Of a stretch of 64,000 nt of DNA, positions 1-64,000 are shown piece after piece (positions within the stretch are counted from its first letter, which is position 1; the number at the start of each line of letters is the position of its first letter). The position numbers and the translations under genes were made by a program. The DNA is from a virus (lineage: Duplodnaviria; Caudoviricetes): the IMG/VR virus record IMGVR_UViG_3300006169_000009, positions 1 to 64,000 of that record; one strand, written 5' to 3'. The notes under the pieces are model-generated. The model did no database searches. It worked only from the letters and a program-made list of their open reading frames with translations, and was not told the origin of the DNA.

Positions 1-156
1 GATGTGCTCGCTCGACCCGCGAATCTCCATGAGCGTGGGACCGTTACCGGTGATCTCGGTGACCAGATCATAGTCACGAGAGTTGCGCTCAAAGATGACG
101 CTGAGTTGGACGTTGCGTCCGAAGGCTTCGGGGCGGGCGTAGGCTCTCCAGGTCAT
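1..156 (-). CDS. hypothetical protein (partial, runs off window edge)
   Basis: ATG at 156 with upstream GGAG; open frame MTWRAYARPEAFGRNVQL... to the window edge. Confidence 0.5.
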   Translation of the reverse strand, partial: MTWRAYARPEAFGRNVQLSVIFERNSRDYDLVTEITGNGPTLMEIRGSSEHI

Positions 157-187
157 GCGCAGAGCCTACTCCTGGAGTAACGCACGG

Positions 188-694
188 TCAAGGCCTCCAC
201 CTGTGTTCCCGGTGCTCTCGGTCAGAACGCCCGACCCGGCGAGTCAACTCCCGGCTGAGCAGGTAAGAGTTCTTCTCGGCGTTCTCGTAGGAGACCTCGA
301 CCAACTTCCGATAAGCGTGTGCAGTCTGGTGGGCGTTCAGCGCCAGGATGAACTCCTCGTCCTGGTAGGCCCGCGCCTTGGCCCGGTGAACGGTCTTCTC
401 CTCATGCGTTAGGCTCTTGACCGCCCGGATGTGCTCCAGTTCTGCGTCGGCGTACCGTTCGTCTACCTCGGCCATTGCCAGTTGGACGCCCAGGAACTCC
501 GCCCACTTCAGGGTCCGGCTGAACTGCTCCATCAGGTCGGCGTCGTCCAGGCTGGTCGGATCGTCGGGGAGTTCGGGAAACTCGAACGCGGGCCGGTTCG
601 GCAGCGGGATCTTCTGCTGCGCGAGACGGGCGGCTGCGGCGGACGACGACTCGCCCATCTCCAGTCTCCGGCTGTGGCGGACTGTCCTGCTCAC
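188..694 (-). CDS. helical/coiled-coil protein, possibly a UvsY-like recombination mediator
   Basis: GTG at 694 with purine-rich SD; all-helical pattern; located in the RecA/resolvase/exonuclease cluster. Function is an inference. Confidence 0.55.
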   Translation of the reverse strand: MSRTVRHSRRLEMGESSSAAAARLAQQKIPLPNRPAFEFPELPDDPTSLDDADLMEQFSRTLKWAEFLGVQLAMAEVDERYADAELEHIRAVKSLTHEEKTVHRAKARAYQDEEFILALNAHQTAHAYRKLVEVSYENAEKNSYLLSRELTRRVGRSDREHREHRWRP

Positions 695-1631
695 CCTCTT
701 CCCCTTCCCAACAACGTCGCTGAAACACACAATCCTTGCATGGTCGCTTGTCCCTTGTAAAGCCCTGCGGTCGGGGCAGGGTCCGGTTGGTCTTGACTGC
801 CCAGTCCACGTCCTTGGCCATGTCGAGAACGTCTGCGATCAGGTCCTCGTTGTAGGGGATGTGGAACTCCTTGGTCCCCTGGTTGGCCTTGTTCTCGTAG
901 ATGAAGATCATCTTGTCGTAGTTCATCCCGGATCTCCGGGCCATGTACAGGTAGATCGTGCCCTGGATCCGGTGTGCCCGCAGTGGACGCTTGATCCCTC
1001 GCCACAGGCCCTCCAGGTCGACCAGGGTCTTGCCGGTGTCGGCAGCCTTGTGGGTGTGCTTGCGAAGCAGAGCCGGGTCCTCGATGCGCAGCGTGCCGGT
1101 GCCGATGGACTTCATCTCCAGCAGCGCGTTGAGGTCGTTGACTCCTCCGTCAGCCTGCCCGGCCATCGGTAGGTGAGGCTCATCGGTCAGCGGGATCTCC
1201 CGGTACTGCAGCGCTCCCTTGACCCCACAATGCGGGCACTCGGTGATCGAGACTCCCCAGGTCTCCTTGCGGCACGCGATGCACCTCCACAACCCATACA
1301 GACGCCCCATCTCGTAGAGGTAGGTCTGGTACTTGTTGTGGATGTCGTGGCCTTCCTGGAAAATCGTCAGCAGGCGCACGCTACCGTTACGAGGGTCCTC
1401 GTTGGTCGGCTCGACCCCAGCCAGGCGGAAGGCGGTGGCTCTGGGACACCAGTCCGGCTTGGCCATCTCCGAGGGGTGGATGATGTCGTCCCGGCGCTCC
1501 TCATCAGCCCGCTTCAGGACGTACTTCTGCATGTCCCCCAGCAACAGTGTCTCCACCTTGCTGGTGTCGGCCAGCGCCTTGGCGAACCCGGAGGGCTTAG
1601 GCCTGCTCTGAGGCCTCATCTTCCTCGGCAT
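402..1631 (-). CDS. Cas4-like PD-(D/E)XK exonuclease
   Basis: HPSEM..CPR, GHDIH, GQADG..LLEMKS, QGTIY and C-terminal CxxC..C Fe-S motif; ATG at 1631 with GGAGGAGG. Confidence 0.85.
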   Translation of the reverse strand: MPRKMRPQSRPKPSGFAKALADTSKVETLLLGDMQKYVLKRADEERRDDIIHPSEMAKPDWCPRATAFRLAGVEPTNEDPRNGSVRLLTIFQEGHDIHNKYQTYLYEMGRLYGLWRCIACRKETWGVSITECPHCGVKGALQYREIPLTDEPHLPMAGQADGGVNDLNALLEMKSIGTGTLRIEDPALLRKHTHKAADTGKTLVDLEGLWRGIKRPLRAHRIQGTIYLYMARRSGMNYDKMIFIYENKANQGTKEFHIPYNEDLIADVLDMAKDVDWAVKTNRTLPRPQGFTRDKRPCKDCVFQRRCWEGEEGEQDSPPQPETGDGRVVVRRSRPSRAAEDPAAEPARVRVSRTPRRSDQPGRRRPDGAVQPDPEVGGVPGRPTGNGRGRRTVRRRRTGAHPGGQEPNA

Positions 1632-1983
1632 CGTCCTCCTCCGGCACGAACTCCTCGATGGGTGGCACCTTGTGCAGCCACAGTTCCGGCTGGTCCCAGA
1701 TCTCCTTGCGCACATGACGGCGTACCCACTGGCGCTGGACCAGGAGCAGGCCGCCCCACGTACCAGCCTGCTCGTTGTTGATCAGCCCGAAGAACCGGCA
1801 CTGGTCCCTGGCCGGGCAGACCTGCTTGTCGTAGTCCCCGTTGCAGATGGGTAGCGACTCAGGCTCTCCGTTGCCGAACGGGTCGTCCATGTTCCCCGCT
1901 TCCCTTGACGGTAGCGGATGCTTCAGACACTTGGCCCCGGCCTCGGCCCAGTCCGGTGCGATCAGGCGGCTCTTCAGGACCAT
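1597..1983 (-). CDS. whiB: WhiB family transcription factor
   Basis: four Cys (C..C..CPARDQC) and GTWGGL turn motif. Confidence 0.8.
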   Translation of the reverse strand: MVLKSRLIAPDWAEAGAKCLKHPLPSREAGNMDDPFGNGEPESLPICNGDYDKQVCPARDQCRFFGLINNEQAGTWGGLLLVQRQWVRRHVRKEIWDQPELWLHKVPPIEEFVPEEDDAEEDEASEQA

Positions 1984-2279
1984 GAGTCCACCAGTTCCTC
2001 AAAGAAGTCTCGGTTGACGATGACGTAGTCCCGTGCTCCCACGCAGATGCCGAAGGCGAACTCCCGGCCCTCCCGCATGGCATGCTTCTCACCCTTGGTG
2101 AGGTCATCGGCCTTGACCGTGATCTGGCGCTTGCCGGTCCACTTCAACTCCACCGACAGACGGTCGGTGCGTACGTCGTTCTTGCGGGACAGGTTCCCGC
2201 TGCCCGCGTTCCGTGTCCCACCCAGGCGCTTGGCGGCATTGTCTTCCTGCCGCCTACTCCGGCGGTGCTCCAGGCTCAC
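1974..2279 (-). CDS. Holliday junction resolvase-like PD-(D/E)XK nuclease
   Basis: E..AAKRLGG..GSG..D..VELK pattern; small size; adjacent to recA. Confidence 0.7.
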   Translation of the reverse strand: MSLEHRRSRRQEDNAAKRLGGTRNAGSGNLSRKNDVRTDRLSVELKWTGKRQITVKADDLTKGEKHAMREGREFAFGICVGARDYVIVNRDFFEELVDSWS

Positions 2280-3406
2280 GACTCCTTGCGACGGCGCACG
2301 CTGCGCTTACCCTCTGCCGCTGCCGCTTCCACCTCCGGCTCACTGAGCGGCTGCTCCCTGGCGGAGTCGTGGGCGGCGTGGATGTCCTTGGCGATGGACT
2401 CCTGGAGCGCAGGGTCCTGACGGATGGCGGCCAGCGCGGCTTCCTTGCTGGACTTCTCGGCCAGCCGGTGTCCGTTGTACTCGTAGTAGGCACCCTTGCG
2501 GACGATGACCCCGTACAGCGAGCCCATGATGGCCAGTTCCTTGACGGTGTCGTAGTCCCCGCGCTTGAACCCGTGGGCCGGTGCGTCCCGGAAGTAGAAG
2601 TCCACCAGCCCGGTCTGCTGCGGGGCGGCCTGCTTGTTCTTGGTGGTCTTCAACTTGATGGTCTGGCCTACCTTGATCTTGCCCTTGTCCGCGATGGACT
2701 CATGGATCCAGTCGTCTCGGCTGATCTCAGCACGCACGTAGTAGGCGTAGTTCTTGGCGTTGCCTCCCGGCGTGGTTCGAGAATGACCGGTTGGTGACCA
2801 GCCGATCTTGTCTCGCCACTGGTTGATGACGATGCCCATCATGGGCCGGTCGTCTGGGTCGAAGTGGTCTCGCTTAGTGGCTCCTCCAGCCTTGCGGAAG
2901 AACTTGCCGGTCATGCGGGCACCGATGGCCACGACCGCCTCGTCCATGGCCTTCTCTTCCTCCTCGGGAGCGATCAGAGCCGGGTAAGAGTCGAGCACGA
3001 TGAGGTCGGAGGCCCGGTTGTTCGCGAACTCCAGCATCGCCTCGTAGGCAAGCACCATGTCCTGGGTGGACAGTACCTGGACCTGATCGTTGTTCACGCC
3101 CAGGGCCTCGGCCTGCTTGTAGTCGTAGTGCTCAGCGGCTACCCAGAAGGTAGTGAAGTCGGGGTCGCGTCTCTGATTGGCGGCCACTGTCTTCAGAGTC
3201 ACCGCCGTCTTGCCATGGGACTCCTCACCGATGATCTCCGACCAGTGGTTGGCGGGCCAGCCCCCTCCGAGGGTGAGGTCCAGCGACAACGAACCCGTCG
3301 TGAACGTCCCGCCAGCCTGCATCTCGCTGGCTAGGAACAGCGAGCCAGCGCCGTGCTCCCTGTTGAACTTGTCCGCCAGGGCCTTGGCTTCTGCATGTAG
3401 TGCCAA
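2276..3406 (-). CDS. recA: RecA recombinase
   Basis: TGSLSLDLTLGGG, Walker A GEESHGKT, LIVLDS, INQWRDKIG, TTPGGNA; TTG start at 3406 after GAGGAGG. Confidence 0.95.
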   Translation of the reverse strand: MALHAEAKALADKFNREHGAGSLFLASEMQAGGTFTTGSLSLDLTLGGGWPANHWSEIIGEESHGKTAVTLKTVAANQRRDPDFTTFWVAAEHYDYKQAEALGVNNDQVQVLSTQDMVLAYEAMLEFANNRASDLIVLDSYPALIAPEEEEKAMDEAVVAIGARMTGKFFRKAGGATKRDHFDPDDRPMMGIVINQWRDKIGWSPTGHSRTTPGGNAKNYAYYVRAEISRDDWIHESIADKGKIKVGQTIKLKTTKNKQAAPQQTGLVDFYFRDAPAHGFKRGDYDTVKELAIMGSLYGVIVRKGAYYEYNGHRLAEKSSKEAALAAIRQDPALQESIAKDIHAAHDSAREQPLSEPEVEAAAAEGKRSVRRRKES

Positions 3407-3430
3407 CCTGGACCTCCTCATGTCGAGGCC

Positions 3431-3459
3431 ACGCTAACGTGTTCGAATGGTGGATGCAA
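3431..3459 (-). promoter_or_regulatory. housekeeping-sigma promoter upstream of recA
   Basis: TTGCAT-N17-TAGCGT. Confidence 0.55.
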
Positions 3460-3474
3460 CCAGTTGAGTAACTA

Positions 3475-5076
3475 CTAGATGCCACAAACTCCGCTCACGC
3501 AAGCGCGCTCGTTGCCGGTCTCCTCGTACTCGACCCCGTCGTGGCCGTCTGCCTCCTCGAACGAGACCACGTTGAGCGGCTGTCCTCCCCTGGCTCCGTC
3601 CGGGTACACCGTGATGCCTCTCACGTGCGGGAGGTAGTTCATCAGGGTCTCCCCGAACTCGGTGGTATCGAGCCGGTACACGTCCGGGTTCGGCAGGTTG
3701 ATCGTGGAGGAGATGCCGTGGTCGACGTACTGCTGCATCCAGGCCTGGAACGCTAGCCTGCGCTCAGGATCCTTGGCCAGGTCGTAGGCCGTCTCCAGCA
3801 TCTCGGTCTGGATGCCCTGATCCACCAGTCGCTTGGCTGTGGCATCGATCACGTACTGGTAGTGCCACTTGGTGCCCTTCAGGTACCTGCGCTTGGTCGC
3901 GTGCGCGAACAGCGGCTCAATGCCAGTGGTCGTCCCGGCCAGGATGCCGATGGTTCCGGTCGGAGCCAGCGCTCGGGTCTTGACTGGTCGAGTGATATCC
4001 AGGCGGTCGGCGTAGTCGTTGGCGATCTGGGTGGACTTGACGTACTCCTCCATCCAGTGGCCCAGTTCAGGGTTGGGACCATATCGGTACCCGCGCTTGA
4101 CCAGCCACTCGTAGACACCCATCAGGCCCAGACCCAGCCGACGGTTCTTGGTGCGGACGGTGTCGACCTCGGCGTAGGGGACCTTGGAGTAGAGCGTTCC
4201 ACACAGAAGGAAGACGGTGGAAAGTTCTACACAGCGAGCGAACCGCTGCGGTGTGTCGATATTGGCCAGGTTCAGCGAGCCCAGGTTGCAGATGTCGTTG
4301 TCGTCCCGAGAAGTGATCTCGGTGCAGGCGTTGCGCAGGTTCTCGCCCGCGTTCTCTCCGATGTCCACCGAGAAGCCAGGCTCTCCGGTGGTGAGCATCT
4401 TCTCCACTACCGTCCAGTACAGCGAGCGAGCCCACTCGTGCATGTTGTGGCTGTCGTCTCGGTAGGCCGCGAAGAACTCGTCGTCCAGGATGACGCTGAT
4501 GTTGGTGCCGTCCATGGTGGCCGGGAAGTTGTAGTCGGCCTCCTTCAGGGCCTTGATCTCATCGGACCAGTCCTTCAGCGTGATGAACTCCCACACGTCG
4601 GGGTGCCACCAGTGCAGCCCGGCCCACAGCGCTGCCCGGCGGCTGCCGCCCTGCTGGATGTGCCGACCGCTCTCGTTTACCATCTGCATGAGCGCACACG
4701 GGCCACTGGACTTGCCACCCATGCCCTTGATGAGAGCGTCACGCTCTCGCAACTTGGAGTAGACCGTACCGATCCCGGCTCCGGTCATCAGCCCGCTGGT
4801 GGCACGCTGCATGAGCCCGGCCCATCCCTCGCGGCTGTCCTCGACGTCGGTCAGCAGGCAGTTCTGGGTCTGGTGGAAGGGCTTGCCCGATGCGTAGAGG
4901 TAGCGTCCGCCCGGTAGGAACTCCTGATTGTTGATCATCTCAACCATGTCGTCCACGAGGTCGGGGAAGTGAGGCTTGACCACGTTCATGACGACACGCT
5001 CTGCGATGTCTCGCCATCCGGTCTCCCCCTCGTGCAAGTACTTGTGCGACATGATGTTTTGGGCGAAACTACTCAT
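3475..5076 (-). CDS. nrdJ: compact class II (B12-dependent) ribonucleotide reductase
   Basis: NCLL, GGSRRAA, NACTEI, CNLGSLNL, RRLGLGLMG, APTGT, ISSTINL and C-terminal CVSGVC; no beta subunit in the window. Confidence 0.85.
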   Translation of the reverse strand: MSSFAQNIMSHKYLHEGETGWRDIAERVVMNVVKPHFPDLVDDMVEMINNQEFLPGGRYLYASGKPFHQTQNCLLTDVEDSREGWAGLMQRATSGLMTGAGIGTVYSKLRERDALIKGMGGKSSGPCALMQMVNESGRHIQQGGSRRAALWAGLHWWHPDVWEFITLKDWSDEIKALKEADYNFPATMDGTNISVILDDEFFAAYRDDSHNMHEWARSLYWTVVEKMLTTGEPGFSVDIGENAGENLRNACTEITSRDDNDICNLGSLNLANIDTPQRFARCVELSTVFLLCGTLYSKVPYAEVDTVRTKNRRLGLGLMGVYEWLVKRGYRYGPNPELGHWMEEYVKSTQIANDYADRLDITRPVKTRALAPTGTIGILAGTTTGIEPLFAHATKRRYLKGTKWHYQYVIDATAKRLVDQGIQTEMLETAYDLAKDPERRLAFQAWMQQYVDHGISSTINLPNPDVYRLDTTEFGETLMNYLPHVRGITVYPDGARGGQPLNVVSFEEADGHDGVEYEETGNERACVSGVCGI

Positions 5077-5137
5077 TTCCACCATAATTAGGCAAACTCC
5101 TACCAAGGTAAGTGCATCGGATTGGTCTTGCTACTTG

Positions 5138-5575
5138 CTAAACGCTAACGATCCGGCCTGCTCCGCCCTCAGACTCCTTCCACGTCTGTCCGTTGAAGTT
5201 GTCCGTTCCGGTTCCGGCCTGACGGGCGGCCTGGACACGACCTTCCTTAGATGATGGCATACCCGCAGCCATCTGCTCGAAGCGAGGGTTATACCCACAC
5301 TCATAGCACTGAGGCATGGCGTTGGGCTTGCCGTGAGGACGGAAGTAATTGCCCGACTCGCAGTTCGGACAGGTCTCCTTGGAGCGTGCGCTGATGGCCT
5401 TCTTGGGGACGTAATCACCGGCTGGCTCAGGAAGCGCTGGCTGGGCCGGAGCGGCTTCGGCAACCTGCTGCGGGGTCATCCACCAGGCCCCGGTGCTCTG
5501 CGGCTGCGTGGCGGGCTGTGGTGGTTGCGCAGCGGGTGCTACGGCTCCGGCGACGTTGTCCCAGAACCCCATCAT
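5138..5575 (-). CDS. Zn-ribbon protein
   Basis: CPNCES..CYECG. Confidence 0.65.
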   Translation of the reverse strand: MMGFWDNVAGAVAPAAQPPQPATQPQSTGAWWMTPQQVAEAAPAQPALPEPAGDYVPKKAISARSKETCPNCESGNYFRPHGKPNAMPQCYECGYNPRFEQMAAGMPSSKEGRVQAARQAGTGTDNFNGQTWKESEGGAGRIVSV

Positions 5576-5976
5576 GAACCTCCGACTCGGTGTGGCAGAT
5601 GAAGGTACCCGTACTCGACCAAGTTCGCGATGATCGCCATGGCGAGTGCTCTGCTCACCTGGACGGTCTCCTGGATCTGCTCGGTGGCCTCCTGCTCGGT
5701 GTAGGACTTGTCCCGCACGTCAAGAAGGTGCCGTCCCATGATAGCGCCAGCCAGGTCGGCAGTCTGTGCCAATTGGGGGAGGATCGGCATGATCGCGTTG
5801 AGCCTGCGATGGTGTGCGCGGTGCTCTACTTCCACGCCCTCGTCGGACCCCGGAACCAGAGTTACCTTGGGCATGAACTTGTTGACGTCCGGGCACGGGA
5901 TCAGGTCCCAGGTCAGTTGGCGGCGGAGCAGGACGTTCTGGTCCTTGTGGTCTACCATCACTTGGCCTCGCTCCAC
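5572..5976 (-). CDS. hypothetical protein
   Basis: ORF tiles between its neighbours. Confidence 0.65.
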   Translation of the reverse strand: MERGQVMVDHKDQNVLLRRQLTWDLIPCPDVNKFMPKVTLVPGSDEGVEVEHRAHHRRLNAIMPILPQLAQTADLAGAIMGRHLLDVRDKSYTEQEATEQIQETVQVSRALAMAIIANLVEYGYLHLPHRVGGS

Positions 5977-7952
5977 CTCTCGACAGTCTTGATGTCGACG
6001 CCCAACGGCACATTGATCAGCCGCTGGATTCCGTCGCCCAACATAGCCTCCTTGACCAAGCCCTCACAACGCTCGGTCTTCTCGACCGGGCACAGCGTGA
6101 CCAACTCGTCATGCACGCTCAGGATCAGTCGCATGTCTTCGTCCAGCGTAGCGTTCAGCCGGATCATGGCCATCTTGATCACGTCCGCAGCAGAGCCCTG
6201 GATCACACTGTTGATGCACTGGCGCTCGGCGTAAGACCGGAGGTCACGGTCCTTGCTGAACAACTCCGGGAGCCTGCGCTTGCGACCCAGCAGCGTACGC
6301 AGATGTGGTGGACGACGAGAACGCGCAACGTCTAGCGCACGATCCTTCCAGTCGTAGATCTCGGGGAACTGACGCTCATGGATCTCCAGGAACCGCTTGG
6401 CTTCCTTGTGGGAGATCTTGGCCATGGACCCGACCTTGCCAGCACCAGCACCATAGACCACTGCGAAGTTGACACCCTTGGCGACCTGGCGGAACTTCTT
6501 CGCGTCCGGGTCCTCGTTACGGACCATGTCCATGAAGACCTGCGCGTCCTCTCCGGCCAGGGCGGCAGCGGTGGCGGAGTGAGGGTCCATGCCTGCGAGG
6601 ATGCCGTGGTACAGCGGACCGGGACCGGCAAAGTGGGCCAGCAGGAACATCTCGATCTGCGCGTAGTCGGCCACGACCTGTCGGGTGAGCGGGTCTCCGG
6701 CGATGAACAGCCCACGGATCTTCTTGCCCAACTCGGAGTCGGGCCGGGGGATGTTCTGCAGGTTCGGCGTACGGCAGGAGAACCGACCACTGACGGTGCC
6801 GTACTGGACGAGGTCAGCGTGAATGCGTCCGTCCACGATCCTGCAGGGCTTCTTGGGGTCTCCCTCTACCCCCAGGTATCCCAGGACGTAGGTGCTCAGC
6901 AATTTGGTCAGTTCCTGGTACTCCAGGATGTTCTTGACCACCGGGTTGTGGTCGTAGCGTTCGAGCGCGGTCTCCTTGGTGGAGTAGTCGGCGTACTTCA
7001 GTTGCTCTCCGCGCTTTGCCTTCTTCTCCCCGCCATCAGTGAGCATCACCGGACGGATGCCCTGGCCGCCTTCGTCCTTGGGAGCGAACAGCACCTCGGA
7101 CTTCTGGGCCGGAGCGTTGAGATTGAACTTGCGACCTACCGCCTTGTAGATCTTGCCCTCGACAGCGATGACGCGCTCAGTCAGTTCGTCCCGGAGTTCC
7201 TTCAGCGCTGCCTCATCGACCGGTGCGCCTTCGAGGTTCATGTCGATCAGCGTGCCGATCAGATCCTGCTCCAGCCGGAAGACGGTGTCCAGCCTCTCCT
7301 CACTGATCCGAGGCCGGTGGTCCCGGTCGATCAGCCAGGTGTAGCGGGCGTCCATGATCGAGTACTTGCCGACCTCGGAGAACGGGTGCAGTTCGATGTT
7401 CTTGCCGGTGTCCTTCTTGTCGTAGTCGACTCCGTAGATGCGCTTGACGGAGGGCTTCAACTTGTACTGCCGCCAGTTCTCGTTCAGCAGCCACAGCAGA
7501 ACGGTGGTGTCCCCGTACGGCCCGTCGGGAATGTCTCCGCCGTAGTACTTGGCTACCGACCCCAGGTCGAAGGGAGCGTTGTGCGCGATCTTGCGGATGG
7601 GTCGCTCATCAGGTTCCTGGAAGAACAGCGGATGCAGGATGTCGAAGGCCTGACTAGGCCGCAACTGCGCCGGAGGGTCAGAGTAGACCGGCGGGATGGG
7701 CTTGAACTTGCGGGTCTCCTTGTCCAACTTCTTGGTGGCCCGAGAGATCAGCGTGTCCCCGTTGGGGTGGCCAATGGGTACGGTGAACGCCGTGCCGTGG
7801 CTGGCGAACGAGATCCACACGACTTGGTTCTCGCTGGGCAGACCACGGTTCTCGCCCATGGTCTCGACGTCGAAGACGAACCGGTCTTGCTGAAGCAGGT
7901 ACTGGACCCGCGTATGCAGATCGTCCTTGTCGAGGACGATGTTCCGGTTCAC
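5958..7952 (-). CDS. polA: family A DNA polymerase (3'-5' exonuclease + polymerase)
   Basis: FDVET, HNAPFD, DYAQIE (motif A), KGVNFAVVYG (motif B), VHDEL (motif C); likely GTG start at 7952 after AAAGGA. Confidence 0.95.
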   Translation of the reverse strand: MNRNIVLDKDDLHTRVQYLLQQDRFVFDVETMGENRGLPSENQVVWISFASHGTAFTVPIGHPNGDTLISRATKKLDKETRKFKPIPPVYSDPPAQLRPSQAFDILHPLFFQEPDERPIRKIAHNAPFDLGSVAKYYGGDIPDGPYGDTTVLLWLLNENWRQYKLKPSVKRIYGVDYDKKDTGKNIELHPFSEVGKYSIMDARYTWLIDRDHRPRISEERLDTVFRLEQDLIGTLIDMNLEGAPVDEAALKELRDELTERVIAVEGKIYKAVGRKFNLNAPAQKSEVLFAPKDEGGQGIRPVMLTDGGEKKAKRGEQLKYADYSTKETALERYDHNPVVKNILEYQELTKLLSTYVLGYLGVEGDPKKPCRIVDGRIHADLVQYGTVSGRFSCRTPNLQNIPRPDSELGKKIRGLFIAGDPLTRQVVADYAQIEMFLLAHFAGPGPLYHGILAGMDPHSATAAALAGEDAQVFMDMVRNEDPDAKKFRQVAKGVNFAVVYGAGAGKVGSMAKISHKEAKRFLEIHERQFPEIYDWKDRALDVARSRRPPHLRTLLGRKRRLPELFSKDRDLRSYAERQCINSVIQGSAADVIKMAMIRLNATLDEDMRLILSVHDELVTLCPVEKTERCEGLVKEAMLGDGIQRLINVPLGVDIKTVERWSEAK

Positions 7953-7972
7953 GAAGTTCCTTTCATGAAACA

Positions 7973-8027
7973 CCCCGGCCCGGTGAGAGACCTGCCGTCT
8001 GTTGTAGTCGGAAGCACCGGGCCGGGG
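7973..8027 (-). terminator. GC-rich hairpin between ssb and polA
   Basis: 13-bp perfect stem CCCCGGCCCGGTG/CACCGGGCCGGGG followed by TGTTTC on the minus strand. Confidence 0.6.
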
Positions 8028-8033
8028 AAGTTG

Positions 8034-8942
8034 TCAGTCGAGAAGGTCAGCGATCTCTTCGAGTTGCTTCTTGGAAGAGACGGTGATGACCTGATCGGCC
8101 TCGTAGCACTTCTCCTCGAAGGCGTCGAGTTCGTCGGAGGTCAGGGCGTCCATGTCCCAGTCCTCCTCGACGTCGCGGGCCTTGACCGGCTTGATCGTGG
8201 TCTGCCAGCCCTTGGCCTTAGAGCCGGTGCGCAGGATGGAGAAGTACATGTCTTCGCGGTTGAGCGGGCCGGACTTCTTGTCCTTGGCATACGCCTCCAG
8301 CACCCCGGAGTTCTGCGTCCCGCACTTCCACGCCTTGACGCTGGGGTTGTCGGGGTCGGAGAGGTCCACGACGTTGAACATCGCGTACGACTTCGGACGG
8401 TCCCCGGCAGCACACAGCGGGCAGCCGTTGTCCCGGCCCAGGCAGACGAACGACTTGCGCTTGGGCAGTTCGTCCAGCCAGTGCTCCAGGTAGGTGTAGA
8501 ACGGCTCCTCATCGAGGATCTTGACCAGCATCTCCTCGTTGGGCTCGGTCTTCAGCGTGGGGGCGAAGTCCCCCACGGCATCCTTGTTGGCACGGACCCC
8601 GGACCACCCCGCACCTGCGGTGGACGATGGCGTGGACGTACGGTCACGACCACCACGGCGGCCAGATGGACGACGAGGCTCATCAGCATTCTCGCTGCGA
8701 CCACGCCGACTGCGGCCACGATGCGCATCGTCCTCGTCAGGCTCGTCCTCATCACGCGAACGGCGGCGCGACGAACGGCGTGAGCGCGGCTCGTCGGGCT
8801 CGTCATCCGGCTCGGCGCTGCGACGTCTGCGGGAGGAGCGGCGAGGCTCCTCATCGGTACCCTCATCCTCGGCTCCGTCCTCTGCCGGGTCGTAGTCGTC
8901 CGGCTCCGACACCCGACGTCTGCGGGCCATGTTGCGAGCCAT
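8034..8942 (-). CDS. phage single-stranded DNA-binding protein with disordered R/D/E-rich N-terminus
   Basis: gp32-like core (EHW..SFVC..CPLC..FNVVD); next to the polymerase. Confidence 0.65.
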   Translation of the reverse strand: MARNMARRRRVSEPDDYDPAEDGAEDEGTDEEPRRSSRRRRSAEPDDEPDEPRSRRSSRRRSRDEDEPDEDDAHRGRSRRGRSENADEPRRPSGRRGGRDRTSTPSSTAGAGWSGVRANKDAVGDFAPTLKTEPNEEMLVKILDEEPFYTYLEHWLDELPKRKSFVCLGRDNGCPLCAAGDRPKSYAMFNVVDLSDPDNPSVKAWKCGTQNSGVLEAYAKDKKSGPLNREDMYFSILRTGSKAKGWQTTIKPVKARDVEEDWDMDALTSDELDAFEEKCYEADQVITVSSKKQLEEIADLLD

Positions 8943-8944
8943 GC

Positions 8945-9232
8945 TTACCTCTTCTCTTCTCGCTTGTAGTGCTGATCGAAGTACGGGTAGACGAACGAGT
9001 CGCCCTCCGTGGTGTTCTTCTTCGCGTCTGCGACGTCCTGAGCGATCAGGTTGTCGAGCCGCCAGTCAATGTAGTCGGCCACGGCCTCTGGGTCAAGAGG
9101 GTCGACGTTCTCGGACTTCAGGATCTCCTGGTCCTGCTCGTTGGTGTGGTCCAGTTCCACCCAGGCGGTGACCTCGTGGCTCTCCCAGGGCCCCATGTTG
9201 AACCGCAGGGCTCTACGCTTGGACTCACGCAT
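8945..9232 (-). CDS. hypothetical protein
   Basis: tiles with neighbours. Confidence 0.65.
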   Translation of the reverse strand: MRESKRRALRFNMGPWESHEVTAWVELDHTNEQDQEILKSENVDPLDPEAVADYIDWRLDNLIAQDVADAKKNTTEGDSFVYPYFDQHYKREEKR

Positions 9233-9641
9233 GCTTGGCCAACTCCTTGAACAGCAGGACTACGCGCTCAGTGAACCGCTTCGGGATGGCGGCGTAGGTG
9301 TTGTCCCAGATCCCCTCGTCCTTGGCGATCTGCACCACGCCCTCGACCTGCTCACGGGTGTACAGCCTGCGGCGTCCGCGAGGGTCGTTGGAGGGCTTGT
9401 TGAACGAGGGCTTGGGGATGATCCCTTCCTTCTCCCAGCGTCTGATCGAGACCGCCTTGCGGTTCAGCGCCTCCGCCAGTTGGCCGATGGTGAAGAACTC
9501 CTTCTCGACCCCGCCGACCTTGTACCTCAGCGGCTTGGCGTCCCAGGTGCTCTCCTGGAGCCCTTGCGGAGTCGCCTTGACGGTGTTGCGAGGGATCGGG
9601 TGCCGGGAGCCGGGGAAGAACTCCGGGAAGTGCGAGGTCAT
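9225..9641 (-). CDS. MerR-like HTH DNA-binding protein
   Basis: FTIGQLAEALNRKAVSIRRWEKEGII..RRLYTREQV. Confidence 0.85.
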   Translation of the reverse strand: MTSHFPEFFPGSRHPIPRNTVKATPQGLQESTWDAKPLRYKVGGVEKEFFTIGQLAEALNRKAVSIRRWEKEGIIPKPSFNKPSNDPRGRRRLYTREQVEGVVQIAKDEGIWDNTYAAIPKRFTERVVLLFKELAKHA

Positions 9642-9883
9642 CCTTCACCCACCATCGCCAGGGTGGCCAGCAGGCGACCAGTCTCGTCTTCCAGTTCATG
9701 CTGACGAGCGGTGGCCATGAGGTAGCCGATGGTGGCCTTGGAGATAGACCGAATCGTCTCCTGCTCTCTCTCAGTGAACGAGATCCCCTTCTCGATCCCG
9801 TCCATGACGATGAAGCGCACGGCAGAGTCGATGAGAAGGTTCGCTACCTCCTCACCGCTCCGCTCGTCAGGGTGCTGGGACAA
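9638..9883 (-). CDS. hypothetical protein
   Basis: tiles with neighbours. Confidence 0.55.
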   Translation of the reverse strand: MSQHPDERSGEEVANLLIDSAVRFIVMDGIEKGISFTEREQETIRSISKATIGYLMATARQHELEDETGRLLATLAMVGEG

Positions 9884-9884
9884 G

Positions 9885-10322
9885 TCAGTCCTTGACCGGC
9901 ACGAAGGCCCAGGTCTCGTTGGAGTCGAACAGCGCGTCCCACTCCTTCTCGGTGATCTTGTCGTCGGCGTAGAGCCGGGCGACCTTGTCCTGGTCCAGGT
10001 AGGTGCTCAGGCACTGGTCGTAGAGTCCCTTGCGGCGCAGGAACTTCTCGCCCTTGTCCTCGTTGAAGACGTTGGACACCCGGCGCTGGCGCATGAAGCC
10101 CCGGTAGCGACCCTTGGGGGTGTCGACGGGCTCGTCCAGGTCGTACACGAGGTGGCCCATCTCGTCGTCTACGACGCCGTTGTCGTCCGCGAAGGTGGAC
10201 AACTCCTTCTTCAGCGCTTCGACACGCTTCTTCAGTTCCGCCTGCTCGTGCTGCAGGCCCAGGAACTGGACGAACTTGCCTACGATGCCCGCCTTCGGAC
10301 GGCGGGTTACGGTCTTGGTCAT
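9885..10322 (-). CDS. hypothetical coiled-coil protein
   Basis: ATG at 10322 with GAGGA SD. Confidence 0.7.
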   Translation of the reverse strand: MTKTVTRRPKAGIVGKFVQFLGLQHEQAELKKRVEALKKELSTFADDNGVVDDEMGHLVYDLDEPVDTPKGRYRGFMRQRRVSNVFNEDKGEKFLRRKGLYDQCLSTYLDQDKVARLYADDKITEKEWDALFDSNETWAFVPVKD

Positions 10323-10398
10323 GCGGTGGTTCCTCTCATCTGGACCGACTCTAGCCGGTCTTCTACGTTGGGTCAACCCTATACGCTGCCACCGACAG

Positions 10399-12060
10399 TC
10401 AGGACAGCGCAGCCACCTCCGTGTGCTCCAGGTACTCTGTGAGGCTCGTCACGTCGTACACGAGGTCCCCGTAGGTCTCGTGGCGGTCCAGGCCCTGTCC
10501 GTCCAGGATGGCGCTGGCTACGGAGCGCTTATGGGTCAGCGAGGAGTAGATGCGCTCCTCGGTGGACCCCTCCACGAGGTAGTTCGCCACCAGCACCTTC
10601 TCGTGGCTGGAGTCGGCCCGGACATGCCGGGCGTTGCGCTGGTCCATCTTCCCGCTGCTGTAGGTCTGGTCGTAGTTGAGCAGATGGTTCGCCTGAGGTA
10701 GGTCCACGCCCATCCCTCCGGCATCGGTTGAGAGAAAGATCCGGCACTCAGGATCGTTCTGAAACTCCGCCAGGGCCGCAGCCTTCTGGTCGGCGTTCAA
10801 CTCACCGTTGTAGATGACCGACCCGTAGTCGGCCAGCGCATCCTGCAGCCGGGTCAGCATGCCCTTGAAGAACGAGAACAAGATGATCTTGTTGTTCGGG
10901 TTCGACTGCATGATCTTGTGTACGTCCTCCACGATCACCGCGAACTTCTCCGACTTGCCCAGGTCGTCCAGTTCCCCGTCGACCCACAACTCGTAGGCGT
11001 ACTTCGAGCCCTTGATAGGAGCACCCAGCGGAGCCTCACGGGACTCCTGGAAGTGGCGGGCGGAGTCGACCAGCAGTTCAGGGTGGTCACACAGCATCTG
11101 CAGCGCCATCATCTTGGCCGCGACCTTGCCTGCTGCGGTCATGTCTCCGCCGACATCGTCTCCCCGGTAGTAGGACTCGGGGTCGAACCCGACCGTCATC
11201 GTCATGTTGTGCAGGTCTTCGAGCAGTTCCTCTGCGATCAGGTTGTACAGCCTGCGGCTCTTGGCTGCCATCCCCACGTATACCTCGTCGGTCTGGACCT
11301 CGGGCATGTACGGAGCCACGTCCGGGTCCAGCCGGGTCTTGCGAGCCAGCACGGTACGGTTCAACTTCTCGTAGAGGATGTCGAGGTTCTTGTACTTCCT
11401 GATCTTGCCGTTCTTGTCGCGCTTGATGTAGGCGCGCTCGAAGGCCATCCACCCGCCGAGGATCGAGGGATCCACCCACTCCATGATCGAGTACAACTCA
11501 TCGGGCCGGTTCTCTACCGGGGTGCCGGTCAGTGCGATGCGGTACGGAGCCCACAGCATCTTGATCCGCTTGGTGCGCTTGGCCCGGAAGGTCTTGATGG
11601 CGGTGGCCTCGTCCAAGATGATGCACTCGGCCTTGATCCTCTTTACCTGTCGCCAGTCGTTGATGACCTGCTCGTAGCCGACGATGACGTAGTCGGGGGA
11701 GATGTCCTCGATCTGCTTGTACTGGGCCTTGCGCTTCTCCGGTGTTCCGTTGAGCAGGATGCAGTGCTCCTCGGTCGGGATCTCGATCTCCTGCGGGTTC
11801 TTCGAGCGCGGGCGCAGCACATGCTTTCGAGTAGCCACGTCAGTGAACCGGGCGATGGCACGAGCCCACTGGTACTTCACCCCACCCGGTACCACCAGCA
11901 GGATGGTGTCAGCCTTGACCTGGCCCAGCAGTTCCTCTGCCACCGCCAGGCCTACCACCGTCTTACCCAGACCCATCTCGTAGGCGACCAGACCGCACTT
12001 GCGATCCAGGCACATGTCGATGGCATCGTCCTGGTAGGGGTACGGGTCCAACTTCAGCAT
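10399..12060 (-). CDS. SNF2-family helicase
   Basis: EMGLGKT, ILDEA, ALTGTPVEN, STDAGGMGVDL, QRNARHVR. Confidence 0.92.
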   Translation of the reverse strand: MLKLDPYPYQDDAIDMCLDRKCGLVAYEMGLGKTVVGLAVAEELLGQVKADTILLVVPGGVKYQWARAIARFTDVATRKHVLRPRSKNPQEIEIPTEEHCILLNGTPEKRKAQYKQIEDISPDYVIVGYEQVINDWRQVKRIKAECIILDEATAIKTFRAKRTKRIKMLWAPYRIALTGTPVENRPDELYSIMEWVDPSILGGWMAFERAYIKRDKNGKIRKYKNLDILYEKLNRTVLARKTRLDPDVAPYMPEVQTDEVYVGMAAKSRRLYNLIAEELLEDLHNMTMTVGFDPESYYRGDDVGGDMTAAGKVAAKMMALQMLCDHPELLVDSARHFQESREAPLGAPIKGSKYAYELWVDGELDDLGKSEKFAVIVEDVHKIMQSNPNNKIILFSFFKGMLTRLQDALADYGSVIYNGELNADQKAAALAEFQNDPECRIFLSTDAGGMGVDLPQANHLLNYDQTYSSGKMDQRNARHVRADSSHEKVLVANYLVEGSTEERIYSSLTHKRSVASAILDGQGLDRHETYGDLVYDVTSLTEYLEHTEVAALS

Positions 12061-13031
12061 CAGTCGAACCTAGCCAGGACCCCGGAGAAGGATGTCTTCA
12101 CCGCCTCCGCGATCTCCTCGTCATCCATATCGCCCACGTCCTTGACGTCTAGGCGACCGTAGTTGAGGAAGCGCAGGCGGAAGCGGCTGCTCCAGTGCTT
12201 GTGCAGCATCTTGCTCGACCGCTCCCCGGCATCGTCGTTGTCCATCGCTACGAGGATCCGAGACGTCACCTCGTTGAGCAGGTCCATCTGCTCCTGACTG
12301 ACCCGGTCACCGAAGCATGCCACTCCGCCGGGGAAGCCCGCAGTGTGCAAGCGTACTACGTCCAGCGGACTCTCGACCAGGATCGCAGTCTCGTCGTCCT
12401 GCAGTTGCTGGAAGCCGAACAGGGTCAGCGACTTCTGCATGTGCTTGGGGTAGTTGTTGAAGTAGCGATCCTCCTCGCCCTTCTCCTGCCACCCCCACAA
12501 CTTTCCGGTCCAGGGGTCGCGGATAGGGATGATCCAGTGGTAGGTCTCCTCATCCCAGCGAACGCCGTAGAAGTCACACGACTCCGGGTCCAGGTCACGG
12601 TTCTGGCAGGCCCACTCCGGGACCTCCACATACAGAGCCATGTCGGCCTCGGTGATCTCCACCTCAGGCTCAGCGATGTCCTCGATGTACCCGCCTTCGA
12701 GCATGAGCCGGGCACGCTCGATGGAGCCGCGCTCGTTGATCCAGTCGACCGCATCCTCTCGGCCACGACCACGGACGTACTCGACCAGGGTGACGAAGGG
12801 GCCGTAGAACCCGCAGGCGAAGCAGTTGTGGTCCCCAGTGGTGATGTTGACCGACCAGTGGCCTCCCCTGTCCAACTTGCCGAGGTTCTTGGGGTGGGCC
12901 GGGCAGCGTCCCTGGATCTCGTCGTCTCGTACGTAGTCGACCTGGATGCCCAGTTCCTCCAGGCAAGCCACAGGGTTGCCGGGTACCGGCTCCTGCATGG
13001 CCTTGTTCCATCCCGCCTTGCCGACGTCCAT
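12060..13031 (-). CDS. DNA primase (Zn finger + TOPRIM)
   Basis: CPAH..CFAC; LVESPLD; AMDNDDAGE; KDVGD. Confidence 0.9.
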   Translation of the reverse strand: MDVGKAGWNKAMQEPVPGNPVACLEELGIQVDYVRDDEIQGRCPAHPKNLGKLDRGGHWSVNITTGDHNCFACGFYGPFVTLVEYVRGRGREDAVDWINERGSIERARLMLEGGYIEDIAEPEVEITEADMALYVEVPEWACQNRDLDPESCDFYGVRWDEETYHWIIPIRDPWTGKLWGWQEKGEEDRYFNNYPKHMQKSLTLFGFQQLQDDETAILVESPLDVVRLHTAGFPGGVACFGDRVSQEQMDLLNEVTSRILVAMDNDDAGERSSKMLHKHWSSRFRLRFLNYGRLDVKDVGDMDDEEIAEAVKTSFSGVLARFD

Positions 13032-13044
13032 GGCGGTGAGCCGG

Positions 13045-14316
13045 TCAGATCGCCGCCTCATATGCCTCTCGCTCCTCGGTGTACGGGTCCTCGGCGCTGA
13101 ACTCCTCGAAATCCCCGATCTCCCAGTCCCAGCGCACCAGCGTCTCGGCTCCCGAGGTGTTACGTCCCAGCACGATCTTGACCTTGCGCACGTTGGGGTC
13201 GTCCTCGTACTCCCCGATGGGCTTCTCCACGGCCACGACGTTGTCGGAGTCCTGGGCGAACGAGGAGGCGTACCCGATGCTGTTGGAGGTGACCCCCTTC
13301 TTGCGGCTCATCTTCCACTCCAGCACCTGGGTCGAGTTGACCACGGGGATGTCGCGGTTCTGACTCATGCGCTTCAGGCCTCGGGTGATGTTGGTCAGCG
13401 CCTGCGGGCTGCCCTTGGCCTCGCCCTCCTCGTCGTCCAGCATGTAGGTGCCGTCGATGAAGACGATGTCGGGGTTGTAGCGGTTGATCTTGGCATCGAT
13501 GCCGGTGAGGGTCGAGGTGCTCATGGTGTCGTTGCTGAAGAAGAACGGCTTCATGTTCTCGAACATGTGCATGTTCTTGCGCAGCCGGGCTTCCTCCTCA
13601 TGAGTCAACTGGCCGGTGCGCAGCCGGGTGTGGCTGACCTTGGCGATGATGGCGTCGAGTCGCTCCTCCTGCTCCTCGTTGGTCATCTCGAAGCCGATGA
13701 ACAGCGGCGTCACGCCCATGAGGTGTGCGGTCATGGCAGCGATCAGCATCATGGTGGACTTGCCCGCCTTGGGTGGTCCGACCATGGTGGTGAGTTGCTT
13801 CTTCTGGAAGCCCTGGGTGGCACGGTCGATGGTGGGGAAGCCGGAAGGGAGACCACGTAGCGCTCCATCGAGGTTGCGCAGGTCTGCGTAGCGCTGGATG
13901 CGCTTCTCCACGGTGGTGGTGATGTCGACGTCATGGCTGACCGCGATGTCGTTGGAGACCGTGCGCAGAGCGTGGACCATGGCGGCCCGGCAGCCCTCGG
14001 GGTCCTCGGAGTCGTAGAACGCCACGGCCTCGGTCAGCGCACCCTGGTAGATCGACAGCGCGTGGTTGGCCCGGACCTCGTCCATGAGGAAGAGTTGGGA
14101 CTCTTCGGACTCGGTGAACTTGTAGGTCGGGAAGTCCCGCTTCATCGTGCGGACGGTGGGGACCTCGCTGTACTCGCGGCTGTGCGCGAGCATAGTCTCG
14201 AAGACGGCTCGATTGTCCCGGTTCTTGAAGAAGTGCGGACGGATGCCATAGTCAGTCGCGTCTCCGAGAGTCTTGTCCGCGAGGATCTTGCAGACAAGAG
14301 CGCGCTCAACATCCAC
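13045..14316 (-). CDS. dnaB: DnaB-like replicative helicase
   Basis: GPPKAGKS, FEMT, VFIDG, SFAQDSD, GRN. Confidence 0.92.
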   Translation of the reverse strand: MDVERALVCKILADKTLGDATDYGIRPHFFKNRDNRAVFETMLAHSREYSEVPTVRTMKRDFPTYKFTESEESQLFLMDEVRANHALSIYQGALTEAVAFYDSEDPEGCRAAMVHALRTVSNDIAVSHDVDITTTVEKRIQRYADLRNLDGALRGLPSGFPTIDRATQGFQKKQLTTMVGPPKAGKSTMMLIAAMTAHLMGVTPLFIGFEMTNEEQEERLDAIIAKVSHTRLRTGQLTHEEEARLRKNMHMFENMKPFFFSNDTMSTSTLTGIDAKINRYNPDIVFIDGTYMLDDEEGEAKGSPQALTNITRGLKRMSQNRDIPVVNSTQVLEWKMSRKKGVTSNSIGYASSFAQDSDNVVAVEKPIGEYEDDPNVRKVKIVLGRNTSGAETLVRWDWEIGDFEEFSAEDPYTEEREAYEAAI

Positions 14317-14766
14317 TCAGAACTCTCCCAGCAGGTCTGGCTTGTACGGGTTGAGGATGCGTCCCTTGGACCCGAACGTGAACCGGTGGTCGGGGTTGGC
14401 GTCGTAGATCGCAGCGACCTGCGGCATGGTTGCGATCCGGCGACCCAGCAGGGATACCTCATCGAACCACACACGACGGACAGGAAGATCCTCCTTGTCC
14501 AGCCGCTTCTCCAGCGGAGCCACAACGCGAGGGTCGGTGAAGGTCACCACGTCCACCTCCATGTTGTACCTCCAGGTCACGTCCCACATGCGCTTGGCCA
14601 GCGCGTCGTTGATCTCGAACTGGTTGACGAAACGGCGGTAGCGGTTGAACCTCAGCAGGCTCTGGGCCTTGACCTCTGCGGTCTTGGTGGGCAGCAGCCC
14701 GATCAGGCCCTCGAACACGATGACCAGCCGAGGCACGAACTCCCCGCCGATGTCGTTGCCCTGCAT
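14317..14766 (-). CDS. hypothetical protein (possibly degenerate HAD-like fold)
   Basis: LVIVFEGLI and VVTFT pattern; weak. Confidence 0.6.
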   Translation of the reverse strand: MQGNDIGGEFVPRLVIVFEGLIGLLPTKTAEVKAQSLLRFNRYRRFVNQFEINDALAKRMWDVTWRYNMEVDVVTFTDPRVVAPLEKRLDKEDLPVRRVWFDEVSLLGRRIATMPQVAAIYDANPDHRFTFGSKGRILNPYKPDLLGEF

Positions 14767-15068
14767 CAGAGACCGGGCAGCGGCAACTGACCTTCGACCT
14801 CGGCGGGGACAGCAGGCTCGTAGCCCTCGTCCATGGCGGCATCGGTCATCGGGTACACGTCCTCGTCGTTGCGCTTGGCTACCCACTGCCCATGCGAGAC
14901 CGGGAGATTGCCGTGCGGAGTCTCGACATACAGCCGCTCGTGATCGACGTTCCAGTAGATCCGGTGGCTGAGGTTGGAGACGTCTTCAAAGTTGTCTCCC
15001 ATCCAGCGCACGGCCAAGATCTCGGTTGGCCGGTGACGGTACCGGCGGATGCTTCGTTCGTCAGTCAT
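14766..15068 (-). CDS. hypothetical protein
   Basis: YRHRPTEILAVRW..ETPHG..GQWV, a pattern common in phages. Confidence 0.7.
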   Translation of the reverse strand: MTDERSIRRYRHRPTEILAVRWMGDNFEDVSNLSHRIYWNVDHERLYVETPHGNLPVSHGQWVAKRNDEDVYPMTDAAMDEGYEPAVPAEVEGQLPLPGL

Positions 15069-15786
15069 CGGTGGTGTCCTCTCGTTGACGTTCGACTCTA
15101 TCACGCCACTCGCGCAGTAGTCGATCCTTGCGGTCCTTCTCCTCCTGGGTCTCCTCGGGCTCGTCGCGAAGCCGCTCGCACTCCTCCAGGCAGGAGTCGA
15201 TCCAGGCCTCGATGCGCCGCTTGCGCTGGGTGGCCTGGTAGGTCTGCTCGTGGTACGGCGTGTAGACCGGCTTCTCCTTGACCTTGAAGCCAGCCGCCCG
15301 GACGGCATCGATCTCGGTCCCGAACTTGCCGTGCTCCTTCAGCGGCTCCCAGAAGTCGCGCAGGAACTGCCACTGCATCGTGGAGGTCGGGACGTCGTCC
15401 ACGTCGGTCCAGTAGACCCGGACCATGTGCTCCAGCCAGTGCTTGACGAACACCTCGCCGCGCTGCCACTCGTGCCAGGTCGGCGGCTTGGCCTCACCCC
15501 GCAGGCATCGCTGCATCTGGACGTCGGAGTCGACTACCTTGCGTAGTCGCTGGGCGAACTTCTCGGCGTTGACCGGCGGGCGCTCGCCCAACTTCTCGGT
15601 CCCGGTCTCGATCCAAAGGACGGCGATCCGGTCGATGTAGTCCTTCGGCTCCCAGGAGGAAGGCTGTCGCTCCGAGAAGAAGTTGCGTCTGCGTCGAGGC
15701 CGGGGCTTGGCTCGTTCGTCTACCTCGCCCTCCTCTCCCCACTCCCGGTGGGACCGGATGGTGGGGTCATCCGAGTAGCGACTCAT
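15061..15786 (-). CDS. hypothetical protein (possibly replication-associated)
   Basis: SD GAAAGG; lies between the putative origin and the helicase. Confidence 0.7.
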   Translation of the reverse strand: MSRYSDDPTIRSHREWGEEGEVDERAKPRPRRRRNFFSERQPSSWEPKDYIDRIAVLWIETGTEKLGERPPVNAEKFAQRLRKVVDSDVQMQRCLRGEAKPPTWHEWQRGEVFVKHWLEHMVRVYWTDVDDVPTSTMQWQFLRDFWEPLKEHGKFGTEIDAVRAAGFKVKEKPVYTPYHEQTYQATQRKRRIEAWIDSCLEECERLRDEPEETQEEKDRKDRLLREWRDRVERQREDTTDD

Positions 15787-15821
15787 GGGTTTGCCTTTCG
15801 AAGTCTCACACGCACGTCCCT

Positions 15822-15918
15822 GTTTCTTTCATCTCTTGTATCTCTTGTCTATTAAGACGACCAGATCCTGGTCTAGTTGTGCCCAGAATCTGGGCGTGGT
15901 CATGACCAGATTCTAGGC
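15822..15918. repeat. putative replication origin: three 15-bp imperfect palindromes plus AT-rich direct repeats
   Basis: GACCAGATCCTGGTC (15859), GCCCAGAATCTGGGC (15881), GACCAGATTCTAGGC (15904); tandem ATCTCTTGT x2. Confidence 0.55.
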
Positions 15919-16398
15919 GTCACTCTCGCGCACCATCCTTAGCACACGAGCCTTTTCTCTTTTCGGTGCAGCCATGGGCCGGGACTTCAGCCACGGCACC
16001 GTCTTCCCCTCCCGGATCATCTGACGCTCTTGCTCACACCACCGGAGCACCTCGATCCGGTGCGGGATGTGACCTCCGTAGTAGCCCTCCGCAGACCCTC
16101 TTCTCTTCTCCCGGTAGATGTACCCCAGGTCTTGCAGATCGTTGAGGATCTTGCGCACCGTCTCCCGAGACTTGGCCCCTGTCCCTTCCATGATCGACTC
16201 TGTGTAACTGTAGGCGAACAGCACCGACCCAGCAGGCTCCCCCTCAGCGTTGTTCTTGCTCACGAAGCAGTGGAGGCAGAGGTAGCAGAGCATCCCGTAG
16301 TGCGCCATGCTCGGGAGGTTGTGGGCTTCCTCACCTGCCCACCGCAACAGCGTGAGTGTCGTTTGCTTGGGTCGAGCCTGGTCTGATACCGTAGTCAT
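15913..16398 (-). CDS. winged-HTH protein, putative replication initiator
   Basis: SIMEGTGAKSRETVRKILNDLQDLGYIYR wHTH; adjacent to the palindromes. Confidence 0.65.
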   Translation of the reverse strand: MTTVSDQARPKQTTLTLLRWAGEEAHNLPSMAHYGMLCYLCLHCFVSKNNAEGEPAGSVLFAYSYTESIMEGTGAKSRETVRKILNDLQDLGYIYREKRRGSAEGYYGGHIPHRIEVLRWCEQERQMIREGKTVPWLKSRPMAAPKREKARVLRMVRESDA

Positions 16399-16495
16399 GC
16401 GTTTCCTCTCTGGGAAATCGGGGTTTGTGGTGGGCCTCGATGCGCAGTGAGAGCCCCGGTCGATGGTCTTCGGATCTCCCGGGGCTCTCGCACGT

Positions 16496-16933
16496 TCAGC
16501 GGTTGCCCTTGGGACTCTCGTAAGGGTGGTTCCGCAGGCACTCCTTGTTACCCCCGAACGTCCACTTGCGCAGCCTGTGATGCCACCCACAGGTCCGCTG
16601 GTCGTCGTGGGTGTGGAACTCCCCCATCGTGTGCTGGGAGACGTCCTCGTCCAACTCCCGCCAGTCCTCGGTGACCTCCTTGGGCGTGACGGGAGCGTAC
16701 GCTACCGGCTCCACGTCAGGGATGTGGAGGTCGAGGGTATCTCCCTCACCCTCGTCCGGGCGCAGGTAGCCAACCACCTCCCGGTCCACACCCGGGCCGG
16801 AGTAGACCAACTCCACGGCGGCCACGTAGAAGTTGCCGTAGTTGGTCTCCACGAGGGTCTTGCCCTTGCCGTCGAGGGCGGCCTTGACCTTGGCCGCGAG
16901 TTCGACTACCGGACCCATGATGTGCTCACTCAT
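16496..16933 (-). CDS. hypothetical protein
   Basis: tiles with the upstream gene. Confidence 0.6.
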   Translation of the reverse strand: MSEHIMGPVVELAAKVKAALDGKGKTLVETNYGNFYVAAVELVYSGPGVDREVVGYLRPDEGEGDTLDLHIPDVEPVAYAPVTPKEVTEDWRELDEDVSQHTMGEFHTHDDQRTCGWHHRLRKWTFGGNKECLRNHPYESPKGNR

Positions 16934-18218
16934 CCGGCCCGCCCTCTTCGAGGACGTCACCGGTCTTGGGGTCCACCTTGCGCCAGATCGCTCCCTTGGG
17001 CAGACGGCCCCGGCCCTTCTTGGCCCAGTTCCCGACCTCGTCCTGGACCTCCATCACGGCCCTGTCAGCGGGCGTACGGGCCTGTGCGGGGGATCCATCC
17101 GCCCGAGGCTTCCCAGGGCTCCTGCGCCCCGTGCTGGGCTGCTCAGCAGGCTTCTCGTCGCCTACCACCTGTGTGGTGTCGGGGTTCTCCCCTCCCTCGT
17201 AGCGAGCCACACCAGCGTGGGCCCACATCATGGCGGCCTCCAACTGGGTGATCGCCAGGTGCTTCTCGTGAGCGGCCTCGGAGGGGATGATCTCCTCGTA
17301 GATCCGGGCGAGAGCGAGGGTCTCATCACGCAGGCGCTCATGCTTGGGCACGGTCACCTCGTTTGCGCGGTGGAAGTTGAACTTCCGCTCCAGCGAGCCT
17401 GCGCTAGCCTGGGCCTTATCGGCGGCCTCGTTGACCTCGCCGGTCGCCTGGGCCTCGTCAGCAGGCTCCTGAGCACGGCTACGACGAGCCTTCCGCTGAG
17501 GGGTAGGCTCGTCAGCCTTCTCGTCCTCCAGCGGCTTCTCCTCGGTCTCCAGGGAGCGCGGACGACCCCTACGGCGGCGAGGAGCAGGATCGACCTCGTC
17601 TGGATGCTGCGCCGCAGTGGTGGACTGCTCGTGCCGGTCGTCGGGGTCCGCATCGTGCCCGGACTCAGGCTCACGCCTGCGCCGACGAGAGCGGGGAGGA
17701 GCGGGCTCCGGCTCGGTATGAGCCATACCTCCTTCGTCTACTTCACCGAAGTCCAGGTCGTCCAGACCAGCGGAGAGGTCCAGGGCAGGGATACCGGCGT
17801 CCTTGGCCGCCTCCAGCAACTCCTCGGAGATGTCATCCCCGTCCTCACCCCACGAGAGGACGAGGTAGACCTCGCCTTCCTCCTTGTCGGAGGCCAACTC
17901 CTGGACGAGGCGGGCGGAGACGTCGATCGCCTCGATGGTCTCGTTGGCGTACTCCAGGACGTCACTGACGGCCCGGCTCTTGCCTTCATCGTTGACGACT
18001 ACGTCGTAGCCGACGTCGATGGCCTCGGTCCACTTCAGGACGCCTTCGAGCGTCTTGGTCAGGTGGGCCTTGGTGGCGGGGAAGATCAGCCGCAGGTCCA
18101 GACCCTCGGGGAGGCTGTCGTCCTCGACCCCCAGGAAGTCGTTGAGCAGGCTGGAGGTGTTCTGGTACGTGGAAGCACCCTCGCCAGCGAACGCAAGGGT
18201 GAGTACTCTGTCTGCCAT
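16926..18218 (-). CDS. multidomain protein: N-terminal alpha/beta domain, AT-hook-like motifs, Acb2/Tad1-like hairpin domain
   Basis: RRRRGRPRS, KKGRGRLPK; FNFH..HEKHLAITQLEAAMMWAHAGVAR. Confidence 0.65.
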   Translation of the reverse strand: MADRVLTLAFAGEGASTYQNTSSLLNDFLGVEDDSLPEGLDLRLIFPATKAHLTKTLEGVLKWTEAIDVGYDVVVNDEGKSRAVSDVLEYANETIEAIDVSARLVQELASDKEEGEVYLVLSWGEDGDDISEELLEAAKDAGIPALDLSAGLDDLDFGEVDEGGMAHTEPEPAPPRSRRRRREPESGHDADPDDRHEQSTTAAQHPDEVDPAPRRRRGRPRSLETEEKPLEDEKADEPTPQRKARRSRAQEPADEAQATGEVNEAADKAQASAGSLERKFNFHRANEVTVPKHERLRDETLALARIYEEIIPSEAAHEKHLAITQLEAAMMWAHAGVARYEGGENPDTTQVVGDEKPAEQPSTGRRSPGKPRADGSPAQARTPADRAVMEVQDEVGNWAKKGRGRLPKGAIWRKVDPKTGDVLEEGGPDE

Positions 18219-18263
18219 GTTGCTCCTATCAGATGGGTGGCATCCGACAGGCTAGCAGCAATA

Positions 18264-18536
18264 TCACTTTGAGGGAAGAGGTGGGATGCGAGAACCCCGC
18301 CGGAGGCTAGGCATCTGAGTGGCGGTGGGCTCGGGGATGAAATGTAGCACCAGAGTCTGCACCACGGCAACCCCTCCGGCGATCCCGGCAGCCATCAGCC
18401 AGTCCGGGTAGGTCAGGTAGAAGGCCATTCCCGCGACGAGCAGCGGCTTGATGGGGCCGGGGATCTCCCAGGGCAGTACCTCCCGAAGGAAGGACCACGC
18501 CCAGAAGACCCCCAGCACCTGGACAACGAAGATCAC
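18264..18536 (-). CDS. small membrane protein (holin-associated)
   Basis: 2-3 hydrophobic segments; adjacent to the holin. Confidence 0.6.
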   Translation of the reverse strand: MIFVVQVLGVFWAWSFLREVLPWEIPGPIKPLLVAGMAFYLTYPDWLMAAGIAGGVAVVQTLVLHFIPEPTATQMPSLRRGSRIPPLPSK

Positions 18537-18877
18537 GCTCGGGCGACTCGACCCGGAACTGCCGGGGTGACCTGTGCGCGCTGTACGAGGACGACTGCGG
18601 CACCGACCAGAGTCACGAAGGAGGCCACGAGTTCAGGACCCACTTCGACGCCGAACGACAGGAGTAGCGCGCCGACTGCCACGATCAGGTCGGTGAAGAC
18701 CGTCGGGGATACCGGGCGCGTGGCGAAGCCCTTCAGGACACCGAAGATGGCGACCAGGACCGCGATGATCCCAGCCTGTACCTCGGCGCTGACGGGCAGT
18801 ACGGTGACGCTGACGACGACCAGGAGCGCCTTGGCGAACTCCAGGATGACGGCAGGCTCTCTACCGAAAATGAGCAT
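18533..18877 (-). CDS. holin
   Basis: MxIFGREPA N-terminus, four TM segments, RAQVTP C-terminus typical of actinophage holins. Confidence 0.7.
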   Translation of the reverse strand: MLIFGREPAVILEFAKALLVVVSVTVLPVSAEVQAGIIAVLVAIFGVLKGFATRPVSPTVFTDLIVAVGALLLSFGVEVGPELVASFVTLVGAAVVLVQRAQVTPAVPGRVARA

Positions 18878-18886
18878 GTTGCGTTC

Positions 18887-19957
18887 CTAACTAGTTGGAG
18901 GACCCGAAGCGTACTCCGGGGAGGCGACCGGCACCCCTACAGGTACATTCTCCTGCAGAGTCCGAACCAGTACGTAGTGACGGTCGTTTCGATCCTCATA
19001 GTAGTACGAACGTGTGTTCGGCGCTACTCCGCCCTGCTCCCACAAGTAGTCTGGTCCGAAAGATCCGTCGAAGTAGTCTCTTGGGATGGACCCGGCCTCG
19101 GTCAGTGGCTTGCTCACGTTCACCGAGGATCCGGCAACGGTTACGCCTACAGTGGTGGCGGTCGCGGTGAACACCACCCAGGCCCGGTTACCGTAGTAGC
19201 CCACGGCTCCCTTGGTCGCACCGGTCAGGGTGAATGTCACGTTCTTGGTCACTAGGACGCTATGGATGTAGGTTCGTCCCACTACGAGACTGTCGATGTT
19301 GTACGCATGGCTGTTGCCTGTCGCGTTCAATGTCGTGTTCACCGAGAAGTTCAGTCGAGTAGGTCGTACCTTGCACTTGATCTCGCGAGCCGGAGTGTAT
19401 GCGGTCGGCACAGTAGCGCCGGGAGATAGGATCTCGACCTGGGCGGAGTCGATGTACTGGATACCGCCGGAGGGCATACCGTTCATCCGCGCTCCAATGG
19501 CGATGAACCGTGCTCTCTTGGGCGGGATGAAGACCTTGTAGTGACGTACCCAAGGCTGTAGGGCTCCACCGCTCATGGTGGCTTCGTTACCGGCCAGAAC
19601 AATGCCGTCGATGGGGTCGTTGACCGGCTCGGTGAAGTCCTCGTAGATCGCGAAGTCATCGAAGGCCACCGGAAGGTAGTTGTAGAACCGAACCGACCCA
19701 TGGACGAACTCGAACATCGAGCCTACCGCACCGATGACCACCGGGTTGAGGTCGTAGACAAGAGCAGACCCGCTGTTGAACTGGATCGTTCCGCCCCACT
19801 TGGACGCGCTGACTGAGCGCTGTCCAGTGGAGATCTGCTCATAGGAGGAGGTAACGACGTAGGCCAGCGACTCGAACTCAATCGTGCCGTTACGACCGAA
19901 GCGCGATGGGCCTTCGATCTCCTCTAGTTCGCCAGTGGCGATCACCTTGTCGATCAT
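18887..19957 (-). CDS. tail/baseplate-associated structural protein
   Basis: beta-rich; DYFDGS motif; end of the tail module. Confidence 0.65.
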   Translation of the reverse strand: MIDKVIATGELEEIEGPSRFGRNGTIEFESLAYVVTSSYEQISTGQRSVSASKWGGTIQFNSGSALVYDLNPVVIGAVGSMFEFVHGSVRFYNYLPVAFDDFAIYEDFTEPVNDPIDGIVLAGNEATMSGGALQPWVRHYKVFIPPKRARFIAIGARMNGMPSGGIQYIDSAQVEILSPGATVPTAYTPAREIKCKVRPTRLNFSVNTTLNATGNSHAYNIDSLVVGRTYIHSVLVTKNVTFTLTGATKGAVGYYGNRAWVVFTATATTVGVTVAGSSVNVSKPLTEAGSIPRDYFDGSFGPDYLWEQGGVAPNTRSYYYEDRNDRHYVLVRTLQENVPVGVPVASPEYASGPPTS

Positions 19958-21900
19958 CAGAACAACATGATCCCATGGTTATGTGTGGACCCGCTACGTG
20001 TGCCGATGTTCAGGTTCGTCACGCGGTACACGCCGGGGCCGGACAGGAAGGTCTCGCCCATCTCCTCAGACACCGCCACCGACATCAGCCCAGTGGTGTC
20101 GTTGATGATCGCCGTCACGCGCTCACCGTCCTTGATCGGAGTGGTCAGCGTGGCCAGCGTGGTAGGAGTTCCTGCTGTGAGCCGCTCCACCTTGGTACGG
20201 GTGATGCGGATGAGGTTGTTGGCGTCCACGAACCGGATCACCAGAGCCTGCTCCTTGCCCGGAGGGGGAGAGCCGGTGAACGTGCAGGCCACCCGGAACC
20301 GGTTGCGGTCGTCGGGAATGTTGATAGTCAGAGTCGACTTCGTCATGTTCAGCGGGTAGGCCTTGCCGTCCGACACAGTGAAGTTGCCGGTGCGCAGGAC
20401 CCAGTTGGTGGAGCCGATCTTGTACTCCGGTGCCCGCCCGTTCCAGTTGACCGACTCGGTGTCGAAGGTGTCATAGATGAACCCTCTGGAGGTGCCGATA
20501 CCCAGCCGGGCCAGGAACCGTCCACGCTCGTCGTGGCAGTAGACGTAAGAGCGCATGGCTAGTGCGCCTTCACCGGTAGTGCCGATGAAGGGGAACCCGT
20601 GCTGGTAGTAGGAGATCGCCATCCGAGGCTGCTTGTCACCTGGGATCGGCACGCCATGCTGGATGGCTGACAACGGTGCTGGCTGAGCCTGGCTGTTGCT
20701 GATGTTTGCTGCCGACACCGCAATGATCTCGGTCATGGCCCCGGTGTTGTTTACCACCCGCAGCGCATTGGATGCCTCACCTTCACCCGATACTGAGTTG
20801 GTGATACCGGCTGCCTCGTTGGTCGGTACCGTGTGCATACCGTCCCACTCGTAGTTCTTCCAGGTAGAGATGCCGTTGGTCTTCGGTGCGCGCAGCGTCT
20901 CTACGTCCACAGACGCTACGTTGTCCCACCACGTGTTCTCGTACGGGCTTACCGTCTCAGGTCGCTGGTCCCAGCCGTACGCGCCTCCGACCTTGGCCTC
21001 GTAGATCCGGTCGGTGTACTTGACTCGCTGACCTGCAGCGTAGTTGACGTGCTCGCTGTACTCGGGATAGTTCGGGTGGACGAACGAGGACTGGTCGACA
21101 TCGAGCATCAGGTTCGGGCCGACCGAGAGGTCCACGTCATAGCCGGTGCTCAGTGCGACCTCGTCTCGCAGACCCTCCAGGGTGGCTCTGCTGCGGCTGA
21201 TCAGCGAGGCGTTGGCGACCTTGTTGCGCATCACCCGCTGCGGTACCGCAACCTCGTAGGAGGTACCCAGCATGTGTGCCAGGCGCTCCAGGTTCTCGGG
21301 ATGAATGACGTAGGGGTCATGGACCTGCAGTGTGGTCTCGTGGTAGGTCTTCAACAGATCGAAGCCCCATCCCAGGACGTCCAGGAACGACACGAGATGC
21401 TGGTTGACGCGGTCGTACTGGTCAGGGTCGAAGACGTTGGCCATGTCCTCGTCGGCCAAGATCACATACTGGTCGGTGATCGCGGAGTGGATTCGGCGGG
21501 TGTACCGGTAGTAGCGAGGGATGAGTTCGTTCAGCAGATCCTTGGTCCCGTAGTCGGACACCGATAGGCACGACACCGTACCGGCCCGGACCCAGGACCC
21601 GGCCACGAGCAGGTACAGCGAGTAGTAGTACCAGACGCCTGGAGAGACATCAGCCTCGATGAACTCACTGGTCGGGTTGGTGGTATCCAGCAGCACATCT
21701 CCATCGTTGACGTTGGCGCTGAAGCCCTGACGACTGCGGATCAGGCGCAGCGAAGAGTAGGTCCCGCTGGGCATGTTCCAGCGAATCCGGTTCTTGCCGT
21801 AGTCAACCGGCTCGGCAGTGAACGGCTGTACGTCGTACTCGACGTAGACCGCTGCGCCGTACTTCGCGAGACCATAGAAGTCTCTTCCGTAGACGGCCAT
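19957..21900 (-). CDS. baseplate wedge/tail protein (P2 gpI-like domain plus carbohydrate-binding-like regions)
   Basis: FLDVLG..LERLAHMLG..RATLEGL; downstream of baseplate J. Confidence 0.7.
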   Translation of the reverse strand: MAVYGRDFYGLAKYGAAVYVEYDVQPFTAEPVDYGKNRIRWNMPSGTYSSLRLIRSRQGFSANVNDGDVLLDTTNPTSEFIEADVSPGVWYYYSLYLLVAGSWVRAGTVSCLSVSDYGTKDLLNELIPRYYRYTRRIHSAITDQYVILADEDMANVFDPDQYDRVNQHLVSFLDVLGWGFDLLKTYHETTLQVHDPYVIHPENLERLAHMLGTSYEVAVPQRVMRNKVANASLISRSRATLEGLRDEVALSTGYDVDLSVGPNLMLDVDQSSFVHPNYPEYSEHVNYAAGQRVKYTDRIYEAKVGGAYGWDQRPETVSPYENTWWDNVASVDVETLRAPKTNGISTWKNYEWDGMHTVPTNEAAGITNSVSGEGEASNALRVVNNTGAMTEIIAVSAANISNSQAQPAPLSAIQHGVPIPGDKQPRMAISYYQHGFPFIGTTGEGALAMRSYVYCHDERGRFLARLGIGTSRGFIYDTFDTESVNWNGRAPEYKIGSTNWVLRTGNFTVSDGKAYPLNMTKSTLTINIPDDRNRFRVACTFTGSPPPGKEQALVIRFVDANNLIRITRTKVERLTAGTPTTLATLTTPIKDGERVTAIINDTTGLMSVAVSEEMGETFLSGPGVYRVTNLNIGTRSGSTHNHGIMLF

Positions 21901-21902
21901 GG

Positions 21903-22613
21903 CTAGATCCTACGGAGTCCGAAGGCACCCAACCATGCGTAGGAGACCCTGCGGTTGGGTGCGGATGAGTTGTGCGAGGTGCGCAGGTTGATCTTGGTCC
22001 CTCTCGGGAAGTGGCTGATCAGGTGCGGGTTAAGCGTGATGTCGTGCTGGTTCTCCACACCTCGGTACCGGTCGTACGAGCGCTCCTCGGCGTTGACCCC
22101 GATGGCGGCCTGGTACAGCGCGTCGTTGCCGCCCACACCACCGAAGGCGAGGTCGTAGCGGACGTGACCCATGATCAGCCACCAGCCACGGACCTTCAGC
22201 GTCAGACCGGTTCCGTTAAACAACTTGTTCGGGTCGAACTCAGCGTCCGGCTTGGGAAAGTCGATGGTAGCCGGACGGGTGGTGCCCACGTTCTGGGTCG
22301 GGATGAGGAAGGTCTGCTTGTACAGGCGGCCCACGTAGATGTTGCGTCCGGCCTGCAGGTAGTCGAGGCGCTCCTTCATGTTCTTGAAGCGCTGCCGGTA
22401 GACCTTCAGCGTCTCGTCCTGGCGCTCGTTAACCTCCTCGATCTCCTCGACATCGGACTCCAGTTCCTCGATGTCGAGCAGAGCCTCGCCCAGCACGTTC
22501 TGGATCGCGACGACCTCGTCCTGGATCGAGTTGATGTCCTCGGCGGTGACGTCATCGAGCAGGTTGCGGTGGATCTTGAACTGCTTGGTCCCGTTGGGGA
22601 ATACGGCTGCCAT
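21903..22613 (-). CDS. structural protein with coiled coil and C1q-like C-terminus
   Basis: AEDINSIQDEVVAIQ; RGWWLIMGHV. Confidence 0.6.
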   Translation of the reverse strand: MAAVFPNGTKQFKIHRNLLDDVTAEDINSIQDEVVAIQNVLGEALLDIEELESDVEEIEEVNERQDETLKVYRQRFKNMKERLDYLQAGRNIYVGRLYKQTFLIPTQNVGTTRPATIDFPKPDAEFDPNKLFNGTGLTLKVRGWWLIMGHVRYDLAFGGVGGNDALYQAAIGVNAEERSYDRYRGVENQHDITLNPHLISHFPRGTKINLRTSHNSSAPNRRVSYAWLGAFGLRRI

Positions 22614-24118
22614 CAGCCCAAACCTCCGCTCACTGAGATGTTCAGCGTCCCGACCGTAGGCATCTCCCACGGCTGCAGTGCGATGTTGGCTACTCCGGTC
22701 TGTGCTGCGTCAGCACGAGCCATGATGGTGAGGTCGCAGTAGCGCACGCCCTCCACCGCCATGATGACCTTGTAGAGATCACTGGCAGTGATCAACTGAC
22801 CCATCTCGGCCTGCTGGAAGCCCAGGAAGTTCTTGATCGCCTGCTCCACGTTGAACTTTACCGCCGAACGCGAGTAGGTCGGCCATGCCTCGACCGTGGC
22901 AGGTGTTGCCACCGACCCGATGTTGATCCCCACGAAGTTCGGGCCACCTACCGTGACGTCCACACCGATCAGAGAGCGCCCGGCCAAAGCCGTCTTGACG
23001 CGGTCAATCAGCACAGCAGGCGGGTTGCCTCCGTCCGGCCCGATGATCCAAACCATGACGCTGGTGACATGCTCGGCCTCGGCGTTGGCCTTGGTCACTC
23101 CCGGCACCGCGATGGCGAAGTTCTCATAGTCCTGGACGGTCACGGCCCGCTGCTGGGTGTGCATGGCCCGAGGCGCGTTGACCCGGATCTGTTCGTTGCT
23201 CTCAGGGTCTGCTCCGCCGACCATCGTGGAGGAGGTGGACCGGTTACCGGCTGCGTCATTGACCCGCTGCAGGTCTACTCCGCTGACGGTGGAGTCGAAG
23301 ATGTTCACCACCAGGCCGGAGGCGATGTTGCCTCGGGCTCCATAGCCGACCCGGTAGTTCACCGAGACGCTCAGGCCGATGTTCGGAATGGCCCCGTTGA
23401 CACTGTCTCCGAACCGGACCCAGGTGTACCCTTGGTCGTCCAGCACTGTCTCGAACCGCTTCTCGTCGCGGGTAGCGTCGAGCAGGTGGGTGATCTCGGT
23501 CCACTCCTCTCCCTCTACGTACAGGCGTACGGTGTGGTCGTAGACGTTGGGGCGGGCCAGGCGGAAGAACTGATCCGGCAGCCCGTTCGACTCCCCGATC
23601 TTTATCGGCCCCTTGGTGGTCTCGTCCTTGACGGTCTCACCTTCAGTCACACCGACCTCTTCAGTCCCACCCTCACCAGGGACCTCGATGACCTCATCAG
23701 TCTCGAAGATGATCTGAGCGTCGATCTCGGCCACCATGGCGGTCGAAACCCGCGTACCGGCTGGGATGACCACCGGAGGGCTTGGCTGGGCAGACTCGGT
23801 GGTCTCGGGGGTCTGGAACGTCACTGTCCCAACAGCCGGAACTCCGCTGGATGGTACGTATCCCAGCAACTGAGCGTGGTTGAGGATCGAGGCGCGCTGG
23901 GTGGCGCTGGAGATGTAGGCCTCCATCTGAGCGCGGTCCACGTAGTAGGACAGAACGTCCGCCATGTAGGACTGCAGTTCGATCAGCAGGACCCCGAAGT
24001 CTCCCTCGGAGGCGGGAACCCAGTCCGGGAAGGCGATCTTGGCGTAGTCGAGCAGGCTCTGCTTCATCCCGGCGAAGTCGCGGGACGTGTAGTCGATGAC
24101 AGGCGAGATCTCAGCCAC
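22613..24118 (-). CDS. baseplate J-like wedge protein
   Basis: IDYTSRDF, SEGDFGV, VRFGD, GGADPES, RAVTVQDYE. Confidence 0.9.
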   Translation of the reverse strand: MAEISPVIDYTSRDFAGMKQSLLDYAKIAFPDWVPASEGDFGVLLIELQSYMADVLSYYVDRAQMEAYISSATQRASILNHAQLLGYVPSSGVPAVGTVTFQTPETTESAQPSPPVVIPAGTRVSTAMVAEIDAQIIFETDEVIEVPGEGGTEEVGVTEGETVKDETTKGPIKIGESNGLPDQFFRLARPNVYDHTVRLYVEGEEWTEITHLLDATRDEKRFETVLDDQGYTWVRFGDSVNGAIPNIGLSVSVNYRVGYGARGNIASGLVVNIFDSTVSGVDLQRVNDAAGNRSTSSTMVGGADPESNEQIRVNAPRAMHTQQRAVTVQDYENFAIAVPGVTKANAEAEHVTSVMVWIIGPDGGNPPAVLIDRVKTALAGRSLIGVDVTVGGPNFVGINIGSVATPATVEAWPTYSRSAVKFNVEQAIKNFLGFQQAEMGQLITASDLYKVIMAVEGVRYCDLTIMARADAAQTGVANIALQPWEMPTVGTLNISVSGGLG

Positions 24119-24527
24119 GGACCAACTCACTCACCTTTCCACCCATACGGATGACTGCCACGTTGGTTCTCGGTCCCTGGATTCCTGTGGTCGGAGAGTC
24201 CGTACGCAGGTACTGGACGTCGACCTCGGCCAGGCCGTCCCCTTCCTCTCCAGGCACCGCCTCGACGCCACGCAGACCGACTCCCGGCTCCCAGCGGGCA
24301 AACGCCTCACGGAGCAGATCCTGCAACTCCAGGGCCACCGTTTCGTCTCCCTCCTCGAACAGCAGGCGGCTCAGGGGGACGCCGTAGTTGGTCAGCACGA
24401 CCCGCTCCTGGGGCTCGGTGTTGACCAGAGACATGACATGCTGCCGGATCTGGCGGTTGGGGTCAGTCTCGACGGCGATCTTCTTGTCGGCGTCGAGATG
24501 GAACGGGATGGCGATCTCAGCAGGCAT
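24111..24527 (-). CDS. gp25/gpW-like baseplate wedge protein
   Basis: TEPQERV..YGVPL..LFE..WEP. Confidence 0.9.
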   Translation of the reverse strand: MPAEIAIPFHLDADKKIAVETDPNRQIRQHVMSLVNTEPQERVVLTNYGVPLSRLLFEEGDETVALELQDLLREAFARWEPGVGLRGVEAVPGEEGDGLAEVDVQYLRTDSPTTGIQGPRTNVAVIRMGGKVSELVRG

Positions 24528-24539
24528 GACGCAAGTATC

Positions 24540-24935
24540 TCATCCACCCTGCAGACCTTGGAGGCGAGAGATGATGACCTCGGCATCGGTCAGGCGCTGC
24601 TTCAGCAGACTGGTGAGTTCCTTCTCCTGGAGCAGTTCCTTGTGGATCTGGATGTTCTTCTGCTCACTCTCGGTGAAGCGGCTCTCCAGGCGGTCGTAGC
24701 GATCCCGAGACTCCACGATCTGGCGGCGCAACTCACCGACCTCTTCCTGGAGCCGCTCGATCACGCCCTCATCGATCTTGCGGGCACGAAGGTAAGCCTC
24801 GTTCTCAACCTGCTTGCGCTCCAGGCTCTCCTGCTTCTCCTTGGCCTCCTTCGACTGCTTGTTGGTGTATACAACTCCGCCGAAGGCGATGAGTGCGGAG
24901 ATGACGACGGCAGCCGCCGAGATGACGATCTCCAT
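24540..24935 (-). CDS. membrane-anchored coiled-coil protein
   Basis: N-terminal TM followed by heptad repeats. Confidence 0.7.
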   Translation of the reverse strand: MEIVISAAAVVISALIAFGGVVYTNKQSKEAKEKQESLERKQVENEAYLRARKIDEGVIERLQEEVGELRRQIVESRDRYDRLESRFTESEQKNIQIHKELLQEKELTSLLKQRLTDAEVIISRLQGLQGG

Positions 24936-25363
24936 CAGCGCTCCGCTCCTCTCTTGGCGATAACGCGGGGCTCAGGCCAGCCAGCAATGAGCGATAGCGC
25001 ACCTCCAAACGCCCAGAAGATCAGTCCACTGATCCAGCCACGCGCATCGGTTCCGTAGACGAAATAGGTGAGCACGTAGAACGCTCCCCACAGGTACGCC
25101 ATCCCCGCCATGTACGAAAAGCCCCAGTTGTCCCTACCTGGCGGCCAGAACGCAGTCACGAACCCCAAGACTGCCACGATCAGCCACAGAAACCCCCACC
25201 ACTTGACAGTGCCGCCGGAGAGATTGGTGGCCACCGTCAAAGCCTCGCTGACCCGATCCGTCGGCACTAACAGGTAACCGACCCCCAGCATGGCGTACAG
25301 CCCCGAGAACAGCAGCAAGACGGCCCCTCTGCGACCGATCTTGAAAGAGATCTCCTGAACCAT
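24935..25363 (-). CDS. 4-TM membrane protein
   Basis: four hydrophobic Trp/Gly-rich helices. Confidence 0.7.
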   Translation of the reverse strand: MVQEISFKIGRRGAVLLLFSGLYAMLGVGYLLVPTDRVSEALTVATNLSGGTVKWWGFLWLIVAVLGFVTAFWPPGRDNWGFSYMAGMAYLWGAFYVLTYFVYGTDARGWISGLIFWAFGGALSLIAGWPEPRVIAKRGAER

Positions 25364-25398
25364 GTTCCTATGCTCCCATGGGGTACTTGAAACTTTAC

Positions 25399-28014
25399 CT
25401 AGACTGCCGTAGGCCCGACCCGGATCAGGGAGAAGAAGGAGTCTCCCTCGCCACTGGCAGTGATGTCCAGCGCAGCACCTCGGGTGTGGAAAGCCCACAG
25501 TCGCAGCACGTCTCCATCCGCCAAGTTCAACATCTCCGACAGGATGTTGGTCGTACCTCCAGCCGGAGATGCCGCGATAGAGGATCGAGCGATGATGTTG
25601 GTTCCGCTGCCGGTAGCGTTCTTGTTCACCCAGATCGTTCTTCGACCCGTACTGTTTGCAGCCCAGGCAGCCTTCATACGCATGTCATAGAGCCCACCCA
25701 GACCGGTTGGAATCACGTAGGTGCTGCTGGAGTAGTACCCATCGGTGTTGAACACCGAGTCGTTCATCACGAACTCAGTGCTCGTGGAGTCCGGGATGCT
25801 GATGTCGGTGCTTCGACGGCGCTTCACTCCAATGATCGGAGCCTTGGTCCGAACCGAACGGGCGAACAGACCGTTGCCGATGTCACCATCACTGTTGGCG
25901 TCCACCCGGTAACCACCGGACGCGGCTGAGGTCTCTCCTGGAGTCTGAGCCGGGAAGTTCTGAGTCAGCGCCGTAGAGGCCGTACCGGAGAACACGGGGG
26001 TGGTGTACACCTGAGTGAACACGCCTGGCCCCGGCACTGACTGCCGATACATAGTGGCTCCAGTGGCACCAGAGTTGATCAGCCAGAATCCATAGGCGTT
26101 CGGATCGTCCTGTCCTTCGTAGGACGGGTTGTTGGTCGGGTTGTAGTTCATGAACGGAGGTGCAACCACCCGCACCTTTGAGCGCTTCACTGCTGTGAAG
26201 GTCTTACGAGTACCCAACAACGACTGGTGCGTTCCTACCGCCAGCCCGTTGGCCTGGTGTGTGCATCCTGTGTGGGTGGAGGTGGTCGCGGTGTTCTCGT
26301 CCCGGAAGTTGTTCGCGGCCTGCCACTGCTGTGTGACTGCGCCGGACCACGCCATGGCCTCACCCTCGTAACGACGAAGGGTACCGCTACCGTTGAGGGA
26401 GTAGAACCGACCGGATGGGTCATTGGCCTCCTGCAGGTCAGGAGCGCTGGCGACCCACCATGCTCCGGCTACGGTGTTCCCGTTTGCCCGGACCCACTCA
26501 GAGTTTGACTGACGAGCACCTCCTGCTGTGGCTGTGTAGACGATGAAGTTCTCGTTCCCTCCGGCTGCTCCACGAGCACGGAAGACATACCTGTCGTTGG
26601 ACAGGTCATGGTATCCACGGCTGACGAAGCCCATGTCGTAGTTGTAGGCGGAGAGACCAGAGAACCATACCGGCTGAGCGGTCAATGTCCCTGCCGAGTC
26701 GTCACTCCACTCCTGGATCATCACGTTGTTGGTCAGGGAGGAGACGACCATCGGACGACTGTTTCGGTGGTTCCATCCCAGCACAGGCTTAGTGGTCGCT
26801 GACGTGGATCCAGTGACGTCGGTGCGCTTCAGCATGAGGCTCGCGGTGTCCCATACCTCCAGGAACCACTTGTTGTCACTGACACGTCGAGACAGCAGGT
26901 AGTACCGGCCTACCGGCCCTGCCCCGAAGTCCCGTGAGGCATAGGCGATGCCGCCCTCGTAAGAGTAGGCCGCGTTCAGACCCGAGTTCTTTACCGAGGC
27001 TCCTGTAGACGGGTTGAAGGCCTCCCAGTAGGATGAGTTTCCGTTCCCCTTGGCGGACAACGTGTGCCAGTTGCCGTCATGACCGAGGGTCAGCCCGTAC
27101 TGCTCCCAAGTAGTGTCATGCTGCAAGGCCAGGGTCAGTTCTGTATAGATGCAGTCGGCGTCCGGTGCCTGCGAAGGTGTAGTGGTTCCGTTGGCCATGA
27201 CGACCTTGGCTCCACGAGAGATCTCGTTGTTCGCGCTGCGGAAGGTGGCTCCGTTCAGCACCGAGATGTCACGGGCAAGGATCGTTCCCTCGAAGACGAT
27301 GTCGCTACCAGAGGCGGAGGGGATGCGTACCGAGGCATCAGGCCGAAGCACACCAGTGTCTGGGTCACGTTCCCACATCACCAGGCCGTTGACGGGGTCC
27401 ATCGTGATCCGGTTCGTGTTCGGCACGTACGTGACCGGATCGACACCCTCTACCAGCAGTCCAGCAGTCGACACCATGTTGGCGATCAGACTAGGGAACT
27501 GGGCATCTTGCTGGTCGATCTGACTGTAGCCGACAGCGCCCGGACCCACACCGCCGGAACCTACCTGGATCGTGGTCCAGACCCTGTCAGGCACTGTCCA
27601 GACCTTCATCACGGCCACGGTGTCCTCAGCAGTGGAGCCGGTGGTGTCCTGCCAGATGTCTCCGGCGCTGTCATCGTGCTCAGTGTCTCCGTCCAGCCAC
27701 GGAGGAGTGTCGTTTACGTAGTTGGCGAAGGGGGCGAAGGACAGGTGGTCGACGTTGATCGTGTGCGCGATGATCCGGTCGCCCGAGACGATCTCAGAGG
27801 AGGCGTACAGCGGCTTGTTGATGTCACCGTCGATGAAGAAGACCCAGACAACCTCACCCTGCCGGGGCTTGTACGGGGTCGGCTGCGTGGGGATGGCCCA
27901 GTTCGAGTTGGTCTCACCCAGGACCGAGGGCACCTTCAGGATCACACGCGCACGACGCTCAGGGTCAGCGTTGTTGACAACGATGCCCTGTGCTGCAGTG
28001 GGGATGTTAACCAA
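25399..28014 (-). CDS. gp5/VgrG-like baseplate spike with long C-terminal fibre/receptor-binding region
   Basis: OB-fold motif GIVVNNADPERRARV..WA..GEVVWVFFIDGDINKP; C1q-like C-terminus. Confidence 0.8.
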   Translation of the reverse strand: MVNIPTAAQGIVVNNADPERRARVILKVPSVLGETNSNWAIPTQPTPYKPRQGEVVWVFFIDGDINKPLYASSEIVSGDRIIAHTINVDHLSFAPFANYVNDTPPWLDGDTEHDDSAGDIWQDTTGSTAEDTVAVMKVWTVPDRVWTTIQVGSGGVGPGAVGYSQIDQQDAQFPSLIANMVSTAGLLVEGVDPVTYVPNTNRITMDPVNGLVMWERDPDTGVLRPDASVRIPSASGSDIVFEGTILARDISVLNGATFRSANNEISRGAKVVMANGTTTPSQAPDADCIYTELTLALQHDTTWEQYGLTLGHDGNWHTLSAKGNGNSSYWEAFNPSTGASVKNSGLNAAYSYEGGIAYASRDFGAGPVGRYYLLSRRVSDNKWFLEVWDTASLMLKRTDVTGSTSATTKPVLGWNHRNSRPMVVSSLTNNVMIQEWSDDSAGTLTAQPVWFSGLSAYNYDMGFVSRGYHDLSNDRYVFRARGAAGGNENFIVYTATAGGARQSNSEWVRANGNTVAGAWWVASAPDLQEANDPSGRFYSLNGSGTLRRYEGEAMAWSGAVTQQWQAANNFRDENTATTSTHTGCTHQANGLAVGTHQSLLGTRKTFTAVKRSKVRVVAPPFMNYNPTNNPSYEGQDDPNAYGFWLINSGATGATMYRQSVPGPGVFTQVYTTPVFSGTASTALTQNFPAQTPGETSAASGGYRVDANSDGDIGNGLFARSVRTKAPIIGVKRRRSTDISIPDSTSTEFVMNDSVFNTDGYYSSSTYVIPTGLGGLYDMRMKAAWAANSTGRRTIWVNKNATGSGTNIIARSSIAASPAGGTTNILSEMLNLADGDVLRLWAFHTRGAALDITASGEGDSFFSLIRVGPTAV

Positions 28015-29146
28015 CGTAGATCGCCTCCAGCCTGCTCGATTCCCAGTTCTTGCCGTCACGCAAGACGGCAGGGACCTCGGCAGGCGTCCGCTTCAGTTGC
28101 TCCTTGAACTGGAAGACCAGCGTGTTCGAATCGTTGCGCGTTACCTCGACCCTAGATACGATCTTAGGGGCACTGTTCTCCAGGTCCAGCAAGTGCTTGG
28201 CCCCGACAACCATCCACAGACCGGTGTAGTTGCTAGAGAGGTCGACCCCGTCGAAGTTGACCAGGCTGGAGGGAGTAAGCCGGTGTGCGTTCTCCAACGT
28301 AGCCACCGCCGTGGTCCACTCATTGGTTCCCAGAGCGGCTGCATCGGCCTCGTACTGAGCCTCGGCCAGAGAGTCGGCGTTCACCGTGCCGTACTCAGCG
28401 GTCTCGGGGACCGGCAGGTTGCGGTCCTTGATCGCCTTCGAGGACGAGTACTCGATCAACTGATGGCTGCGCTCATCGATACCGATGATCTTCTGCACCG
28501 AAGTGGTCGTGTCTCGGGGGGCAAGTGACCCGTCGGTGATGTGGATGCGCTTCAGGCCGGTGTCCTTGGTGAACTCTGGGACGAACGGGGACGCGCTCTT
28601 GTTAAGCACCTTGGTCGGGTCCAGGAAGTAGATCGTGGAGCCATCCACCCAAGTGCGGTAGCCGACCTTGTCTGCCAAGGCACGCAGCATCTTTGAGTCG
28701 CTCATCGTTCCCTGGGTCCAGTACGGGAGCCTGCGGTCTGTGAAGTGCATCACAGCCCGGAACCCTCTGCGCTGGGCTACCTCCTTGACGATCATCGTCG
28801 GAGAGCAGTCGTACCAGTTTGCGGCGTACGTCTGGTTCAGCCGCATCGACGTACCCAGCAGCGTCATGCGCAAGAAGGAGTCCACGCTGCGCTCGCCTTC
28901 GATGATCTCGGCATGGTTGACGTACCCGTAGAAGTTGCGCTGGTCGCGCCCCGTTCCCCACGGCATGTGTACCGGCGTGCGCTCCTTGACCCGCTGCATC
29001 CTGGTGACCTTGTTGGCGGGGAAGTCCAACTGCGCCAGGGTGTGCGAGGAGAAGCCGTCCTGCATCACGACACGACGAACTTCAGGACCCAGTCTTGGGT
29101 ACCCGTAGAAGTATGGTTCGGCAGTGAGCCTAGACCCGAGGGACAC
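28007..29146 (-). CDS. baseplate hub (gpD/gp27-like)
   Basis: FYGYV, QGTMSDSKMLRALA, GLWMVVGAKH. Confidence 0.8.
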   Translation of the reverse strand: MSLGSRLTAEPYFYGYPRLGPEVRRVVMQDGFSSHTLAQLDFPANKVTRMQRVKERTPVHMPWGTGRDQRNFYGYVNHAEIIEGERSVDSFLRMTLLGTSMRLNQTYAANWYDCSPTMIVKEVAQRRGFRAVMHFTDRRLPYWTQGTMSDSKMLRALADKVGYRTWVDGSTIYFLDPTKVLNKSASPFVPEFTKDTGLKRIHITDGSLAPRDTTTSVQKIIGIDERSHQLIEYSSSKAIKDRNLPVPETAEYGTVNADSLAEAQYEADAAALGTNEWTTAVATLENAHRLTPSSLVNFDGVDLSSNYTGLWMVVGAKHLLDLENSAPKIVSRVEVTRNDSNTLVFQFKEQLKRTPAEVPAVLRDGKNWESSRLEAIYVG

Positions 29147-29402
29147 GGATGATGTCTCCGACCTTCATCTTCGACCAGTCCAGGATCTCCGGGTTGGCGT
29201 TGGCGATGACCCACCACAGGGAACCATCGTCGTAGAGGAACGAGGCCAGTGTGTCAGGACGGTCCCATGCACCGATCTGATAGTAGGTGAACTCGAACAC
29301 CATGTCCTGAGGAGGAGACGTGTTAACTGACTGGTGTGTTCCCCGGTCATCTGTTACCACGTCGACGGTTGAGTTAACGTATCGAGAGTCTTCTGTGATC
29401 AT
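29130..29402 (-). CDS. LysM-like/gpX baseplate protein
   Basis: DRPDTLA..LWWVIANANP..GDIIRVP. Confidence 0.85.
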   Translation of the reverse strand: MITEDSRYVNSTVDVVTDDRGTHQSVNTSPPQDMVFEFTYYQIGAWDRPDTLASFLYDDGSLWWVIANANPEILDWSKMKVGDIIRVPRV

Positions 29403-30463
29403 CCGAGAGGAACACCTCCTCCTGGGTTAGGTCCAGGGTTGATCGGCACGCCGCCCGGCCTGGACGGAGGAGCACCTCCGTTTGGGTCGTTTGGGCGTCC
29501 TCCACCGCCACCGCCGGGGTTGTTCGGACTGTCTCCACCTGGCTTACCGTTCGGGTCGGTGTTGCGCAACTTACCTCGGCCTACCCGCTTGTCCATGTTC
29601 TCGTGCGGGTCGGCGTCCAGGCTGAATGACAGGTTGATCACGGCTCGCTGCGGAACCATGTGACGGCTCCAGTGGGTGTACTGGACGTTGAAACCAGACG
29701 GACGTCCGTAGTAGCGCAACTTGTCCCCGATGTAGAGATAGGAGGGGACCGGGAACATGTACGAGTTCGGGAACACCGAGGACCATACATGACGGTCAGC
29801 CGTACGACGAGCCCCTCCACCACCGGGTCCTTCAGGGATGGAGCCCGGGAACGTCATACCGCTTCCGGCTCCTCCTCTGTTCATCCCGCCTCCGGCTGGG
29901 TCCTGCTCAACTTCGGTACGGATGATGCCCAGGTAGATGTAGAACGCCATCACGTCCACGTAGACACCGAAGCGCCCAGCCAGCGTGTTCTCCTTGGACC
30001 CATCCCACAACTCGTAGGTGCGGTCGAATAGCAGGCCAACGTCTAGGCCTCCGAAGCCGTACATCGCACCAGGCCCAGTGGTAGGGCTGGCCTCGGGTGC
30101 AGCGGTCAGGCTGTACCCCATCTGAAGGGCATGGTTGACGTTGACGGTCTGCGGGTTGTACATGAAGTTGACCCGGTGACGCAACTTGGTGTCCGGGTGC
30201 TCCTCGGCCATCACCATCCATCCGCGCTCGACGTGTCCGAACAATGGACCACCGATGTTGCGCATGCGAGGATCGAAGGGAGGGTTCAGCAGACGGTTGA
30301 CACTGCCTCCAGGGCTCTTCCTGCGGTCCCCTGTGCTGTTCTTCCGGCCCTTGTGCGGAGCCCCGTTATTGCGTCGGTTACGGTCGGAGTCGTTCTGGTT
30401 ACGCCGACGGTTGCGCTCTTCGTTGCGCTGACGGTTTCGCTCCGCCCAGTTTGTAACAGGCAT
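29399..30463 (-). CDS. tube initiator / CIS tube-like protein
   Basis: FMYNPQT, LLFDRTYE, VQYTHW..MVPQRAVINL. Confidence 0.7.
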   Translation of the reverse strand: MPVTNWAERNRQRNEERNRRRNQNDSDRNRRNNGAPHKGRKNSTGDRRKSPGGSVNRLLNPPFDPRMRNIGGPLFGHVERGWMVMAEEHPDTKLRHRVNFMYNPQTVNVNHALQMGYSLTAAPEASPTTGPGAMYGFGGLDVGLLFDRTYELWDGSKENTLAGRFGVYVDVMAFYIYLGIIRTEVEQDPAGGGMNRGGAGSGMTFPGSIPEGPGGGGARRTADRHVWSSVFPNSYMFPVPSYLYIGDKLRYYGRPSGFNVQYTHWSRHMVPQRAVINLSFSLDADPHENMDKRVGRGKLRNTDPNGKPGGDSPNNPGGGGGGRPNDPNGGAPPSRPGGVPINPGPNPGGGVPLG

Positions 30464-33400
30464 CAGAAGTTCACCAACTGCTTGATCCGCTTGTCTTCTA
30501 CGATGGCATCCACGATCTGCTCGCCCGCCACCTTTGCCTCAGAGGAGGACCCATTAGCCAGTTCGACCTTGATGGCCCCCTCATGGAACTCGATCTTAGC
30601 CTCGTTGCCCCGGTTTCCGGTGATGAGGTTAGCCCCGTACGGCTGGTTGTGCATCATCACTTCGCGGATCTGGCGGGCCTTGATCGCATCCACGATCATC
30701 TCACCCTTGTGGACCCGAGTGTCTTCGTCCTCATTGATCTCCCAGGCTCCACGCTCGTAGCCGTCACCGGCACGGAACGCGGCCTTCCACGAGCCGTAGC
30801 GCTTGCGCGCATAGTTCAGCCCGGCATAGATGTTGGCGATGGGGTCGACCGACACACCGTACTTCTTTGGACCACGTCCTCGGTACGGCCCCGCGTAGGC
30901 GTTGAACGTCCCTCGGATGACCTGCATCAGGCCAACCGACGGGTGTCCTGCCTGCCAGTTGGAGTCCCACTTGTTGACGATGTTCGGGTTACCGCCGGAC
31001 TCGTTCTTCATCTGGCGCATGATCAGGTCGACCAGGCCCTTGTCAGGGTTCTTGTTCCCCAACTGACCCATGACTCCCAGTACCTCATCACGCCACTGTC
31101 CGACTCCTGCGCCTGGCCGGTACTTCTCAGCCTTCAGGTCACCGCCACCAGGACCACAGTCAGCATCCGACTTGCCTCCTCCGCCACCGCCCTTGACCAG
31201 GCCGTTGACCTTGCCGGAGGAGTCGAAAGAGACGTGGACGTGGTCCATGTGGTTCGCGGTCGGAGATCCCCGGTCTTCCATGCGCCGCCAGTGCTTGTCC
31301 CCGGAGTTCGTGTTCCAGATCCGCTGCTTCCAGATGACGTACTTGACGTCGAGCAACTTCTGCTTGGCGATGGCTTCCTGGGCCAACTGGTCGCCCTTGC
31401 TGCCACGAACCATGAAGTCCAGCGCGTGACCGCTGGGGTGGTCGGAGGCGTTTGAGCGCTGACCGACACCACCGATGGTCTTGATTCCGTACTTGTTCCC
31501 CAGATAGGCTGCGGCCTCAGCCACCCACGGCTTTACCCCACCGAGGTTGTACTTGCGGTTGCCGACCACTGTCTCACAGCCGCCTCCGCCTCCGCCGGAT
31601 TCCTCCTTGGTCGTGGTCTCGGTACCCGAAGAGGTTCCACCGGCCAGGGCGGCTGCCACGATCTCAGCCTCTGAGGTCGAGTACCCGATGCCTCCCGCGC
31701 TACCGGCTCCGGTGTCCGAGGACGAGGACGAACCGCCCCCACCGGACGTGCTCGGTGCGTTGCTGGAGCCTCCGCCCGCATCATTGATGTCGATGGCCTT
31801 GCCGCGCAGATATGGCAGTGGGTCGACGGCCCGACCGTTGATGATGACTTCGAAGTGGACGTGCGGGCCGGTGACGTTTCCGGTGGCACCAGAGTGTGCG
31901 ATGACCTCGCCCTGGCGCACGTGAGCGCCCTTGCGTGCCTTCAGGCGGCTGTTGTGGGCATATCGGGTCTGGATACCGTTGCCGTGGTTGATGATGATCT
32001 GGTTGCCGTACGCGGAGTGCGATCCAGCCGTGGTCACTGTTCCAGAAGCCGCAGCCTTGACCGGCGTACCGGAGCCTACTCCGATGTCCAGACCGGTGTG
32101 AGATCCAGACGACCAGCGTCCCCCAGCCTGGCCGAACTTCGCAGTGATCGGTCCACGGCATGGCCACGCCAGCCTACCTCGTGCCTTGCCCTTGCCCTTG
32201 CCCCGGCCCTTGTTTCCCTGTCCGGCGTGACCACTGCTCTGCTGCTGCTGAGTCACACCGCGAGGACCACCGAAGTCGGAGTCGGTAGACGACGGCATTC
32301 CGGTGTCCATGAGACCGCCGTCAATGCCGGAGGTTCCTGCGCTAGGAGACCCTGCACGCCCTCCGCTGAGATCGCTCATGGCAGTAGACAAGGACTGGGC
32401 TGATCCGCTACCGTCGGATACCGGAAGAGAGGCACCACTATCCATACCCATAGCGCCCATCGAGGAGCCCGCCATGCCGTAGGACCCGGTCGTAGCCCCC
32501 ATCGTCATTCGCTGGTCGTGAGTACCGCCGATGCCCAGCATGCCGCCGACGGTCTTCAGGATGCCCAGGCCGCCACCGGTAATGCCCAGCAAGGAGCCGA
32601 TCTTGCTCTTCTCGTTGAAGCCCTTGCCGAACCCGAGGATGTCGGTCAGCCAGTCAGGCATCGCTCCTTCCAGCGTCTTGCGGAAGTTGGTCATGGCCTC
32701 GGTGCTGAGACGCAGTCCCTGCTCGAAGTTGTCCAACTGCTTGATCGCACCCTGGCGACCGGCTGCAGCCTCTTCACGCTCCTCCTGCGACAGCGAGCCA
32801 CCGACACCGGCACGCTGCTTCAGGATCCTGGCCGCAGCCTCTCCGCGCTCTCCCCCCTGGGCGCGCTGACGCATCAACTGGTCGTAGCGCTTGAAACTCA
32901 TGTTGCCCTTGACCCGCGCCATGAGGATCCCTCGGATCTCACTCATCACCACGGGGTAGGCCTCAGCAGGCATGGCTCCGCTCTGGACCCACGACTGCAG
33001 CGTGAACGACAGGTTGCTGTTCTGGCTCAGTTCAGCAGTGACCTGCTCCATCGTCTTGATGTCCTGAGAGCCAGGGATGGAGGCCAGGATCTGCTGCGCG
33101 ATCTGGCGTGGGTCTCTGGCCTGTCCCTGAGGTCCCAGCGTCTGGATGCCCATCGAACGCATCGCGTTGAACGTGGAAGCACTGCTAAGCCCCTGCGCAC
33201 CCTTCAGCGACTGCATGTTGGACATGGTCGGGTTCACAAACGAGGTGCCAGTGATCCCCTGCAACTGCTGGGAGAACCCTCGGGTACCGGGGGTGTAGAT
33301 GCTGGTTCCGGCCAGGCCAGCGACTACCCCCATCATGTCCGCACTGCTGTGCGCTGTGGTGTTGCGCCCGTACAGGTCCAGCATCGTTCTCTCAGAGAAC

Positions 33401-33855
33401 GGACGTCCGGTGTAGTACGAAGAGGTCATCGAGGAGGCTCGCGCCATAGCCGGAGTGTCCGGGTTGGCTACGGTGCGGGCGATACTGCCCGCTGTATAGG
33501 CTGCACCGGCTGCTGCGAGCGTTCCAGCGACCATGCCGCCTGTCGGGTACCCAGCAGCCAGTCCGGCCCTGTGAGCCCCTCCAGAGCCGCCTCCGATGAC
33601 AGTAGGAGGTCCGGCAGCCCGGTGGCTGGTTACGCCGCCGTTGGGGACGCCAGGAGCCTGTCCAGAGGAGGAGGTACCGCTGCTGCCACCATACGCAGGG
33701 GCTGCGCCGACCAACTTGTCGACAGCGGCTACCAACTTCGAGACAGAGGCATCCAGGCGCGTGACGGTACGCTCAGTGGCGTCCAGCGACCGCTGGACGT
33801 TGTTGTCTCCGAATACCGACCCTCCGGTGCCGGAGAGTGCGTCTTCCTCAGCCAT
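30463..33855 (-). CDS. tape measure protein with M23 peptidase, M15-like peptidase and lytic transglycosylase domains
   Basis: HTGLD..YAHN..GPHVHFE; DHPSGHALDF..HMDHVHVSF; ESGGNP..GLMQVI. Confidence 0.88.
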   Translation of the reverse strand: MAEEDALSGTGGSVFGDNNVQRSLDATERTVTRLDASVSKLVAAVDKLVGAAPAYGGSSGTSSSGQAPGVPNGGVTSHRAAGPPTVIGGGSGGAHRAGLAAGYPTGGMVAGTLAAAGAAYTAGSIARTVANPDTPAMARASSMTSSYYTGRPFSERTMLDLYGRNTTAHSSADMMGVVAGLAGTSIYTPGTRGFSQQLQGITGTSFVNPTMSNMQSLKGAQGLSSASTFNAMRSMGIQTLGPQGQARDPRQIAQQILASIPGSQDIKTMEQVTAELSQNSNLSFTLQSWVQSGAMPAEAYPVVMSEIRGILMARVKGNMSFKRYDQLMRQRAQGGERGEAAARILKQRAGVGGSLSQEEREEAAAGRQGAIKQLDNFEQGLRLSTEAMTNFRKTLEGAMPDWLTDILGFGKGFNEKSKIGSLLGITGGGLGILKTVGGMLGIGGTHDQRMTMGATTGSYGMAGSSMGAMGMDSGASLPVSDGSGSAQSLSTAMSDLSGGRAGSPSAGTSGIDGGLMDTGMPSSTDSDFGGPRGVTQQQQSSGHAGQGNKGRGKGKGKARGRLAWPCRGPITAKFGQAGGRWSSGSHTGLDIGVGSGTPVKAAASGTVTTAGSHSAYGNQIIINHGNGIQTRYAHNSRLKARKGAHVRQGEVIAHSGATGNVTGPHVHFEVIINGRAVDPLPYLRGKAIDINDAGGGSSNAPSTSGGGGSSSSSDTGAGSAGGIGYSTSEAEIVAAALAGGTSSGTETTTKEESGGGGGGCETVVGNRKYNLGGVKPWVAEAAAYLGNKYGIKTIGGVGQRSNASDHPSGHALDFMVRGSKGDQLAQEAIAKQKLLDVKYVIWKQRIWNTNSGDKHWRRMEDRGSPTANHMDHVHVSFDSSGKVNGLVKGGGGGGKSDADCGPGGGDLKAEKYRPGAGVGQWRDEVLGVMGQLGNKNPDKGLVDLIMRQMKNESGGNPNIVNKWDSNWQAGHPSVGLMQVIRGTFNAYAGPYRGRGPKKYGVSVDPIANIYAGLNYARKRYGSWKAAFRAGDGYERGAWEINEDEDTRVHKGEMIVDAIKARQIREVMMHNQPYGANLITGNRGNEAKIEFHEGAIKVELANGSSSEAKVAGEQIVDAIVEDKRIKQLVNF

Positions 33856-34018
33856 GTGGCCCCTGGTTCCTCAGCGACTCGATCCATCTAGTCCGGGCGA
33901 GTTGGTACTTGCGCTCACGGACGGTGAACCGGCTGATGCTACTTGGGGTCCAAGCCGGATGTAGGTCGGTTAGTTGGTCGATTTCGTAGTACGTGTTGCG
34001 AATGTTACATACCTGGAA
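33848..34018 (-). CDS. frameshifted C-terminal extension of the tail assembly chaperone (GT-like)
   Basis: 56-codon +1 frame with no ATG/GTG/TTG start; YYEIDQLTDLHPAWTPSSISRFTVRERK resembles chaperone second segments. Confidence 0.65.
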   Translation of the reverse strand, partial: FQVCNIRNTYYEIDQLTDLHPAWTPSSISRFTVRERKYQLARTRWIESLRNQGPHG

Positions 34019-34925
34019 ACAAGGACATCAGGTTCACGGGAACCAATGTCTTGTACCCACAGTGATGTTCGAACTCCACACCAGTGTACTGGTGGCCGGG
34101 GATCCGCTTGTTGATCTCGCGGATCAGCGTACGTCTGTCTCCCACCGACAGGCCCTTGATCAGGCTCGGGAATCCGGCGGTGTTCTGCTCGTTGCCCTTG
34201 GCGTCCACCAGGCGTACGACGACCTTGGCCAGGAGCATGGAGTTGCTCTCCGGGTTGGTCGTCATCTCGGTCTCCGCCTCCATGATCTCGACCTGATCGG
34301 CGTGGGTCGGGATGCGAGCGATGGCCTTGCCGCCCTTGCGCAGCGGCACCTCGAAGTACTCGCCCTCCCTGGCCGCGTCATGTCCGGTCTGGGTCGGCAG
34401 TTCACTGACGTTGACCATGAGGTCGTAGACCTCTGCGCACTGGTCACACTTGAAGGTCCCGTACTCGATCTCCGGGCCGAAGGTGGCTGTGCGAATCCCC
34501 ACCATGATGGTGTTTACGTCCCCGACCCCCAGTTGATCGCGGATCTCCTTGGTGGCCTTCTCGCCTCCCACCGATACCAGACCGCGCTCCACCAGCACCT
34601 CCAGGAAGCGCCCGGAGACGTTCTCAGCGCCCTGCTGGACGCGTGCCAGGGCCTCCTCGTCATCCCCGTTGAGTTCGCGCACGGTGGCCGTCTTGACCCA
34701 GCGGTCCCCGATCTTCAGGCCACCGAGGAGGTTGACGTGGTCGTCGGGAGGTAGATCACGCTGCGGAGCCTGAGGAGTCTGCTCCGCCAGCATCTGGTTG
34801 ATCTCGACGTTCTGCGCCTCTGACGTCACCGGGGTGTAGTGGGCGTCGTCTCCACCGCCACCAAAGTCGATGGGGGCGAGATCCGCGTCAGTGAGAGGGG
34901 GTCGCTCGTCCGGCGTCTCAGTCAT
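34005..34925 (-). CDS. tail assembly chaperone / T4 gp26-like hub assembly protein
   Basis: VRELNGDDEE, IRTATFG, CDQC..HHCG; between tube and tape measure genes. Confidence 0.8.
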   Translation of the reverse strand: MTETPDERPPLTDADLAPIDFGGGGDDAHYTPVTSEAQNVEINQMLAEQTPQAPQRDLPPDDHVNLLGGLKIGDRWVKTATVRELNGDDEEALARVQQGAENVSGRFLEVLVERGLVSVGGEKATKEIRDQLGVGDVNTIMVGIRTATFGPEIEYGTFKCDQCAEVYDLMVNVSELPTQTGHDAAREGEYFEVPLRKGGKAIARIPTHADQVEIMEAETEMTTNPESNSMLLAKVVVRLVDAKGNEQNTAGFPSLIKGLSVGDRRTLIREINKRIPGHQYTGVEFEHHCGYKTLVPVNLMSLFPGM

Positions 34926-34970
34926 GTCGTGTCCCAGGTAGTGTGCGAGTCGTGCTGTGCTGCGTCTAGG

Positions 34971-35519
34971 TTAGCCGTTGAACCCCACGGAGTCGTTCGG
35001 GCCGATGTTGTTGGCCAGCCGGTTGGCGAAGCCCTCGTGGGCCAGCGTCATCTGCTGGATGATGATCGCGTTCGCGCCCGCGTCCAGGTCGGAGAAGGCC
35101 ACGGAGGTCGGCCAGGCGTTGTACACGCGGAAGGCCGCCTTGACCGGCACCCGACCCTGGGTCACAGGGTGTGCGAGCACCTTGATGGTCATCTGCGAGC
35201 GGAAGTTCTCTCCCGCACGCCCCGTGCCGTCTCCCTGGACCACGGCGAACAACTGACGCATCCACCGCATCATGGCGTGGTCTCCGACGGCCAGGCCCTT
35301 GGTCAGGGTCACAGGCGCGAAGTCGGACTGACCCGGCATCTTCTGGGTGGTCGTGTTCATGCCACCCTCGCGGTAGGGGATGACCTCGGTCGTGATGTTG
35401 AGGCCGGACACAGACATGAAGCCCATGTTCGCGAACCCGATGCCCGGCTTGTGGACGTTCACCAGGAACTTGAAGTTCCGCAGCGGGTCCGTCTTCAGGT
35501 GGGCAATGGAGGTAGGCAT
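34971..35519 (-). CDS. tail tube protein (T4 gp19-like)
   Basis: DPLRNFKF, YREGG, KMPG, VTLTKG, NAWPT, LAHEG. Confidence 0.93.
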   Translation of the reverse strand: MPTSIAHLKTDPLRNFKFLVNVHKPGIGFANMGFMSVSGLNITTEVIPYREGGMNTTTQKMPGQSDFAPVTLTKGLAVGDHAMMRWMRQLFAVVQGDGTGRAGENFRSQMTIKVLAHPVTQGRVPVKAAFRVYNAWPTSVAFSDLDAGANAIIIQQMTLAHEGFANRLANNIGPNDSVGFNG

Positions 35520-37102
35520 CAGAGGATCTCCTCGGTCGTCTCTTCCTCGACTGCGGCCTCGCCGGAGTCGAACTGCCCGATGCGGATGATGATGAACTCT
35601 GCCGGGCTGGACAGAGCCACGCCGACCTCTACCTTCACCACGCCCGCGTTCACGTTGTCGGTCGTGTTGATCTCGGAGTCGCACTTGACGAAGAAGGCCT
35701 CAGCCTCGTTCGAGCCCGCCAGGACACCCTCCTGGAACAACTCCTGGAGGTACTGGCCGACCACTGCCTCGATGTCCTCCCACAGGGCCGCGTTGTTCGG
35801 CTCGAACACGGCGAAGCGGGTGACATTGACCAGCGCCCGCTTGATGTACATCAGCGAGCGGCGGATGTTCACGTAGCGGTCGGGGGTGCGGATCGCGAGG
35901 GTGCGGGCACCCATGATGCAGAACCCGGCTCCCGGCACTGCGCGGATGACGTTGACGCCCGCTGGGTTCAGCGAGTCCAACTGTGCGTCGGTGAAGCGAG
36001 CCCGCGTCTCCAGGACACCCTTCAGGCTGGTTCCGACACCCGCAGGTGCCTTGGACACCGAACGGGTGGTGTCGGTGTAGGCGTACTGTCCCAGGACAGA
36101 GCCTCCAGGAGCCACCTCACGCATCGCCCCGGCCACGGCGGACCCAGGGTCGTTGATGTAGAGCCACGGCCCGTAGACGGCGACGTAGGAGGTCGCGGGG
36201 AGCCCGCCCGCGTGGGTGAGCAGGTCGGCGGCGATCTCAGCGGCGTCATCGGCGGCTGCGGCCTTGGGCGGGTCTACCACCACGAAGACGTTGTTGCGAG
36301 CGGCTGCCCAGTTCGCCACGTCGGTCAGGACCGTTGGGTCAGACACGCCCGGCAGGTTGACGTTGAGGTTGGCGTCGACCGTGTCCAGACGCTCGACCGC
36401 GTCCATCAGTACCGGGCTGCCGGTGCCCTCGGTACCGCCTGCCAGCGGGGTCTTGTTCTGGGCCGCCGGGACTCCGGCGTCGGTCGTGTTGTTGACGGCG
36501 GTGACAGTGCTGGAGATGGACACGTACTTGGATCCGGCGGTCGGAGAGTTGACGATGTCCAGGGCATAGCGACCGTTCGGGTCGGAGGGGTCCAGGGACA
36601 GGTCGATGAACTGCTCACGAGCCTGCATGGTCAGCCCGGAGCCGACCTCGACCATGAGGTCGAAGCGTCCGGCGTCCAGGCCGGAACCGTTCGGGGAGGT
36701 GACCGAAACGAAGATCCGGCTCTTGCTTGCGGCATCGGATGCCCAGGAGCCGGGAGACTTGGCGGTCAGCGTGAAGGCCGCTGCCGGAGTGCCCTGCTGG
36801 TCGTTGACGGTCAGCGAGGCGGGGGTCGCATCTGCGTTGACTGCACGTACGACGTACGCCGCAGATCCACCGTTGTTGAAGTAGGTGTAGACCCCGTAAG
36901 CGAGGTCTGAGCGGTTGCTGCGGATGTCACCGAAGAGGGACTGGAAGTGAGACCAGGAGCCGACCAGAGTCGGGCCAACGGGTCCACCCTTGGGAGACGC
37001 TCCCACGAACGCCGCGACGGAGTCGCTGTCACCCAGCGCAGGGTCCGTCAGCGGCTGCAAGGTCTCTTCGAGGAAGACCCCAGGACGCTGGTACGTTGCC
37101 AT
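35519..37102 (-). CDS. contractile tail sheath
   Basis: YQRPGVFLEE, VSKAPAG, GARTL, VFEPN, PAEFIIIRI. Confidence 0.95.
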   Translation of the reverse strand: MATYQRPGVFLEETLQPLTDPALGDSDSVAAFVGASPKGGPVGPTLVGSWSHFQSLFGDIRSNRSDLAYGVYTYFNNGGSAAYVVRAVNADATPASLTVNDQQGTPAAAFTLTAKSPGSWASDAASKSRIFVSVTSPNGSGLDAGRFDLMVEVGSGLTMQAREQFIDLSLDPSDPNGRYALDIVNSPTAGSKYVSISSTVTAVNNTTDAGVPAAQNKTPLAGGTEGTGSPVLMDAVERLDTVDANLNVNLPGVSDPTVLTDVANWAAARNNVFVVVDPPKAAAADDAAEIAADLLTHAGGLPATSYVAVYGPWLYINDPGSAVAGAMREVAPGGSVLGQYAYTDTTRSVSKAPAGVGTSLKGVLETRARFTDAQLDSLNPAGVNVIRAVPGAGFCIMGARTLAIRTPDRYVNIRRSLMYIKRALVNVTRFAVFEPNNAALWEDIEAVVGQYLQELFQEGVLAGSNEAEAFFVKCDSEINTTDNVNAGVVKVEVGVALSSPAEFIIIRIGQFDSGEAAVEEETTEEIL

Positions 37103-37156
37103 TCTGTCTCCTATGCAGGAACGTTCAATTCAGGCTACCATCGGGCGGCCTTTGCA

Positions 37157-37834
37157 TTACCCCTGCTTGGGCAGTGCATAGAGGTCGATGTCGACCGTCT
37201 CGACGTACTTGTGGATCTGGGTAGTAGCGTAGACGTCGAGTTCAGCGGCCACTCTTACAGCATATGCGGCCCGGAACAGCCGCTTCCCATCGTTGTCCCG
37301 AGAAGCCTCCAGCATGACCGGCCCTCCCAGCAGGTCCAGGGAGCGCACGGTGGCATCCTCCTCGACCTCCAGGTACCCGAACCTCTCCGGCAACCGGTTC
37401 ACGATGGCCAGTTGCCCGACCAGATCCACGAGGTGCTGCTGGTAACGCGCACGGATCTCGATCCGGTAGTCGATGTTGTACGGAATCGGGTGGTCCTGGA
37501 CATGCCAAGGACTGATCGTGGGGTCGAAGTCCACTGTCGGATCCCACTCGACCCAGTTGTGTTCGTGGTCGCGAACCATCAGCGGCTCGTCGTAGACCGC
37601 GCCCTCAGGGGTGTACGGCAGCACAGTGGGGCCACGATGCTCGCGCTCGGAGGCACGGCTCAGGCCCTGGTAGAAGATCAGGATCAGCGGGTAGGAGACA
37701 TCGGCCAGTTCGGTTTCGGGGGTGACGAAGCGTGACTCGACTACCCGGCCACCGGTCGGCTCGTTGGTGTCGTGGACCTTCATCCCCTGGACCTTCTTCT
37801 TGATGGCTCGGTCCTCGTTCAGCAAGAAGGGCAT
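37157..37834 (-). CDS. tail terminator/completion protein
   Basis: position upstream of the sheath; PIPYNIDYRI. Confidence 0.65.
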   Translation of the reverse strand: MPFLLNEDRAIKKKVQGMKVHDTNEPTGGRVVESRFVTPETELADVSYPLILIFYQGLSRASEREHRGPTVLPYTPEGAVYDEPLMVRDHEHNWVEWDPTVDFDPTISPWHVQDHPIPYNIDYRIEIRARYQQHLVDLVGQLAIVNRLPERFGYLEVEEDATVRSLDLLGGPVMLEASRDNDGKRLFRAAYAVRVAAELDVYATTQIHKYVETVDIDLYALPKQG

Positions 37835-38346
37835 CAGGCGCTCCACTGCTTGAACTGAGGATCGTTGACCATCTCGTCAGGCTTGACCTGGCTGCCCTCG
37901 ATGCTCACGACCACGTCACGTTGCTGCACCTGTCCCACGATGTGGATGTCCACCACGTGGTAGACGCGGGAGTTGTAGACCAGCCGGTCCTTCAGGTACC
38001 GGTCATGCTCGATGTCCATGCGAGTCAGGCCAGTGCGATTGACCTGCTCGAACGAGGCCGTGATGTAGATGTTGTCGTTGTAGTAGAAGCCGCCACCGGT
38101 ATCGGAGGTTCCACCCTCGTCCTGGGTGACGTGCAGTACCGGCAACTCCACCGGACCCTTGTACACCCGACCAGTACCAGAAGCCTCGTCGTAGACGTCG
38201 TGCATCCCCGAACCCTCGCGGTCGAATCGGTAGTACTCGACCTCGTCACCGGCCTCGGACTGCCAGCCACGCAGAGCCGCGTGCATCTGGTCGGTCTCAT
38301 GGTCGATGGTGAACCGGCCTCCGCCCTTCCAGTCCAGTCGGCTCAT
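37834..38346 (-). CDS. head closure/stopper protein
   Basis: synteny; KDRLVYNSRVYHV. Confidence 0.6.
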   Translation of the reverse strand: MSRLDWKGGGRFTIDHETDQMHAALRGWQSEAGDEVEYYRFDREGSGMHDVYDEASGTGRVYKGPVELPVLHVTQDEGGTSDTGGGFYYNDNIYITASFEQVNRTGLTRMDIEHDRYLKDRLVYNSRVYHVVDIHIVGQVQQRDVVVSIEGSQVKPDEMVNDPQFKQWSA

Positions 38347-39164
38347 CCGACATGTCCCTGGTACGTGGCCGGGCTAGGCGGCCCGTCCGGGTCCTCGTGG
38401 CGACCGTCGATAGGCGGAAGGATACGAGTCGGCAGGGTTGCGTCGTCGTACTCGCGGGCCTTGAACACCGGCACCAGACGGTTGGTCGTACGGCTGATCC
38501 GGCGCAGCGTGGAGACCTCGATGCGTCCCAGGCCGACGTTCAACTTGGTGCAGAGATCCTCGTACTTCTCGGTGAGCACGTCGATCTGAGCCCGCAACTG
38601 GGCGAAGCGCTGCGAGCGCGGGATGTGGGTGCCCTCAGAGGTGGTGACGTCGATGTCGGTGGAAGCGTCTGTGCTCAGCGCCCACAGTGCCTCGACCGTG
38701 GCCAGGATCGCCAGCGGGAGGTGCTCGACCTCGGGGAGGTTGTCCAGGCCGACCGGACGCTCCTCGTACTTGATGAAGCCCATGTCGTCGCGGTATCGAG
38801 TCTCGATGGTGCGCTCGTTGGTGTGCTGAGCGACTGCGTCGTGCAGGAAGTGGCCGATCTCGTAGTCGGTGAACAGGCCGTACGTCGTACCCTCCACGAT
38901 CAGCGTGGCACCATCGGGCAGCGGATCGTTCAGCCGTACGACTCCGGTGTCGGTGTCGACCGTGAAGTCGCTGTCAAGGACTAGGTCCGTAGTGGTTGCG
39001 CCATCGACGGTGAAGACCTTCAGATCCTTGGTCTCGACACGGGTGACCGGGAGGTCGAACTCGTCCTGGTTGCCGGTGCCCAGGTAGCCCTGACGAAACG
39101 GCTGCTTCTGGTCCCCCAGTTCCAGCCGGATTCGCTCGATCAGTGCTGCCTCGGTGACGGCCAT
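38343..39164 (-). CDS. head-tail adaptor
   Basis: IRLELGD..FTDYEI; synteny. Confidence 0.65.
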   Translation of the reverse strand: MAVTEAALIERIRLELGDQKQPFRQGYLGTGNQDEFDLPVTRVETKDLKVFTVDGATTTDLVLDSDFTVDTDTGVVRLNDPLPDGATLIVEGTTYGLFTDYEIGHFLHDAVAQHTNERTIETRYRDDMGFIKYEERPVGLDNLPEVEHLPLAILATVEALWALSTDASTDIDVTTSEGTHIPRSQRFAQLRAQIDVLTEKYEDLCTKLNVGLGRIEVSTLRRISRTTNRLVPVFKAREYDDATLPTRILPPIDGRHEDPDGPPSPATYQGHVG

Positions 39165-39175
39165 GGGGGACCTTC

Positions 39176-39571
39176 CTACTCGATCTTCAGAGCCCCCGCC
39201 GGTACGTGCCAGGGCTTGCCGCTCAGTGCGCCTACCGGCTCAGCCAGTTCCCACACATACAACAGCGTACCGCCCGTGCCCGAGGACGACGTGGTCAGGA
39301 AGGCGAACGAGGCCGGAGGCATGTCCGCTGTCACGGCTGGAGCGGTGATGGCTGCGGAGTTGACCTTCTGCACCGGCTCGGTAGTGCTGGCAGCGCTCCA
39401 GGTCACCGACTGGCGGGCGTAGCCGCCTGTGGTGATCTCCAGCGGCTGCACGGACGCCATGTTGATCTCGCCCACCTGAGGCATGCTCGTAGCCAGACCG
39501 AGGTACGTCGTACCCGTGCAGAGGTCATCGAGCAACTTGGTCTTCGCGGGGCGCGGGAGGAATCCAGCCAT
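39176..39571 (-). CDS. small structural protein (fibre-base-like)
   Basis: YLGL..GYARQSVTW motif. Confidence 0.65.
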   Translation of the reverse strand: MAGFLPRPAKTKLLDDLCTGTTYLGLATSMPQVGEINMASVQPLEITTGGYARQSVTWSAASTTEPVQKVNSAAITAPAVTADMPPASFAFLTTSSSGTGGTLLYVWELAEPVGALSGKPWHVPAGALKIE

Positions 39572-39585
39572 GGTCTCAGCCTACC

Positions 39586-40080
39586 TCAGTGGTAGATGAG
39601 GCCCTTCTCTTCCAGGTGGTCGTACACCGTCTTCGGTGCCCGGTAGCGCTGGCCCTCGATGAAGTCGTAGTTGTTGCCGTAGCCGATGGTCACGCCCTCG
39701 ATGGTCTCGTTGACCCGGAAGACGACCTTGGGCTCCTCGACCTCGACGTCGACTGCTTCGACCTCGTTGGAGGCGTGTGGCGGCCAGTGCGGGGACTGAG
39801 GGAGATCCTGGTTGGCCGGGGCGTCCGACTCGTTGGCCCGCAGATCCTGGGGCGTGTCGAGGTCGACATCGGTAGGCACAGCCTCCTTGACCGGCGGAGC
39901 CTCGTCGGCCTTGGGAGCGTTCGGCTCCAGGTCGAGGACATCGTCTCGCTGGACCTTCGCCTGTGCGTCGATGAGGGCCATGCGGCGAGAGGCCGCCTCC
40001 TGCTCATCGACATGCTTGGCCGTCAGATCGGCCTTGGTGCGTGCGGTGAGATCACCGTGACGCGTACGTGCTCGTGGCAT
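39586..40080 (-). CDS. hypothetical virion-associated protein
   Basis: downstream of the capsid gene; GGAG SD. Confidence 0.7.
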   Translation of the reverse strand: MPRARTRHGDLTARTKADLTAKHVDEQEAASRRMALIDAQAKVQRDDVLDLEPNAPKADEAPPVKEAVPTDVDLDTPQDLRANESDAPANQDLPQSPHWPPHASNEVEAVDVEVEEPKVVFRVNETIEGVTIGYGNNYDFIEGQRYRAPKTVYDHLEEKGLIYH

Positions 40081-40132
40081 TGGATTCTCCGTATCTGTGT
40101 CGCGTGAGTGCTGCGGGTCTTACTCTAGCGGA

Positions 40133-40165
40133 AGAGGGGCCGACCCATGTAGAGCCGACCCCTCT
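40133..40165 (-). terminator. hairpin terminator after the capsid gene
   Basis: AGAGGGGTCGGCTC/GGGTCGGCCCCTCT; G-U pairs fit the minus strand. Confidence 0.65.
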
Positions 40166-40181
40166 AGCGCATCTCTGACGA

Positions 40182-41186
40182 TCAGTTGGTCTCCGCGATG
40201 ACCACGGCCTCGGAGGTGATCAGCCCCAGGCCCCAGATGGCGTACCAGGCCAGGGCGTGCTCACGACCGAAGTCGAGGATTCCGCCGTCACGCAGTTCGA
40301 CCGGCAGGGAGATCGCGTGCCCGAAGGCGTTGTCCCCCAAGAAGATCGACTGGTAGACGTCGGTCTCGGTGCCGGACCCGCCACCGCCGTTGGCGAGGCG
40401 CTTGACCTGCGTGGTCTCGATGAACACGACGTCGTTGAGGCGACCGATCTCGCCCAACATGAAGTTCCCCGGTGCCGCATACTTGGTGACCTCGATGAAC
40501 TCGGGGTCGTCACGCAGCCGACGGGACTGGTGCGGGTGGACGAAGGCGACGTAGGTCTCGCCCAGCCTCGGGACGTTCTTGGTCGCCAGCGTCTCGACCG
40601 CGTCCTTGACGAGGTGCGAGGTGAAGTTGTGCTTCTTCGTGTTCACCATGGCGGCCCGGTTGGCTGCGGCGGTGCCGGAGTCGTACGGGCTGACGTTGGT
40701 GATCGTGGTCGACGTGGTCTTGTCGTAGCCGTAGATGACGGAAGGAGCCAGGAGGAGAACGTTGCGGGCGCTCTCGTCCAGGTACTGCGCCATGTTACGA
40801 CCGAGGAGACGAGAGGCCGAGGCCATCACGTCATCGAACGAGGCGTTGAGCAGGAGTTCCGACACCGCCACCGCGTAGCCCTGTTCCGCCACCGTGATGG
40901 AGAACTGGGTTGCGGTCAGCGGGTTCGTCTCCATGCGCACACCTTCGACCAACTGCGTTGCAGAGCCGAGGTTGTTGTAGCGCATGAAGTTGATCGTCAA
41001 ACCTGGCTGCACGCCGAGTTCGGTCTTCTTGACGGCGAACTGCTCGAACCGCAGGATCGGCATCGACTGGAAGAGGATCTCCTTCGACCAGATCGTCTGG
41101 ATCGCCGGGCTCAACTGCGAGTTCGTGCCCAAGTACGCGGTCGGAGAAGCCGAGAGGAACGGCGTTCCGGTGATTGCACTGGCCAT
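40182..41186 (-). CDS. major capsid protein (N4-gp56-like)
   Basis: GLTINFMRY, YVAFVHP, GEIGRLNDVVFIET, DFGRE. Confidence 0.92.
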   Translation of the reverse strand: MASAITGTPFLSASPTAYLGTNSQLSPAIQTIWSKEILFQSMPILRFEQFAVKKTELGVQPGLTINFMRYNNLGSATQLVEGVRMETNPLTATQFSITVAEQGYAVAVSELLLNASFDDVMASASRLLGRNMAQYLDESARNVLLLAPSVIYGYDKTTSTTITNVSPYDSGTAAANRAAMVNTKKHNFTSHLVKDAVETLATKNVPRLGETYVAFVHPHQSRRLRDDPEFIEVTKYAAPGNFMLGEIGRLNDVVFIETTQVKRLANGGGGSGTETDVYQSIFLGDNAFGHAISLPVELRDGGILDFGREHALAWYAIWGLGLITSEAVVIAETN

Positions 41187-41265
41187 GAGACTTCTTTCTG
41201 GTCTAGGACTACGACCAGTCTAGGACGTAGTCATCCTGATGTTTGTAATTGCGAGCCCTGACGGC

Positions 41266-42165
41266 CTAGCCGTACATCCCCTGGTTGCGCTGGGAGCCGG
41301 TCACCCCAAGCCTATCGCGGTACTTCGCGTACTCCGCCATGGACATGTTGTTGATCTGCTCCAGCGTCAACTGCTGGGTGCCGTCGTTGAGGACGTCCAT
41401 CGGTCCCGCCGGTCCTGCGCCACCGGTTCCCACGCCCCTGTTGCGCTGGGCTGCAGCGAAGGCCTTCTGGGCGTCCTCTGCGATCTGCTGGGACTTGGCG
41501 AGCACGACCGACAGCGACTGGTCGACCTCCTCGCGAGTGTTGCCGCCGATGAAGTCGAGCAGTTGCGGGGCGAGGTTGTCCTGGTTCTCGGTGACCTTGG
41601 ACTGGATGTACTGCTGGAGTTCTCCGAACTCGCGCTCGCGCTGGGCCAGAGCCTGGTCGCGCTCACGCTGAGCCTTCAACTCATCGATCTGGGCCTGCCA
41701 GGTCTTCTCGCGCTCCTCCTGCTGCGCGGACCACTCCTGCTCGCGCTGGGCCAGAAGGTCGCGGGCGGACATCTCGTCCTCCTTGCGCTTCTTCTCCGCA
41801 GCCTCGCGCTCCTTGCGCTCGGCGGCTTCGGCCTCTTCGCGCTCGCGCTGCTTGGCCAGCAGTTCATCGACCTGCGTCTTGAAGGCGTTCTGCTGCTTCT
41901 CCGCCTCCTCGCGGGCCTCGCGGTCCTTCTGCTGCTGGGCGTACAACTTGTCCTTCTCCTCCTTGCGGACACGCTCCAGCCGCTCGTTGACCTGCTCCGG
42001 GCTCAGGTAGCCCTCGGGCACAGGAGGAGCCTCGACGGCAGGCTCGGAGCCTCCGGCGATGCGGAAGATGGGACGGCCATCACGACGGTGGCCAAGGATC
42101 TCGTCGGCCAGGTGGCCGAGGGGTGTACGGGTACTACGTGCCACGACTATTCTCCGATCAGTCAT
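41266..42165 (-). CDS. capsid scaffolding protein
   Basis: E/K/R coiled coil; MSMAEYAKYR C-terminus; between portal and capsid genes. Confidence 0.85.
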   Translation of the reverse strand: MTDRRIVVARSTRTPLGHLADEILGHRRDGRPIFRIAGGSEPAVEAPPVPEGYLSPEQVNERLERVRKEEKDKLYAQQQKDREAREEAEKQQNAFKTQVDELLAKQREREEAEAAERKEREAAEKKRKEDEMSARDLLAQREQEWSAQQEEREKTWQAQIDELKAQRERDQALAQREREFGELQQYIQSKVTENQDNLAPQLLDFIGGNTREEVDQSLSVVLAKSQQIAEDAQKAFAAAQRNRGVGTGGAGPAGPMDVLNDGTQQLTLEQINNMSMAEYAKYRDRLGVTGSQRNQGMYG

Positions 42166-43879
42166 TCTGCGGGCTTCGGCGCTGCGGCAACTTGGTGCCG
42201 TAGGCCTGTGTCACGATGTCCGACATGAGTTGCCCCATCTCGGCTGACTGCTGACCTCCCATTGCCGGAACCGGCGGTCCTGGCGGTGTAGCCGGAGGGC
42301 CAGAGTCTGGGCTAGATCCCGAAGACGATCCGCTGTCTCCTCCTGCGGAGGTGACCTGCTGCGGTCCTTCTGCCGGAGCCAAGCCCGTAGCAGCGAGAAT
42401 AACAGCCGAGATCTGAGACTTCAGCATGTCCAGAGCGCCCTGCTCCTTGGCATCGGTAACCAGTTCCTCGAAGATCTCCTGCATCTTCTCGTCGGGGAAC
42501 TCCTCGCCCAACTCCTTCAGAGCACCACGCTTGGACTCCAGGCCCAACTGCATCTTCATGGTGATCTCGTTCAACTTGATCAGCGCGTCTACCGGCAGCG
42601 GAGGTGGCCAGTGGATGACGGTCTCATACGTCAGGGGGTCGGATGGGTCCAGCACAGTCGGCTGGCCCTCCTCGATCTTGCCCTGGGTGAACGGGTCGTA
42701 GATCAACTTGTCCTTCTCGAACAGGAACAGCGTTCGCAGGCAGAGTTCGTTGATCTTCTCCAGACCCAGCGAGTAGGTCATCTTCTTGGTGTTGTAGCGC
42801 TGCATCATCGGCTGGTACTGGATCGCCAGTGCCACACCGGAGGTGTTGGAGATCGGCTGCACCTGACCCAGCGCAGTCTCTGGCACGCCGGTCATCTCGT
42901 GCATGCCGCGCTTCAGGATCTCCAGGTACTCGTTGGCAGGGCCGACCGCCTCGGAGCCGCCCTCCAGGTTGTAGACGCGGGCCTCCTTGGGAGGGATCGA
43001 CCAGACCTTCTTCGGCCCCTTCTCCAGGTTGGAGGCCTTGGCTCCGGTGATGATCGTGACCGGCGCAGCGTGGTAGTTGATAATGTCGCTGATCTCCAGG
43101 GCCTTCTCGTTGTACTCCCGGTTCAGCCCGATGATGTCCTGGATGTCTCCCAAGCCCCACGGAGACGAGGAGATCCGCACATTGGGGATGTGGACGACAG
43201 GGATGTGGCCCAGCGGGTTCGGACGCTGGTCCATGATCTCGTCGTTGACGTACTCCTCGATGGTCTCGTCGGTCAGGATCTCGGTGTAGGTGAAGACCTG
43301 CCGAGTCCCTTCCTGGGAGGTACCCCAGAAGCGGTACTTCAACTTGAAGCGCAGCAGCCGCTCACGGTCGTGCGGGTGCCACTCAGGGAAGCAGAAGGCG
43401 GCGTTGAGCGGGAGGATGCGAACGCGGCCAGGGTGGAAGTTGCCAGCCGGGTCTTGGTAGGCAGGGTCGTAGGCGATCTTGACGAACACGTCCCCGGAGA
43501 CTCCGCCCTGCTGGCCCATCTCCCACAACACCGACTCCTTCTCGTTGTCGGTCTCCCAGATCCGCTTCAGCAGGGCTGGGATGATGTGCTCGGTCAGGTG
43601 CGGGCTCTTGAAGTGAACGCCTCGGGAGAACGTGAAGTTGTTGATGAAGTCAGCCAAGGCGCGCACGTAGTTGAACGTGATCTGCGGCTCGCCCGCTTCG
43701 CGACGATATGCCCAGTGATGTCCAAGATAGAAAGCCCAGTTCTGCGCATATCTATTCAATCTAGGACCGTGGACCTCGAACTCTTCGTCGGCCAGTTCCA
43801 CGAGACCAAGCGGCGAGATCGAGACTGTGAGGTCTTGACCCGCCGCACGCATGCTGGGACTCTGGAAGTTGATCGCCAT
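42158..43879 (-). CDS. portal protein (SPP1-like)
   Basis: NPLGHIPVVHIPN, GLGDI..YN, SGVAL. Confidence 0.92.
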   Translation of the reverse strand: MAINFQSPSMRAAGQDLTVSISPLGLVELADEEFEVHGPRLNRYAQNWAFYLGHHWAYRREAGEPQITFNYVRALADFINNFTFSRGVHFKSPHLTEHIIPALLKRIWETDNEKESVLWEMGQQGGVSGDVFVKIAYDPAYQDPAGNFHPGRVRILPLNAAFCFPEWHPHDRERLLRFKLKYRFWGTSQEGTRQVFTYTEILTDETIEEYVNDEIMDQRPNPLGHIPVVHIPNVRISSSPWGLGDIQDIIGLNREYNEKALEISDIINYHAAPVTIITGAKASNLEKGPKKVWSIPPKEARVYNLEGGSEAVGPANEYLEILKRGMHEMTGVPETALGQVQPISNTSGVALAIQYQPMMQRYNTKKMTYSLGLEKINELCLRTLFLFEKDKLIYDPFTQGKIEEGQPTVLDPSDPLTYETVIHWPPPLPVDALIKLNEITMKMQLGLESKRGALKELGEEFPDEKMQEIFEELVTDAKEQGALDMLKSQISAVILAATGLAPAEGPQQVTSAGGDSGSSSGSSPDSGPPATPPGPPVPAMGGQQSAEMGQLMSDIVTQAYGTKLPQRRSPQND

Positions 43880-43888
43880 AGGCTAACC

Positions 43889-44650
43889 CTACCGTCTTAC
43901 CGGCTTCAGCAGATTCTGCAACTCTCCGACACTTCGCTGACGAGGGATGTCTCCGAATAGACGATGTGCGTGGTATGCCTCTACGTCGGTGGGGTCCTCA
44001 GTCTCCTCAACATGCTGACCGACCGTACGGCCAGAGAATAGATCCATCTGGTTCTTGTGTACTTCCGGCTGGGTTACTTCCTTCTTCCCGAAGGCGGCGT
44101 CCCAACTCTGGTTGAGGTACTTCTCGTGCTCAGGAGTCCCGTACCGAGGTTCTACTGGGTCGTCGTTCCGAGGATGGTTGACGTCCTCTGCACCCGCACT
44201 GACGTGCTTGAACTGATTCCAGTTGACCGGAGGAAGCGTCCCCTGGCGACCCGGCATGACATCGATCCGTCCGGTCGCCTTGAACGCCGGAGCGACCCAC
44301 TCCCGTAGATCGTCGTGATGTTCAGGGTTATGAGACGGAGACGCTGGGTGATAGTGACCTGGCTTCATCGCAGGGTTGGGGTCTACCTGGAGCACATGAG
44401 CACGACCCGGAGGCTTATCCGCGTAGCCTGCCTTCACCGCGCTGTCCTTCATCACGTGGGCCTGCTTGGCGAACTTCCAGGCGATGTTCTCACTCTCCGA
44501 AGCGTGGGCGACCTTCATGGCGTTCTGACCTTCGGAGGGACCCCTGCCCCAGACACTATTGCCGGTCTTCTCCGCAGGCAAGACCCTGCCGCCCTCGGCC
44601 ATGATGTCGTGTGTGGTCCCGTGAAAGAAGGAGCCCCTACGTCCTTCCAT
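43889..44650 (-). CDS. ADP-ribosyltransferase-fold (Arr-like) protein
   Basis: FFHGT..AHASES..AWKFA..HVLQVDP..REW. Confidence 0.5.
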   Translation of the reverse strand: MEGRRGSFFHGTTHDIMAEGGRVLPAEKTGNSVWGRGPSEGQNAMKVAHASESENIAWKFAKQAHVMKDSAVKAGYADKPPGRAHVLQVDPNPAMKPGHYHPASPSHNPEHHDDLREWVAPAFKATGRIDVMPGRQGTLPPVNWNQFKHVSAGAEDVNHPRNDDPVEPRYGTPEHEKYLNQSWDAAFGKKEVTQPEVHKNQMDLFSGRTVGQHVEETEDPTDVEAYHAHRLFGDIPRQRSVGELQNLLKPVRR

Positions 44651-45251
44651 AGCCGCTCTGCGGATGGCGAGGCTTCAACTCACCCGCAGCCTCCGCGATG
44701 CCCTTGCCCTTGACGGCCATGACCCGCACGAGGTTCGCCTGGTAGGACTCGGCGTAGTGGTTGGCGTTCAAATGGGAGGTGTCGCCCTGGGTCCGCTGTG
44801 CGGTACGGAACTGCGCGTTGGTCCGGTTCTTGGCCAGCCGGTTCGCCTCGTTCCAGGTCGAGGTCTGCTTCTGGTTGCGGTAGAAGTCGTGGACCTCCTT
44901 GCGGGCGCTCTTGTCCGCATGGCTCATGCCTTCCCAGCGGTCAGACTCAGCGTAACCGTGGGTAGTCATGGAGAAGGTGCCTCTCGGCCCGTTGAAGTCT
45001 CCGCTGTAGTTGCTGCGATCATGCAGCAGGCCGCGACTCGCCAGCGTGTTGACCTCGCTGGTACGAGCACTGCCGAACTCAGAGCGCTCGTCCGCGAACG
45101 TCGGACCCTTGCGAGGCGTGTTGCGCGAGGCGTACGCCTGCCCGGTCTGCGCGTCTCCGGTACGGCGCACAGACGGGTTGGCGTTCTGGTCCTTGAACCT
45201 CTTCGGCGGCCCCGGTGCCGTTCCTGGCCAAGGGGCTTCTCCCCTAGCCAC
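44637..45251 (-). CDS. hypothetical protein
   Basis: tiles in the head module. Confidence 0.6.
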   Translation of the reverse strand: MARGEAPWPGTAPGPPKRFKDQNANPSVRRTGDAQTGQAYASRNTPRKGPTFADERSEFGSARTSEVNTLASRGLLHDRSNYSGDFNGPRGTFSMTTHGYAESDRWEGMSHADKSARKEVHDFYRNQKQTSTWNEANRLAKNRTNAQFRTAQRTQGDTSHLNANHYAESYQANLVRVMAVKGKGIAEAAGELKPRHPQSGYGRT

Positions 45252-45254
45252 GGC

Positions 45255-45671
45255 TCAGTCCTCGACTTCTGCCGGGTTCCGACGCTCGTAGCGCGCACCG
45301 GTCGGGTTCGGACGGCCTCGGTTGACCTGCTCGTACTTCAGCGCGGCGAAGTCGTTGTTGGAGCCGTGACCGAACTCACCGAGATAGGTTGGAGCCTCGA
45401 CCCAGGCGGCGGAGCCGACGTGGGCGCGCTCGCGCATGGTCTCCTCGGGGTACTTCTCGTACACGTTGCGGTTGTGGTTGGGACGGCCCGGCGCAGGCAC
45501 GTAGCCCTGCATGACGCCCTTGGTGAACTCGTCGGGGACGTCGGTGTCGGTCGCGATCCCCTCTTCGAAGCGCAGCGGGCCACGCCGGGAGTTGTTCTGC
45601 CCGAACTTCTCCTCGTAGACGTTCCCGACCTGCTCAGGGAACTGAGGGTTCGGGGCGAGGTTGTCAGCCAT
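45255..45671 (-). CDS. hypothetical structural protein
   Basis: ATG at 45671 with GAGGAAGG; strong GC3 bias. Confidence 0.7.
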   Translation of the reverse strand: MADNLAPNPQFPEQVGNVYEEKFGQNNSRRGPLRFEEGIATDTDVPDEFTKGVMQGYVPAPGRPNHNRNVYEKYPEETMRERAHVGSAAWVEAPTYLGEFGHGSNNDFAALKYEQVNRGRPNPTGARYERRNPAEVED

Positions 45672-45724
45672 GCTCTTTACCTTCCTCGGCGGATGCGCAT
45701 CTCTAGCCATTGCCAGGATACTAC

Positions 45725-48700
45725 TCAGGTTACGGGATGCCACACTCCGTCCTTCAGTACCCGAAGTTGCACGACCTTGCGGCGCTTGCCGTTGATGACT
45801 ACGAACGGTCGCGCAGCGTGACGTACGCCGTCCATGAACACGGCCAGAATCTCTCCGACCGTCAGAGTGTTGACGTTCCAGCGGACGTCTAGGTTCCGGG
45901 CCAACTCCTGCTCGATGTGCCACATGAGGTCGGCATCGGCCAGGACCAGTCGTACAGCATCCCAGCCGAACTCGATCTCCCGGTTCTGGACCTGACGGGT
46001 GTTCCAGGCGGCGTTCAATACAAGCGCCACAGCCTGAAGTGTGTGCCAAGAAAGGTACAGATCGTTCTCGGCTCGCTGCTGGCTCTCCCAGCCTGCCGCA
46101 AGATCCCGTAGCAGCCGCTCACGGACGTCCCAAGACAGGTCCGTCTCCTTAGCAGCCCAGCCGATCGTGTTCCACAAGGCCTCCAGGCTCAGGCCGACCA
46201 GTTCGAGGCCCTCGGTGTTCCACAGCAGTTCGGCATCCGAAGCCTGCCGCTGCAGCGCCTGCCAGGCCGCCTCCACCTCGGTCCCGGCCAACTCGTTCGA
46301 GGACCAGACCTGATCCAGGCTCTTCCCGACCTTCTCCTGGATCTCCCAGGAAGTGATCAGTGCAGCCGCCAGTGCCGTACGGGAGTCCCACAGCAGGATG
46401 GAGTCGGCGCTGATGTTGGCCTCGATGTTCCACTCGATCACGCTCTGTGACTGGGCTACCTCCTGCGCGGCCCACAGCAGTTCAACCGCCTGCGAGGCCA
46501 GCGCGGAGACGTTCCACAGCGACTCGTAGTCCTGGCTGATGATGTCGAGCACGCCCCACTGAGCCGCAAGATCGGACAGAGTCTGGGCCAGCAGGTTCCA
46601 GACCAGGCTCACGTCCTGGTCGACAGCCTCCAGGACGTTCCAGAACAGGTCCACGCCAGCGGCCACCGATGCGATGTTCTGGACGTTCCACTCCAGGCCG
46701 ACATCGTTACCCAATCTGAGAACGACATCCCACAGTGCGCTCAGTCCGTTACCGACCGTAGCGTAGGCGTCCCAGCGCAGGTCACTGGTCTGGTTGATTG
46801 CAGCCCGTACGTCCCACGGAGTAGCCAGGGGGTTGTTGACCGCATTCAGCGCATCCCAGGATCCGGCGAAGTCCCGGCTGATCAGGCCCAGGGCGTTCCA
46901 GATAGCCGCTGAGTCTGCTGCCGCCAGAGCCTGGTCGTTCCACACCAGCGCAGAGTCTGCATTCTGCATAGCGAGCGCGTTCCAAATTGCCTGGTTGCTC
47001 AGCCCGGCCACGGCGTAGTCGTGCCAGATCGCCTGGTGGTCGGAGTTGACCGGCACGCTGACGTTCCACAGTGCCTGCACTACCTGACTTGCGGCTGCGT
47101 AGACCTCCCACAGCGCCTGGCTGCTCTGCCCGACCAAGGCCGAAACGTTCCACAACTTCTGGTTGCTCTGTCCGACCGAGACCAACGTGTCCCACACGTA
47201 CTGGCTGCTTTGGTTGACCACAGTCGAGATGTTCCACAGAGCCTGGTTACTCTGGGTCACTAGACTGTTGAGGTTCCACAGAGCCTGGTTGCTCTGGTTG
47301 ACTGCCGCGTAGACGTCCCAGACCTCCTGGACGTCAGCGTTGACCAGGCTTTGGACGTTCCACTTCGCCTGGCTGGTCTTGCCTACCGACTCCGGGATCT
47401 CAGCAGCAGTGACCACCACGTTGCGGAACTGGGTCCGGGTACCGGCTGCGCCGAACCAGACGTAGCCTCCTCGCCCCTGAGCCGTGTGCGTGGACGTGAC
47501 GTTGGTGCCCAGCGTGAGGTTGTCCAGCCGGATCGAGGAGCCGGTCACGGTGATGCGGAACGTGTACCACGTGTCCAGCGTGAGTGTGCCTACGGTCGCC
47601 CAGGCGTCCACGACAGGGTCGGTGCCGTCTCCAGCCATAGCCCGGACCTGGAGGTTTCCGTTGCGCCGGAAGACACACGAGTAGCCCTGCCAGGTCGGGT
47701 TGCCGTCCGCGCCTCCGGCGAACCCGACCGTGTCCTCGTCCGCGAACGCGACCGTGAAGTTGGCGACCGCCGAGAATGACTCGACCATCTTGGCCTCGAA
47801 GTCCAGCGTCCAGGTGTCGTGGAAGGCACTGCCTCCGATGGGAGACATCCAACCCTGAAGGATCGCGGACTCCACCGAGGCCACGCCGATCTCGTTGTCG
47901 ATCCCCCAGCCGTCCGGGGCGGTGAACTCACCGACCGTCGATCCGCCGTTGATCTGCCCACCGCTGTAGTACCCGTGGAACCACTCCTGGTCGGCGTACG
48001 GGTCAGCGGTCAGCCTGGCCTTGCCCGAGACGTAGGGAGCATCATCGGTGATGATCCCGTCCGCGCCCATCTCCCTGGCCGCGTCCGCACTGGTCTTGTC
48101 GTTGATCGTCCACATCCACACCTCGATGCCTGCGGCATGCATGGAGTCGACGTAGGACTGGTCGACGGTGCCGAACTGAACGTTCTCCTGCACTGCCCCA
48201 TCGGCAATCGGCACAGACGGGTTCGTACCCTGCGGGTCGCGATTCGCCAGCGGATACCCAGCCGTACGACAGGCGTCCTGGTAGGACTTGGTGAACGCTG
48301 GGATGATGACGTTGTCCTTGATCTGGACGTACTGGTCCAACAGATCGGGCAGCGCATCTCCTGCCGCCTGGCTCTTAGGCTCAATGGACAGCAGAACCTG
48401 ATCGGCGTAGAGAGTGAGTACTTCCTCCAACTTCGCCATCCGGTACACGCCCTGGTATCCGGGGTTGAGCAGGGCAGCAGGCTTGTACTGCAGTGCGTCC
48501 AGGGCTGCGTCCGTGGACGTGGCGATGGTCAGGTTCGATGTCATCAACGTGCCGGTCGTAGCGTTGTGGTGGCAGTACAGGGTGCCGTCGGCAGAGAGGT
48601 GGACGTCCATCTCCAGGCAGTTCGTGGTGCCGTCGGCCATGCAGGCGGCCATGGCCTCCAGCGTCTCGTCCGGGTACAGCAGGGCTCCCGAACGGTGGTT

Positions 48701-49444
48701 GCTCCACCACGTGCCGGTGTGGGTGTCCCGTAGGTTGACCGGGCCGCCTTCTGCGGTCCCCGGCTTGATCTCTACGGCCCAGGTCAACTTTCGCGAGGAC
48801 TGCGTACAGTTGGCGTTGACTACCTGCTGACCGTCAAGGCGGTACTGGGTGAAGAACTGCGAGGACGGCGTTCCGGTAGAGATGATCGCGCCAGGCATGG
48901 TGTAGCCAGAGCCCGCGCTAGGCGTGACCGAGGTCGTGTTGACCGAATGGAACCCCGCCGTGGCGTTGCCGGATCCGATGGCGTTGGTCAGCGTGACACC
49001 GAACGGGTCAACGGTCTGGTCACTGCTTTCAGCCTGGACGACAGCGCCAGAGCCGTTGGTCCCGCTAGTGTCGGCGTTCTCCCACTGCATTACCGACCAA
49101 CCACAGATCATCTGCACCGCAGAGTGCGTGAAGGTCAGCGCCCCGGCAGTCGGAGAGGCTCCCATGGCTCGGAACAGTGTTAGGCAGATGTTGCCGTTGG
49201 CCGACATCTGAGAGCCGATCTTCTCCCAGGTCAGCCCGCAGCCGGTCATGGTGTCCGTAGGTGCTGCTGTACCGGAGGTACCTCCGGTCTCCACACCGAC
49301 CAGAATCAGCGCGTTGGCCGCTGGCGTGATGCTCGCAGTGCTGTGGGAGGCCTGGTCCGCCGTAGACCAGTCCTGCGTCAGTAGTGTGGGGACGAGTGTT
49401 AGCGGCCCAGACGGCGGAGCCTTCAGCAGGGTGAGTAGCGACAT
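45725..49444 (-). CDS. large fibre-like protein: glycerophosphodiester phosphodiesterase + lectin-like domain + 14-aa Trp repeats
   Basis: NHRSG..PDET..LEMDV..HH, WTIND..GADGIITD; about 36 repeats resembling QSNQALWNVSALVG. Confidence 0.85.
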   Translation of the reverse strand: MSLLTLLKAPPSGPLTLVPTLLTQDWSTADQASHSTASITPAANALILVGVETGGTSGTAAPTDTMTGCGLTWEKIGSQMSANGNICLTLFRAMGASPTAGALTFTHSAVQMICGWSVMQWENADTSGTNGSGAVVQAESSDQTVDPFGVTLTNAIGSGNATAGFHSVNTTSVTPSAGSGYTMPGAIISTGTPSSQFFTQYRLDGQQVVNANCTQSSRKLTWAVEIKPGTAEGGPVNLRDTHTGTWWSNHRSGALLYPDETLEAMAACMADGTTNCLEMDVHLSADGTLYCHHNATTGTLMTSNLTIATSTDAALDALQYKPAALLNPGYQGVYRMAKLEEVLTLYADQVLLSIEPKSQAAGDALPDLLDQYVQIKDNVIIPAFTKSYQDACRTAGYPLANRDPQGTNPSVPIADGAVQENVQFGTVDQSYVDSMHAAGIEVWMWTINDKTSADAAREMGADGIITDDAPYVSGKARLTADPYADQEWFHGYYSGGQINGGSTVGEFTAPDGWGIDNEIGVASVESAILQGWMSPIGGSAFHDTWTLDFEAKMVESFSAVANFTVAFADEDTVGFAGGADGNPTWQGYSCVFRRNGNLQVRAMAGDGTDPVVDAWATVGTLTLDTWYTFRITVTGSSIRLDNLTLGTNVTSTHTAQGRGGYVWFGAAGTRTQFRNVVVTAAEIPESVGKTSQAKWNVQSLVNADVQEVWDVYAAVNQSNQALWNLNSLVTQSNQALWNISTVVNQSSQYVWDTLVSVGQSNQKLWNVSALVGQSSQALWEVYAAASQVVQALWNVSVPVNSDHQAIWHDYAVAGLSNQAIWNALAMQNADSALVWNDQALAAADSAAIWNALGLISRDFAGSWDALNAVNNPLATPWDVRAAINQTSDLRWDAYATVGNGLSALWDVVLRLGNDVGLEWNVQNIASVAAGVDLFWNVLEAVDQDVSLVWNLLAQTLSDLAAQWGVLDIISQDYESLWNVSALASQAVELLWAAQEVAQSQSVIEWNIEANISADSILLWDSRTALAAALITSWEIQEKVGKSLDQVWSSNELAGTEVEAAWQALQRQASDAELLWNTEGLELVGLSLEALWNTIGWAAKETDLSWDVRERLLRDLAAGWESQQRAENDLYLSWHTLQAVALVLNAAWNTRQVQNREIEFGWDAVRLVLADADLMWHIEQELARNLDVRWNVNTLTVGEILAVFMDGVRHAARPFVVINGKRRKVVQLRVLKDGVWHPVT
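45870..47385 (-). repeat. degenerate 42-bp (14-aa) tandem coding repeat
   Basis: Trp roughly every 14 residues. Confidence 0.8.
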
Positions 49445-49447
49445 GGG

Positions 49448-50068
49448 CTACTCGATGCTGAATACGGCGAGCGCAGAGTAGGAGTACGACAGACCGGTGA
49501 TGTTCTTCAGCGCCATGCCTTCGCCTTCTCGCAAGACGAAGTCGGTGACACGCTCTCCATCGGTGGGGAGGATGTTGAAGTACGGCATGAGGCCGACAGC
49601 CGGGAAAGTCTCTTCGGGGTTCAGCGGGATCTCGAACCACGTGAAGGCTACCGTTCCGCCTGCGGTGTAAGAATGCGCAGCAGTGATCTGCGAGGGGACT
49701 GCTGGGTTGTTGCTGTCGTGGGCGCGGATCGTGATCGCAGTGTTTGAGGTCGTACCCACTGCCGAGGTCTTCTCCACACGCCAGGTCTGGCTGACGCCTG
49801 TGACCGTCGACTGCGAAGGCTGGATGAACAACTTGCGGACCTTCACGACCTTGCCGGACCCCGAAGCGTTGAACAGGTGCAGGTAAACCTTGTTGGACGC
49901 TGCTGTGATCGCGCCGGAGTACGCCGAGTAGGTCGGGATGTCTCCGATCAGGTTCCCGGTAGGGTTGGCCGGGATAAAGACCTGATACTCCTTGCCGTTG
50001 ATCAACTGGGTAGCGACAAGCGCCCCTGACCCAGGGGTTACGGCTACGGAGTCGTTGGCCTCAGCCAC
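49448..50068 (-). CDS. hypothetical structural beta-sandwich protein
   Basis: S/T/G-rich; LFNASGSGK. Confidence 0.65.
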   Translation of the reverse strand: MAEANDSVAVTPGSGALVATQLINGKEYQVFIPANPTGNLIGDIPTYSAYSGAITAASNKVYLHLFNASGSGKVVKVRKLFIQPSQSTVTGVSQTWRVEKTSAVGTTSNTAITIRAHDSNNPAVPSQITAAHSYTAGGTVAFTWFEIPLNPEETFPAVGLMPYFNILPTDGERVTDFVLREGEGMALKNITGLSYSYSALAVFSIE

Positions 50069-50086
50069 GGTTCACCACCTTCAGGA

Positions 50087-50626
50087 TCACGCAGCGGTGT
50101 CGCCCTCGACCCGCAGGGTCACGCCATCGTTGTTGAGGGCTGCCGAGTTGGTGGCTGTACGGCGTACCCAGACCGCCCGAACCTGGCCCGCTGCGAGGTT
50201 GCCAATGGACAGGCCTGCGCCCTTAGTGGTCGGGGAGGAGAAGGTCTGCGTGGACGGAGCGGTGTTCTCGTCCGCGACCTCCTTGGCCTGCGCGGAGGCA
50301 GAGCCGACTGCCGAGGCTGCGGTGGTGTCGACCGAGATGGCCGCGTTGGCTCCGCCCGCGACCTCCGAGACCATCCACACGACCGCGTTCTGCAGCGTGA
50401 GGGTGGCGTGGGAGTTGTGGATGAAGATGCAGCGGTACTCCGCCTCGCTGGCCGCGTTCTCATCACCGGAGATGACGTCGAACAGGTTGTGGAGCGTGGC
50501 GGTGGTGATCTCAGTGGTCGAGACGTACTTGCCCAGAGAGCCTCCAGCCGTACCCGCAGTGCTGTTCCCCGCCGACCCGGAGGTCACCGAGTACTTGTAC
50601 TTGATGTCGGAAGATGCGATTGGCAC
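50087..50626 (-). CDS. hypothetical structural protein
   Basis: SLGKYVS..NLFD..EYRCIF..AVWVRR. Confidence 0.75.
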   Translation of the reverse strand: MPIASSDIKYKYSVTSGSAGNSTAGTAGGSLGKYVSTTEITTATLHNLFDVISGDENAASEAEYRCIFIHNSHATLTLQNAVVWMVSEVAGGANAAISVDTTAASAVGSASAQAKEVADENTAPSTQTFSSPTTKGAGLSIGNLAAGQVRAVWVRRTATNSAALNNDGVTLRVEGDTAA

Positions 50627-50635
50627 GGGGGACTC

Positions 50636-50836
50636 CTATTCCTCACTCAGTCCGTACTCTACCCACAAAGATCCATCGGGCTCGTCCCCAGACGGCTCCG
50701 TGCCCACAGGAACAGTGTAGACGTGCGCGCTCGATGACTGCACTGTGTTACGACCGGGCGCAACCACTACGGGGGTCTCACCACGCAGAACCTTGTCCTG
50801 TGAGGAGGACCCGCTATAGATCACCTGATTGCTCAC
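50636..50836 (-). CDS. small hypothetical protein
   Basis: GTEP..DGSLWV fibre-type motif. Confidence 0.55.
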   Translation of the reverse strand: MSNQVIYSGSSSQDKVLRGETPVVVAPGRNTVQSSSAHVYTVPVGTEPSGDEPDGSLWVEYGLSEE

Positions 50837-51579
50837 GTCGTCACCTCAGGATCCACGGTGACGAAGCCCTCCACGAAGCGGATCGCGTCTCCGTCACTGT
50901 CGGTCAACTTCAGGTCGTACCGGTACTTCCCCGGAGGCAGGGCCGAGGTGTCCTCATCCGACATGAACAGGTCCACGTTGCCCTGCTGGTCCAGCGTGAT
51001 CCCGGCACTGTCATCGAGGTCCAGGACCACCGTGGACCCGCTCTTGGCCTGCATCTTGGCGGTCCAGCCGGTCATGTCCATGCCAGTGCCGTCCCGCAGC
51101 CACTGGAAGTGCTCACGCCAGGTGGCTCCCTGGTAGATCGTCAGATCCTGGTCGAATGGGAAGTCACTGTCCGGCTCCTCATAGGGGGCACTGTTCGAGG
51201 CAACGAGCGCGGCCATGGTGGTGTCTGCGGTCAGCCCGGTGTCGAACTCCAGGATGTCGGGGCCGACCCGCTGGCGTACGTGGTACTTCCAGCCCTCGGT
51301 CTTTACCAACTTGGTCTCGAACTTGCCGTTGTTCAGCGTCTTGGTGACCGGGTACAGTGCGACCTGGGTGTCACCGACAGTGACGGTCTTGACCGAGGGC
51401 GTGAAGGACACCCGTCCCCAGGGCGCACGACTCCGATACGAAGAGTAGTCGCCGGTCACGGTGACCAACTCGATTCCCTCGGGCGGAACGAAGTCGTCGG
51501 TGTCCAGGGGCGGGTACGCCATGTTCTGCGCGGTCCAGCCAGGGGTCTCCCACGCGTCGTCGTACTGTCCTCGGGCCAT
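50833..51579 (-). CDS. structural protein with fibre-adaptor-like beta-sandwich
   Basis: DLTIYQGATW..DMTGWTAKMQ..YRYDL..EG. Confidence 0.7.
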   Translation of the reverse strand: MARGQYDDAWETPGWTAQNMAYPPLDTDDFVPPEGIELVTVTGDYSSYRSRAPWGRVSFTPSVKTVTVGDTQVALYPVTKTLNNGKFETKLVKTEGWKYHVRQRVGPDILEFDTGLTADTTMAALVASNSAPYEEPDSDFPFDQDLTIYQGATWREHFQWLRDGTGMDMTGWTAKMQAKSGSTVVLDLDDSAGITLDQQGNVDLFMSDEDTSALPPGKYRYDLKLTDSDGDAIRFVEGFVTVDPEVTT

Positions 51580-51588
51580 GGGTCTAGC

Positions 51589-53166
51589 CTACCGTCCGTA
51601 GAACGGAGAGGCGGAGACCTCCACAGCAGGCGTCTGGAACTCCTGTGCGATGATGCAGGCCATCGCCAGGCTGTCGGGGTAGTCATCATGCGCGTCAGTG
51701 GCTCGTGGGGCCTGAGCGAGGAAGTACGGGCCTTGGAAGTTGGTCTCCAGGTCGCTCATCTGGGTGATGAAGCGCTTGTAGGTCTTCAGCCGCCGGGTCT
51801 TGGCGTGCGCAGGCCACCCGATCTTGGTCCGGTTGATCAGTTCGGTGAGGTGCTTCCAGCGCAGCGACTGATCGGGCAGGCCACTGCCACAGGGGACGAT
51901 CTCCACGTGGGGCATGAGCGTGCGCAGCCGGTCGATGACCACATCTCCCAGGCCTCCCTCGTCCACCGCGATGGCGAACACCCAGTAGTTGGCCAGGAAC
52001 TCCACGATCCGGTGGTACTGGTTCTCCCAGTCTTGACCCGACAGGTCCAGCCAGTTTAGGATGCGGTGATGGTAGTACCCGAACTCGTCAGGGTGGTCCC
52101 AGTCGACCCACACCACGGTCACGATGGTGGAGTCGGTCTTGCGGGCCGGGTCGATGCCGACCACGACCGGCGAGAGGTTGAACGAGTGCAGGATCTCCAT
52201 CGACACATCGCCCAGTTCTTCCAGGCGCTCGGACGTGGTGAACATCCCCTTGTCCAGCAGCCAGTGCAGCCGGTACGACATGCGGAACTCGTCCGAGTCC
52301 TCTCCAAGGCGCAGCATCTCCTTGCGTACGAACTTCAGGTAGTTCTTGTTCCACTTCGCGACTTCCTTCCAGTCGGCCTCGAAGTGGGCCTCCCGGTGTC
52401 CGCGCTTGGTCGCCTGCCGCTTGTTGAACTTGATGGTCTTGTGGAAGACCCCCTTGGTGTAGCCGGGCGTCCCGATGAAGACCATGGTCGCGTTGGTGGA
52501 GGCACCCATGGGGCCGATGGACTTGTTGACCACTGTCTCATCAGCGTCCTGACACTCATCGATGAGCATGAGGTGGTAGGTACGCCCTTCGATCTTGGCT
52601 CGTGGGTGGCATGTCTGACGGCGGACCAGGCTGTGACTGTTGACCAGCACGATGGTCTGCTTTCCACGTCCCTTGGCCGCTCGGTCATCGATGTCTGGGT
52701 CCGCGAGCAGTTCCTGAGCCCGCTCAGAGGTAAGACGCTCCACGATTCGCCCGAAGATGATGTCGGTCTGGTCGTCGGTCGGGGCGAAGCAGCCGACCCA
52801 CATGCCCTCCTTGAACTTGTCCAGCAGGTTCGGGAAGACCTTGGCCAGCACCGGGAGCATGATCATGCAGGCCGCCACTACGTTCGCCACCGTTTCGGAC
52901 TTGCCGGACTGGCGACTGAACAGGGCGGTCAAGGTGGCCCCATCACCGAGGATAAGCGACTCAATCAGCGCTCGGGCGAATGGGCGCTGGTAGGGGTACA
53001 GCGGGTGCCCCGACAGTTCGTCGGTCACGTCGAGTAGGCGGTCGCAGATGAGGTCTACGGTCTCCTTGGAGATGTCATCGTAGAGATGCTCCTCGACTTC
53101 ACGCGCATGGCGTTCCTCGTCGGTCTCGTCGGTGTATTCCTCACCAACTTCGAGCACGTCGGACAT
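51589..53166 (-). CDS. terL: terminase large subunit
   Basis: SRQSGKSE, LIDECQ, IGTP, GIDPA, HDDYPDS. Confidence 0.93.
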   Translation of the reverse strand: MSDVLEVGEEYTDETDEERHAREVEEHLYDDISKETVDLICDRLLDVTDELSGHPLYPYQRPFARALIESLILGDGATLTALFSRQSGKSETVANVVAACMIMLPVLAKVFPNLLDKFKEGMWVGCFAPTDDQTDIIFGRIVERLTSERAQELLADPDIDDRAAKGRGKQTIVLVNSHSLVRRQTCHPRAKIEGRTYHLMLIDECQDADETVVNKSIGPMGASTNATMVFIGTPGYTKGVFHKTIKFNKRQATKRGHREAHFEADWKEVAKWNKNYLKFVRKEMLRLGEDSDEFRMSYRLHWLLDKGMFTTSERLEELGDVSMEILHSFNLSPVVVGIDPARKTDSTIVTVVWVDWDHPDEFGYYHHRILNWLDLSGQDWENQYHRIVEFLANYWVFAIAVDEGGLGDVVIDRLRTLMPHVEIVPCGSGLPDQSLRWKHLTELINRTKIGWPAHAKTRRLKTYKRFITQMSDLETNFQGPYFLAQAPRATDAHDDYPDSLAMACIIAQEFQTPAVEVSASPFYGR

Positions 53167-53217
53167 ATGGTACCCCGGTAGTAGGTTCTGCGAGTACTAC
53201 CAGGGTAAAGGCAAACC

Positions 53218-53463
53218 TCAGGCGGCTCGGATCTCCCGTGCGCTGAGGATCTGTGTCACGCGCTGCCTAGTGATCCCGAACACGCTCGCCAGGTCGGTCT
53301 TGGTGGGCTGAGCGTGCGCGTAGACCGTCTCCAGGACACTGTCGCGTTCCTCGTTCGCGCTGATGGGGTAGTCGTCTGCGCAGAGGTCAGTGCAGAAGGC
53401 TCTAAAGTCCATCGGCCCCCGGCACAACTTCTGCCCACAGCCTCGGCAGTGGACGTCGACCAA
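53218..53463 (-). CDS. Zn-finger + HTH small protein
   Basis: CRGC..FCTDLC; DLASVFGITRQRVTQI. Confidence 0.7.
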   Translation of the reverse strand: MVDVHCRGCGQKLCRGPMDFRAFCTDLCADDYPISANEERDSVLETVYAHAQPTKTDLASVFGITRQRVTQILSAREIRAA

Positions 53464-53467
53464 GGCT

Positions 53468-53767
53468 TCACTCTCCAGTGTCGTTGTCAACAGGCACCTC
53501 CGTAGGTCCGGGGTTTGCGGGGGTCGCCTCGGGCTGAGGCGCAGCGGAGCCGGAGATGCTGAGCATCGCGATGGTGACTTCTTCGAGCGCGGAGGCCGGG
53601 ATGAGCACACCCCGCCCGTACTTCTCGATGGAGGGCACGTAGTCGCGGATCTCGGCGTAGTCGGCCCACGGGGTGTGGAGGATGGAGACGTGCAGGTCCA
53701 GGTCCGGGGCCTTGGCGACCTCGACCAGGATCTCTCTGCGTACGTCGTCGGTGGGGGCGTCTGTCAT
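53468..53767 (-). CDS. PC4/YdbC-like ssDNA-binding protein (tentative)
   Basis: LHVS..YAEIRDY..GRGVLIP. Confidence 0.45.
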   Translation of the reverse strand: MTDAPTDDVRREILVEVAKAPDLDLHVSILHTPWADYAEIRDYVPSIEKYGRGVLIPASALEEVTIAMLSISGSAAPQPEATPANPGPTEVPVDNDTGE

Positions 53768-53799
53768 GAGGTCAACTCTCTCATGTGGAAGGGGCACTG

Positions 53800-54021
53800 T
53801 CAAGCCGGTTGCGGGCACTGGTGGGGACATCTGTGCGTGATGGGGACGTTTCGCTGCTGCACGTTGATGCAACCTCGGCTGGTCTCGGACGGATGGCACT
53901 TTCCGGTAGCACACCAGCCGCAGTTGGTGGAACCTACGGGTACGTCGTAGCCCAGTATCTCGTTCATGGGCTTGGGGAACGTCGGCTTGGGCTTGGTACG
54001 GCGCTTGACGTGGCGGGTCAT
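53800..54021 (-). CDS. small Cys-rich protein
   Basis: CGWC..C..C..CPHQC. Confidence 0.55.
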   Translation of the reverse strand: MTRHVKRRTKPKPTFPKPMNEILGYDVPVGSTNCGWCATGKCHPSETSRGCINVQQRNVPITHRCPHQCPQPA

Positions 54022-54263
54022 ACGTCCATTCTAGCCCGCAGAGCGTCCACCACGCCAGCCATACTGGAGATTCCTTGCGAGGCTTCGAGCAAAGACTCCG
54101 GCGAACGCTCCCGGCGGTAGTCGCTGAGAGCCTTCACGATGCCGTTTCCGCACTGATCGGCCCAGTCGAGGATCATGTCCTCCGGCATGCGCTGTACGCG
54201 CTTCCTGGCCCGGGCTCTGAGCGCGTCAGACCCCTCTGAGCGCTGGAACAGAGCCCGAATCAC
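54018..54263 (-). CDS. hypothetical protein
   Basis: tiles with neighbours. Confidence 0.6.
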   Translation of the reverse strand: MIRALFQRSEGSDALRARARKRVQRMPEDMILDWADQCGNGIVKALSDYRRERSPESLLEASQGISSMAGVVDALRARMDV

Positions 54264-54634
54264 GACTTGTCCTTGTCCAGGCCGAGATAGGAGAGCACCA
54301 TCCACTCCTTCTCGGGGTCGTTGTCGGCGGCCTTGGCCACGTTGGCGCGAACCTGATCACGGATGTGAGGGTCTTCGAGGTCTACGTCGGGGCTGAGGTC
54401 GACGGTGAAGCCTGCCACGGACGCCAGTTCGGCCTCTTCGGCGCTCAGTTGCCTGTCGAACCAGAATCCCAGCACCAGGCCGTAGTTCGTGGGCCACAGA
54501 CGGACGATGACGCTGTACGGCGAGCGCCGGAACGGCGGATCCTGCTCGGTGGTCTCCGCGAAGTGGATGATCGGGGCGTTCTCCAGCCGGATGACGTGCC
54601 AGAACAGCCGCTTCAGGTCGTGGGTGATGGCCAT
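54260..54634 (-). CDS. hypothetical protein
   Basis: tiles with neighbours. Confidence 0.65.
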   Translation of the reverse strand: MAITHDLKRLFWHVIRLENAPIIHFAETTEQDPPFRRSPYSVIVRLWPTNYGLVLGFWFDRQLSAEEAELASVAGFTVDLSPDVDLEDPHIRDQVRANVAKAADNDPEKEWMVLSYLGLDKDKS

Positions 54635-54644
54635 GAGCGCGACC

Positions 54645-55088
54645 CTACCAGAGCCGGGCGTACGGGTAGAAGTTCAGCGTACGGTTGATGGCTCGACCGG
54701 GGCTCTTGACCCTCTTGAAGTTATTCCAAACCCGAGACGGGACGTTGTAATAGGCATACACGGCTCCGTCCCGGAATCGGACGAACAGAGTCTTCTGCGG
54801 AGCATAGTAGCCATACGCCTTGGTGCGTGGCCGGGGCGGGTTGATCGACGGAGAGGGCTGGTAGGGCATCAGCAGGGAGTCATCGCCGTCACGAGCCCGC
54901 TGCAGCGCCTCCCGGAGGTCGTCTGGCATCTGCCGTTCGGCCTCGGACTGGGCCGTCTTCTGCGAGGCGTAGTCGACTGCCCGTGAGGCAGTGGCTACGG
55001 GGGTAGTACGAACGCCCTCGCCCCCAGCGGCCTCCTTGACCTGCTCAGCGGCCTCGCGAGCGCTGCGTACGCGCCTTCTACCGGCCAC
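54645..55088 (-). CDS. KTSC domain protein
   Basis: YGY..LFVRFRDGAVYAYYNVP..F..SPGRAIN. Confidence 0.85.
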   Translation of the reverse strand: MAGRRRVRSAREAAEQVKEAAGGEGVRTTPVATASRAVDYASQKTAQSEAERQMPDDLREALQRARDGDDSLLMPYQPSPSINPPRPRTKAYGYYAPQKTLFVRFRDGAVYAYYNVPSRVWNNFKRVKSPGRAINRTLNFYPYARLW

Positions 55089-55162
55089 TGTGTGCTCCCA
55101 TTGCAAGACCCCAGCCCATAGCACAATGCTACAGGCCGGGGCCTACTTCCGACAGGGGTGGA

Positions 55163-55723
55163 TCAGGCCTGCGGAGCGGGCTCGTCCTTGTCGTCCACGA
55201 CGGCGACCGGAACCTGAGCCAGGAAGAACGCCGGGTCGGTGACCCCGCCGTCCAGCATCCCGCTCAGAGTCGGCAGTTCCTCGGGGAGGACGTACTGGCC
55301 CGGCTCGGCCTCCACGCCCACCAGGGCGGGCTGCTGAGCGGTCCAGCCGACCGTCACGTCGTCGTAGTCGGCGCTGCGGTAGCGCGGCTTCAGGAGACCC
55401 GTGTCCTCGCCGGTCTCCTCCTTGGCCTTCTCGTCGCGCTCCTTCTGGAGGCTCTCGACCAGGGCGGCCTTCTCCTCCGGGGTCTGCCCGGCGGATCCGA
55501 AGACGGTGATCTCGCGCTGACCGCCCTCGCCCTCGGCAGGAGCCTCTTCAGCCTGCTCCTTGGCCTCGGCGTCGGTGGTCGACGTGGTCACACCGGAGTT
55601 CAGCGGCTGGGTCGAGGTCGCGGAGCCGTTGGTCTTGGCTTCGTCGGTCGTCCCCTTGGCTTCACCGGCCTTGGGATCGGTGGTCGCGGCGGACGTTGCC
55701 CCGCCATTAGTGTTCTCAGCCAT
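55163..55723 (-). CDS. acidic hypothetical protein
   Basis: GAAAGG SD; GC3 bias. Confidence 0.7.
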   Translation of the reverse strand: MAENTNGGATSAATTDPKAGEAKGTTDEAKTNGSATSTQPLNSGVTTSTTDAEAKEQAEEAPAEGEGGQREITVFGSAGQTPEEKAALVESLQKERDEKAKEETGEDTGLLKPRYRSADYDDVTVGWTAQQPALVGVEAEPGQYVLPEELPTLSGMLDGGVTDPAFFLAQVPVAVVDDKDEPAPQA

Positions 55724-55866
55724 GGGGACTGATCCTTTCGCTCTGTGCTGTCCAGCCTACCGGATGGACTTCGCCAGTTTCATCCTGCTCACGCCCGTGC
55801 GGGCAGTTCGGCCCGTGCATTACGTACTGACCGCCCACCATGATGCACTTGGTTACGTACACCAGC

Positions 55867-56034
55867 CTACTTCCAGTGCTGAGGAACGCACTCATCGCAG
55901 AAGCGCAGCACCTCGTGCTTCACGCCGTCTGAGACGAACGTGGCGTCCCGATCCGGGTGGTTGGCGCACTTGCCCTTGTCCTCGGACTTCTCCTCGGCCT
56001 TGGGCTCGCTCTTGGCCTGCGGCTTCTGTGTCAT
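55867..56034 (-). CDS. 55-aa B-box-like Zn-finger protein (not in the ORF track)
   Basis: MTQKPQAK..CANHPDRDA..FCDEC. Confidence 0.65.
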   Translation of the reverse strand: MTQKPQAKSEPKAEEKSEDKGKCANHPDRDATFVSDGVKHEVLRFCDECVPQHWK

Positions 56035-56043
56035 GGCTCCAGG

Positions 56044-56466
56044 TTAGCCCAGAGAGGGCGTACCGTGCAGAATCGGGTCCAGATGCGGGGGCCGGTAGTT
56101 CGGTCCCTTCAGGATCTTCCCGAAGTTGTCCCGCTGGATGATCCCCCGGCTGTCCACCTTGGACATATTGGACCGGTGGACCTCCTGGAAGACCCGCTGA
56201 CCAGGGATGTCGAAGAGGTCATCGACCGCGTAGGTGACGTACTTCAGGTCTGCGGACTCCTTGGCGATCTTGGACAGGTCTCCAGATCCGTTCTGGGCGT
56301 CCAGCAGTTCGTCCATGAGTTCATTGAACTCCTGGCGGAGCAGTTCCATGCGTAGCCGGATCAGTTGCTTGCGCTCGACTTCGTCGCAGTCGACCCACCG
56401 CTTGACGTTCCCAGCGACGTGAAACTCCCGCAGCGAGCCCAACGGGGCGTACTGGGCCTCAGACAT
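56044..56466 (-). CDS. MazG-like/PRA-PH NTP pyrophosphohydrolase
   Basis: EFNEL..KESADLKYV..EVHRSNMSK..GKILKGPNY. Confidence 0.85.
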   Translation of the reverse strand: MSEAQYAPLGSLREFHVAGNVKRWVDCDEVERKQLIRLRMELLRQEFNELMDELLDAQNGSGDLSKIAKESADLKYVTYAVDDLFDIPGQRVFQEVHRSNMSKVDSRGIIQRDNFGKILKGPNYRPPHLDPILHGTPSLG

Positions 56467-56671
56467 CGATGGTCTTCCCGTACTCCAGAGACTCCGGGTC
56501 CAGGTGGGCGTACCGACTACGGATGTAGGCGTCCCCGATCTCGATCTGGTCCTTGATGTTGACCAGCCGGGTGCCGTCGGGGAACAGACCCATGAGGCGC
56601 TCGTCCTTCCGCTCCTTGGCCTCTCCGGTGACTCCGGCGTGCTCGCTCCAGTGCGGTCCGTGCATGGACAC
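56459..56671 (-). CDS. hypothetical protein
   Basis: tiles with neighbours. Confidence 0.5.
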   Translation of the reverse strand: MSMHGPHWSEHAGVTGEAKERKDERLMGLFPDGTRLVNIKDQIEIGDAYIRSRYAHLDPESLEYGKTIDV

Positions 56672-56703
56672 TGTCCCTTCTCTCGTGCGCGTATGGGGGT
56701 AGT

Positions 56704-57528
56704 CTACCTACCGAGGTAGGCGCGGAACATCTCCAGTTCGCGGGTGCCCGGCCCCAGCGGCGAGGACTCGTCCCCGAACGTCTGGATCCGGCTGTTGTAG
56801 TAGGCCACCACGGTCAGGAAGTCCTCGTTGGCCTCGAACAGGTCCAACTTCTGCTGGAAGACCTCCGGCCCCTGGTCGCGCCCGAACTCGCCCAGACCTA
56901 CACTACGTACGCCGCGAGCGCTCAGGTAGTTCAGCATCCGCTGGATCTCGTGCGGCTCTCCGTAGTGGTCAGCGCCGAAGAACGGGCACGTCCGTACCAG
57001 CGAGGCTGAGACCCAGGAGTTGACAGCGCCCTTGGAGCCGTTGTACCAGTCGGCCCAGAGGTACCCGTTGAGGATCGGGGTGAACACGGTCCTGTTGGTG
57101 AACCCCATCAGCCGGTTGATCCGCAGGAAGGCCTTGTTGAAGTCGTCTGGGCGGACATCTCCGACCGGCTCGTGGAAGAAGGTGGTCAAGACGCGCCCGT
57201 TGTACTTCGCGTAGCGCCGCCCCTTGGCCTTGATCTGGGCGTCATGCTTCCCGGCCAGGATCGCGGCCACGCCGCCGGTCGGAGGCTTGAACGAGACCCA
57301 GGGAGTCCGACCAGCGGCCAGATCCTTCTTGATCTGCGCGTCTTCCTTGGCATCGTCGGCCCACTGGAAGTAGGTCCGGTTGAGGCCGACCGGCCCGGTA
57401 AGGTCTGTTGGCCCGTGAAGGCCCACGAGTGCGGTTGTCACTGCTGCTCCCGGTGGTTGTACGAGGTTGGGCACTACGATAGCGGCTGCTGCGACTCCAG
57501 CCGCCTTGAAGAGGTCTCGGCGGTCCAT
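56704..57528 (-). CDS. Tat-signal glycoside hydrolase (GH26-like clan A TIM barrel)
   Basis: MDRRDLFKAAGVAAAA signal; PWVSFK, FFHEP, GADHY, LGEFG. Confidence 0.7.
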   Translation of the reverse strand: MDRRDLFKAAGVAAAAIVVPNLVQPPGAAVTTALVGLHGPTDLTGPVGLNRTYFQWADDAKEDAQIKKDLAAGRTPWVSFKPPTGGVAAILAGKHDAQIKAKGRRYAKYNGRVLTTFFHEPVGDVRPDDFNKAFLRINRLMGFTNRTVFTPILNGYLWADWYNGSKGAVNSWVSASLVRTCPFFGADHYGEPHEIQRMLNYLSARGVRSVGLGEFGRDQGPEVFQQKLDLFEANEDFLTVVAYYNSRIQTFGDESSPLGPGTRELEMFRAYLGR

Positions 57529-58733
57529 CAGTCGAGCCAGATCCGCGACTCGTAGGTCACGAACCCGACTTCAGGGTCGATGAAGTGCAGGCGCTGACTC
57601 GGCAGTGAGGTGCCTGCGACGAACTCTCTGGCGTACTCGTTGTCGGACTCGGTGGACCCGGCCATGTAGACCGATCCGCCGTTGGCCATGTTCAACGTCA
57701 TGTTTTGGTGGTAGTGGCCGATGTACATGTCCCGGAAAGGCTCGGTGACCCCGCTGGCCCAGGCGTTTGCCTTGCGGACGATGCCGTAGGCCGGGGTCTG
57801 GCCGCCGAAGGACTTGATCTCGTCACCGTGGACGGCGATGGCGTTGTAGTTGCCGACCGAGAAGTGCTGGTACCAGTCGTCGGAGACCTGGAAGTTCTTG
57901 ATTCGCTTCTCGTGGCGCAGCCGGTCCTTGACGATCTGGTAGATGATGCGGTCGACGTTGTCGGAGGGCTTGTAGTTGTCCGACTTCTTGCCGATTCGCC
58001 CGTGGTTGCCCCACTCACAGACCACATCGACGGTCTCGTAGGTCTCCAAAGCCTGCTTGATGACGTATTCCTCCAGCGCCACGGTCGCGAAGACCTGCTC
58101 GAAGAGAGTTGCGTCGACCTCCCACTCCTGACCGGGGAAGATGCAGGCTCCTTCGAGCATGTCACCGGTCAAGAGCACGATCCCGTGCCGTACGGGGTGG
58201 TCGGCGCGCATGATCTCGGTGATCTGCTGAGCCTTGGAGACGTACTGCTTGACCCGGCGCTCGCAGACGGCACTGTCGTAAGTCGACGTCACCTTGCCGT
58301 TCTGCCAGTCGGTCAGGTGCCACAGCGCGACTTCGGCGGTCTTGTTCTTACGACGGTCGGCCTTCGGCTTGGGAGCGACGACAGCCGCTGTCGCCTCGGC
58401 GGCGTCGTGGGAAGCGTCGTAGACGGCCTGGATCAACTTCGCGCCGCGCTGCTTGGACTCACTCAACTGCTTGAACAGGCGGGCATTGGCCTCTCGATAC
58501 GCGACGACCTGATCTTCGGGACTCAACGTCTCCTCGACGTCCTCGACGTCGCGAATGACGGGAGCCTCGGGCGCTTCCGTCGCACCGTTGGCCGGGAACC
58601 GGCCCCGGTACCGTCGCACGGACGCCTCAGAAGTACCCAGCCGGGTCGCCGCCTCGTAGTTGTTGACGCTTGCGTCGGCCAGAAGCGCCTTGACGTCATC
58701 GTCGCTCTCGGCGCGCTGGAAGATGTTGGGCAT
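57528..58733 (-). CDS. calcineurin-like metallophosphoesterase with N-terminal HTH and coiled coil
   Basis: LTDWQ, GDMLE, GNHG, VHGD, GHYH. Confidence 0.85.
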   Translation of the reverse strand: MPNIFQRAESDDDVKALLADASVNNYEAATRLGTSEASVRRYRGRFPANGATEAPEAPVIRDVEDVEETLSPEDQVVAYREANARLFKQLSESKQRGAKLIQAVYDASHDAAEATAAVVAPKPKADRRKNKTAEVALWHLTDWQNGKVTSTYDSAVCERRVKQYVSKAQQITEIMRADHPVRHGIVLLTGDMLEGACIFPGQEWEVDATLFEQVFATVALEEYVIKQALETYETVDVVCEWGNHGRIGKKSDNYKPSDNVDRIIYQIVKDRLRHEKRIKNFQVSDDWYQHFSVGNYNAIAVHGDEIKSFGGQTPAYGIVRKANAWASGVTEPFRDMYIGHYHQNMTLNMANGGSVYMAGSTESDNEYAREFVAGTSLPSQRLHFIDPEVGFVTYESRIWLD

Positions 58734-58764
58734 CGTCTCTCCAGTCGTAGGTGTCAGGGCGACT

Positions 58765-58896
58765 CTATCTCGATGGGCGGACAGGCGCAACCCTAGAGTG
58801 GAACTCGATCTCGTGGAGGTACAGGTCGGTATAGCCCTGCGCGTCGTCCTCGACGTCCTCGGACCAGTCCTGTTGCGGGCACTCGAAGTGCTTCAC
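58765..58896 (-). CDS. 43-aa hypothetical protein
   Basis: GTG at 58896; VKHFECPQQDW..HEIEFH. Confidence 0.45.
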   Translation of the reverse strand: MKHFECPQQDWSEDVEDDAQGYTDLYLHEIEFHSRVAPVRPSR

Positions 58897-58931
58897 CCTT
58901 CAACCGTACTCCTAGTCCGATATAACTAGCA

Positions 58932-58965
58932 AGACCCCGCCCGGGTGGTTCCGGGACGGGGCCTC
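58932..58965 (-). terminator. intrinsic terminator-like hairpin
   Basis: GAGGCCCCGTCCCGG-AACCA-CCCGGGCGGGGTCTT. Confidence 0.6.
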
Positions 58966-59066
58966 ACTGTTCATTCTGTCAACTCAATAATCTCTACGTC
59001 CTGTGGTGCGGTATGGCCTAGACCATGAGTCTGCCCTCCTGGTTGACGACTCGGCGTCTTGTTACC

Positions 59067-59095
59067 AAGATAGAACCGCCAGGCCGGGCTGTCAA
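59067..59095 (-). promoter_or_regulatory. near-consensus sigma70 promoter
   Basis: TTGACA-N17-TATCTT. Confidence 0.7.
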
Positions 59096-59340
59096 CCCTC
59101 CTGGATGTACCCGCGTGCAGCACCGTCGATACGGGCCGCCGAGAGCGCGCAGGCGGTAGGGCCAGAGCCCCAGCCACGCTCCTGGGTGGTGACCTTGGAG
59201 CCAGCGCGCATGGCGTCGGAGAGGGTGTACTTGGTCAGCACGCCCATCTCGATCTCACCCAGTTCCGCCTTCAGGGCCTGGGTCGCCTCCGGCCAGATCT
59301 CCTCCGTGGTCTTGGGAGTCTGCTTCTCCGTGGTGCTCAT
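59092..59340 (-). CDS. hypothetical protein
   Basis: ATG at 59340 with GAGGA. Confidence 0.65.
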   Translation of the reverse strand: MSTTEKQTPKTTEEIWPEATQALKAELGEIEMGVLTKYTLSDAMRAGSKVTTQERGWGSGPTACALSAARIDGAARGYIQEG

Positions 59341-60385
59341 CTGCTTCCTCACTTTCAGGGTTCTGGAACGACAGGTCACAGTCTAGCGTCTCCAGCCAGT
59401 CTGCGATAGCCTCTCGCGTCCACTTGTGGGTGTCGTTGAGATGCACGACTAGGTTGACGACGTAGTTGGTTCTGGGCATGGAACAGAACGTCTTTCCCTT
59501 GTTCTTGCGTACCGGACACTTTGCCTTGGCGGTCTTCAGCGCAGGGATGGCCTTGACCAGTGCCCCGGTCATCGGGTGGTCCTCGTCGGTGTAAGAGGCT
59601 CCGCTATTGGCGGTGTACGGCGTCAACTTCGCCTGGTCTGGCGTGATGGTCTTCTTGGGCTTGTACTCGCCCTTGTGGACCACCAGCGGGAGCGCGTGGT
59701 CGAGGTTCGGGATCTGGTTGGATACCGTGGTGGGGGTCAGCAGACCCTCGATGAGAAGGTCGACAGCGGCCTCAGCCTGATGCTGGGCCAGACCGTGCTC
59801 CATCACGAGCCAACCGATCAGTTCCTGGGGATCGGTGGTGCCTACATGGAAGTGGAACTTCTCCGGGTCCTCATCCACCGGCTCCTCCATCTCGATGTTC
59901 GGGCTGCAGTTGTCGTAGGCAGTGAACGTGCCCATCTGTCGAAGAACGTGGACCTGTTCAAGAGTGTCCTGGACAGCCTCCCAAGGCTTGCCGTCAGTCC
60001 AGTCGCACACGAATACGATCTTCGATCCTGGTCGAAGACCGCGCAGTCCTCTCGGGTGATAGACGAACTTCGCGTCCAGATTCGTGCGAAGGTTGCGAAC
60101 CTCACACCACAACTTGAAGCAGTTGTAGTTCATAGCCACGACGTAGTAAGGCTCGGGGGTGCGGAACAACTTCAGGCCCAGCAGGTTCTCCCACGTGTCG
60201 TGCTTGTGGGTGTTGGGCTTCATGTCGATGAGGACCTTCAGGCTGGCGTGCTGCGCAGGAGTCATGACGAAATCAACCGATCCACCAGTCTGGTGATTAG
60301 AGACAACCCCGCCGTACTTGTAGTCCTTGTATCCGACGGGCTTCCATGGCGAGGAGATCTGGTACAAACCATAAGACTGGGACAC
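59255..60385 (-). CDS. hypothetical protein
   Basis: GTG at 60385 with GAGAGG; C-terminal C..C..HLNDTHKWTREAIADWL. Confidence 0.65.
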   Translation of the reverse strand: MSQSYGLYQISSPWKPVGYKDYKYGGVVSNHQTGGSVDFVMTPAQHASLKVLIDMKPNTHKHDTWENLLGLKLFRTPEPYYVVAMNYNCFKLWCEVRNLRTNLDAKFVYHPRGLRGLRPGSKIVFVCDWTDGKPWEAVQDTLEQVHVLRQMGTFTAYDNCSPNIEMEEPVDEDPEKFHFHVGTTDPQELIGWLVMEHGLAQHQAEAAVDLLIEGLLTPTTVSNQIPNLDHALPLVVHKGEYKPKKTITPDQAKLTPYTANSGASYTDEDHPMTGALVKAIPALKTAKAKCPVRKNKGKTFCSMPRTNYVVNLVVHLNDTHKWTREAIADWLETLDCDLSFQNPESEEADEHHGEADSQDHGGDLAGGDPGPEGGTG

Positions 60386-60414
60386 TGCTTCCTCTCTCGT
60401 GCGCGTGGTGGGGT

Positions 60415-60431
60415 ACTCAACAGTGGAGCCA
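60415..60431 (-). repeat. 3' arm of the 17-bp inverted repeat enclosing the RNA operon
   Basis: ACTCAACAGTGGAGCCA is the reverse complement of 63947-63963. Confidence 0.85.
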
Positions 60432-60432
60432 G

Positions 60433-60510
60433 TGGAGATGGCGGGACTCGAACCCGCGTCCGCCGTCAGTCCGCATGCGGTCTTCCGACGTCGAACTACC
60501 ATGCATCCCC
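60433..60510 (-). ncRNA. mini-tmRNA consisting of the tRNA-like domain only
   Basis: GGGGAUG/CAUCUCC-A acceptor with G3.U70, UUCGAC, helix 2 capped by CAUG, GGAC-GCGGG-UUCGAGU-CCCGC. Confidence 0.8.
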
Positions 60511-60694
60511 AGGTGTGGGATTAGGACCGTGGCTTCCGGCCCGACACCCACGACGGAGAAAAGGAGTGTCCGTCACACCCCCGCCCATATAGCAGGACGG
60601 ATGCCCCTGCGTTTCGTCACGCTGATGCAGGGTTCGCGGCCAGTGATTATCGCTCACAGGATTCAAGCGCCTGGGAGCCACCCAGGAGTCTGTG

Positions 60695-60877
60695 TCAGCG
60701 CCGACGGCCCTGACAGGTGTTGAGGTGACCCAGCAAGGCCGGGCCGCCGATCTTGATGAACGCCCCGCAGTGCCAGGGGCAGGCCCCGGTAGTGCGCTTG
60801 ATGCCCATCTTCTTCATGTACGCGGCCATCTCCTGGTCAGACTTGGAGCGCGTGCCACGACGGTCGTTTGCGGACAT
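60695..60877 (-). CDS. small basic Zn-finger protein
   Basis: CPWHC..HLNTC; SD AGGAAGG. Confidence 0.6.
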   Translation of the reverse strand: MSANDRRGTRSKSDQEMAAYMKKMGIKRTTGACPWHCGAFIKIGGPALLGHLNTCQGRRR

Positions 60878-60957
60878 TGGCAGTCCTTCCTATGAGTAGT
60901 TACCTACTCATGGAGACCACCAGCCTTTCCAGAGAACACTTGTCTCCTCTCGTGGGA

Positions 60958-61104
60958 CTACTTCTTGCGGCCCTTCTTGGCCTTCGCCTTCTTGGCGTCG
61001 GCGTTGCTGATGGCCGCAGCCTTGGACTTGCTCATGCCCTTGGCCTTCAACGCGTCGTACTCCGAAGGCTTCTTGATGCTCGGGCCGTGATCCTTACCTG
61101 GCAC
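60958..61104 (-). CDS. 48-aa Lys-rich protein
   Basis: GTG at 61104 with GAGGAGAAGG; GPSIK..YDALKAKGMSKSKAAAISNA. Confidence 0.7.
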   Translation of the reverse strand: MPGKDHGPSIKKPSEYDALKAKGMSKSKAAAISNADAKKAKAKKGRKK

Positions 61105-61138
61105 TGTCCTTCTCCTCTCAGACATGGCCAGTGTAGCG

Positions 61139-61211
61139 AGCCCCTGACAGGATTCGAACCCGCATTTCGCCTGAGTCGTATTCAGGTGCCTCTCCGTTAG
61201 ACTACAGGGGC
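61139..61211 (-). tRNA. tRNA-Arg(ACG)
   Basis: cloverleaf; loop AT-ACG-AC. Confidence 0.9.
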
Positions 61212-61212
61212 G

Positions 61213-61286
61213 TGGAGATGCTTCCCGGAGTCGAACCGGGGTGAACGGGTTTGCAGCCCGCCGCCTAGCCTCTCGGCCAAAGCATC
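61213..61286 (-). tRNA. tRNA-Cys(GCA), CCA encoded
   Basis: loop CT-GCA-AA. Confidence 0.93.
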
Positions 61287-61290
61287 TCGG

Positions 61291-61374
61291 TGCAGGGTGA
61301 AGGACTCGAACCTCCAAGGTCAGATGACACCTGGTTTACAGCCAGGGACGCTACCAGTTACGCTCTAACCCTGC
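61291..61374 (-). tRNA. tRNA-Tyr(GTA)
   Basis: loop CT-GTA-AA; long variable arm. Confidence 0.92.
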
Positions 61375-61376
61375 GG

Positions 61377-61451
61377 GGTGGCGGACGGCCCTCGAAGCCG
61401 CTAATCGACAGATTCACAGTCTGCCCGCTCGTCCACTTCGCGTTCCGCCAC
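61377..61451 (-). tRNA. tRNA-His(GTG)
   Basis: loop CT-GTG-AA; C73. Confidence 0.88.
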
Positions 61452-61453
61452 AG

Positions 61454-61524
61454 TGCTCCCAGAGGGATTCGAACCCCCAGTCACGGTGTGTAAGACCGAT
61501 GGTTTGCCGTTAACCGACAGGAGC
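61454..61524 (-). tRNA. tRNA-Val(TAC)
   Basis: loop CT-TAC-AC. Confidence 0.9.
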
Positions 61525-61595
61525 AAACGGGCTTGGGGTGTCGACTGGTCCCCGCTTCACGGATTCAAACCGATGGACGAGCCCCGCGCCCAACG

Positions 61596-61667
61596 CGGTG
61601 AGTACGGGGATCGAACCCGTGGCCTTCCGGCTGACAACCGGCTGCGCTGCCTCTGCGCCAACCCACC
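61596..61667 (-). tRNA. tRNA-Asp(GTC)
   Basis: loop TT-GTC-AG; G73. Confidence 0.9.
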
Positions 61668-61672
61668 TAGCG

Positions 61673-61746
61673 TGGAGAATGAGGGACTCGAACCCTCCAG
61701 GCCGCGATCTTGCAAGGATCGCCCGGGTAACCCGTGCCCATTCCCC
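61673..61746 (-). tRNA. tRNA-Ala(TGC), atypical D arm
   Basis: G3.U70; loop CT-TGC-AA. Confidence 0.8.
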
Positions 61747-61747
61747 T

Positions 61748-61823
61748 TGGCTGATCTGGTAGGACTCGAACCTACAACCCCCTGATTAACAGTCAGGTGC
61801 GCTGCCAATTGCGCCACAGACCA
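61748..61823 (-). tRNA. tRNA-Asn(GTT), CCA encoded
   Basis: loop CT-GTT-AA. Confidence 0.93.
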
Positions 61824-61828
61824 ATGAG

Positions 61829-61901
61829 TAGCGGTGACGGGATTCGAACCCGTAGTACCCAGATTATGAGTCTGGCGTGTTGCCGATTACACCACACCGC
61901 G
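61829..61901 (-). tRNA. tRNA-Met(CAT)
   Basis: loop CT-CAT-AA; C1:U72 mismatch. Confidence 0.9.
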
Positions 61902-61906
61902 ATGCG

Positions 61907-61979
61907 TACGCCCAGTAGGACTCGAACCTACAACCCTCTGATTAAGAGTCAGATGCTCTACCAATTGAGCCATAGGCGC
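61907..61979 (-). tRNA. tRNA-Lys(CTT)
   Basis: loop CT-CTT-AA. Confidence 0.93.
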
Positions 61980-62077
61980 ATGTTGCTGACTTGCCCAACA
62001 AGGTTGTGCCACGTTGTTGGCGCTTCCGCAGGGCTAGGCACGTTAGAGCCCCCGCACCGACTGTCAGCGAGCCGTCG

Positions 62078-62151
62078 TGTCCTCGGAGGGACTTGAACCC
62101 CCAACCTGCAGGCTCTCGACCTGCCGCCTCTGCCGATTGGGCTACGAGGAC
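62078..62151 (-). tRNA. tRNA-Leu(GAG), short variable arm
   Basis: loop TC-GAG-AG. Confidence 0.85.
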
Positions 62152-62228
62152 AAGCCCGGACGTCTCCGGGTCGTTCTCATTACGTCGGGTGGCTCCACAC
62201 CGGCTCGTCAGCCGGGATCACCCGAGGG

Positions 62229-62302
62229 TATCCGTGGAGGGACTCGAACCCCCAACATCTTGATCCTGAATCAAGCGCCTCTGCCAGTTGGACTACACGG
62301 AC
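62229..62302 (-). tRNA. tRNA-Leu(CAG), short variable arm
   Basis: loop TT-CAG-GA. Confidence 0.88.
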
Positions 62303-62389
62303 ATGCGTGGGGATACCATTCGCCCCACCACCAGGCTCTACAATCCCATTCCACCTCGGCTCCCGTAGGCTTCGGCCCTGGCCCTTACG

Positions 62390-62473
62390 CGGAGAGAGCA
62401 GGATTCGAACCTGCGGGACGCGAGGCCCACTGAGTTAGCAACTCAGCGCAATAAACCGCTCTGCCACCTCTCC
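62390..62473 (-). tRNA. tRNA-Ser(GCT)
   Basis: loop TT-GCT-AA; long variable arm. Confidence 0.92.
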
Positions 62474-62549
62474 TGGACCCCCCAGCAGGATTCGAACCCG
62501 CAACGCCCGGCTTAGAACACCGTCAGTCTATCCGTTGACCTATAGGGGG
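62474..62549 (-). tRNA. tRNA-Arg(TCT), CCA encoded
   Basis: loop GT-TCT-AA. Confidence 0.88.
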
Positions 62550-62553
62550 ATAG

Positions 62554-62628
62554 TGCGCTGCTCAGGGCTCGAACCTGAAACATCCGGGGTTTGAATCCGG
62601 CACCTCTGCCAAATTGGGTCAGCAGCGC
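62554..62628 (-). tRNA. tRNA-Leu(CAA), short variable arm
   Basis: loop TT-CAA-AC. Confidence 0.87.
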
Positions 62629-62636
62629 GTGTGCGA

Positions 62637-62743
62637 GTCTGCAAGCGCACTCGGCGCGTTATCGGTGCTTCACGTACCGTCGTCAGGCCAAAGGCTTCTT
62701 TCCCTCTTCCGTCGAAGAGGATCGAGAACGGTAACTTGCAGAC
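62637..62743 (-). ncRNA. putative structured spacer RNA (multibranch)
   Basis: 9-bp perfect closing helix GTCTGCAAG/CTTGCAGAC; internal CCTCTTC-GACG-GAAGAGG. Confidence 0.5.
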
Positions 62744-62747
62744 CCAG

Positions 62748-62831
62748 AGGAGGGTAGAGGGTTCGAACCCCTGCCCCGAAGGACACTCCAGTTTTCTAGA
62801 CTGGTCGCCAGCCACTCCAGCAGTACCCTCC
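62748..62831 (-). tRNA. tRNA-Ser(AGA)
   Basis: stem CCAGT/ACTGG; loop CT-AGA-AA; long variable arm with UUCG. Confidence 0.85.
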
Positions 62832-62835
62832 GAAG

Positions 62836-62908
62836 TACCCCCAACGGGATTCGAACCCGTGTTAGCGGCTTGAAAGGCCGCCGTCCTAGTCCACTAGACG
62901 ATAAGGGT
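62836..62908 (-). tRNA. tRNA-Glu(TTC)
   Basis: loop CT-TTC-AA. Confidence 0.92.
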
Positions 62909-62909
62909 A

Positions 62910-62985
62910 TGGCAGTCCGTGCGGGAGTCGAACCCGCGTCACCTGGCTGAGAACCAGACATCCTGGGCCACTAGACGAACGGACC
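62910..62985 (-). tRNA. tRNA-Glu(CTC), CCA encoded
   Basis: loop TT-CTC-AG. Confidence 0.92.
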
Positions 62986-63050
62986 AAGTGCTGTGGCTTG
63001 TCGGACCAGAGCATGAGTCAGCAGGCCCGAGTGGACCTCCAACACCGGAG

Positions 63051-63124
63051 TTGGGGTGGCAGGGCTTGAACCTGCGCATCCGTGCTTATCAGGCACGAGC
63101 CTTGACCGACTTGGCTACACCCCA
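63051..63124 (-). tRNA. tRNA-Ile(GAT)
   Basis: loop CT-GAT-AA. Confidence 0.92.
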
Positions 63125-63129
63125 TCGCG

Positions 63130-63201
63130 CTCCTCCCCAAGGACTCGAACCTCGACCGGATGAATCAGAGTCACCCGTGCTGCCAATTACACCAAGGAGG
63201 A
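63130..63201 (-). tRNA. tRNA-Gln(CTG)
   Basis: loop CT-CTG-AT; U1-A72, G73. Confidence 0.92.
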
Positions 63202-63307
63202 AAGACGCGGACCCATGGCACTACATGGGCTACCCGCTCTGACCACCCCAGGTCTGCACCGTCCTCTGTGCAGTGTTCAGGCGAGGACACCTTGGGGGAG
63301 TGCGCAG

Positions 63308-63381
63308 AGCCTCGTGGAGGATTCGAACCCCCAGCGCGCTGATTACTAAACAGCCGTTCTGCCAGTTGGAACTAACGAGGC
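63308..63381 (-). tRNA. tRNA-Thr(AGT)
   Basis: loop TT-AGT-AA; C2-G71. Confidence 0.87.
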
Positions 63382-63455
63382 ATGCGTACCGTGTTCGCGA
63401 AGGGCGGTACAACCCCTCCTCTAGAACGCCGCTTGTGCGACGGTGCGATCATACG

Positions 63456-63527
63456 AGCGCCGCAGGGGACTCGAACCCCCACCCTATGCTTGGAAGGCAT
63501 CGATGCTGCCATTAACACCAACGGCGC
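63456..63527 (-). tRNA. tRNA-Gly(TCC)
   Basis: loop CT-TCC-AA; U73. Confidence 0.92.
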
Positions 63528-63713
63528 GTGTGTCGGGGACGCAGCGCGGAAACGAGGGGCGTGATCAGTCTCTCGCATGGACCTTGCTTCGCCAGGAGGC
63601 AGCGTTGACGCCCCCGACTTTTATCACCATGACCCAACCCTTCGGTTGAGTAGTTGAAGCGCGGAGTGGAAGACATCCGCCGTGGGGGCGTAGTTTGTGG
63701 CCCCGCGCTTCTG

Positions 63714-63786
63714 TGCCGCCCCGAGGACTCGAACCTCGGCCTCCCGGTTTTCAGCCGGGCGCTCTACCTGTTGTCGCTAGAGCGGC
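63714..63786 (-). tRNA. tRNA-Phe(GAA)
   Basis: loop CT-GAA-AA. Confidence 0.9.
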
Positions 63787-63845
63787 ATGAGCGGGTCTAG
63801 GGTTGTCGACACTTAGCCCCATCGAGGGGGACTCTAGGCCCGCAG

Positions 63846-63919
63846 TCTGAGTGGGAGGATTTGAACCCCCGACCTCCTGAACCCAAATCAGGCGGCATAC
63901 CTGGCTTGCCTACACTCAG
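63846..63919 (-). tRNA. tRNA-Pro(TGG)
   Basis: loop TT-TGG-GT. Confidence 0.92.
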
Positions 63920-63946
63920 ATCGACAGGGCTTGGCAGGCCCTGTCA

Positions 63947-63969
63947 TGGCTCCACTGTTGAGTTCTCAA
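63947..63969 (-). promoter_or_regulatory. rrn-leader-like (boxA/processing stalk) motif; 5' arm of the 17-bp inverted repeat
   Basis: minus strand TTGAGAACTCAACAGTGGAGCCA. Confidence 0.7.
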
Positions 63970-64000
63970 TGTGCAAGTGGTTCGGGCTTCCACCTCCCGG

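Follow-up and report, generated by a model that had tools for sequence, protein, structure and literature searches.

In the virus analysed here, an uncultivated actinobacterial phage, a block of 24 tRNA genes is likely to be a mimic of the host rRNA transcription unit: the block is closed by a conserved long-range helix, well supported as modelled on the rRNA leader-trailer helix, and the host rRNA machinery probably transcribes and excises the resulting 3.5-kb transcript. This reading, which draws on sequence comparison and folding, would involve Nus-factor recruitment, antitermination and RNase III cleavage. Coordinates refer to the window, i.e., the whole stretch of 64,000 nucleotides that was analysed, unless they are given as genome coordinates. 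The features in and around the closing helix (stalk) are listed here from 5' to 3' on the RNA.

63977-64000, minus strand: 3' half of a boxB-like leader hairpin (leader fold); the whole hairpin is at genome 64016-63977 and is split by the window end
63953-63969, minus strand: rrn-leader motif TTGAGAACTCAACAGTG, consisting of the 3' half of host boxA and a boxC-like element, identical to actinobacterial 16S leaders
63947-63963, minus strand: 5' arm of the long-range helix (exact 17-nt complementarity, single copy)
63923-63945, minus strand: local hairpin of 8 bp (loop CUGCCAA) that separates the 5' arm from tRNA-Pro (fold)
61138-63919, minus strand: 24-tRNA array, Pro(tgg) to Arg(acg) (ARAGORN; Rfam)
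60958-61104, minus strand: small basic ORF of 48 aa within the stalk, DUF7218 (PF23855, E = 6.7e-15)
60695-60877, minus strand: 60-aa ORF within the stalk, without a family match (ORF list, Pfam)
60430-60510, minus strand: mini-tmRNA of 81 nt, tRNA-like domain only, without the mRNA-like part (Rfam RF00023)
60415-60431, minus strand: 3' arm of the long-range helix (exact 17-nt complementarity, single copy)
59255-60400, minus strand: downstream 376-aa gene (ORF list), with ribosome-binding site GAGAGAGGAAG and a GTG start at 60385

The initial annotation had described 60415-60431 and 63947-63963 as an exact inverted repeat 3.5 kb apart, and this was confirmed; the two 17-nt segments are 100% complementary, are separated by 3515 nt and each occur once in the complete 106,055-base (106-kb) virus record. 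The window's 24 tRNAs all have minus-strand orientation; in RNA sense, the 5' arm therefore runs from 63963 to 63947 (ACTCAACAGTGGAGCCA) and the 3' arm from 60431 to 60415 (TGGCTCCACTGTTGAGT); all genes around the stalk are also on the minus strand. The arms, placed at both boundaries of the tRNA array, form an exact duplex of 17 bp with an energy of about -39 kcal/mol, and simple arithmetic gives a chance expectation of approx. 0.12 exact 17-nt inverted pairs anywhere in 64 kb. Moreover, the best ungapped complement of the leader scored 17, as compared to 9.6 +/- 1.2 (maximum 13) for 60 random 50-mers from the same region scored in the same ungapped manner. The 3' arm starts one base after the discriminator-plus-C of the mini-tmRNA, in agreement with its proposed start just past the discriminator.

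In addition to the 24 tRNAs and the tRNA-like mini-tmRNA, the 3.5 kb within the stalk include two small protein ORFs; the block, previously called a structured-RNA cassette, is thus not a pure RNA cassette. The mini-tmRNA is the final structured RNA ahead of the 3' arm and matches RF00023 with 54.5 bits (gathering score 47), the match covering the model ends with the interior deleted. The ribosome-binding site and GTG start of the 376-aa gene follow approx. 30 nt past the 3' arm, and no terminator was found between the arm and these elements. The encoded protein has no Pfam match, and its C-terminus is weakly similar to proteins of Streptomyces BE-cluster phages.

On the upstream side, ARAGORN placed a tRNA-Trp(cca) at genome 64064-64139; it precedes the 5' arm, falls beyond both stalk and window, and scores under the Rfam tRNA cut-off. 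While tRNA-Pro is the first tRNA after the arm within the window, as had been stated, in the genome it is preceded by this tRNA-Trp. A regular-expression search also located a promoter-like TTGACA-18-TAAGGT at genome 64052-64023, beyond the window and 83 nt upstream of the rrn-leader motif, with the boxB-like hairpin between site and motif; identical hexamers are found in record G004, and a consensus promoter scan did not report the site. As both the tRNA-Trp and the promoter-like site lie upstream of the stalk, just past the window, the view that the stalk closes the whole tRNA operon did not hold. In most relatives the tRNA-Trp is only 23-60 nt ahead of the motif, which leaves no space for a promoter there. 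No phage-encoded RNase III, NusB, NusG or S10 was found in the phage genome; any such function must therefore be supplied by the host.

The 5' arm overlaps the rrn-leader motif TTGAGAACTCAACAGTG, which is present in one copy in the phage genome. The suggestion that this arm resembles the actinobacterial rrn leader was borne out by an exact match over 17 nt, and the 17-mer was located 104-303 nt upstream of 16S at 64/66 testable actinobacterial sites (121 genomic motif sites in total: 64 with 16S downstream, 2 testable sites without it and 55 at contig ends, which were untestable). The positions of genomic sites relative to the 16S 5' end thus identify TTGAGAACTCAA[CT]AGTG as actinobacterial rrn leader. 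In 5/5 complete host operons the motif pairs with the ITS1 (16S-23S spacer) sequence CACACTGTTG[GA]GTCCTGAG, a trailer of the form CT[AG]TTG[AG]GT as given in the initial annotation, with a duplex energy of about -42 kcal/mol; a second motif copy in host operons pairs across 23S. On the other hand, the bases 5' of TTGAGA, which represent the first half of host boxA, are not host-like in the array phages (GCACA in this phage; GCATA, GAGGA and GTAAC in relatives). Compared to the host boxA form GTTCTTTGAGA / GYTCTTTAANA (consensus from PMC5725501), the sequence found here, GCACATTGAGA, shows 8/11 identities with the Rhodococcus/Nocardia form, with C4 and T6 kept; in relatives these positions vary freely. 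Binding of NusB/NusE to a true boxA is therefore uncertain.

Compared to the Actinomycetota rrn 16S leader and RNase III stalk, the phage locus shows an identical 17-nt leader element, the same order of hairpin, motif and paired segment, a 3' partner with the core CUGUUGAGU (CUGUUG[G/A]GU in hosts) and pairing that closes a multi-kilobase structured RNA. It differs in that the stalk holds tRNAs, a mini-tmRNA and two ORFs rather than 16S rRNA, in its location in a phage genome, in a boxA 5' half that is not host-like, in a phage-specific covarying arm sequence after CAGUG, and in a helix of 17 bp that does not reach the boxA half and is shorter than the host stalks of about 35 bp as well as shorter than two helical turns. 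The pre-23S leader-trailer helix (ITS1 TTGAGAACTGCACAGTGGACGCGAGC with ITS2) is also similar, as the phage motif continues with CAGUGGA like the 23S leader and the 3' arm shares UCCACUGU with the pre-23S trailer. In many bacteria a tRNA precedes the spacer boxA, and the phage motif is likewise preceded by tRNA-Trp. However, the central CUCAA of the phage is the 16S-leader form (17/17), whereas the 23S-leader form has 2 mismatches in 20; the phage element thus looks like a 16S/23S hybrid.

The same layout was found in five other uncultivated phage lineages, with spans of 1.7-9.1 kb.

G002/G003: 38 tRNAs, 9.1-kb span, 3' arm 3 nt past the last tRNA
G001: 37 tRNAs, a full tmRNA and an HNH ORF, 6.7-kb span
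L321: 5.5-kb span
L342: 4.7-kb span
L403: 1.7-kb span

G002 also carries a hairpin analogous to 63923-63945 (loop GUGCCAA), and G001 has a strong hairpin directly 3' of its 3' arm. Behind the invariant motif, each lineage has its own arm extension, unlike those of the other lineages yet complementary to the 3' arm of the same lineage. Downstream of (Y)GG, six bases vary between the six lineages, and 33/36 of these positions are paired with the cognate 3' arm, as compared to a mean of 17.7/36 over all 720 permuted assignments of arms, and 33 was reached by the true assignment only; these are ungapped six-position scores, and a lenient score that allowed bulges did not discriminate. The search for compensatory changes in related arrays, which had been proposed as a check, thus revealed pairing that is both kept and lineage-specific, and the shared layout together with this covariation provides good support for a conserved long-range helix. 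Bulges and a U.G pair occur in the duplexes of L342, G001 and L403, and since genuine 3' partners with bulges escaped a strict 12-mer search, partners were identified by duplex folding; by this method no convincing 3' partner was found for L410. Of 98 metagenome contigs bearing the motif, 23 have it at the head of a tRNA array, and 3'-end pairing was assessed in part of these 23 loci, most of which are truncated before the array end. In all lineages pairing begins at (A)CUCA and UUGAGA stays unpaired. The flanks of the 5' motif vary and the motif itself does not, whereas mismatches are tolerated in the 3' partner of its core; this suggests that the 5' side is under a further constraint, e.g., protein binding.

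No near-identical relatives were found in the phage collection. The downstream 376-aa protein led to a single BE-like contig, which lacks the motif, as does Actinomycetia phage DSL-LC01, the nearest named phage (by one protein). Streptomyces BE-cluster phage Blueeyedbeauty has only a copy with 1 mismatch, in a terminal-repeat intergenic gap and not by its tRNAs; the 109-kb record G006 has the motif without tRNAs and with only a local complement approx. 160 nt downstream. In Streptomyces phage Alone3, tRNAs are interspersed with genes.

We propose that transcription would start at the promoter-like TTGACA-18-TAAGGT, or read through from tRNA-Trp, and that the nascent RNA would present the hairpin and then the invariant element UUGAGAACUCAACAG, which in hosts comprises the 3' half of boxA and boxC. 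A passage in PMC2724277 (citing Arnvig 2004 and Beuth 2005) describes boxC as a specific NusA site in M. tuberculosis rrn, and it has been proposed that the antitermination complex delivers boxC to its complement downstream of 16S, forming an RNase III site (PMC8632103); in E. coli the leader-trailer helix is essential (PMC10250234). In the phage, UUGAGAACUCAACAG probably recruits the host rrn-type elongation/antitermination complex, which would prevent Rho from acting on the untranslated RNA, 3.5 kb in length, and hold the leader on the polymerase. The 3' arm, emerging directly behind the mini-tmRNA, would then pair with boxC and its extension to form the 17-bp leader-trailer helix, and host RNase III probably cleaves this helix, freeing the pre-tRNA block from the leader and the downstream mRNA. 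The tRNAs would be finished by RNase P, RNase Z or exonucleases, and the CCA-adding enzyme.

Several features of the helix could also be accommodated without cleavage. The consistent start of pairing at (A)CUCA with UUGAGA left free, the position of the 3' arm at the very point where RNA genes give way to an mRNA that carries a ribosome-binding site of its own, the strong hairpin directly behind the G001 3' arm and a length of 17 bp that is short for RNase III would all fit a real helix that is not a processing site, in which pairing sequesters the leader at the array end and turns antitermination off, so that downstream protein genes regain normal termination and translation coupling, or else clamps the ends against exonucleases. 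We consider this unlikely, as the homologous helices of hosts are textbook examples of what RNase III cuts (PMC8632103, PMC10250234); the two roles are, however, not separable by sequence and not mutually exclusive.

That the arms act as DNA, either as terminal inverted repeats bounding a tRNA cassette that can move or invert, or as two sites for one DNA-binding protein, appears very improbable. An exact inverted repeat around a discrete gene block and the homing-type HNH ORF within the G001 block would suit such a role, and conserved complementarity alone does not discriminate, as a DNA-level constraint would likewise yield matched arm changes. Yet no transposase, invertase or integrase was found within or beside the block (ORFs, Pfam), where the ORFs encode DUF7218, the 60-aa protein without a family, a nucleotidase and proteins without assignment, and none is a recombinase. 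Moreover, the 5' arm reproduces a host RNA signal without any change, oriented as it is transcribed and located past a promoter-like site; the lineages differ freely in the length and sequence of their arms, whereas conservation would be expected of a protein site; and bulges and a U.G pair interrupt the duplexes of three lineages. It is scarcely credible that the arms are a functionless relic, i.e., host rrn-leader DNA that was once captured, with a complement that is in decay or arose by chance. Phages often acquire host tRNA and rRNA-adjacent DNA, and the core of both arms does resemble host sequence, but pairing is kept in six lineages though the paired extension has fully diverged, arm positions follow the array boundaries across spans of 1.7-9.1 kb, and the motif is invariant while its flanks vary.

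Leader RNAs related to the rrn boxA that modify elongating polymerase outside rRNA are represented by lambda nut/N, HK022 put and suhB-type mRNA leaders (PMC5725501). Lambda depends on a boxB hairpin and on the N protein that it encodes itself, and it lacks closure by a leader-trailer helix, whereas in the tRNA-array phage no phage factor was found, and a full host rrn leader copy is combined with a matching trailer. Early mRNAs of T7 are cut by host RNase III, and phage tRNAs such as the T4 cluster are matured by host enzymes; these are likewise polycistronic phage transcripts processed by host RNases. The T7 RNase III sites, however, are local hairpins between genes, and we know of no rrn-like leader or long-range closing helix for the T4 tRNA cluster. 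Early-operon leaders of cultured Streptomyces phages (Likavirus and Camvirus, e.g., Caliburn and Alsaber) share the motif as well, over up to 24 identical bases, approx. 90 nt downstream of a TTGACA...TAGAGT promoter; these leaders differ in being ahead of protein genes and in a more host-like boxA half, and no long-range partner was found in the loci examined. A literature search covering mainly open-access journals found no published case of a tRNA array in a phage that has a leader or stalk resembling those of rrn operons.

The leader might additionally be a takeover device, which we regard as quite unlikely: in infected cells, many copies of a perfect rrn leader would compete with the rrn operons of the host for NusA, NusB/NusE and RNase III and thereby throttle host ribosome synthesis, while the tRNA block gains rRNA-grade transcription. 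If so, the block would obtain Rho-proof, fast transcription with chaperoned end-to-end closure over up to 9 kb, and the invariant 15-mer, also present in many other actinophage early leaders, would serve phages in general as a handle on the rRNA transcription machinery of their hosts.

Arrays of tRNA genes are frequent in phages, but the processing of kilobase-long untranslated phage RNA and its escape from Rho have been largely unaddressed. Under the preferred reading, i.e., mimicry of an rRNA transcription unit, a family of actinophages copies two rRNA-operon signatures, an antitermination-type leader and a leader-trailer helix, onto a tRNA block. The block would represent a natural, non-essential and easily mutated system, spanning 1.7-9.1 kb, for testing the long-standing "delivery" model, according to which the antitermination complex passes the 5' leader on to the complementary 3' segment, and it may furnish a portable part for expression of long non-coding RNA arrays in Streptomyces and related bacteria. 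As the same 15-mer heads early operons of many cultured Streptomyces phages, it is amenable to bench tests there. For the array phages, the reading predicts that host NusA/NusB/NusE and RNase III would be host factors.

In the window, 24 tRNA genes occupy the last 3.6 kb, each of them in minus-strand orientation, and the two segments flanking this block (63947-63963 and 60415-60431) are, as the initial annotation had proposed, exact reverse complements; each 17-mer occurs as a single copy in the virus record of 106,055 bases. As RNA, the arms have the sequences ACUCAACAGUGGAGCCA (5' arm) and UGGCUCCACUGUUGAGU (3' arm). By our own arithmetic, approx. 0.12 exact inverted pairs of 17 nt are expected in 64 kb, and the best complement score was 17 for the leader as compared to 9.6 ± 1.2 (maximum 13) for random 50-mers in the same region.

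Features of the tRNA array and its flanks (positions above 64,000 are those of the virus record, beyond the window):
60415-60431, minus strand: 3' arm
60430-60510, minus strand: tmRNA-like element, 81 nt (Rfam RF00023, 54.5 bits)
60958-61104, minus strand: DUF7218 ORF encoding a small basic protein of 48 aa, past the last tRNA and ahead of the mini-tmRNA
61138-63919, minus strand: 24 tRNA genes
63947-63963, minus strand: 5' arm
63953-63969, minus strand: rrn-leader motif, overlapping the 5' arm
64016-63977: leader hairpin, between tRNA-Trp and the motif
64052-64023: promoter-like TTGACA-18-TAAGGT, between tRNA-Trp and the motif
64064-64139: tRNA-Trp(cca), upstream of the 5' arm (ARAGORN)

The tmRNA-like element consists of a tRNA-like domain only, and the 3' arm, previously placed just past its discriminator, does start there, 1 base after the discriminator-plus-C. 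Both ends of the Rfam model match while the interior is deleted; of a tmRNA, the element keeps the T arm and an acceptor stem bearing G3.U70, and lacks the mRNA-like domain and the pseudoknots. At the equivalent position the array of another uncultivated phage lineage, G001, carries a full-length tmRNA (L248 6641-7015, 71 bits). The enclosed 3.5 kb had been described as a structured-RNA cassette, but the segment also codes for the 48-aa DUF7218 ORF and a 60-aa ORF. A 376-aa gene with a good ribosome-binding site starts ~30 nt past the 3' arm and no terminator was found between the two, so transcription of the array probably continues past the 3' arm into the downstream mRNA.

The window ends 31 bases past the leader motif, and the sequence beyond it includes tRNA-Trp(cca), which scores under the Rfam tRNA threshold. 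All 24 tRNAs of the window are enclosed by the stalk, but, as this tRNA-Trp is located upstream of the 5' arm, the stalk does not close the whole operon as originally suggested. Across lineages (including L246 997-1070), tRNA-Trp(cca) is the conserved immediate upstream neighbor of the motif, outside the stalk; among 25 metagenome loci examined it was found 23-112 nt upstream of the motif in 18, with tRNA-Asn there in 2, and the first tRNA downstream was Ala or Pro. The promoter-like sequence was not flagged by a simple consensus scan. A perfect 9-nt inverted repeat (AGAAGACCU ... AGGUCUUCU, 64018-64062, minus strand) brackets its -35 and overlaps its -10, and could serve as an operator or, in RNA reading through from tRNA-Trp, fold as a hairpin. 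The motif is largely unpaired in the leader fold and is followed by an 8-bp hairpin (63945-63923, minus strand) with the loop CUGCCAA; the counterpart in lineage G002 (L246, about 1165-1190) has the loop GUGCCAA. As UGCCAA immediately follows the motif in host 16S leaders, the phages may show this host hexamer in a hairpin loop.

To compare the 5' arm with host leaders, the pattern TTGAGAACTCAA[CT]AGTG was scanned in one genome per prokaryote species, which yielded at least 120 matches; those listed were all from Actinomycetota except one, many of them at contig ends. Among the matches listed, 55 of 121 sites run off the contig, and the 16S 5' end lies 104-303 nt downstream of the motif at 64 of the 66 testable sites; one of the two sites lacking 16S is a mobile-element-like leader in Kitasatospora. 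At six of seven loci examined with Rfam, the motif was located 88-244 nt upstream of 16S rRNA. By its sequence, the 5' arm of the phage stalk is an actinobacterial rrn leader, as the initial annotation had proposed. The host consensus around the motif (e.g., GTTCT-TTGAGAACTCAACAGTG-TGCC) shows that it opens with six bases belonging to a boxA-like element, of which they form the 3' half (E. coli boxA, GYTCTTTAANA; PMC5725501), and that the remainder is a boxC-like element; in M. tuberculosis, boxC is a specific NusA-binding site (PMC2724277, with reference to Arnvig 2004 and Beuth 2005).

Pairing of the host leader with a trailer was likewise borne out: in five of five complete operons it pairs with an ITS1 segment, CACACUGUUG[G/A]GUCCUGAG... 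(~35 bp, ~-42 kcal/mol), which gives the leader-trailer helix of pre-16S rRNA. The hosts' ITS1 also contains a related copy of the motif (TTGAGAACTGCACAGTGGACGCGAGC), and this one base-pairs across 23S with ITS2. All of the 17 bases compared (17 of 17) agree between the phage element and the 16S leader, so that its core is of the 16S-leader type; the GGA that comes next is shared with the 23S leader. Its 3' arm joins UCCACUGU, like the 23S trailer, to CUGUUGAGU, like the 16S trailer. The most fitting description is that of a leader and trailer of rrn type, both hybrid in character.

No close relative of this phage was found in the phage collection. In pattern scans of IMG/VR and metagenome contigs, the motif heads tRNA arrays many times; for example, TTGAGAACTCAACAGYGG heads an array on 23 of the 98 metagenome contigs carrying it. 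Wherever an array could be followed to its 3' end, a sequence complementary to the leader was located there, as tabulated here; L410 gave no convincing 3' partner, and the remaining loci are truncated.

Leader complements at the 3' end of other uncultivated phage arrays:
G002/G003: 38 tRNAs; span 9.1 kb; 3' arm 3 nt past the last tRNA
G001: 37 tRNAs, full tmRNA and HNH ORF; span 6.7 kb; 3' arm past the HNH ORF
L321: 15-bp arm; span 5.5 kb; 3' arm 111 nt past the last tRNA
L342: GAGAAC/GUUCUC also paired; span 4.7 kb; 3' arm immediately past the last tRNA
L403: 12 bp with one bulge; span 1.7 kb; 3' arm ~45 nt past the last tRNA

The HNH endonuclease ORF (196 aa, L248 7050-7640, plus strand) lies inside the G001 stalk, past the tmRNA and ahead of the 3' arm, and looks like a homing-type insertion.

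The compensatory changes that the initial annotation had proposed to look for were observed: the two arms covary across six lineages, this phage included. The motif 15-mer is invariant across lineages, and the bases after (Y)GG differ in each (AGCCAU, AACACG, AUGAGU, GAAACA, UGAGCA and GAAAAC), with the match supplied in every case by the 3' arm of that lineage. Pairing between cognate arms was seen at 33 of 36 positions, as compared to a mean of 17.7 over all 720 assignments of 3' to 5' arms, and only the true assignment reached 33. This covariation contradicts the reading of the inverted repeat as a relic without function, which we regard as highly improbable. It is also unlikely that the arms act at the DNA level, as cassette ends or protein sites, since neither the block nor its neighborhood encodes a recombinase, and the arms vary freely among lineages. 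Pairing starts at (A)CUCA every time, with UUGAGA left unpaired. By contrast, the 3'-arm segment facing the invariant core allows mismatches (CUGUUGAGU, CUGCUGAGU, CUGAUGAG and others), which indicates that the 5' core is under constraint beyond pairing; most simply, this would reflect a host factor reading the 5' core.

Sequence identity with rrn leaders, complementarity of the arms, their position and their covariation are directly shown; factor binding, antitermination and cleavage at the phage stalk we infer as follows. The leader (UUGAGAACUCAACAG) would recruit a host rrn-type elongation complex, which would shield the long untranslated transcript from Rho, with the leader staying tethered to the polymerase and being handed to the 3' arm once the latter is made, as in the tethered-leader delivery model proposed for 16S (PMC8632103). 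Host RNase III would then cut the resulting helix, parting the tRNA precursor from the mRNA that follows it. No phage genes for RNase III, NusB, NusG or S10 were found, so the host would supply these functions. The mechanism is weakened by the 5' half of boxA, which is not host-like in array phages, and by a helix of only 17 bp as compared to ~35 bp in the host rrn stalk. Alternatively, rather than serving cleavage, the helix could end antitermination or hold the two ends together; this reading is less probable but compatible with the main one.

The same motif was also observed away from tRNA arrays, i.e., in Streptomyces phages Caliburn (L004 700-725) and Alsaber (L005 640-660) and many IMG/VR loci (e.g., L250-L262). 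These copies lie in right-end early leaders of cultured Likavirus/Camvirus and many uncultivated actinophages, with a TTGACA...TAGAGT promoter ~90 nt upstream; as many as 24 bases are identical, and the boxA half is often closer to the host form (GTTCC/GCTCC-TTGAGAAC). They precede protein genes, not tRNAs, and we found no literature description of them. A chromosomal full rrn-like leader in Kitasatospora sp. (GGCAGCGTTCGTTCC plus motif; L017 5845-5861, minus strand), downstream of TTGACC-18-TATGTT, precedes small ORFs, one resembling a membrane protein; with no rRNA found in the 8-kb locus, it is likely an early leader of a prophage or integrative element. In G006 (L312, a 109-kb virus record, 1050-1245) the motif and a local complement ~160 nt past it (CAACAGCAGAGAC / GUCUCUGCUGU) make up a short-range stalk around a ~150-nt RNA, with no tRNAs found within 15 kb.

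Full-text searches with partial literature coverage found accounts of the rrn biology, and none of an rrn-type leader plus closing helix on a phage tRNA array. We regard the finding as the reuse of rRNA-operon signals on a phage tRNA block.

Follow-up and report, generated by a model that had tools for sequence, protein, structure and literature searches.

A tag-less mini-tmRNA gene at the end of a phage tRNA block belongs to a widespread family of short phage RNAs

A virus record of 106,055 bp (63% G+C) carries, in the first 64 kb that make up the window analyzed here, a 78-nt minus-strand gene (60433..60510) that consists of the tRNA-like domain (TLD) of tmRNA only, and our analysis confirms it as a genuine tag-less RNA gene, far beyond chance. 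Bacteria rescue stalled ribosomes and control the quality of translation mainly through trans-translation, and, to our knowledge, little has been learned of how phages handle this pathway. The sequence-only reading that first drew attention to this mini-tmRNA implied that it was unprecedented, which was overstated, as a TLD-only phage tmRNA was on record in 2009/2014 and again in 2025 (PMC11915505). Publications cover a single such phage molecule, that of DS6A, and a single experiment on inhibition. The family's breadth, its conserved cap module, and its fixed, unannotated presence in BRock-like phages were not found in the literature searched, and a search under the name "mini-tmRNA" returned no paper. 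Papers on AcrIIIA1 and on methylophages were set aside as precedents, as they concern full-length or fragmented host tmRNA, another type of RNA.

The minus-strand sequence written out in the sequence-only reading matches the window exactly at 60510..60433, from G1 to the discriminator A73. The acceptor stem of 7 bp pairs GGGGAUG (60504..60510, minus strand, with G3 at 60508) with CAUCUCC (60434-60440, with U70 at 60438), which together with A73 (60433) forms the minus-strand segment 60433..60440 as read from the sequence. CUG comes after A73, so CCA is not encoded and only C74 is templated. The acceptor stem is followed by a 13-nt D-loop analogue, CAUGGUAGUUCGA (60491..60503, minus strand), which has the tmRNA-type GG and UUCGA(C) and no D stem; it aligns to "GAucuGGaUUCGAC" of the tmRNA model and has two extra nucleotides (AG) relative to the family consensus, GGUUUCGAC. 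Helix 2a, 5 bp long in the window, pairs CGUCG (60486..60490, minus strand) with CGGCG (60461..60465, minus strand), the second strand being placed by the tmRNA model alignment and by covariation. It opens into an internal loop, in which an A-rich 5' bulge, GAAGA (60481..60485, minus strand; family consensus RAAAR), faces a 3' bulge read from the sequence as ACUGA (60466..60470, minus strand), and is closed by the cap hairpin CCG-CAUG-CGG (60471..60480, minus strand), which occupies the site of the pseudoknots and tag frame of a full-length tmRNA. A GAC linker and the T arm GCGGG-UUCGAGU-CCCGC (60441..60460, minus strand) complete the molecule, the first G of G-GAC being shared with helix 2a. 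The G3:U70 pair, A73, the missing D stem, the UUCGAC and GGAC elbow, and a helix 2 held in tmRNA register and closed by a tetraloop hairpin, all of which the sequence-only reading had described, can be read directly and recur in the model alignment.

Reading of the sequence shows neither a D stem nor an anticodon arm in the window RNA. Pseudoknots PK1-PK4 are absent, with no sequence present to form them, and there is no mRNA-like domain (resume codon, tag frame, or stop), as at most 25 nt, 10 of them in the hairpin, separate the strands of helix 2a. A two-codon tag (GCG GAC UGA), which would end at the sole in-frame stop nearby, was considered and rejected, because these nucleotides are base-paired and are not conserved in BRock, GiJojo, and pSt2308. 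We also considered whether the bulge might be a kink-turn and whether AAAGCCGCA might be linked to PK1 of Escherichia coli, and dropped both ideas as unsupported.

Run on the 64-kb window, the Rfam tmRNA model (RF00023) matches 60430-60510 with 54.5 bits (E 1.2e-18), above its gathering score of 47 bits. Aligned from position 1 to position 374 of the model, the gene has 14 nt in place of 308 internal positions, and this bears out the proposal of a tmRNA-type TLD without the mRNA-like domain. The gene does not score as an ordinary tRNA, as the Rfam tRNA model (RF00005) falls below the tmRNA model and was removed by clan competition. ARAGORN, with -m included, called neither a tRNA nor a tmRNA at 60433-60510; the program made no call of either kind in any of 100 members of the family described below. 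Identity as a tRNA-Ala was rejected, given the lack of a D stem and anticodon arm, the missing ARAGORN call, and the outscored tRNA model. The normal tRNA-Ala(UGC) of the phage lies at 61672-61746. Fragments of ssrA that serve as attP consist of its 3' part only, and derivation from such a fragment was also rejected, as the 5' and 3' halves are both present and paired and no integrase lies nearby.

Nucleotide searches found little of the gene elsewhere. The 1.7-kb surroundings gave no match to GenBank phages by megablast, and in blastn searches against phages full-length tmRNAs were matched by the 3' 30 nt of the gene only. The best blastn match covering most of the gene, in Streptomyces phage Xkcd426, proved not to be a mini-tmRNA: it looks like an ordinary tRNA into which 37 nt are inserted. 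This Xkcd426 locus (KU530220, fetched locus 1456-1559) is a 104-nt match to the tRNA model (48 bits) in an unannotated gap; its insert falls in the anticodon-loop region, and the tRNA may be interrupted by an intron or in some other way.

Genes for a large terminase, portal, tail sheath, tape measure, helicase, and exonuclease mark the record as that of a myovirus. The terminase is ~60% identical to those of BRock, Alone3, LuckySocke, pSt2308, and GiJojo. Twenty-five tRNA genes, every one on the minus strand, form a block that ends with the mini-tmRNA as its last RNA gene: an array of 24 lies upstream of the mini-tmRNA in the window (61138..63919; ARAGORN and Rfam tRNA matches), and the 25th, a tRNA-Trp, lies just outside at genome positions 64064-64139. 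Downstream, the gene is bounded by a minus-strand open reading frame (ORF) of 377 codons (59255..60385), which has a GTG start after GAGGAAG and no PHROG or Pfam match. The longest ORF call (59255-60502, minus strand, 415 amino acids, ATG at 60502) overruns the RNA gene, and GTG 60385 is the likely true start. Consensus scans for promoters and terminators gave sites no more frequent than in shuffles. Searches of the phage genome did not find SmpB, Pth, an RF-1/ArfB-domain protein, a CCA-adding enzyme, an RNA ligase, or RtcB, so any activity of the RNA would depend on host factors.

Comparison with chromosomal ssrA bears on the host. Three Streptomyces chromosomal tmRNAs start GGGGAUG...GGUUUCGAC and end GGACGCGGGUUCGAUUCCCGCCAUCUCCA, and both the acceptor stem (GGGGAUG/CAUCUCC) and the T stem (GCGGG/CCCGC) of the window RNA are identical to theirs. 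In contrast, the acceptor stem of Micromonosporaceae tmRNAs is GGGGGUG/CACCUCC, and their T stems differ as well. The pattern is in keeping with a Streptomyces-type host for the window phage, and the identity of the stems suggests exchange with, or selection towards, host-type ssrA. Exact mimicry of the host is not required, as the stems of BRock, GiJojo, and pSt2308 are unlike those of the host.

The cultured relatives place the gene in a phylogenetic setting. All five cultured BRock-like myophages (BRock, pSt2308, GiJojo, LuckySocke, and Alone3) have a tmRNA-model match of 80 to 81 nt each, with RF00023 scores of 64.5, 61, 57.4, 57.1, and 36.8 bits, the last being that of Alone3. The mini-tmRNA is a fixed feature of this cultured, genetically tractable clade of Streptomyces phages. 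Annotation was checked in three GenBank records. The copies of BRock and LuckySocke carry no feature, the interval from tRNA-Val to the following tRNA, where they sit, being an unannotated gap, and that of GiJojo (PP725410, 17025-17105) lies under a "hypothetical protein" coding sequence, gp44 (17023-17265), which starts right on the RNA gene and is probably a false protein call. The BRock genome paper gives only 29 tRNAs, found with ARAGORN, and describes the phage as virulent and without lysogeny genes (PMC7453282). No conserved neighboring protein gene was found, as the neighbors differ among BRock-like phages and the ORF downstream of the window gene belongs to no family. Genes for thioredoxin and RNA ligase are interleaved with the tRNA block in BRock-like phages (BRock, KX925554, 95500-98600, and LuckySocke).

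For covariation, seven sequences were aligned (the window gene and those of the five BRock-like phages and DS6A; alignment A2), with flanks kept because trimming to the gene ends led MAFFT to misalign the 5' ends. All seven have G3:U70 and the cap hairpin CCGCAYGCGG is invariant, with 10 of the 21 pairs changed on both sides and 95.9% of cells paired, versus 84% in shuffles. Differences among the seven in the acceptor stem, helix 2a, and the T stem are compensatory. One copy departs from this pattern, that of Alone3 (OR725492, 18155-18234), which is weakened compared to its close relative LuckySocke: its T stem is GCGGG/CCCAG, with two mismatches, helix 2a has two U-U mismatches, and CACGAC stands instead of UUCGAC. 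It may be a decaying copy or a recombinant, and it indicates that the gene can weaken in a viable phage.

The family extends well beyond this clade. A pattern scan of IMG/VR with the cap and T loop gave at least 120 matches, and 79 of 80 fetched loci are complete mini-tmRNAs of the same plan. A second pattern, without the cap, also gave at least 120 matches, from which 73 unique sequences were taken; every one of them has a helix 2a of 6 to 7 bp, the RAAAR 5' bulge, and a short capped hairpin. Of these 73, 22 have the CCGCAYGCGG motif exactly, and the rest have covarying caps such as CCACAAGUGG, CCGCUUGCGG, and CCUGUAAGGG. A covariance model built from A2 (R1) and run on 100 chosen sources gave exactly one match in each, with scores of 49 to 105 bits and 84 bits for the window. 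The mini-tmRNA family exceeds by at least a hundredfold the size that one would take from the literature, and it is little studied and widespread.

Covariation in the 100 members is extensive. The alignment was fitted to R1, and the search patterns constrain GGAC, parts of the T arm, and, for one of the two sets, the cap; on this basis, paired cells make up 98.3% versus 72.7% in shuffles, and 518 cells are changed on both sides versus 137. The covariation score is 0.62 versus 0.12 in shuffles, a value reached by 0 of 500 shuffles, and partners slid out of register give at most 0.09. All six pairs of helix 2a show changes on both sides, and the T stem also covaries. Neither search pattern includes the acceptor stem or the discriminator, and here pairs 4-6 show four to five pair types each, G1-C72 and G2-C71 are invariant, G3:U70 is present in 97 of 98 members, and A73 is present in 97 of 97. 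The alanine identity elements are under selection. Gene length ranges from 72 to 86 nt, with a mode of 78-79 nt, and just 14 of 97 members have a templated CCA. A tRNA gene lies within 500 nt in 25 of the 100, and 67 have none in the fetched locus; as most members lack tRNA neighbors, the RNA is not just a passenger of tRNA arrays. The sequence-only reading had favored a maintained gene over decay and had proposed that related phages be searched for the same capped TLD; such relatives exist and covary strongly, the gene is present in six of six BRock-clade phages and in DS6A, and conservation, not random decay, is the rule among homologs, with the exception of the weakened Alone3 copy.

Members also occur in bacterial assemblies. 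With the same pattern, 15 of 80 fetched loci among the matches listed are true members, and the other 65 are chance matches in GC-rich DNA. The true members come from Hamadaea, Micromonospora okii, Streptomyces lycii, Pseudonocardia, Microlunatus, and Acidimicrobiales, as well as two Patescibacteria, Sideroxyarcus, Poriferisphaera, Phycisphaerales, Synechococcaceae, and Actinomycetota metagenome-assembled genomes. In S. lycii, which is cultured, a full-length tmRNA (contig 49, 1548-1926) coexists with a 78-nt mini copy with the CCGCACGCGG cap (contig 32, 60821-60901), the latter presumably on a prophage or phage-derived contig. A strict first pattern found two contigs only, IMGVR_UViG_3300034656_000011 (fetched locus 1712-1788) and IMGVR_UViG_3300006310_000244 (372-448), and both carry a different, AT-richer mini-tmRNA of 77 nt (RF00023, 78 bits) with an encoded CCA. 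A loop region of 15 nt closes its helix 2 where the CCGCAYGCGG cap is lacking, and it lies directly between two protein genes, with no tRNA in either contig. Full-length tmRNAs of ~400 nt are found within the tRNA block of ~83-kb mycobacteriophages (Rey, Aziz, and TyDawg; in Aziz, MT658802, fetched locus 1130-1529), and in Rey and TyDawg this stretch is annotated "null" or not at all.

What such an RNA may do can be considered from the parts it has retained. In tmRNA, G3:U70 and A73 serve alanyl-tRNA synthetase (AlaRS), and the UUCGAC/GGAC elbow serves SmpB binding. Our leading proposal, for and against which we see about equal weight, is that the window gene is a functional tag-less mini-tmRNA of the DS6A type that would act as a charged competitor and counter tagging. 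It would be transcribed with, or just after, the 25-tRNA block, excised by host RNase P and 3' trimming enzymes, completed at its 3' end by the host CCA-adding enzyme, and charged with alanine by host AlaRS via G3:U70 and A73. Binding of host SmpB and EF-Tu via the UUCGAC/GGAC elbow would follow, and the resulting Ala-TLD-SmpB-EF-Tu complex would compete with the full-length tmRNA of the host, both for SmpB and for ribosomes that have stalled (non-stop). With no resume codon or tag frame, nascent chains would remain without an ssrA degradation tag and gain at most one alanine, with release by host factors, and the net effect would be host trans-translation tagging that is suppressed or diverted in infection.

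The argument for this proposal runs from conservation to charging. A near-invariant G3:U70 beside freely covarying pairs suggests that charging is selected, and selection for charging would favor engagement of stalled ribosomes over passive titration of SmpB; the inferred ribosome entry draws solely on this conservation of identity elements. Against it, a ribosome left with its peptide on the template-less TLD would still need to be released by some route, and the phage encodes none.

The same conservation is what makes a pure SmpB sponge doubtful to us. Here the RNA would titrate host SmpB, and perhaps EF-Tu or AlaRS, with no productive ribosome entry, and trans-translation would be shut down. 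If SmpB binding were all that mattered, G3:U70 and A73 should drift like pairs 4-6, and total loss of ribosome rescue would cost the phage ribosomes. The SmpB-contacting UUCGAC and GGAC are present, however, the phage lacks its own release factor or Pth, and the sole experimental precedent lies on this side: according to the account of Mao et al. [quoted passage not shown] By that account charging was not needed for inhibition in that setup, and it is because inhibition was seen without charging that we rate the charged-competitor proposal no higher than we do. The idea of inhibition is restated for DS6A in PMC11915505, and both functions suggested by the sequence-only reading, an SmpB/trans-translation decoy and tag-free rescue, are already in print for DS6A (PMC4131195, citing Mao et al. 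2009).

Tag-free rescue on behalf of the phage we regard as unlikely. The RNA would free ribosomes stalled on truncated mRNAs, which are numerous in an infected cell, without marking the products for proteolysis, as has been proposed for organellar tmRNAs that lack a coding sequence (CDS). The conserved alanine identity set and the heavy investment of the phage in translation (25 tRNAs) are consistent with this role, and mitochondrial CDS-less tmRNAs, which co-occur with SmpB, have been argued still to help with incomplete mRNAs (PMC11915505). No phage-encoded hydrolase was found in the genome, however, we know of no mechanism for release of peptidyl-TLD without a stop codon, and the explanation largely overlaps the charged-competitor proposal, differing from it in the selected effect, rescue rather than anti-tagging.

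A further explanation is that the RNA has another target, as a decoy or ligand for a host tRNA- or tmRNA-directed nuclease, for RNase R, or for a phage protein that recognizes the cap. We know of no TLD role that explains the conservation of the cap module, whose shape (A-rich bulge, stem of 3 to 4 bp, and tetraloop) is kept and whose exact CCGCAYGCGG recurs in unrelated phages. Loose context comes from the AcrIIIA1 system, in which RNase R is bound by tmRNA fragments of ~90 nt (PMC11662646). This explanation is nevertheless quite improbable, as there is no conserved neighboring protein gene, contexts are varied, with those 67 of 100 members without tRNAs, and all AlaRS and SmpB elements of tmRNA are kept, which would be superfluous for a generic decoy.

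Finally, although the full-length, tag-encoding tmRNAs of ~130-kb Streptomyces phages (e.g., Mildred21) have 3' ends 97% identical to the window gene and the Alone3 copy is weakened, a nonfunctional remnant of full-length phage or host ssrA, or an attP-type fragment, is scarcely credible, being contradicted by the covariation, with its abundant compensatory change and 98% of cells paired, by the perfect pairing of both TLD halves, by deletion endpoints that are the same in ~100 diverse members, by the restriction of attP to the 3' part of ssrA, and by the virulence of BRock (PMC7453282).

On a broader scale, one can envisage that the charged-competitor proposal applies to a large phage family, numbering hundreds and spanning phages of Actinomycetota, Planctomycetota, Patescibacteria, Proteobacteria, and Cyanobacteria, where an alanine-charged RNA, rather than being a passive SmpB sponge, would work on stalled ribosomes as a general anti-tagging countermeasure and the cap would be a specific functional module in place of the mRNA-like domain. 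We put this forward tentatively; if true, the cap could dock on SmpB, the ribosome, or a release factor. The family opens a question that can be addressed in the laboratory, of whether phages switch off or reroute ssrA tagging and whether charging is needed. The mini-tmRNA may also offer structural work a natural minimal ligand of SmpB, AlaRS, and EF-Tu.

Set against known systems, the window RNA combines features of several. With tRNA-Ala it has G3:U70, A73, a 7-bp acceptor stem, and a T arm in common, whereas the D stem and the anticodon arm with its anticodon are missing. With standard tmRNA (SsrA) it has in common the tRNA-like domain, the UUCGAC/GGAC elbow, and the register of helix 2a, whereas PK1, the resume codon, the tag frame and stop, and PK2-PK4 (308 model positions) are gone; having no mRNA-like domain, it cannot add a tag. 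The CDS-less tmRNAs of organelles (jakobid mitochondria and plastids), compared by description, are likewise little more than an alanine-accepting TLD and are presumed partners of SmpB, and plastid examples of ~65 bp are known in Mallomonadaceae (PMC11915505). Those are organelle genes that have coevolved with a dedicated imported SmpB, whereas the window RNA is a phage gene and the host has a full tmRNA.

The closest counterpart is in DS6A. An entry "Mycobacterium phage DS6A (TLD only)" appears in Hudson, Lau and Williams 2014 (PMC4131195; tmRNA Website tmID 11587), and the 2025 tmRNA database paper repeats the TLD-only entry as "Phage__Mycobacterium.9" (PMC11915505). We located the gene at JN698994 28478-28560, where RF00023 gives 43.2 bits, below the cutoff; model R1 gives 76.6 bits for DS6A and 84 bits for the window, the alignment behind R1 having included both. 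DS6A also encodes an RtcB-like ligase (gp76), and by Pfam search the window phage has neither an RNA ligase nor RtcB. The two phages differ, DS6A being a 60-kb temperate siphovirus of Mycobacterium tuberculosis and the window phage a 106-kb BRock-like myovirus, and so do the settings of the genes, that of DS6A standing alone between protein genes and that of the window ending a 25-tRNA block. Compensatory changes distinguish every stem, and the canonical UUCGAC and GGAC of the window gene are GGUCGAC and GGCAC in DS6A. Yet both RNAs are phage-borne, ~80 nt long, and without a D stem or an encoded CCA, and both have G3:U70, A73, the helix 2a register, the A-rich bulge, the CCGCAYGCGG tetraloop hairpin, and the T arm. 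Encoded by a phage, within the TLD-only length (about 75-85 nt), and with the features of the cap module, the window RNA has the same plan as that of DS6A and is therefore of a kind already known.

Follow-up and report, generated by a model that had tools for sequence, protein, structure and literature searches.

The long inter-tRNA spacers of a phage tRNA array do not exceed the phage's remaining intergenic DNA in structure

The long gaps that interrupt the tRNA array of the phage studied here can be read, with a probability of about 0.55, as internal spacers transcribed within one polycistronic tRNA precursor, some of which may carry hairpins with an insulating or processing role. Current work treats phage tRNA arrays as tools of counter-defence, and were it true that the spacers deliver small RNAs then both the function and the annotation of such arrays would need rethinking. 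A preliminary description of this DNA had suggested as much, each of ten spacers being seen as a closed, self-contained small RNA that might act as a decoy. For this phage, closing helices and fold energy fail to separate the spacers from ordinary intergenic DNA.

The virus record is 106 kb long with a GC content of 63% and belongs to a distant relative of Streptomyces phage BRock; the window analysed is its first 64,000 nucleotides. The array consists of 25 tRNAs on the minus strand (61138-64139), 24 of which were called by ARAGORN within the window, the 25th being a tRNA-Trp (64064-64139) just past the window end. The ten long gaps originally described are borne out by the ARAGORN tRNA bounds, with lengths of 58-185 nt, as is the tight packing elsewhere, 13 gaps being only 0-4 nt. 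There is also an eleventh long gap, sp11 (63920-64063), which runs beyond the window end. Gap sizes are bimodal both in this array and in other phage arrays, at either 0-35 nt or at least 58 nt. The long spacers are as follows.

sp1, 61525..61594, minus strand: 70 nt between tRNA-Asp and tRNA-Val; an irregular rod, stability not significant
sp2, 61980..62076, minus strand: 97 nt between tRNA-Leu(gag) and tRNA-Lys; without excess structure
sp3, 62152..62225, minus strand: 74 nt between tRNA-Leu(cag) and tRNA-Leu(gag); three separate hairpins, not a single closed domain
sp4, 62304..62388, minus strand: 85 nt between tRNA-Ser(gct) and tRNA-Leu(cag); stability below shuffles
sp5, 62629..62746, minus strand: 118 nt between tRNA-Ser(aga) and tRNA-Leu(caa); a branched fold with a 13-bp closing stem flush with both tRNAs
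sp6, 62986..63049, minus strand: 64 nt between tRNA-Ile and tRNA-Glu(ctc); a closed hairpin-like fold
sp7, 63202..63306, minus strand: 105 nt between tRNA-Thr(agt) and tRNA-Gln; two hairpins, stability not significant
sp8, 63382..63454, minus strand: 73 nt between tRNA-Gly and tRNA-Thr(agt); stability not significant
sp9, 63528..63712, minus strand: 185 nt between tRNA-Phe and tRNA-Gly; three hairpins with an A-rich single-stranded stretch between
sp10, 63787..63844, minus strand: 58 nt between tRNA-Pro and tRNA-Phe; a 10-bp closing helix, perfect on the antisense (plus) strand only
sp11, 63920..64000 in the window and on to 64063, minus strand: 144 nt between tRNA-Trp and tRNA-Pro; the sole canonical promoter and one arm of the inverted repeat I2

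Folding was assessed by RNAfold z-scores against dinucleotide shuffles, the minus strand being the tRNA sense strand. All nine closing helices named in the preliminary description lie at the places given, but they have to be read on the minus strand and most are chance-sized. Shuffles yield terminal helices averaging 4.4-5.5 bp, so that the observed 4-7 bp is what chance would give, as in sp1 (5 bp, P=0.75), sp2 (6 bp, P=0.25) and sp8 (about 5 bp, with a mismatch within the named 7-mer pair). The pair TCGGGTG/CACCCGA closes just 40 nt of a 74-nt spacer, and on the tRNA-sense strand the helix at 63791-63843 is broken by a C.A mismatch, whereas the plus strand gives a perfect 10 bp with one G.U. 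Just two spacers have terminal helices above shuffles, sp5 with 13 bp, a length that none of 300 shuffles reached, and sp11 with 8 bp (P=0.03). Minimum-energy folds were closed in six of the ten spacers as against 31-38% of shuffles (binomial P=0.08).

Four of the ten spacers fold better than shuffles: sp3 (z -3.0 on either strand, with three stems in an exterior loop and no sense-strand preference), sp5 (z -3.25), sp6 (z -2.05 sense against 0.0 antisense, closed and insulated) and sp9 (z -3.9 to -4.2), in which two of the three hairpins have GC-rich stems of 11-12 bp. The remaining six do no better than shuffles, with z of -1.0 to -1.2 for sp1, -0.2 for sp2, +1.2 for sp4, -0.6 for sp7 (the fold of which is not closed), -1.0 to -1.3 for sp8 and -1.8 for sp10 on its sense strand, compared with -3.9 on the plus strand (minimum free energies -21.2 and -30.6 kcal/mol). 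A closed, self-contained RNA in each spacer is therefore not what is found. The eleventh spacer, sp11, has a z of -2.2.

As a set the spacers have a mean z of -1.6 compared with -0.23 for random genome windows (p=0.002), a difference driven by sp3, sp5, sp6 and sp9. The mean of 29 other intergenic stretches of the same genome, delimited by a crude GC3-based gene call, is -1.11, with 28% below -2, and the spacers do not differ from these (p=0.15). Similar GC-rich hairpins of 10-14 bp occur in the other intergenic stretches, some directly after stop codons; the hairpin content of the spacers is at the level of the phage's other intergenic DNA and they are not more structured than it. The same moderate excess of structure was seen in 36 spacers from nine other phage arrays (mean z -1.31, controls -0.33; p=4e-5), and the inter-tRNA spacers of 50-200 nt from all ten phage arrays, taken as a class, come close to tRNAs in thermodynamic structure. 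The spacers as a set also have no sense-strand bias, unlike the tRNAs: the sense strand is the stabler in 6 of 11 spacers (mean -0.45 kcal/mol) compared with 22 of 25 tRNAs (mean -4.3 kcal/mol).

Co-folding with the flanking tRNAs left five of the 11 spacers self-contained (sp1, sp5, sp6, sp9 and sp10), sp5 having zero predicted cross-pairing. Cross-pairing of sp2 is at shuffle level and that predicted for sp4 exceeds every shuffle, and insulation over all 11 spacers is not significant (Wilcoxon p=0.41). In those five, self-pairing may keep spacer bases out of neighbouring tRNA folds and leave the tRNA ends accessible, so that they would help the precursor to fold and be processed in cis and would not act in trans. 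Two features run counter to a view of the spacers as by-products, in that sp5, with its 13-bp stem and sense preference, and sp9, with z about -4, exceed the needs of simple insulation.

Signals for transcription and processing are consistent with the precursor reading. Within or beside the array the sole canonical promoter is TTGACA-N18-TAAGGT in sp11 (64052..64023, minus strand), upstream of tRNA-Pro, and no sigma-70/HrdB-type promoter (TTGACA-like -35, 16-19 nt, TAnnnT -10) was found beyond chance in sp1-sp10. No intrinsic terminator, as a GC-rich hairpin followed by a U-tract, occurs within the spacers on the minus strand; the scan gave a sole minus-strand match, inside tRNA-Pro, and a plus-strand match in sp3, and its total equals the shuffle expectation. 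The last spacer base before the downstream tRNA is U in nine of 11 spacers (binomial P=7e-6), and this fits RNase P, which prefers U at -1. Transcription would thus probably start at the promoter between tRNA-Trp and tRNA-Pro, RNase P would cleave the 5' end of each downstream tRNA, and the upstream 3' ends would be trimmed by RNase Z, or by exonucleases with CCA addition, so that the spacers would fall out as by-products. The earlier suggestion that tRNA-end processing releases the spacers is accordingly plausible in view of the lone promoter and of U at -1, with co-transcription and the processing route themselves being inferred. Bacterial tRNA operons offer a parallel, with co-transcribed non-tRNA sequence between or after tRNAs that is freed by tRNA-processing nucleases; such spacers are mostly by-products, and a few have been recruited as trans-acting RNAs.

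A second reading is that some spacers, chiefly sp5 and sp9 and possibly sp3 and sp6, are stable small RNAs that tRNA-end enzymes excise from the precursor and that work in trans, be it as sponges, as protein-binding RNAs or as decoys. We consider this unlikely, although sp5 and sp9 are significantly stable and self-contained, the sp5 stem is flush with the tRNA bounds, and both sp5 and sp6 prefer the sense strand (in sp5 by 4.2 kcal/mol). The fold predictions make sp5 the best candidate for a discrete RNA among the spacers. There are precedents on both the phage and the bacterial side. The tRNA region of T4 yields a pair of small RNAs known as RNAC and RNAD, which are likewise phage non-tRNA RNAs within a tRNA cluster and are near sp5 and sp9 in size (PMC3014915, PMC9697503); they are experimentally stable species, whereas those from the spacers here would be putative and have no sequence relationship to them, and a comparable stable-RNA role for sp5 or sp9 is possible but doubtful. 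In E. coli the 3'ETS of leuZ and the metZ-metW ITS are spacers of tRNA operons that work as sponges (Lalaouna et al. 2015, as presented in PMC9514646). They are conserved across Enterobacteriaceae and pair with known Hfq-dependent sRNAs, unlike the phage spacers, which have neither conservation nor a known partner. Against the stable-RNA reading stand the level of structure, which is not above that of ordinary intergenic DNA, and the results of the searches described below.

An Rfam search of the 3.7-kb region (E up to 10), and searches of sp5 alone and of sp9 alone, matched no known RNA family in any spacer. Y RNAs such as YrlA (RF02553), which act with Ro60/Rsr, have been reported in bacteria and 22 phages (PMC4201824). 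Like the spacers considered here, YrlA is sited among phage tRNA genes; the RNA has a stem of its own 5' and 3' ends around an internal module. Such a long terminal stem is clear in sp5 only (13 bp), those of the other spacers being chance-sized, and no spacer has a tRNA-like domain. No YrlA match lies within a spacer alone, the best (19 and 14 bits, with a cut-off of 69) overlapping tandem tRNAs, a recognised type of false positive (PMC4201824). A Y RNA was expected to have a Ro60/TROVE gene within about 4 kb, and PF05731 is absent from the whole 106-kb record. The manA RNA motif (RF01745), a structured family known from phages (PMC2864571), likewise gave no match in the window at E up to 10. 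Complementarity of at least 14 nt to the phage's own genome did not go beyond chance, except for a 17-nt match of sp11 to the stalk arm, which also counts against action in trans. The proposal that the spacers are decoys has no support, as no spacer scores as tRNA-like.

Homologue searches were similarly negative for the spacers. Searches of 50,697 phage records by megablast and blastn matched the tRNAs and not the spacers, blastn-short on terminase relatives' loci totalling about 1.2 Mb (IMG/VR, JGI metagenomes) gave nothing below E 0.02, and an exact 24-mer of sp9 was absent from the metagenome contigs searched. A 19-mer of tRNA-Thr(AGT) led to two unrelated arrays. A flanking protein of 376 aa has no relative in a set of 5.8 billion proteins, and no relative of a flanking NT5C-like protein was found in viral contigs; the closest complete relative, with a terminase 73% identical, has no tRNAs whatsoever. 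No spacer conservation was thus found in the relatives or databases searched, which is weak evidence because these collections hold no close relative of the array, and without a spacer homologue covariation cannot be demonstrated. No sequence is common to the spacers, as was first described, a shared-motif search giving nothing beyond shuffles. From these comparisons the spacers appear to be lineage-specific, mutually unrelated, and neither tRNAs nor tRNA remnants. Two other origins were rejected: the spacers have no further copies in the genome that would make them a repeat or mobile-element family, and six-frame pieces compared with relatives gave noise only.

The absence of a coding remnant also weighs against a third reading, in which the spacers are decayed tRNA genes or recombination scars of a block-wise assembly of the array, neutral and with residual structure. 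This is very unlikely, even though a number of gaps (58-85 nt) are about as long as a tRNA, the gap lengths are bimodal, the array evolves by duplication (its tRNA-Asn and tRNA-Lys are 85% identical) and some BRock-group arrays have, while others lack, blocks of about 80-130 nt between syntenic tRNAs. Membership of the tRNA family was judged by the RF00005 covariance model (gathering score 29 bits) or by a partial match to acceptor and T-arm. Neither Rfam at E up to 10 nor lax ARAGORN found a cryptic or decayed tRNA in the spacers, with no minus-strand call within any of them down to -ps80. An array-specific covariance model (R1, built from the array's own 25 tRNAs and run with filters off) gave the spacers at most 7 bits on the sense strand, compared with 36-74 bits for all 24 tRNAs in the searched stretch and 27 bits for a degenerate tRNA-like element at 60432-60510. 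The 'T-loop-like' hairpin reported for sp1 has a stem of just 3 bp and gains no tRNA-like score from the covariance model. No tRNA helix is as long as the 11-13-bp stems of sp5 and sp9, and the spacer lengths of 58-185 nt show no peak at tRNA size.

There is as little to be said for inverted repeats that act on DNA or transcription, as internal promoters, operators or U-tract-less terminators tuning tRNA dosage, and not as RNA products: fold stability is overall equal on both strands and much better antisense in sp10, GC-rich hairpins stand right behind stop codons elsewhere in the phage, sp11 has its promoter and several BRock-group spacers carry conserved TTGACx-N17-TAnnnT promoter-like motifs, but sp1-sp10 have no promoter-like site beyond chance, no sense-strand hairpin has a U-tract, and efficient internal terminators would shut off most of an array that has just one promoter.

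The cultured Streptomyces relatives show how variable such spacers can be. The tRNA order is partly like that of BRock-group arrays (Pro-Phe...Gly-Gln...Glu-Glu); orthology is not claimed, the tRNA identities being at background except for Gln (84%). Within the BRock group spacers come and go at the same array positions, the Gly->Gln spacer being 1, 1, 94, 84 and 97 nt, and such spacers are therefore evolutionarily labile. Some inter-tRNA spacers of the cultured relatives are nevertheless conserved with compensatory changes. The BRock-group Pro->Phe spacer has a conserved closed fold with three compensatory pairs, to which no homology was found in the spacers of this phage. In phage Alone3 a manA-like match (47.8 bits, E 4e-10, near but below the Rfam cut-off) fills the Lys->Lys inter-tRNA spacer, and a YrlA-like match (33.8 bits, also below the cut-off) lies in an inter-tRNA spacer beside a Ro-like gene. 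Indeed a Ro-like gene and a sub-threshold YrlA-like match occur inside the tRNA arrays of Alone3, LuckySocke, GiJojo, pSt2308 and BRock, making YrlA with Ro in BRock-like phages the nearest known case of a tRNA array that delivers an ncRNA in this phage group. Spacers of the group can therefore hold real ncRNAs, and the Alone3 matches and the Pro->Phe fold speak for stable RNAs here too.

Finally, sp5 and sp9, and perhaps sp3 and sp6, might be phage small RNAs cut precisely by host tRNA-end enzymes out of a tRNA precursor with one promoter, in which case the array would also serve as a cassette that delivers regulatory or anti-defence RNAs specific to the lineage. Such a cassette, which we regard as improbable, would be the counterpart, not dependent on Ro, of the YrlA-like and manA-like matches that the arrays of BRock-like Streptomyces phages contain. 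With their Ro-like gene, YrlA-like and manA-like matches and Pro->Phe element, the cultured phages are a tractable system for the idea of an ncRNA cassette. Two minor observations concern individual spacers of the present array. A 21-codon ORF in sp9 starts at 63630 and is preceded by GAAGG, which resembles a ribosome-binding site, and sp11 contains one arm (63947-63963) of the 17-bp long-range inverted repeat I2, the other lying at 60415-60431.

The virus record (106,055 bp, 63% GC; its first 64 kb are the window) encodes a large terminase 73-77% identical to those of uncultured soil-type contigs and ~60% identical to those of the Streptomyces phages BRock, Alone3, LuckySocke, GiJojo and pSt2308. 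ARAGORN and Rfam located 24 tRNAs between 61138 and 63919, all on the minus strand, and the spacers were read on that strand as the sense strand of the tRNAs. A 25th, tRNA-Trp, was called by ARAGORN just past the window end, although a whole-genome search with the Rfam tRNA model missed it, and with it the set covers all 20 amino acids. The tRNA content varies strongly within this phage group: the nearest complete relative, judged by terminase (73%; IMGVR_UViG_3300037193_001436, 107 kb with direct terminal repeats) has zero tRNA genes and two more distant relatives (G005 and G017) carry 31-32 each, dispersed. Within the window 13 inter-tRNA gaps are of 0-4 nt and ten are long (58-185 nt), as the preliminary description had it.

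Long inter-tRNA spacers and the 25th tRNA (z, RNAfold energy against 300 dinucleotide shuffles each; negative, more stable than shuffles)
61525-61594, minus, sp1, 70 nt, z -1.0
61980-62076, minus, sp2, 97 nt, z -0.2
62152-62225, minus, sp3, 74 nt, z -3.0
62304-62388, minus, sp4, 85 nt, z +1.2
62629-62746, minus, sp5, 118 nt, z -3.25
62986-63049, minus, sp6, 64 nt, z -2.05
63202-63306, minus, sp7, 105 nt, z -0.6
63382-63454, minus, sp8, 73 nt, z -1.3
63528-63712, minus, sp9, 185 nt, z -3.9
63787-63844, minus, sp10, 58 nt, z -1.8
63920-64063, minus, sp11, between Trp and Pro, 144 nt, z -2.2
64064-64139 (L006:1719-1794), minus, tRNA-Trp (CCA)

The favoured reading, at a probability of about 0.55, is that the long gaps are spacers that are transcribed and act in cis if they act at all, an ordinary feature from which sp5 and sp9 stand out as candidate RNAs. 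The longest helix joining the spacer ends was mostly 4-7 bp, against a shuffle average of 4.4-5.5 bp, and exceeded chance only in sp5 (13 bp, 0/300 shuffles) and sp11 (8 bp, P=0.03). A single closed domain was present in six of the ten minimum-energy folds of sp1-sp10 versus 31-38% of shuffles (P=0.08). Folded with both flanking tRNAs, sp1, sp5, sp6, sp9 and sp10 were self-contained and sp2, sp3, sp4, sp7 and sp11 were not, with cross-pairing in sp4 exceeding every shuffle; over all eleven spacers insulation from the tRNAs was null (p=0.41). From these tests, the description of each spacer as a closed, self-contained RNA holds for about four or five and fails for the others. The helices it named are all in the sequence, but two are weaker than was stated: that of sp3 encloses 40 nt of the 74-nt spacer, and that of sp10 is interrupted by a C.A mismatch when read on the sense strand and is perfect (one G.U pair) on the plus strand only, so that the antisense fold is the stronger (-30.6 vs -21.2 kcal/mol). 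The absence of a common sequence was confirmed by motif search.

As a set the spacers (mean z -1.6) were more structured than random native windows of the genome (n=132, mean z -0.23, 3.8% below -2; Mann-Whitney p=0.002), with 4/10 falling below -2 (P=4e-4). They were no more structured (p=0.15) than 29 other intergenic stretches of 50-200 nt (mean z -1.11, 28% below -2), a control drawn from a crude GC3-based gene call, and those stretches carry similar GC-rich hairpins of 10-14 bp. The array's own 25 tRNAs had a mean z of -1.48 (28% below -2), and for 22 of them the sense strand gave the stabler fold (mean -4.3 kcal/mol); the spacers had no such bias (6/11, mean -0.45 kcal/mol). Inter-tRNA spacers from nine further phage arrays (n=36) also had a moderate excess of structure (mean z -1.31 vs -0.33 for controls, p=4e-5), which is therefore a property of the class rather than a peculiarity of this array. 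The closed folds are borne out in part and their reading as a set of ncRNAs is weakly supported; nothing specific was found in favour of decoys against host defences.

A full promoter match occurs just once in or adjoining the array, as TTGACA-N18-TAAGGT (64052..64023, minus) in sp11, which points to one precursor that would start there and run from Pro onward. Because tRNA-Trp is upstream of this promoter it is probably transcribed apart. RNase P prefers substrates with U before the tRNA, and U precedes the downstream tRNA in 9/11 long spacers (P=7e-6), which fits. Abutting neighbours leave most tRNA genes no room for an encoded CCA, so 3' ends would be made by an endonuclease or exonuclease followed by CCA addition. 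Such processing would release the spacers from the precursor; their persistence has no support.

That sp5 or sp9 is a stable trans-acting RNA is the foremost alternative, suggested by their folds, though an unlikely one. Rfam, the check proposed earlier, gave no family match in the spacers, nor with sp5 and sp9 searched singly, and no spacer has a further copy in the genome. Homologues of any spacer were lacking in GenBank phages, in ~1.2 Mb of relatives' loci and in an exact-word search of metagenome contigs, null results that reflect missing data more than true absence. It is improbable that the spacers are decayed tRNAs or recombination scars: tRNAs and recognisable remnants were ruled out by Rfam (searched to E 10), by ARAGORN at lax settings and by an unfiltered covariance model of the array's 25 tRNAs, which scored spacers at 7 bits at best and detected a degenerate tRNA-like element (60432-60510) at 27 bits. 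Similarly improbable are DNA-level elements, since promoters and U-tract terminators do not exceed chance in sp1-sp10. No coding remnants were found.

Comparison was made with the syntenic arrays (Pro-Phe-Met-Met-Gly-Gln...) of five BRock-like phages, which have a Ro-like (TROVE) gene inside.

Features of the BRock-like arrays
L128 (Alone3) 9114-9346 and 6583-6697, also L137-L140: Ro-like gene, manA-like and YrlA-like matches
L128:2555-2631, L139:2568-2644, L140:2810-2888, L138:4520-4600, L137:9088-9164(-): Pro-to-Phe spacer, 77 nt

In Alone3 a manA-like Rfam match occupies the whole Lys-to-Lys spacer (47.8 bits, E 4e-10) and a YrlA-like match lies upstream of Ro (33.8 bits), both under the curated cut-offs; the feature tables inspected for these phages list no RNA besides tRNAs. 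Identity of the Pro-to-Phe spacer across four of these five phages is 82-97%, above that of tRNA-Pro itself (67-93%). The spacer forms a closed hairpin in which three pairs are compensatory, sits within a longer 133-nt spacer in pSt2308, and is a candidate unannotated element. The Ala-to-Lys spacer keeps two hairpins despite sequence turnover, and other spacers hold TTGACx-N17-TAnnnT motifs. Spacer presence is labile (Gly-to-Gln 1, 1, 94, 84 and 97 nt; Phe-to-Met 13, 13, 90, 13 and 78 nt). Given the Alone3 matches and the two conserved spacers, tRNA arrays in this group are able to carry genuine ncRNAs. The general idea of the preliminary description has precedents: Y RNAs occur close to Ro in 22 phages (PMC4201824), and T4 makes RNAC and RNAD from its tRNA region (PMC3014915, PMC9697503). 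In the present genome, however, TROVE, YrlA and manA all gave no match, and the Pro-to-Phe element has no homologue in it. Its array tRNAs resemble those of the group at background level.

Several minor features were also observed. The "T-loop-like" hairpin of sp1 corresponds to the anticodon stem-loop of tRNA-Leu(CAA) read as its reverse complement (61560-61571 vs 62588-62599, a 12-nt perfect inverted match). A 21-codon ORF in sp9 (63630..63565, minus; MVIKVGGVNAASWRSKVHARD) starts 7 nt past GAAGGG; the AACTACTCA-N3-GAAGG ahead of it has just one other genomic copy, in the leader of a 60-aa gene (60695-60877), a recurrence that may be chance. The 376-aa protein that adjoins the array (59255-60385, minus) lacks a Pfam domain, and a search of 5.8 billion proteins gave it no full-length relative; only its C-terminal 70-120 residues resemble Streptomyces BE-type phage proteins. 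Downstream of the array, a tRNA-like element of 78 nt (60432-60510, minus) matches Rfam tmRNA at 54.5 bits, though its alignment to the full model is odd, Rfam tRNA at 23.7 bits and the array-specific tRNA model at 27.4 bits. A perfect 17-bp inverted repeat (60415-60431 and 63947-63963; blast E 7e-4) flanks the 24 tRNAs, two small ORFs and this element on both sides, and pairing of its arms in the precursor could produce a long-range stalk. Finally, tRNA-Asn(GTT) (61748-61823) and tRNA-Lys(CTT) (61906-61979) share 85% identity across 68 nt, and tRNA-Met sits between the two in the same 78-nt period, which suggests tandem duplication with anticodon change inside the array.
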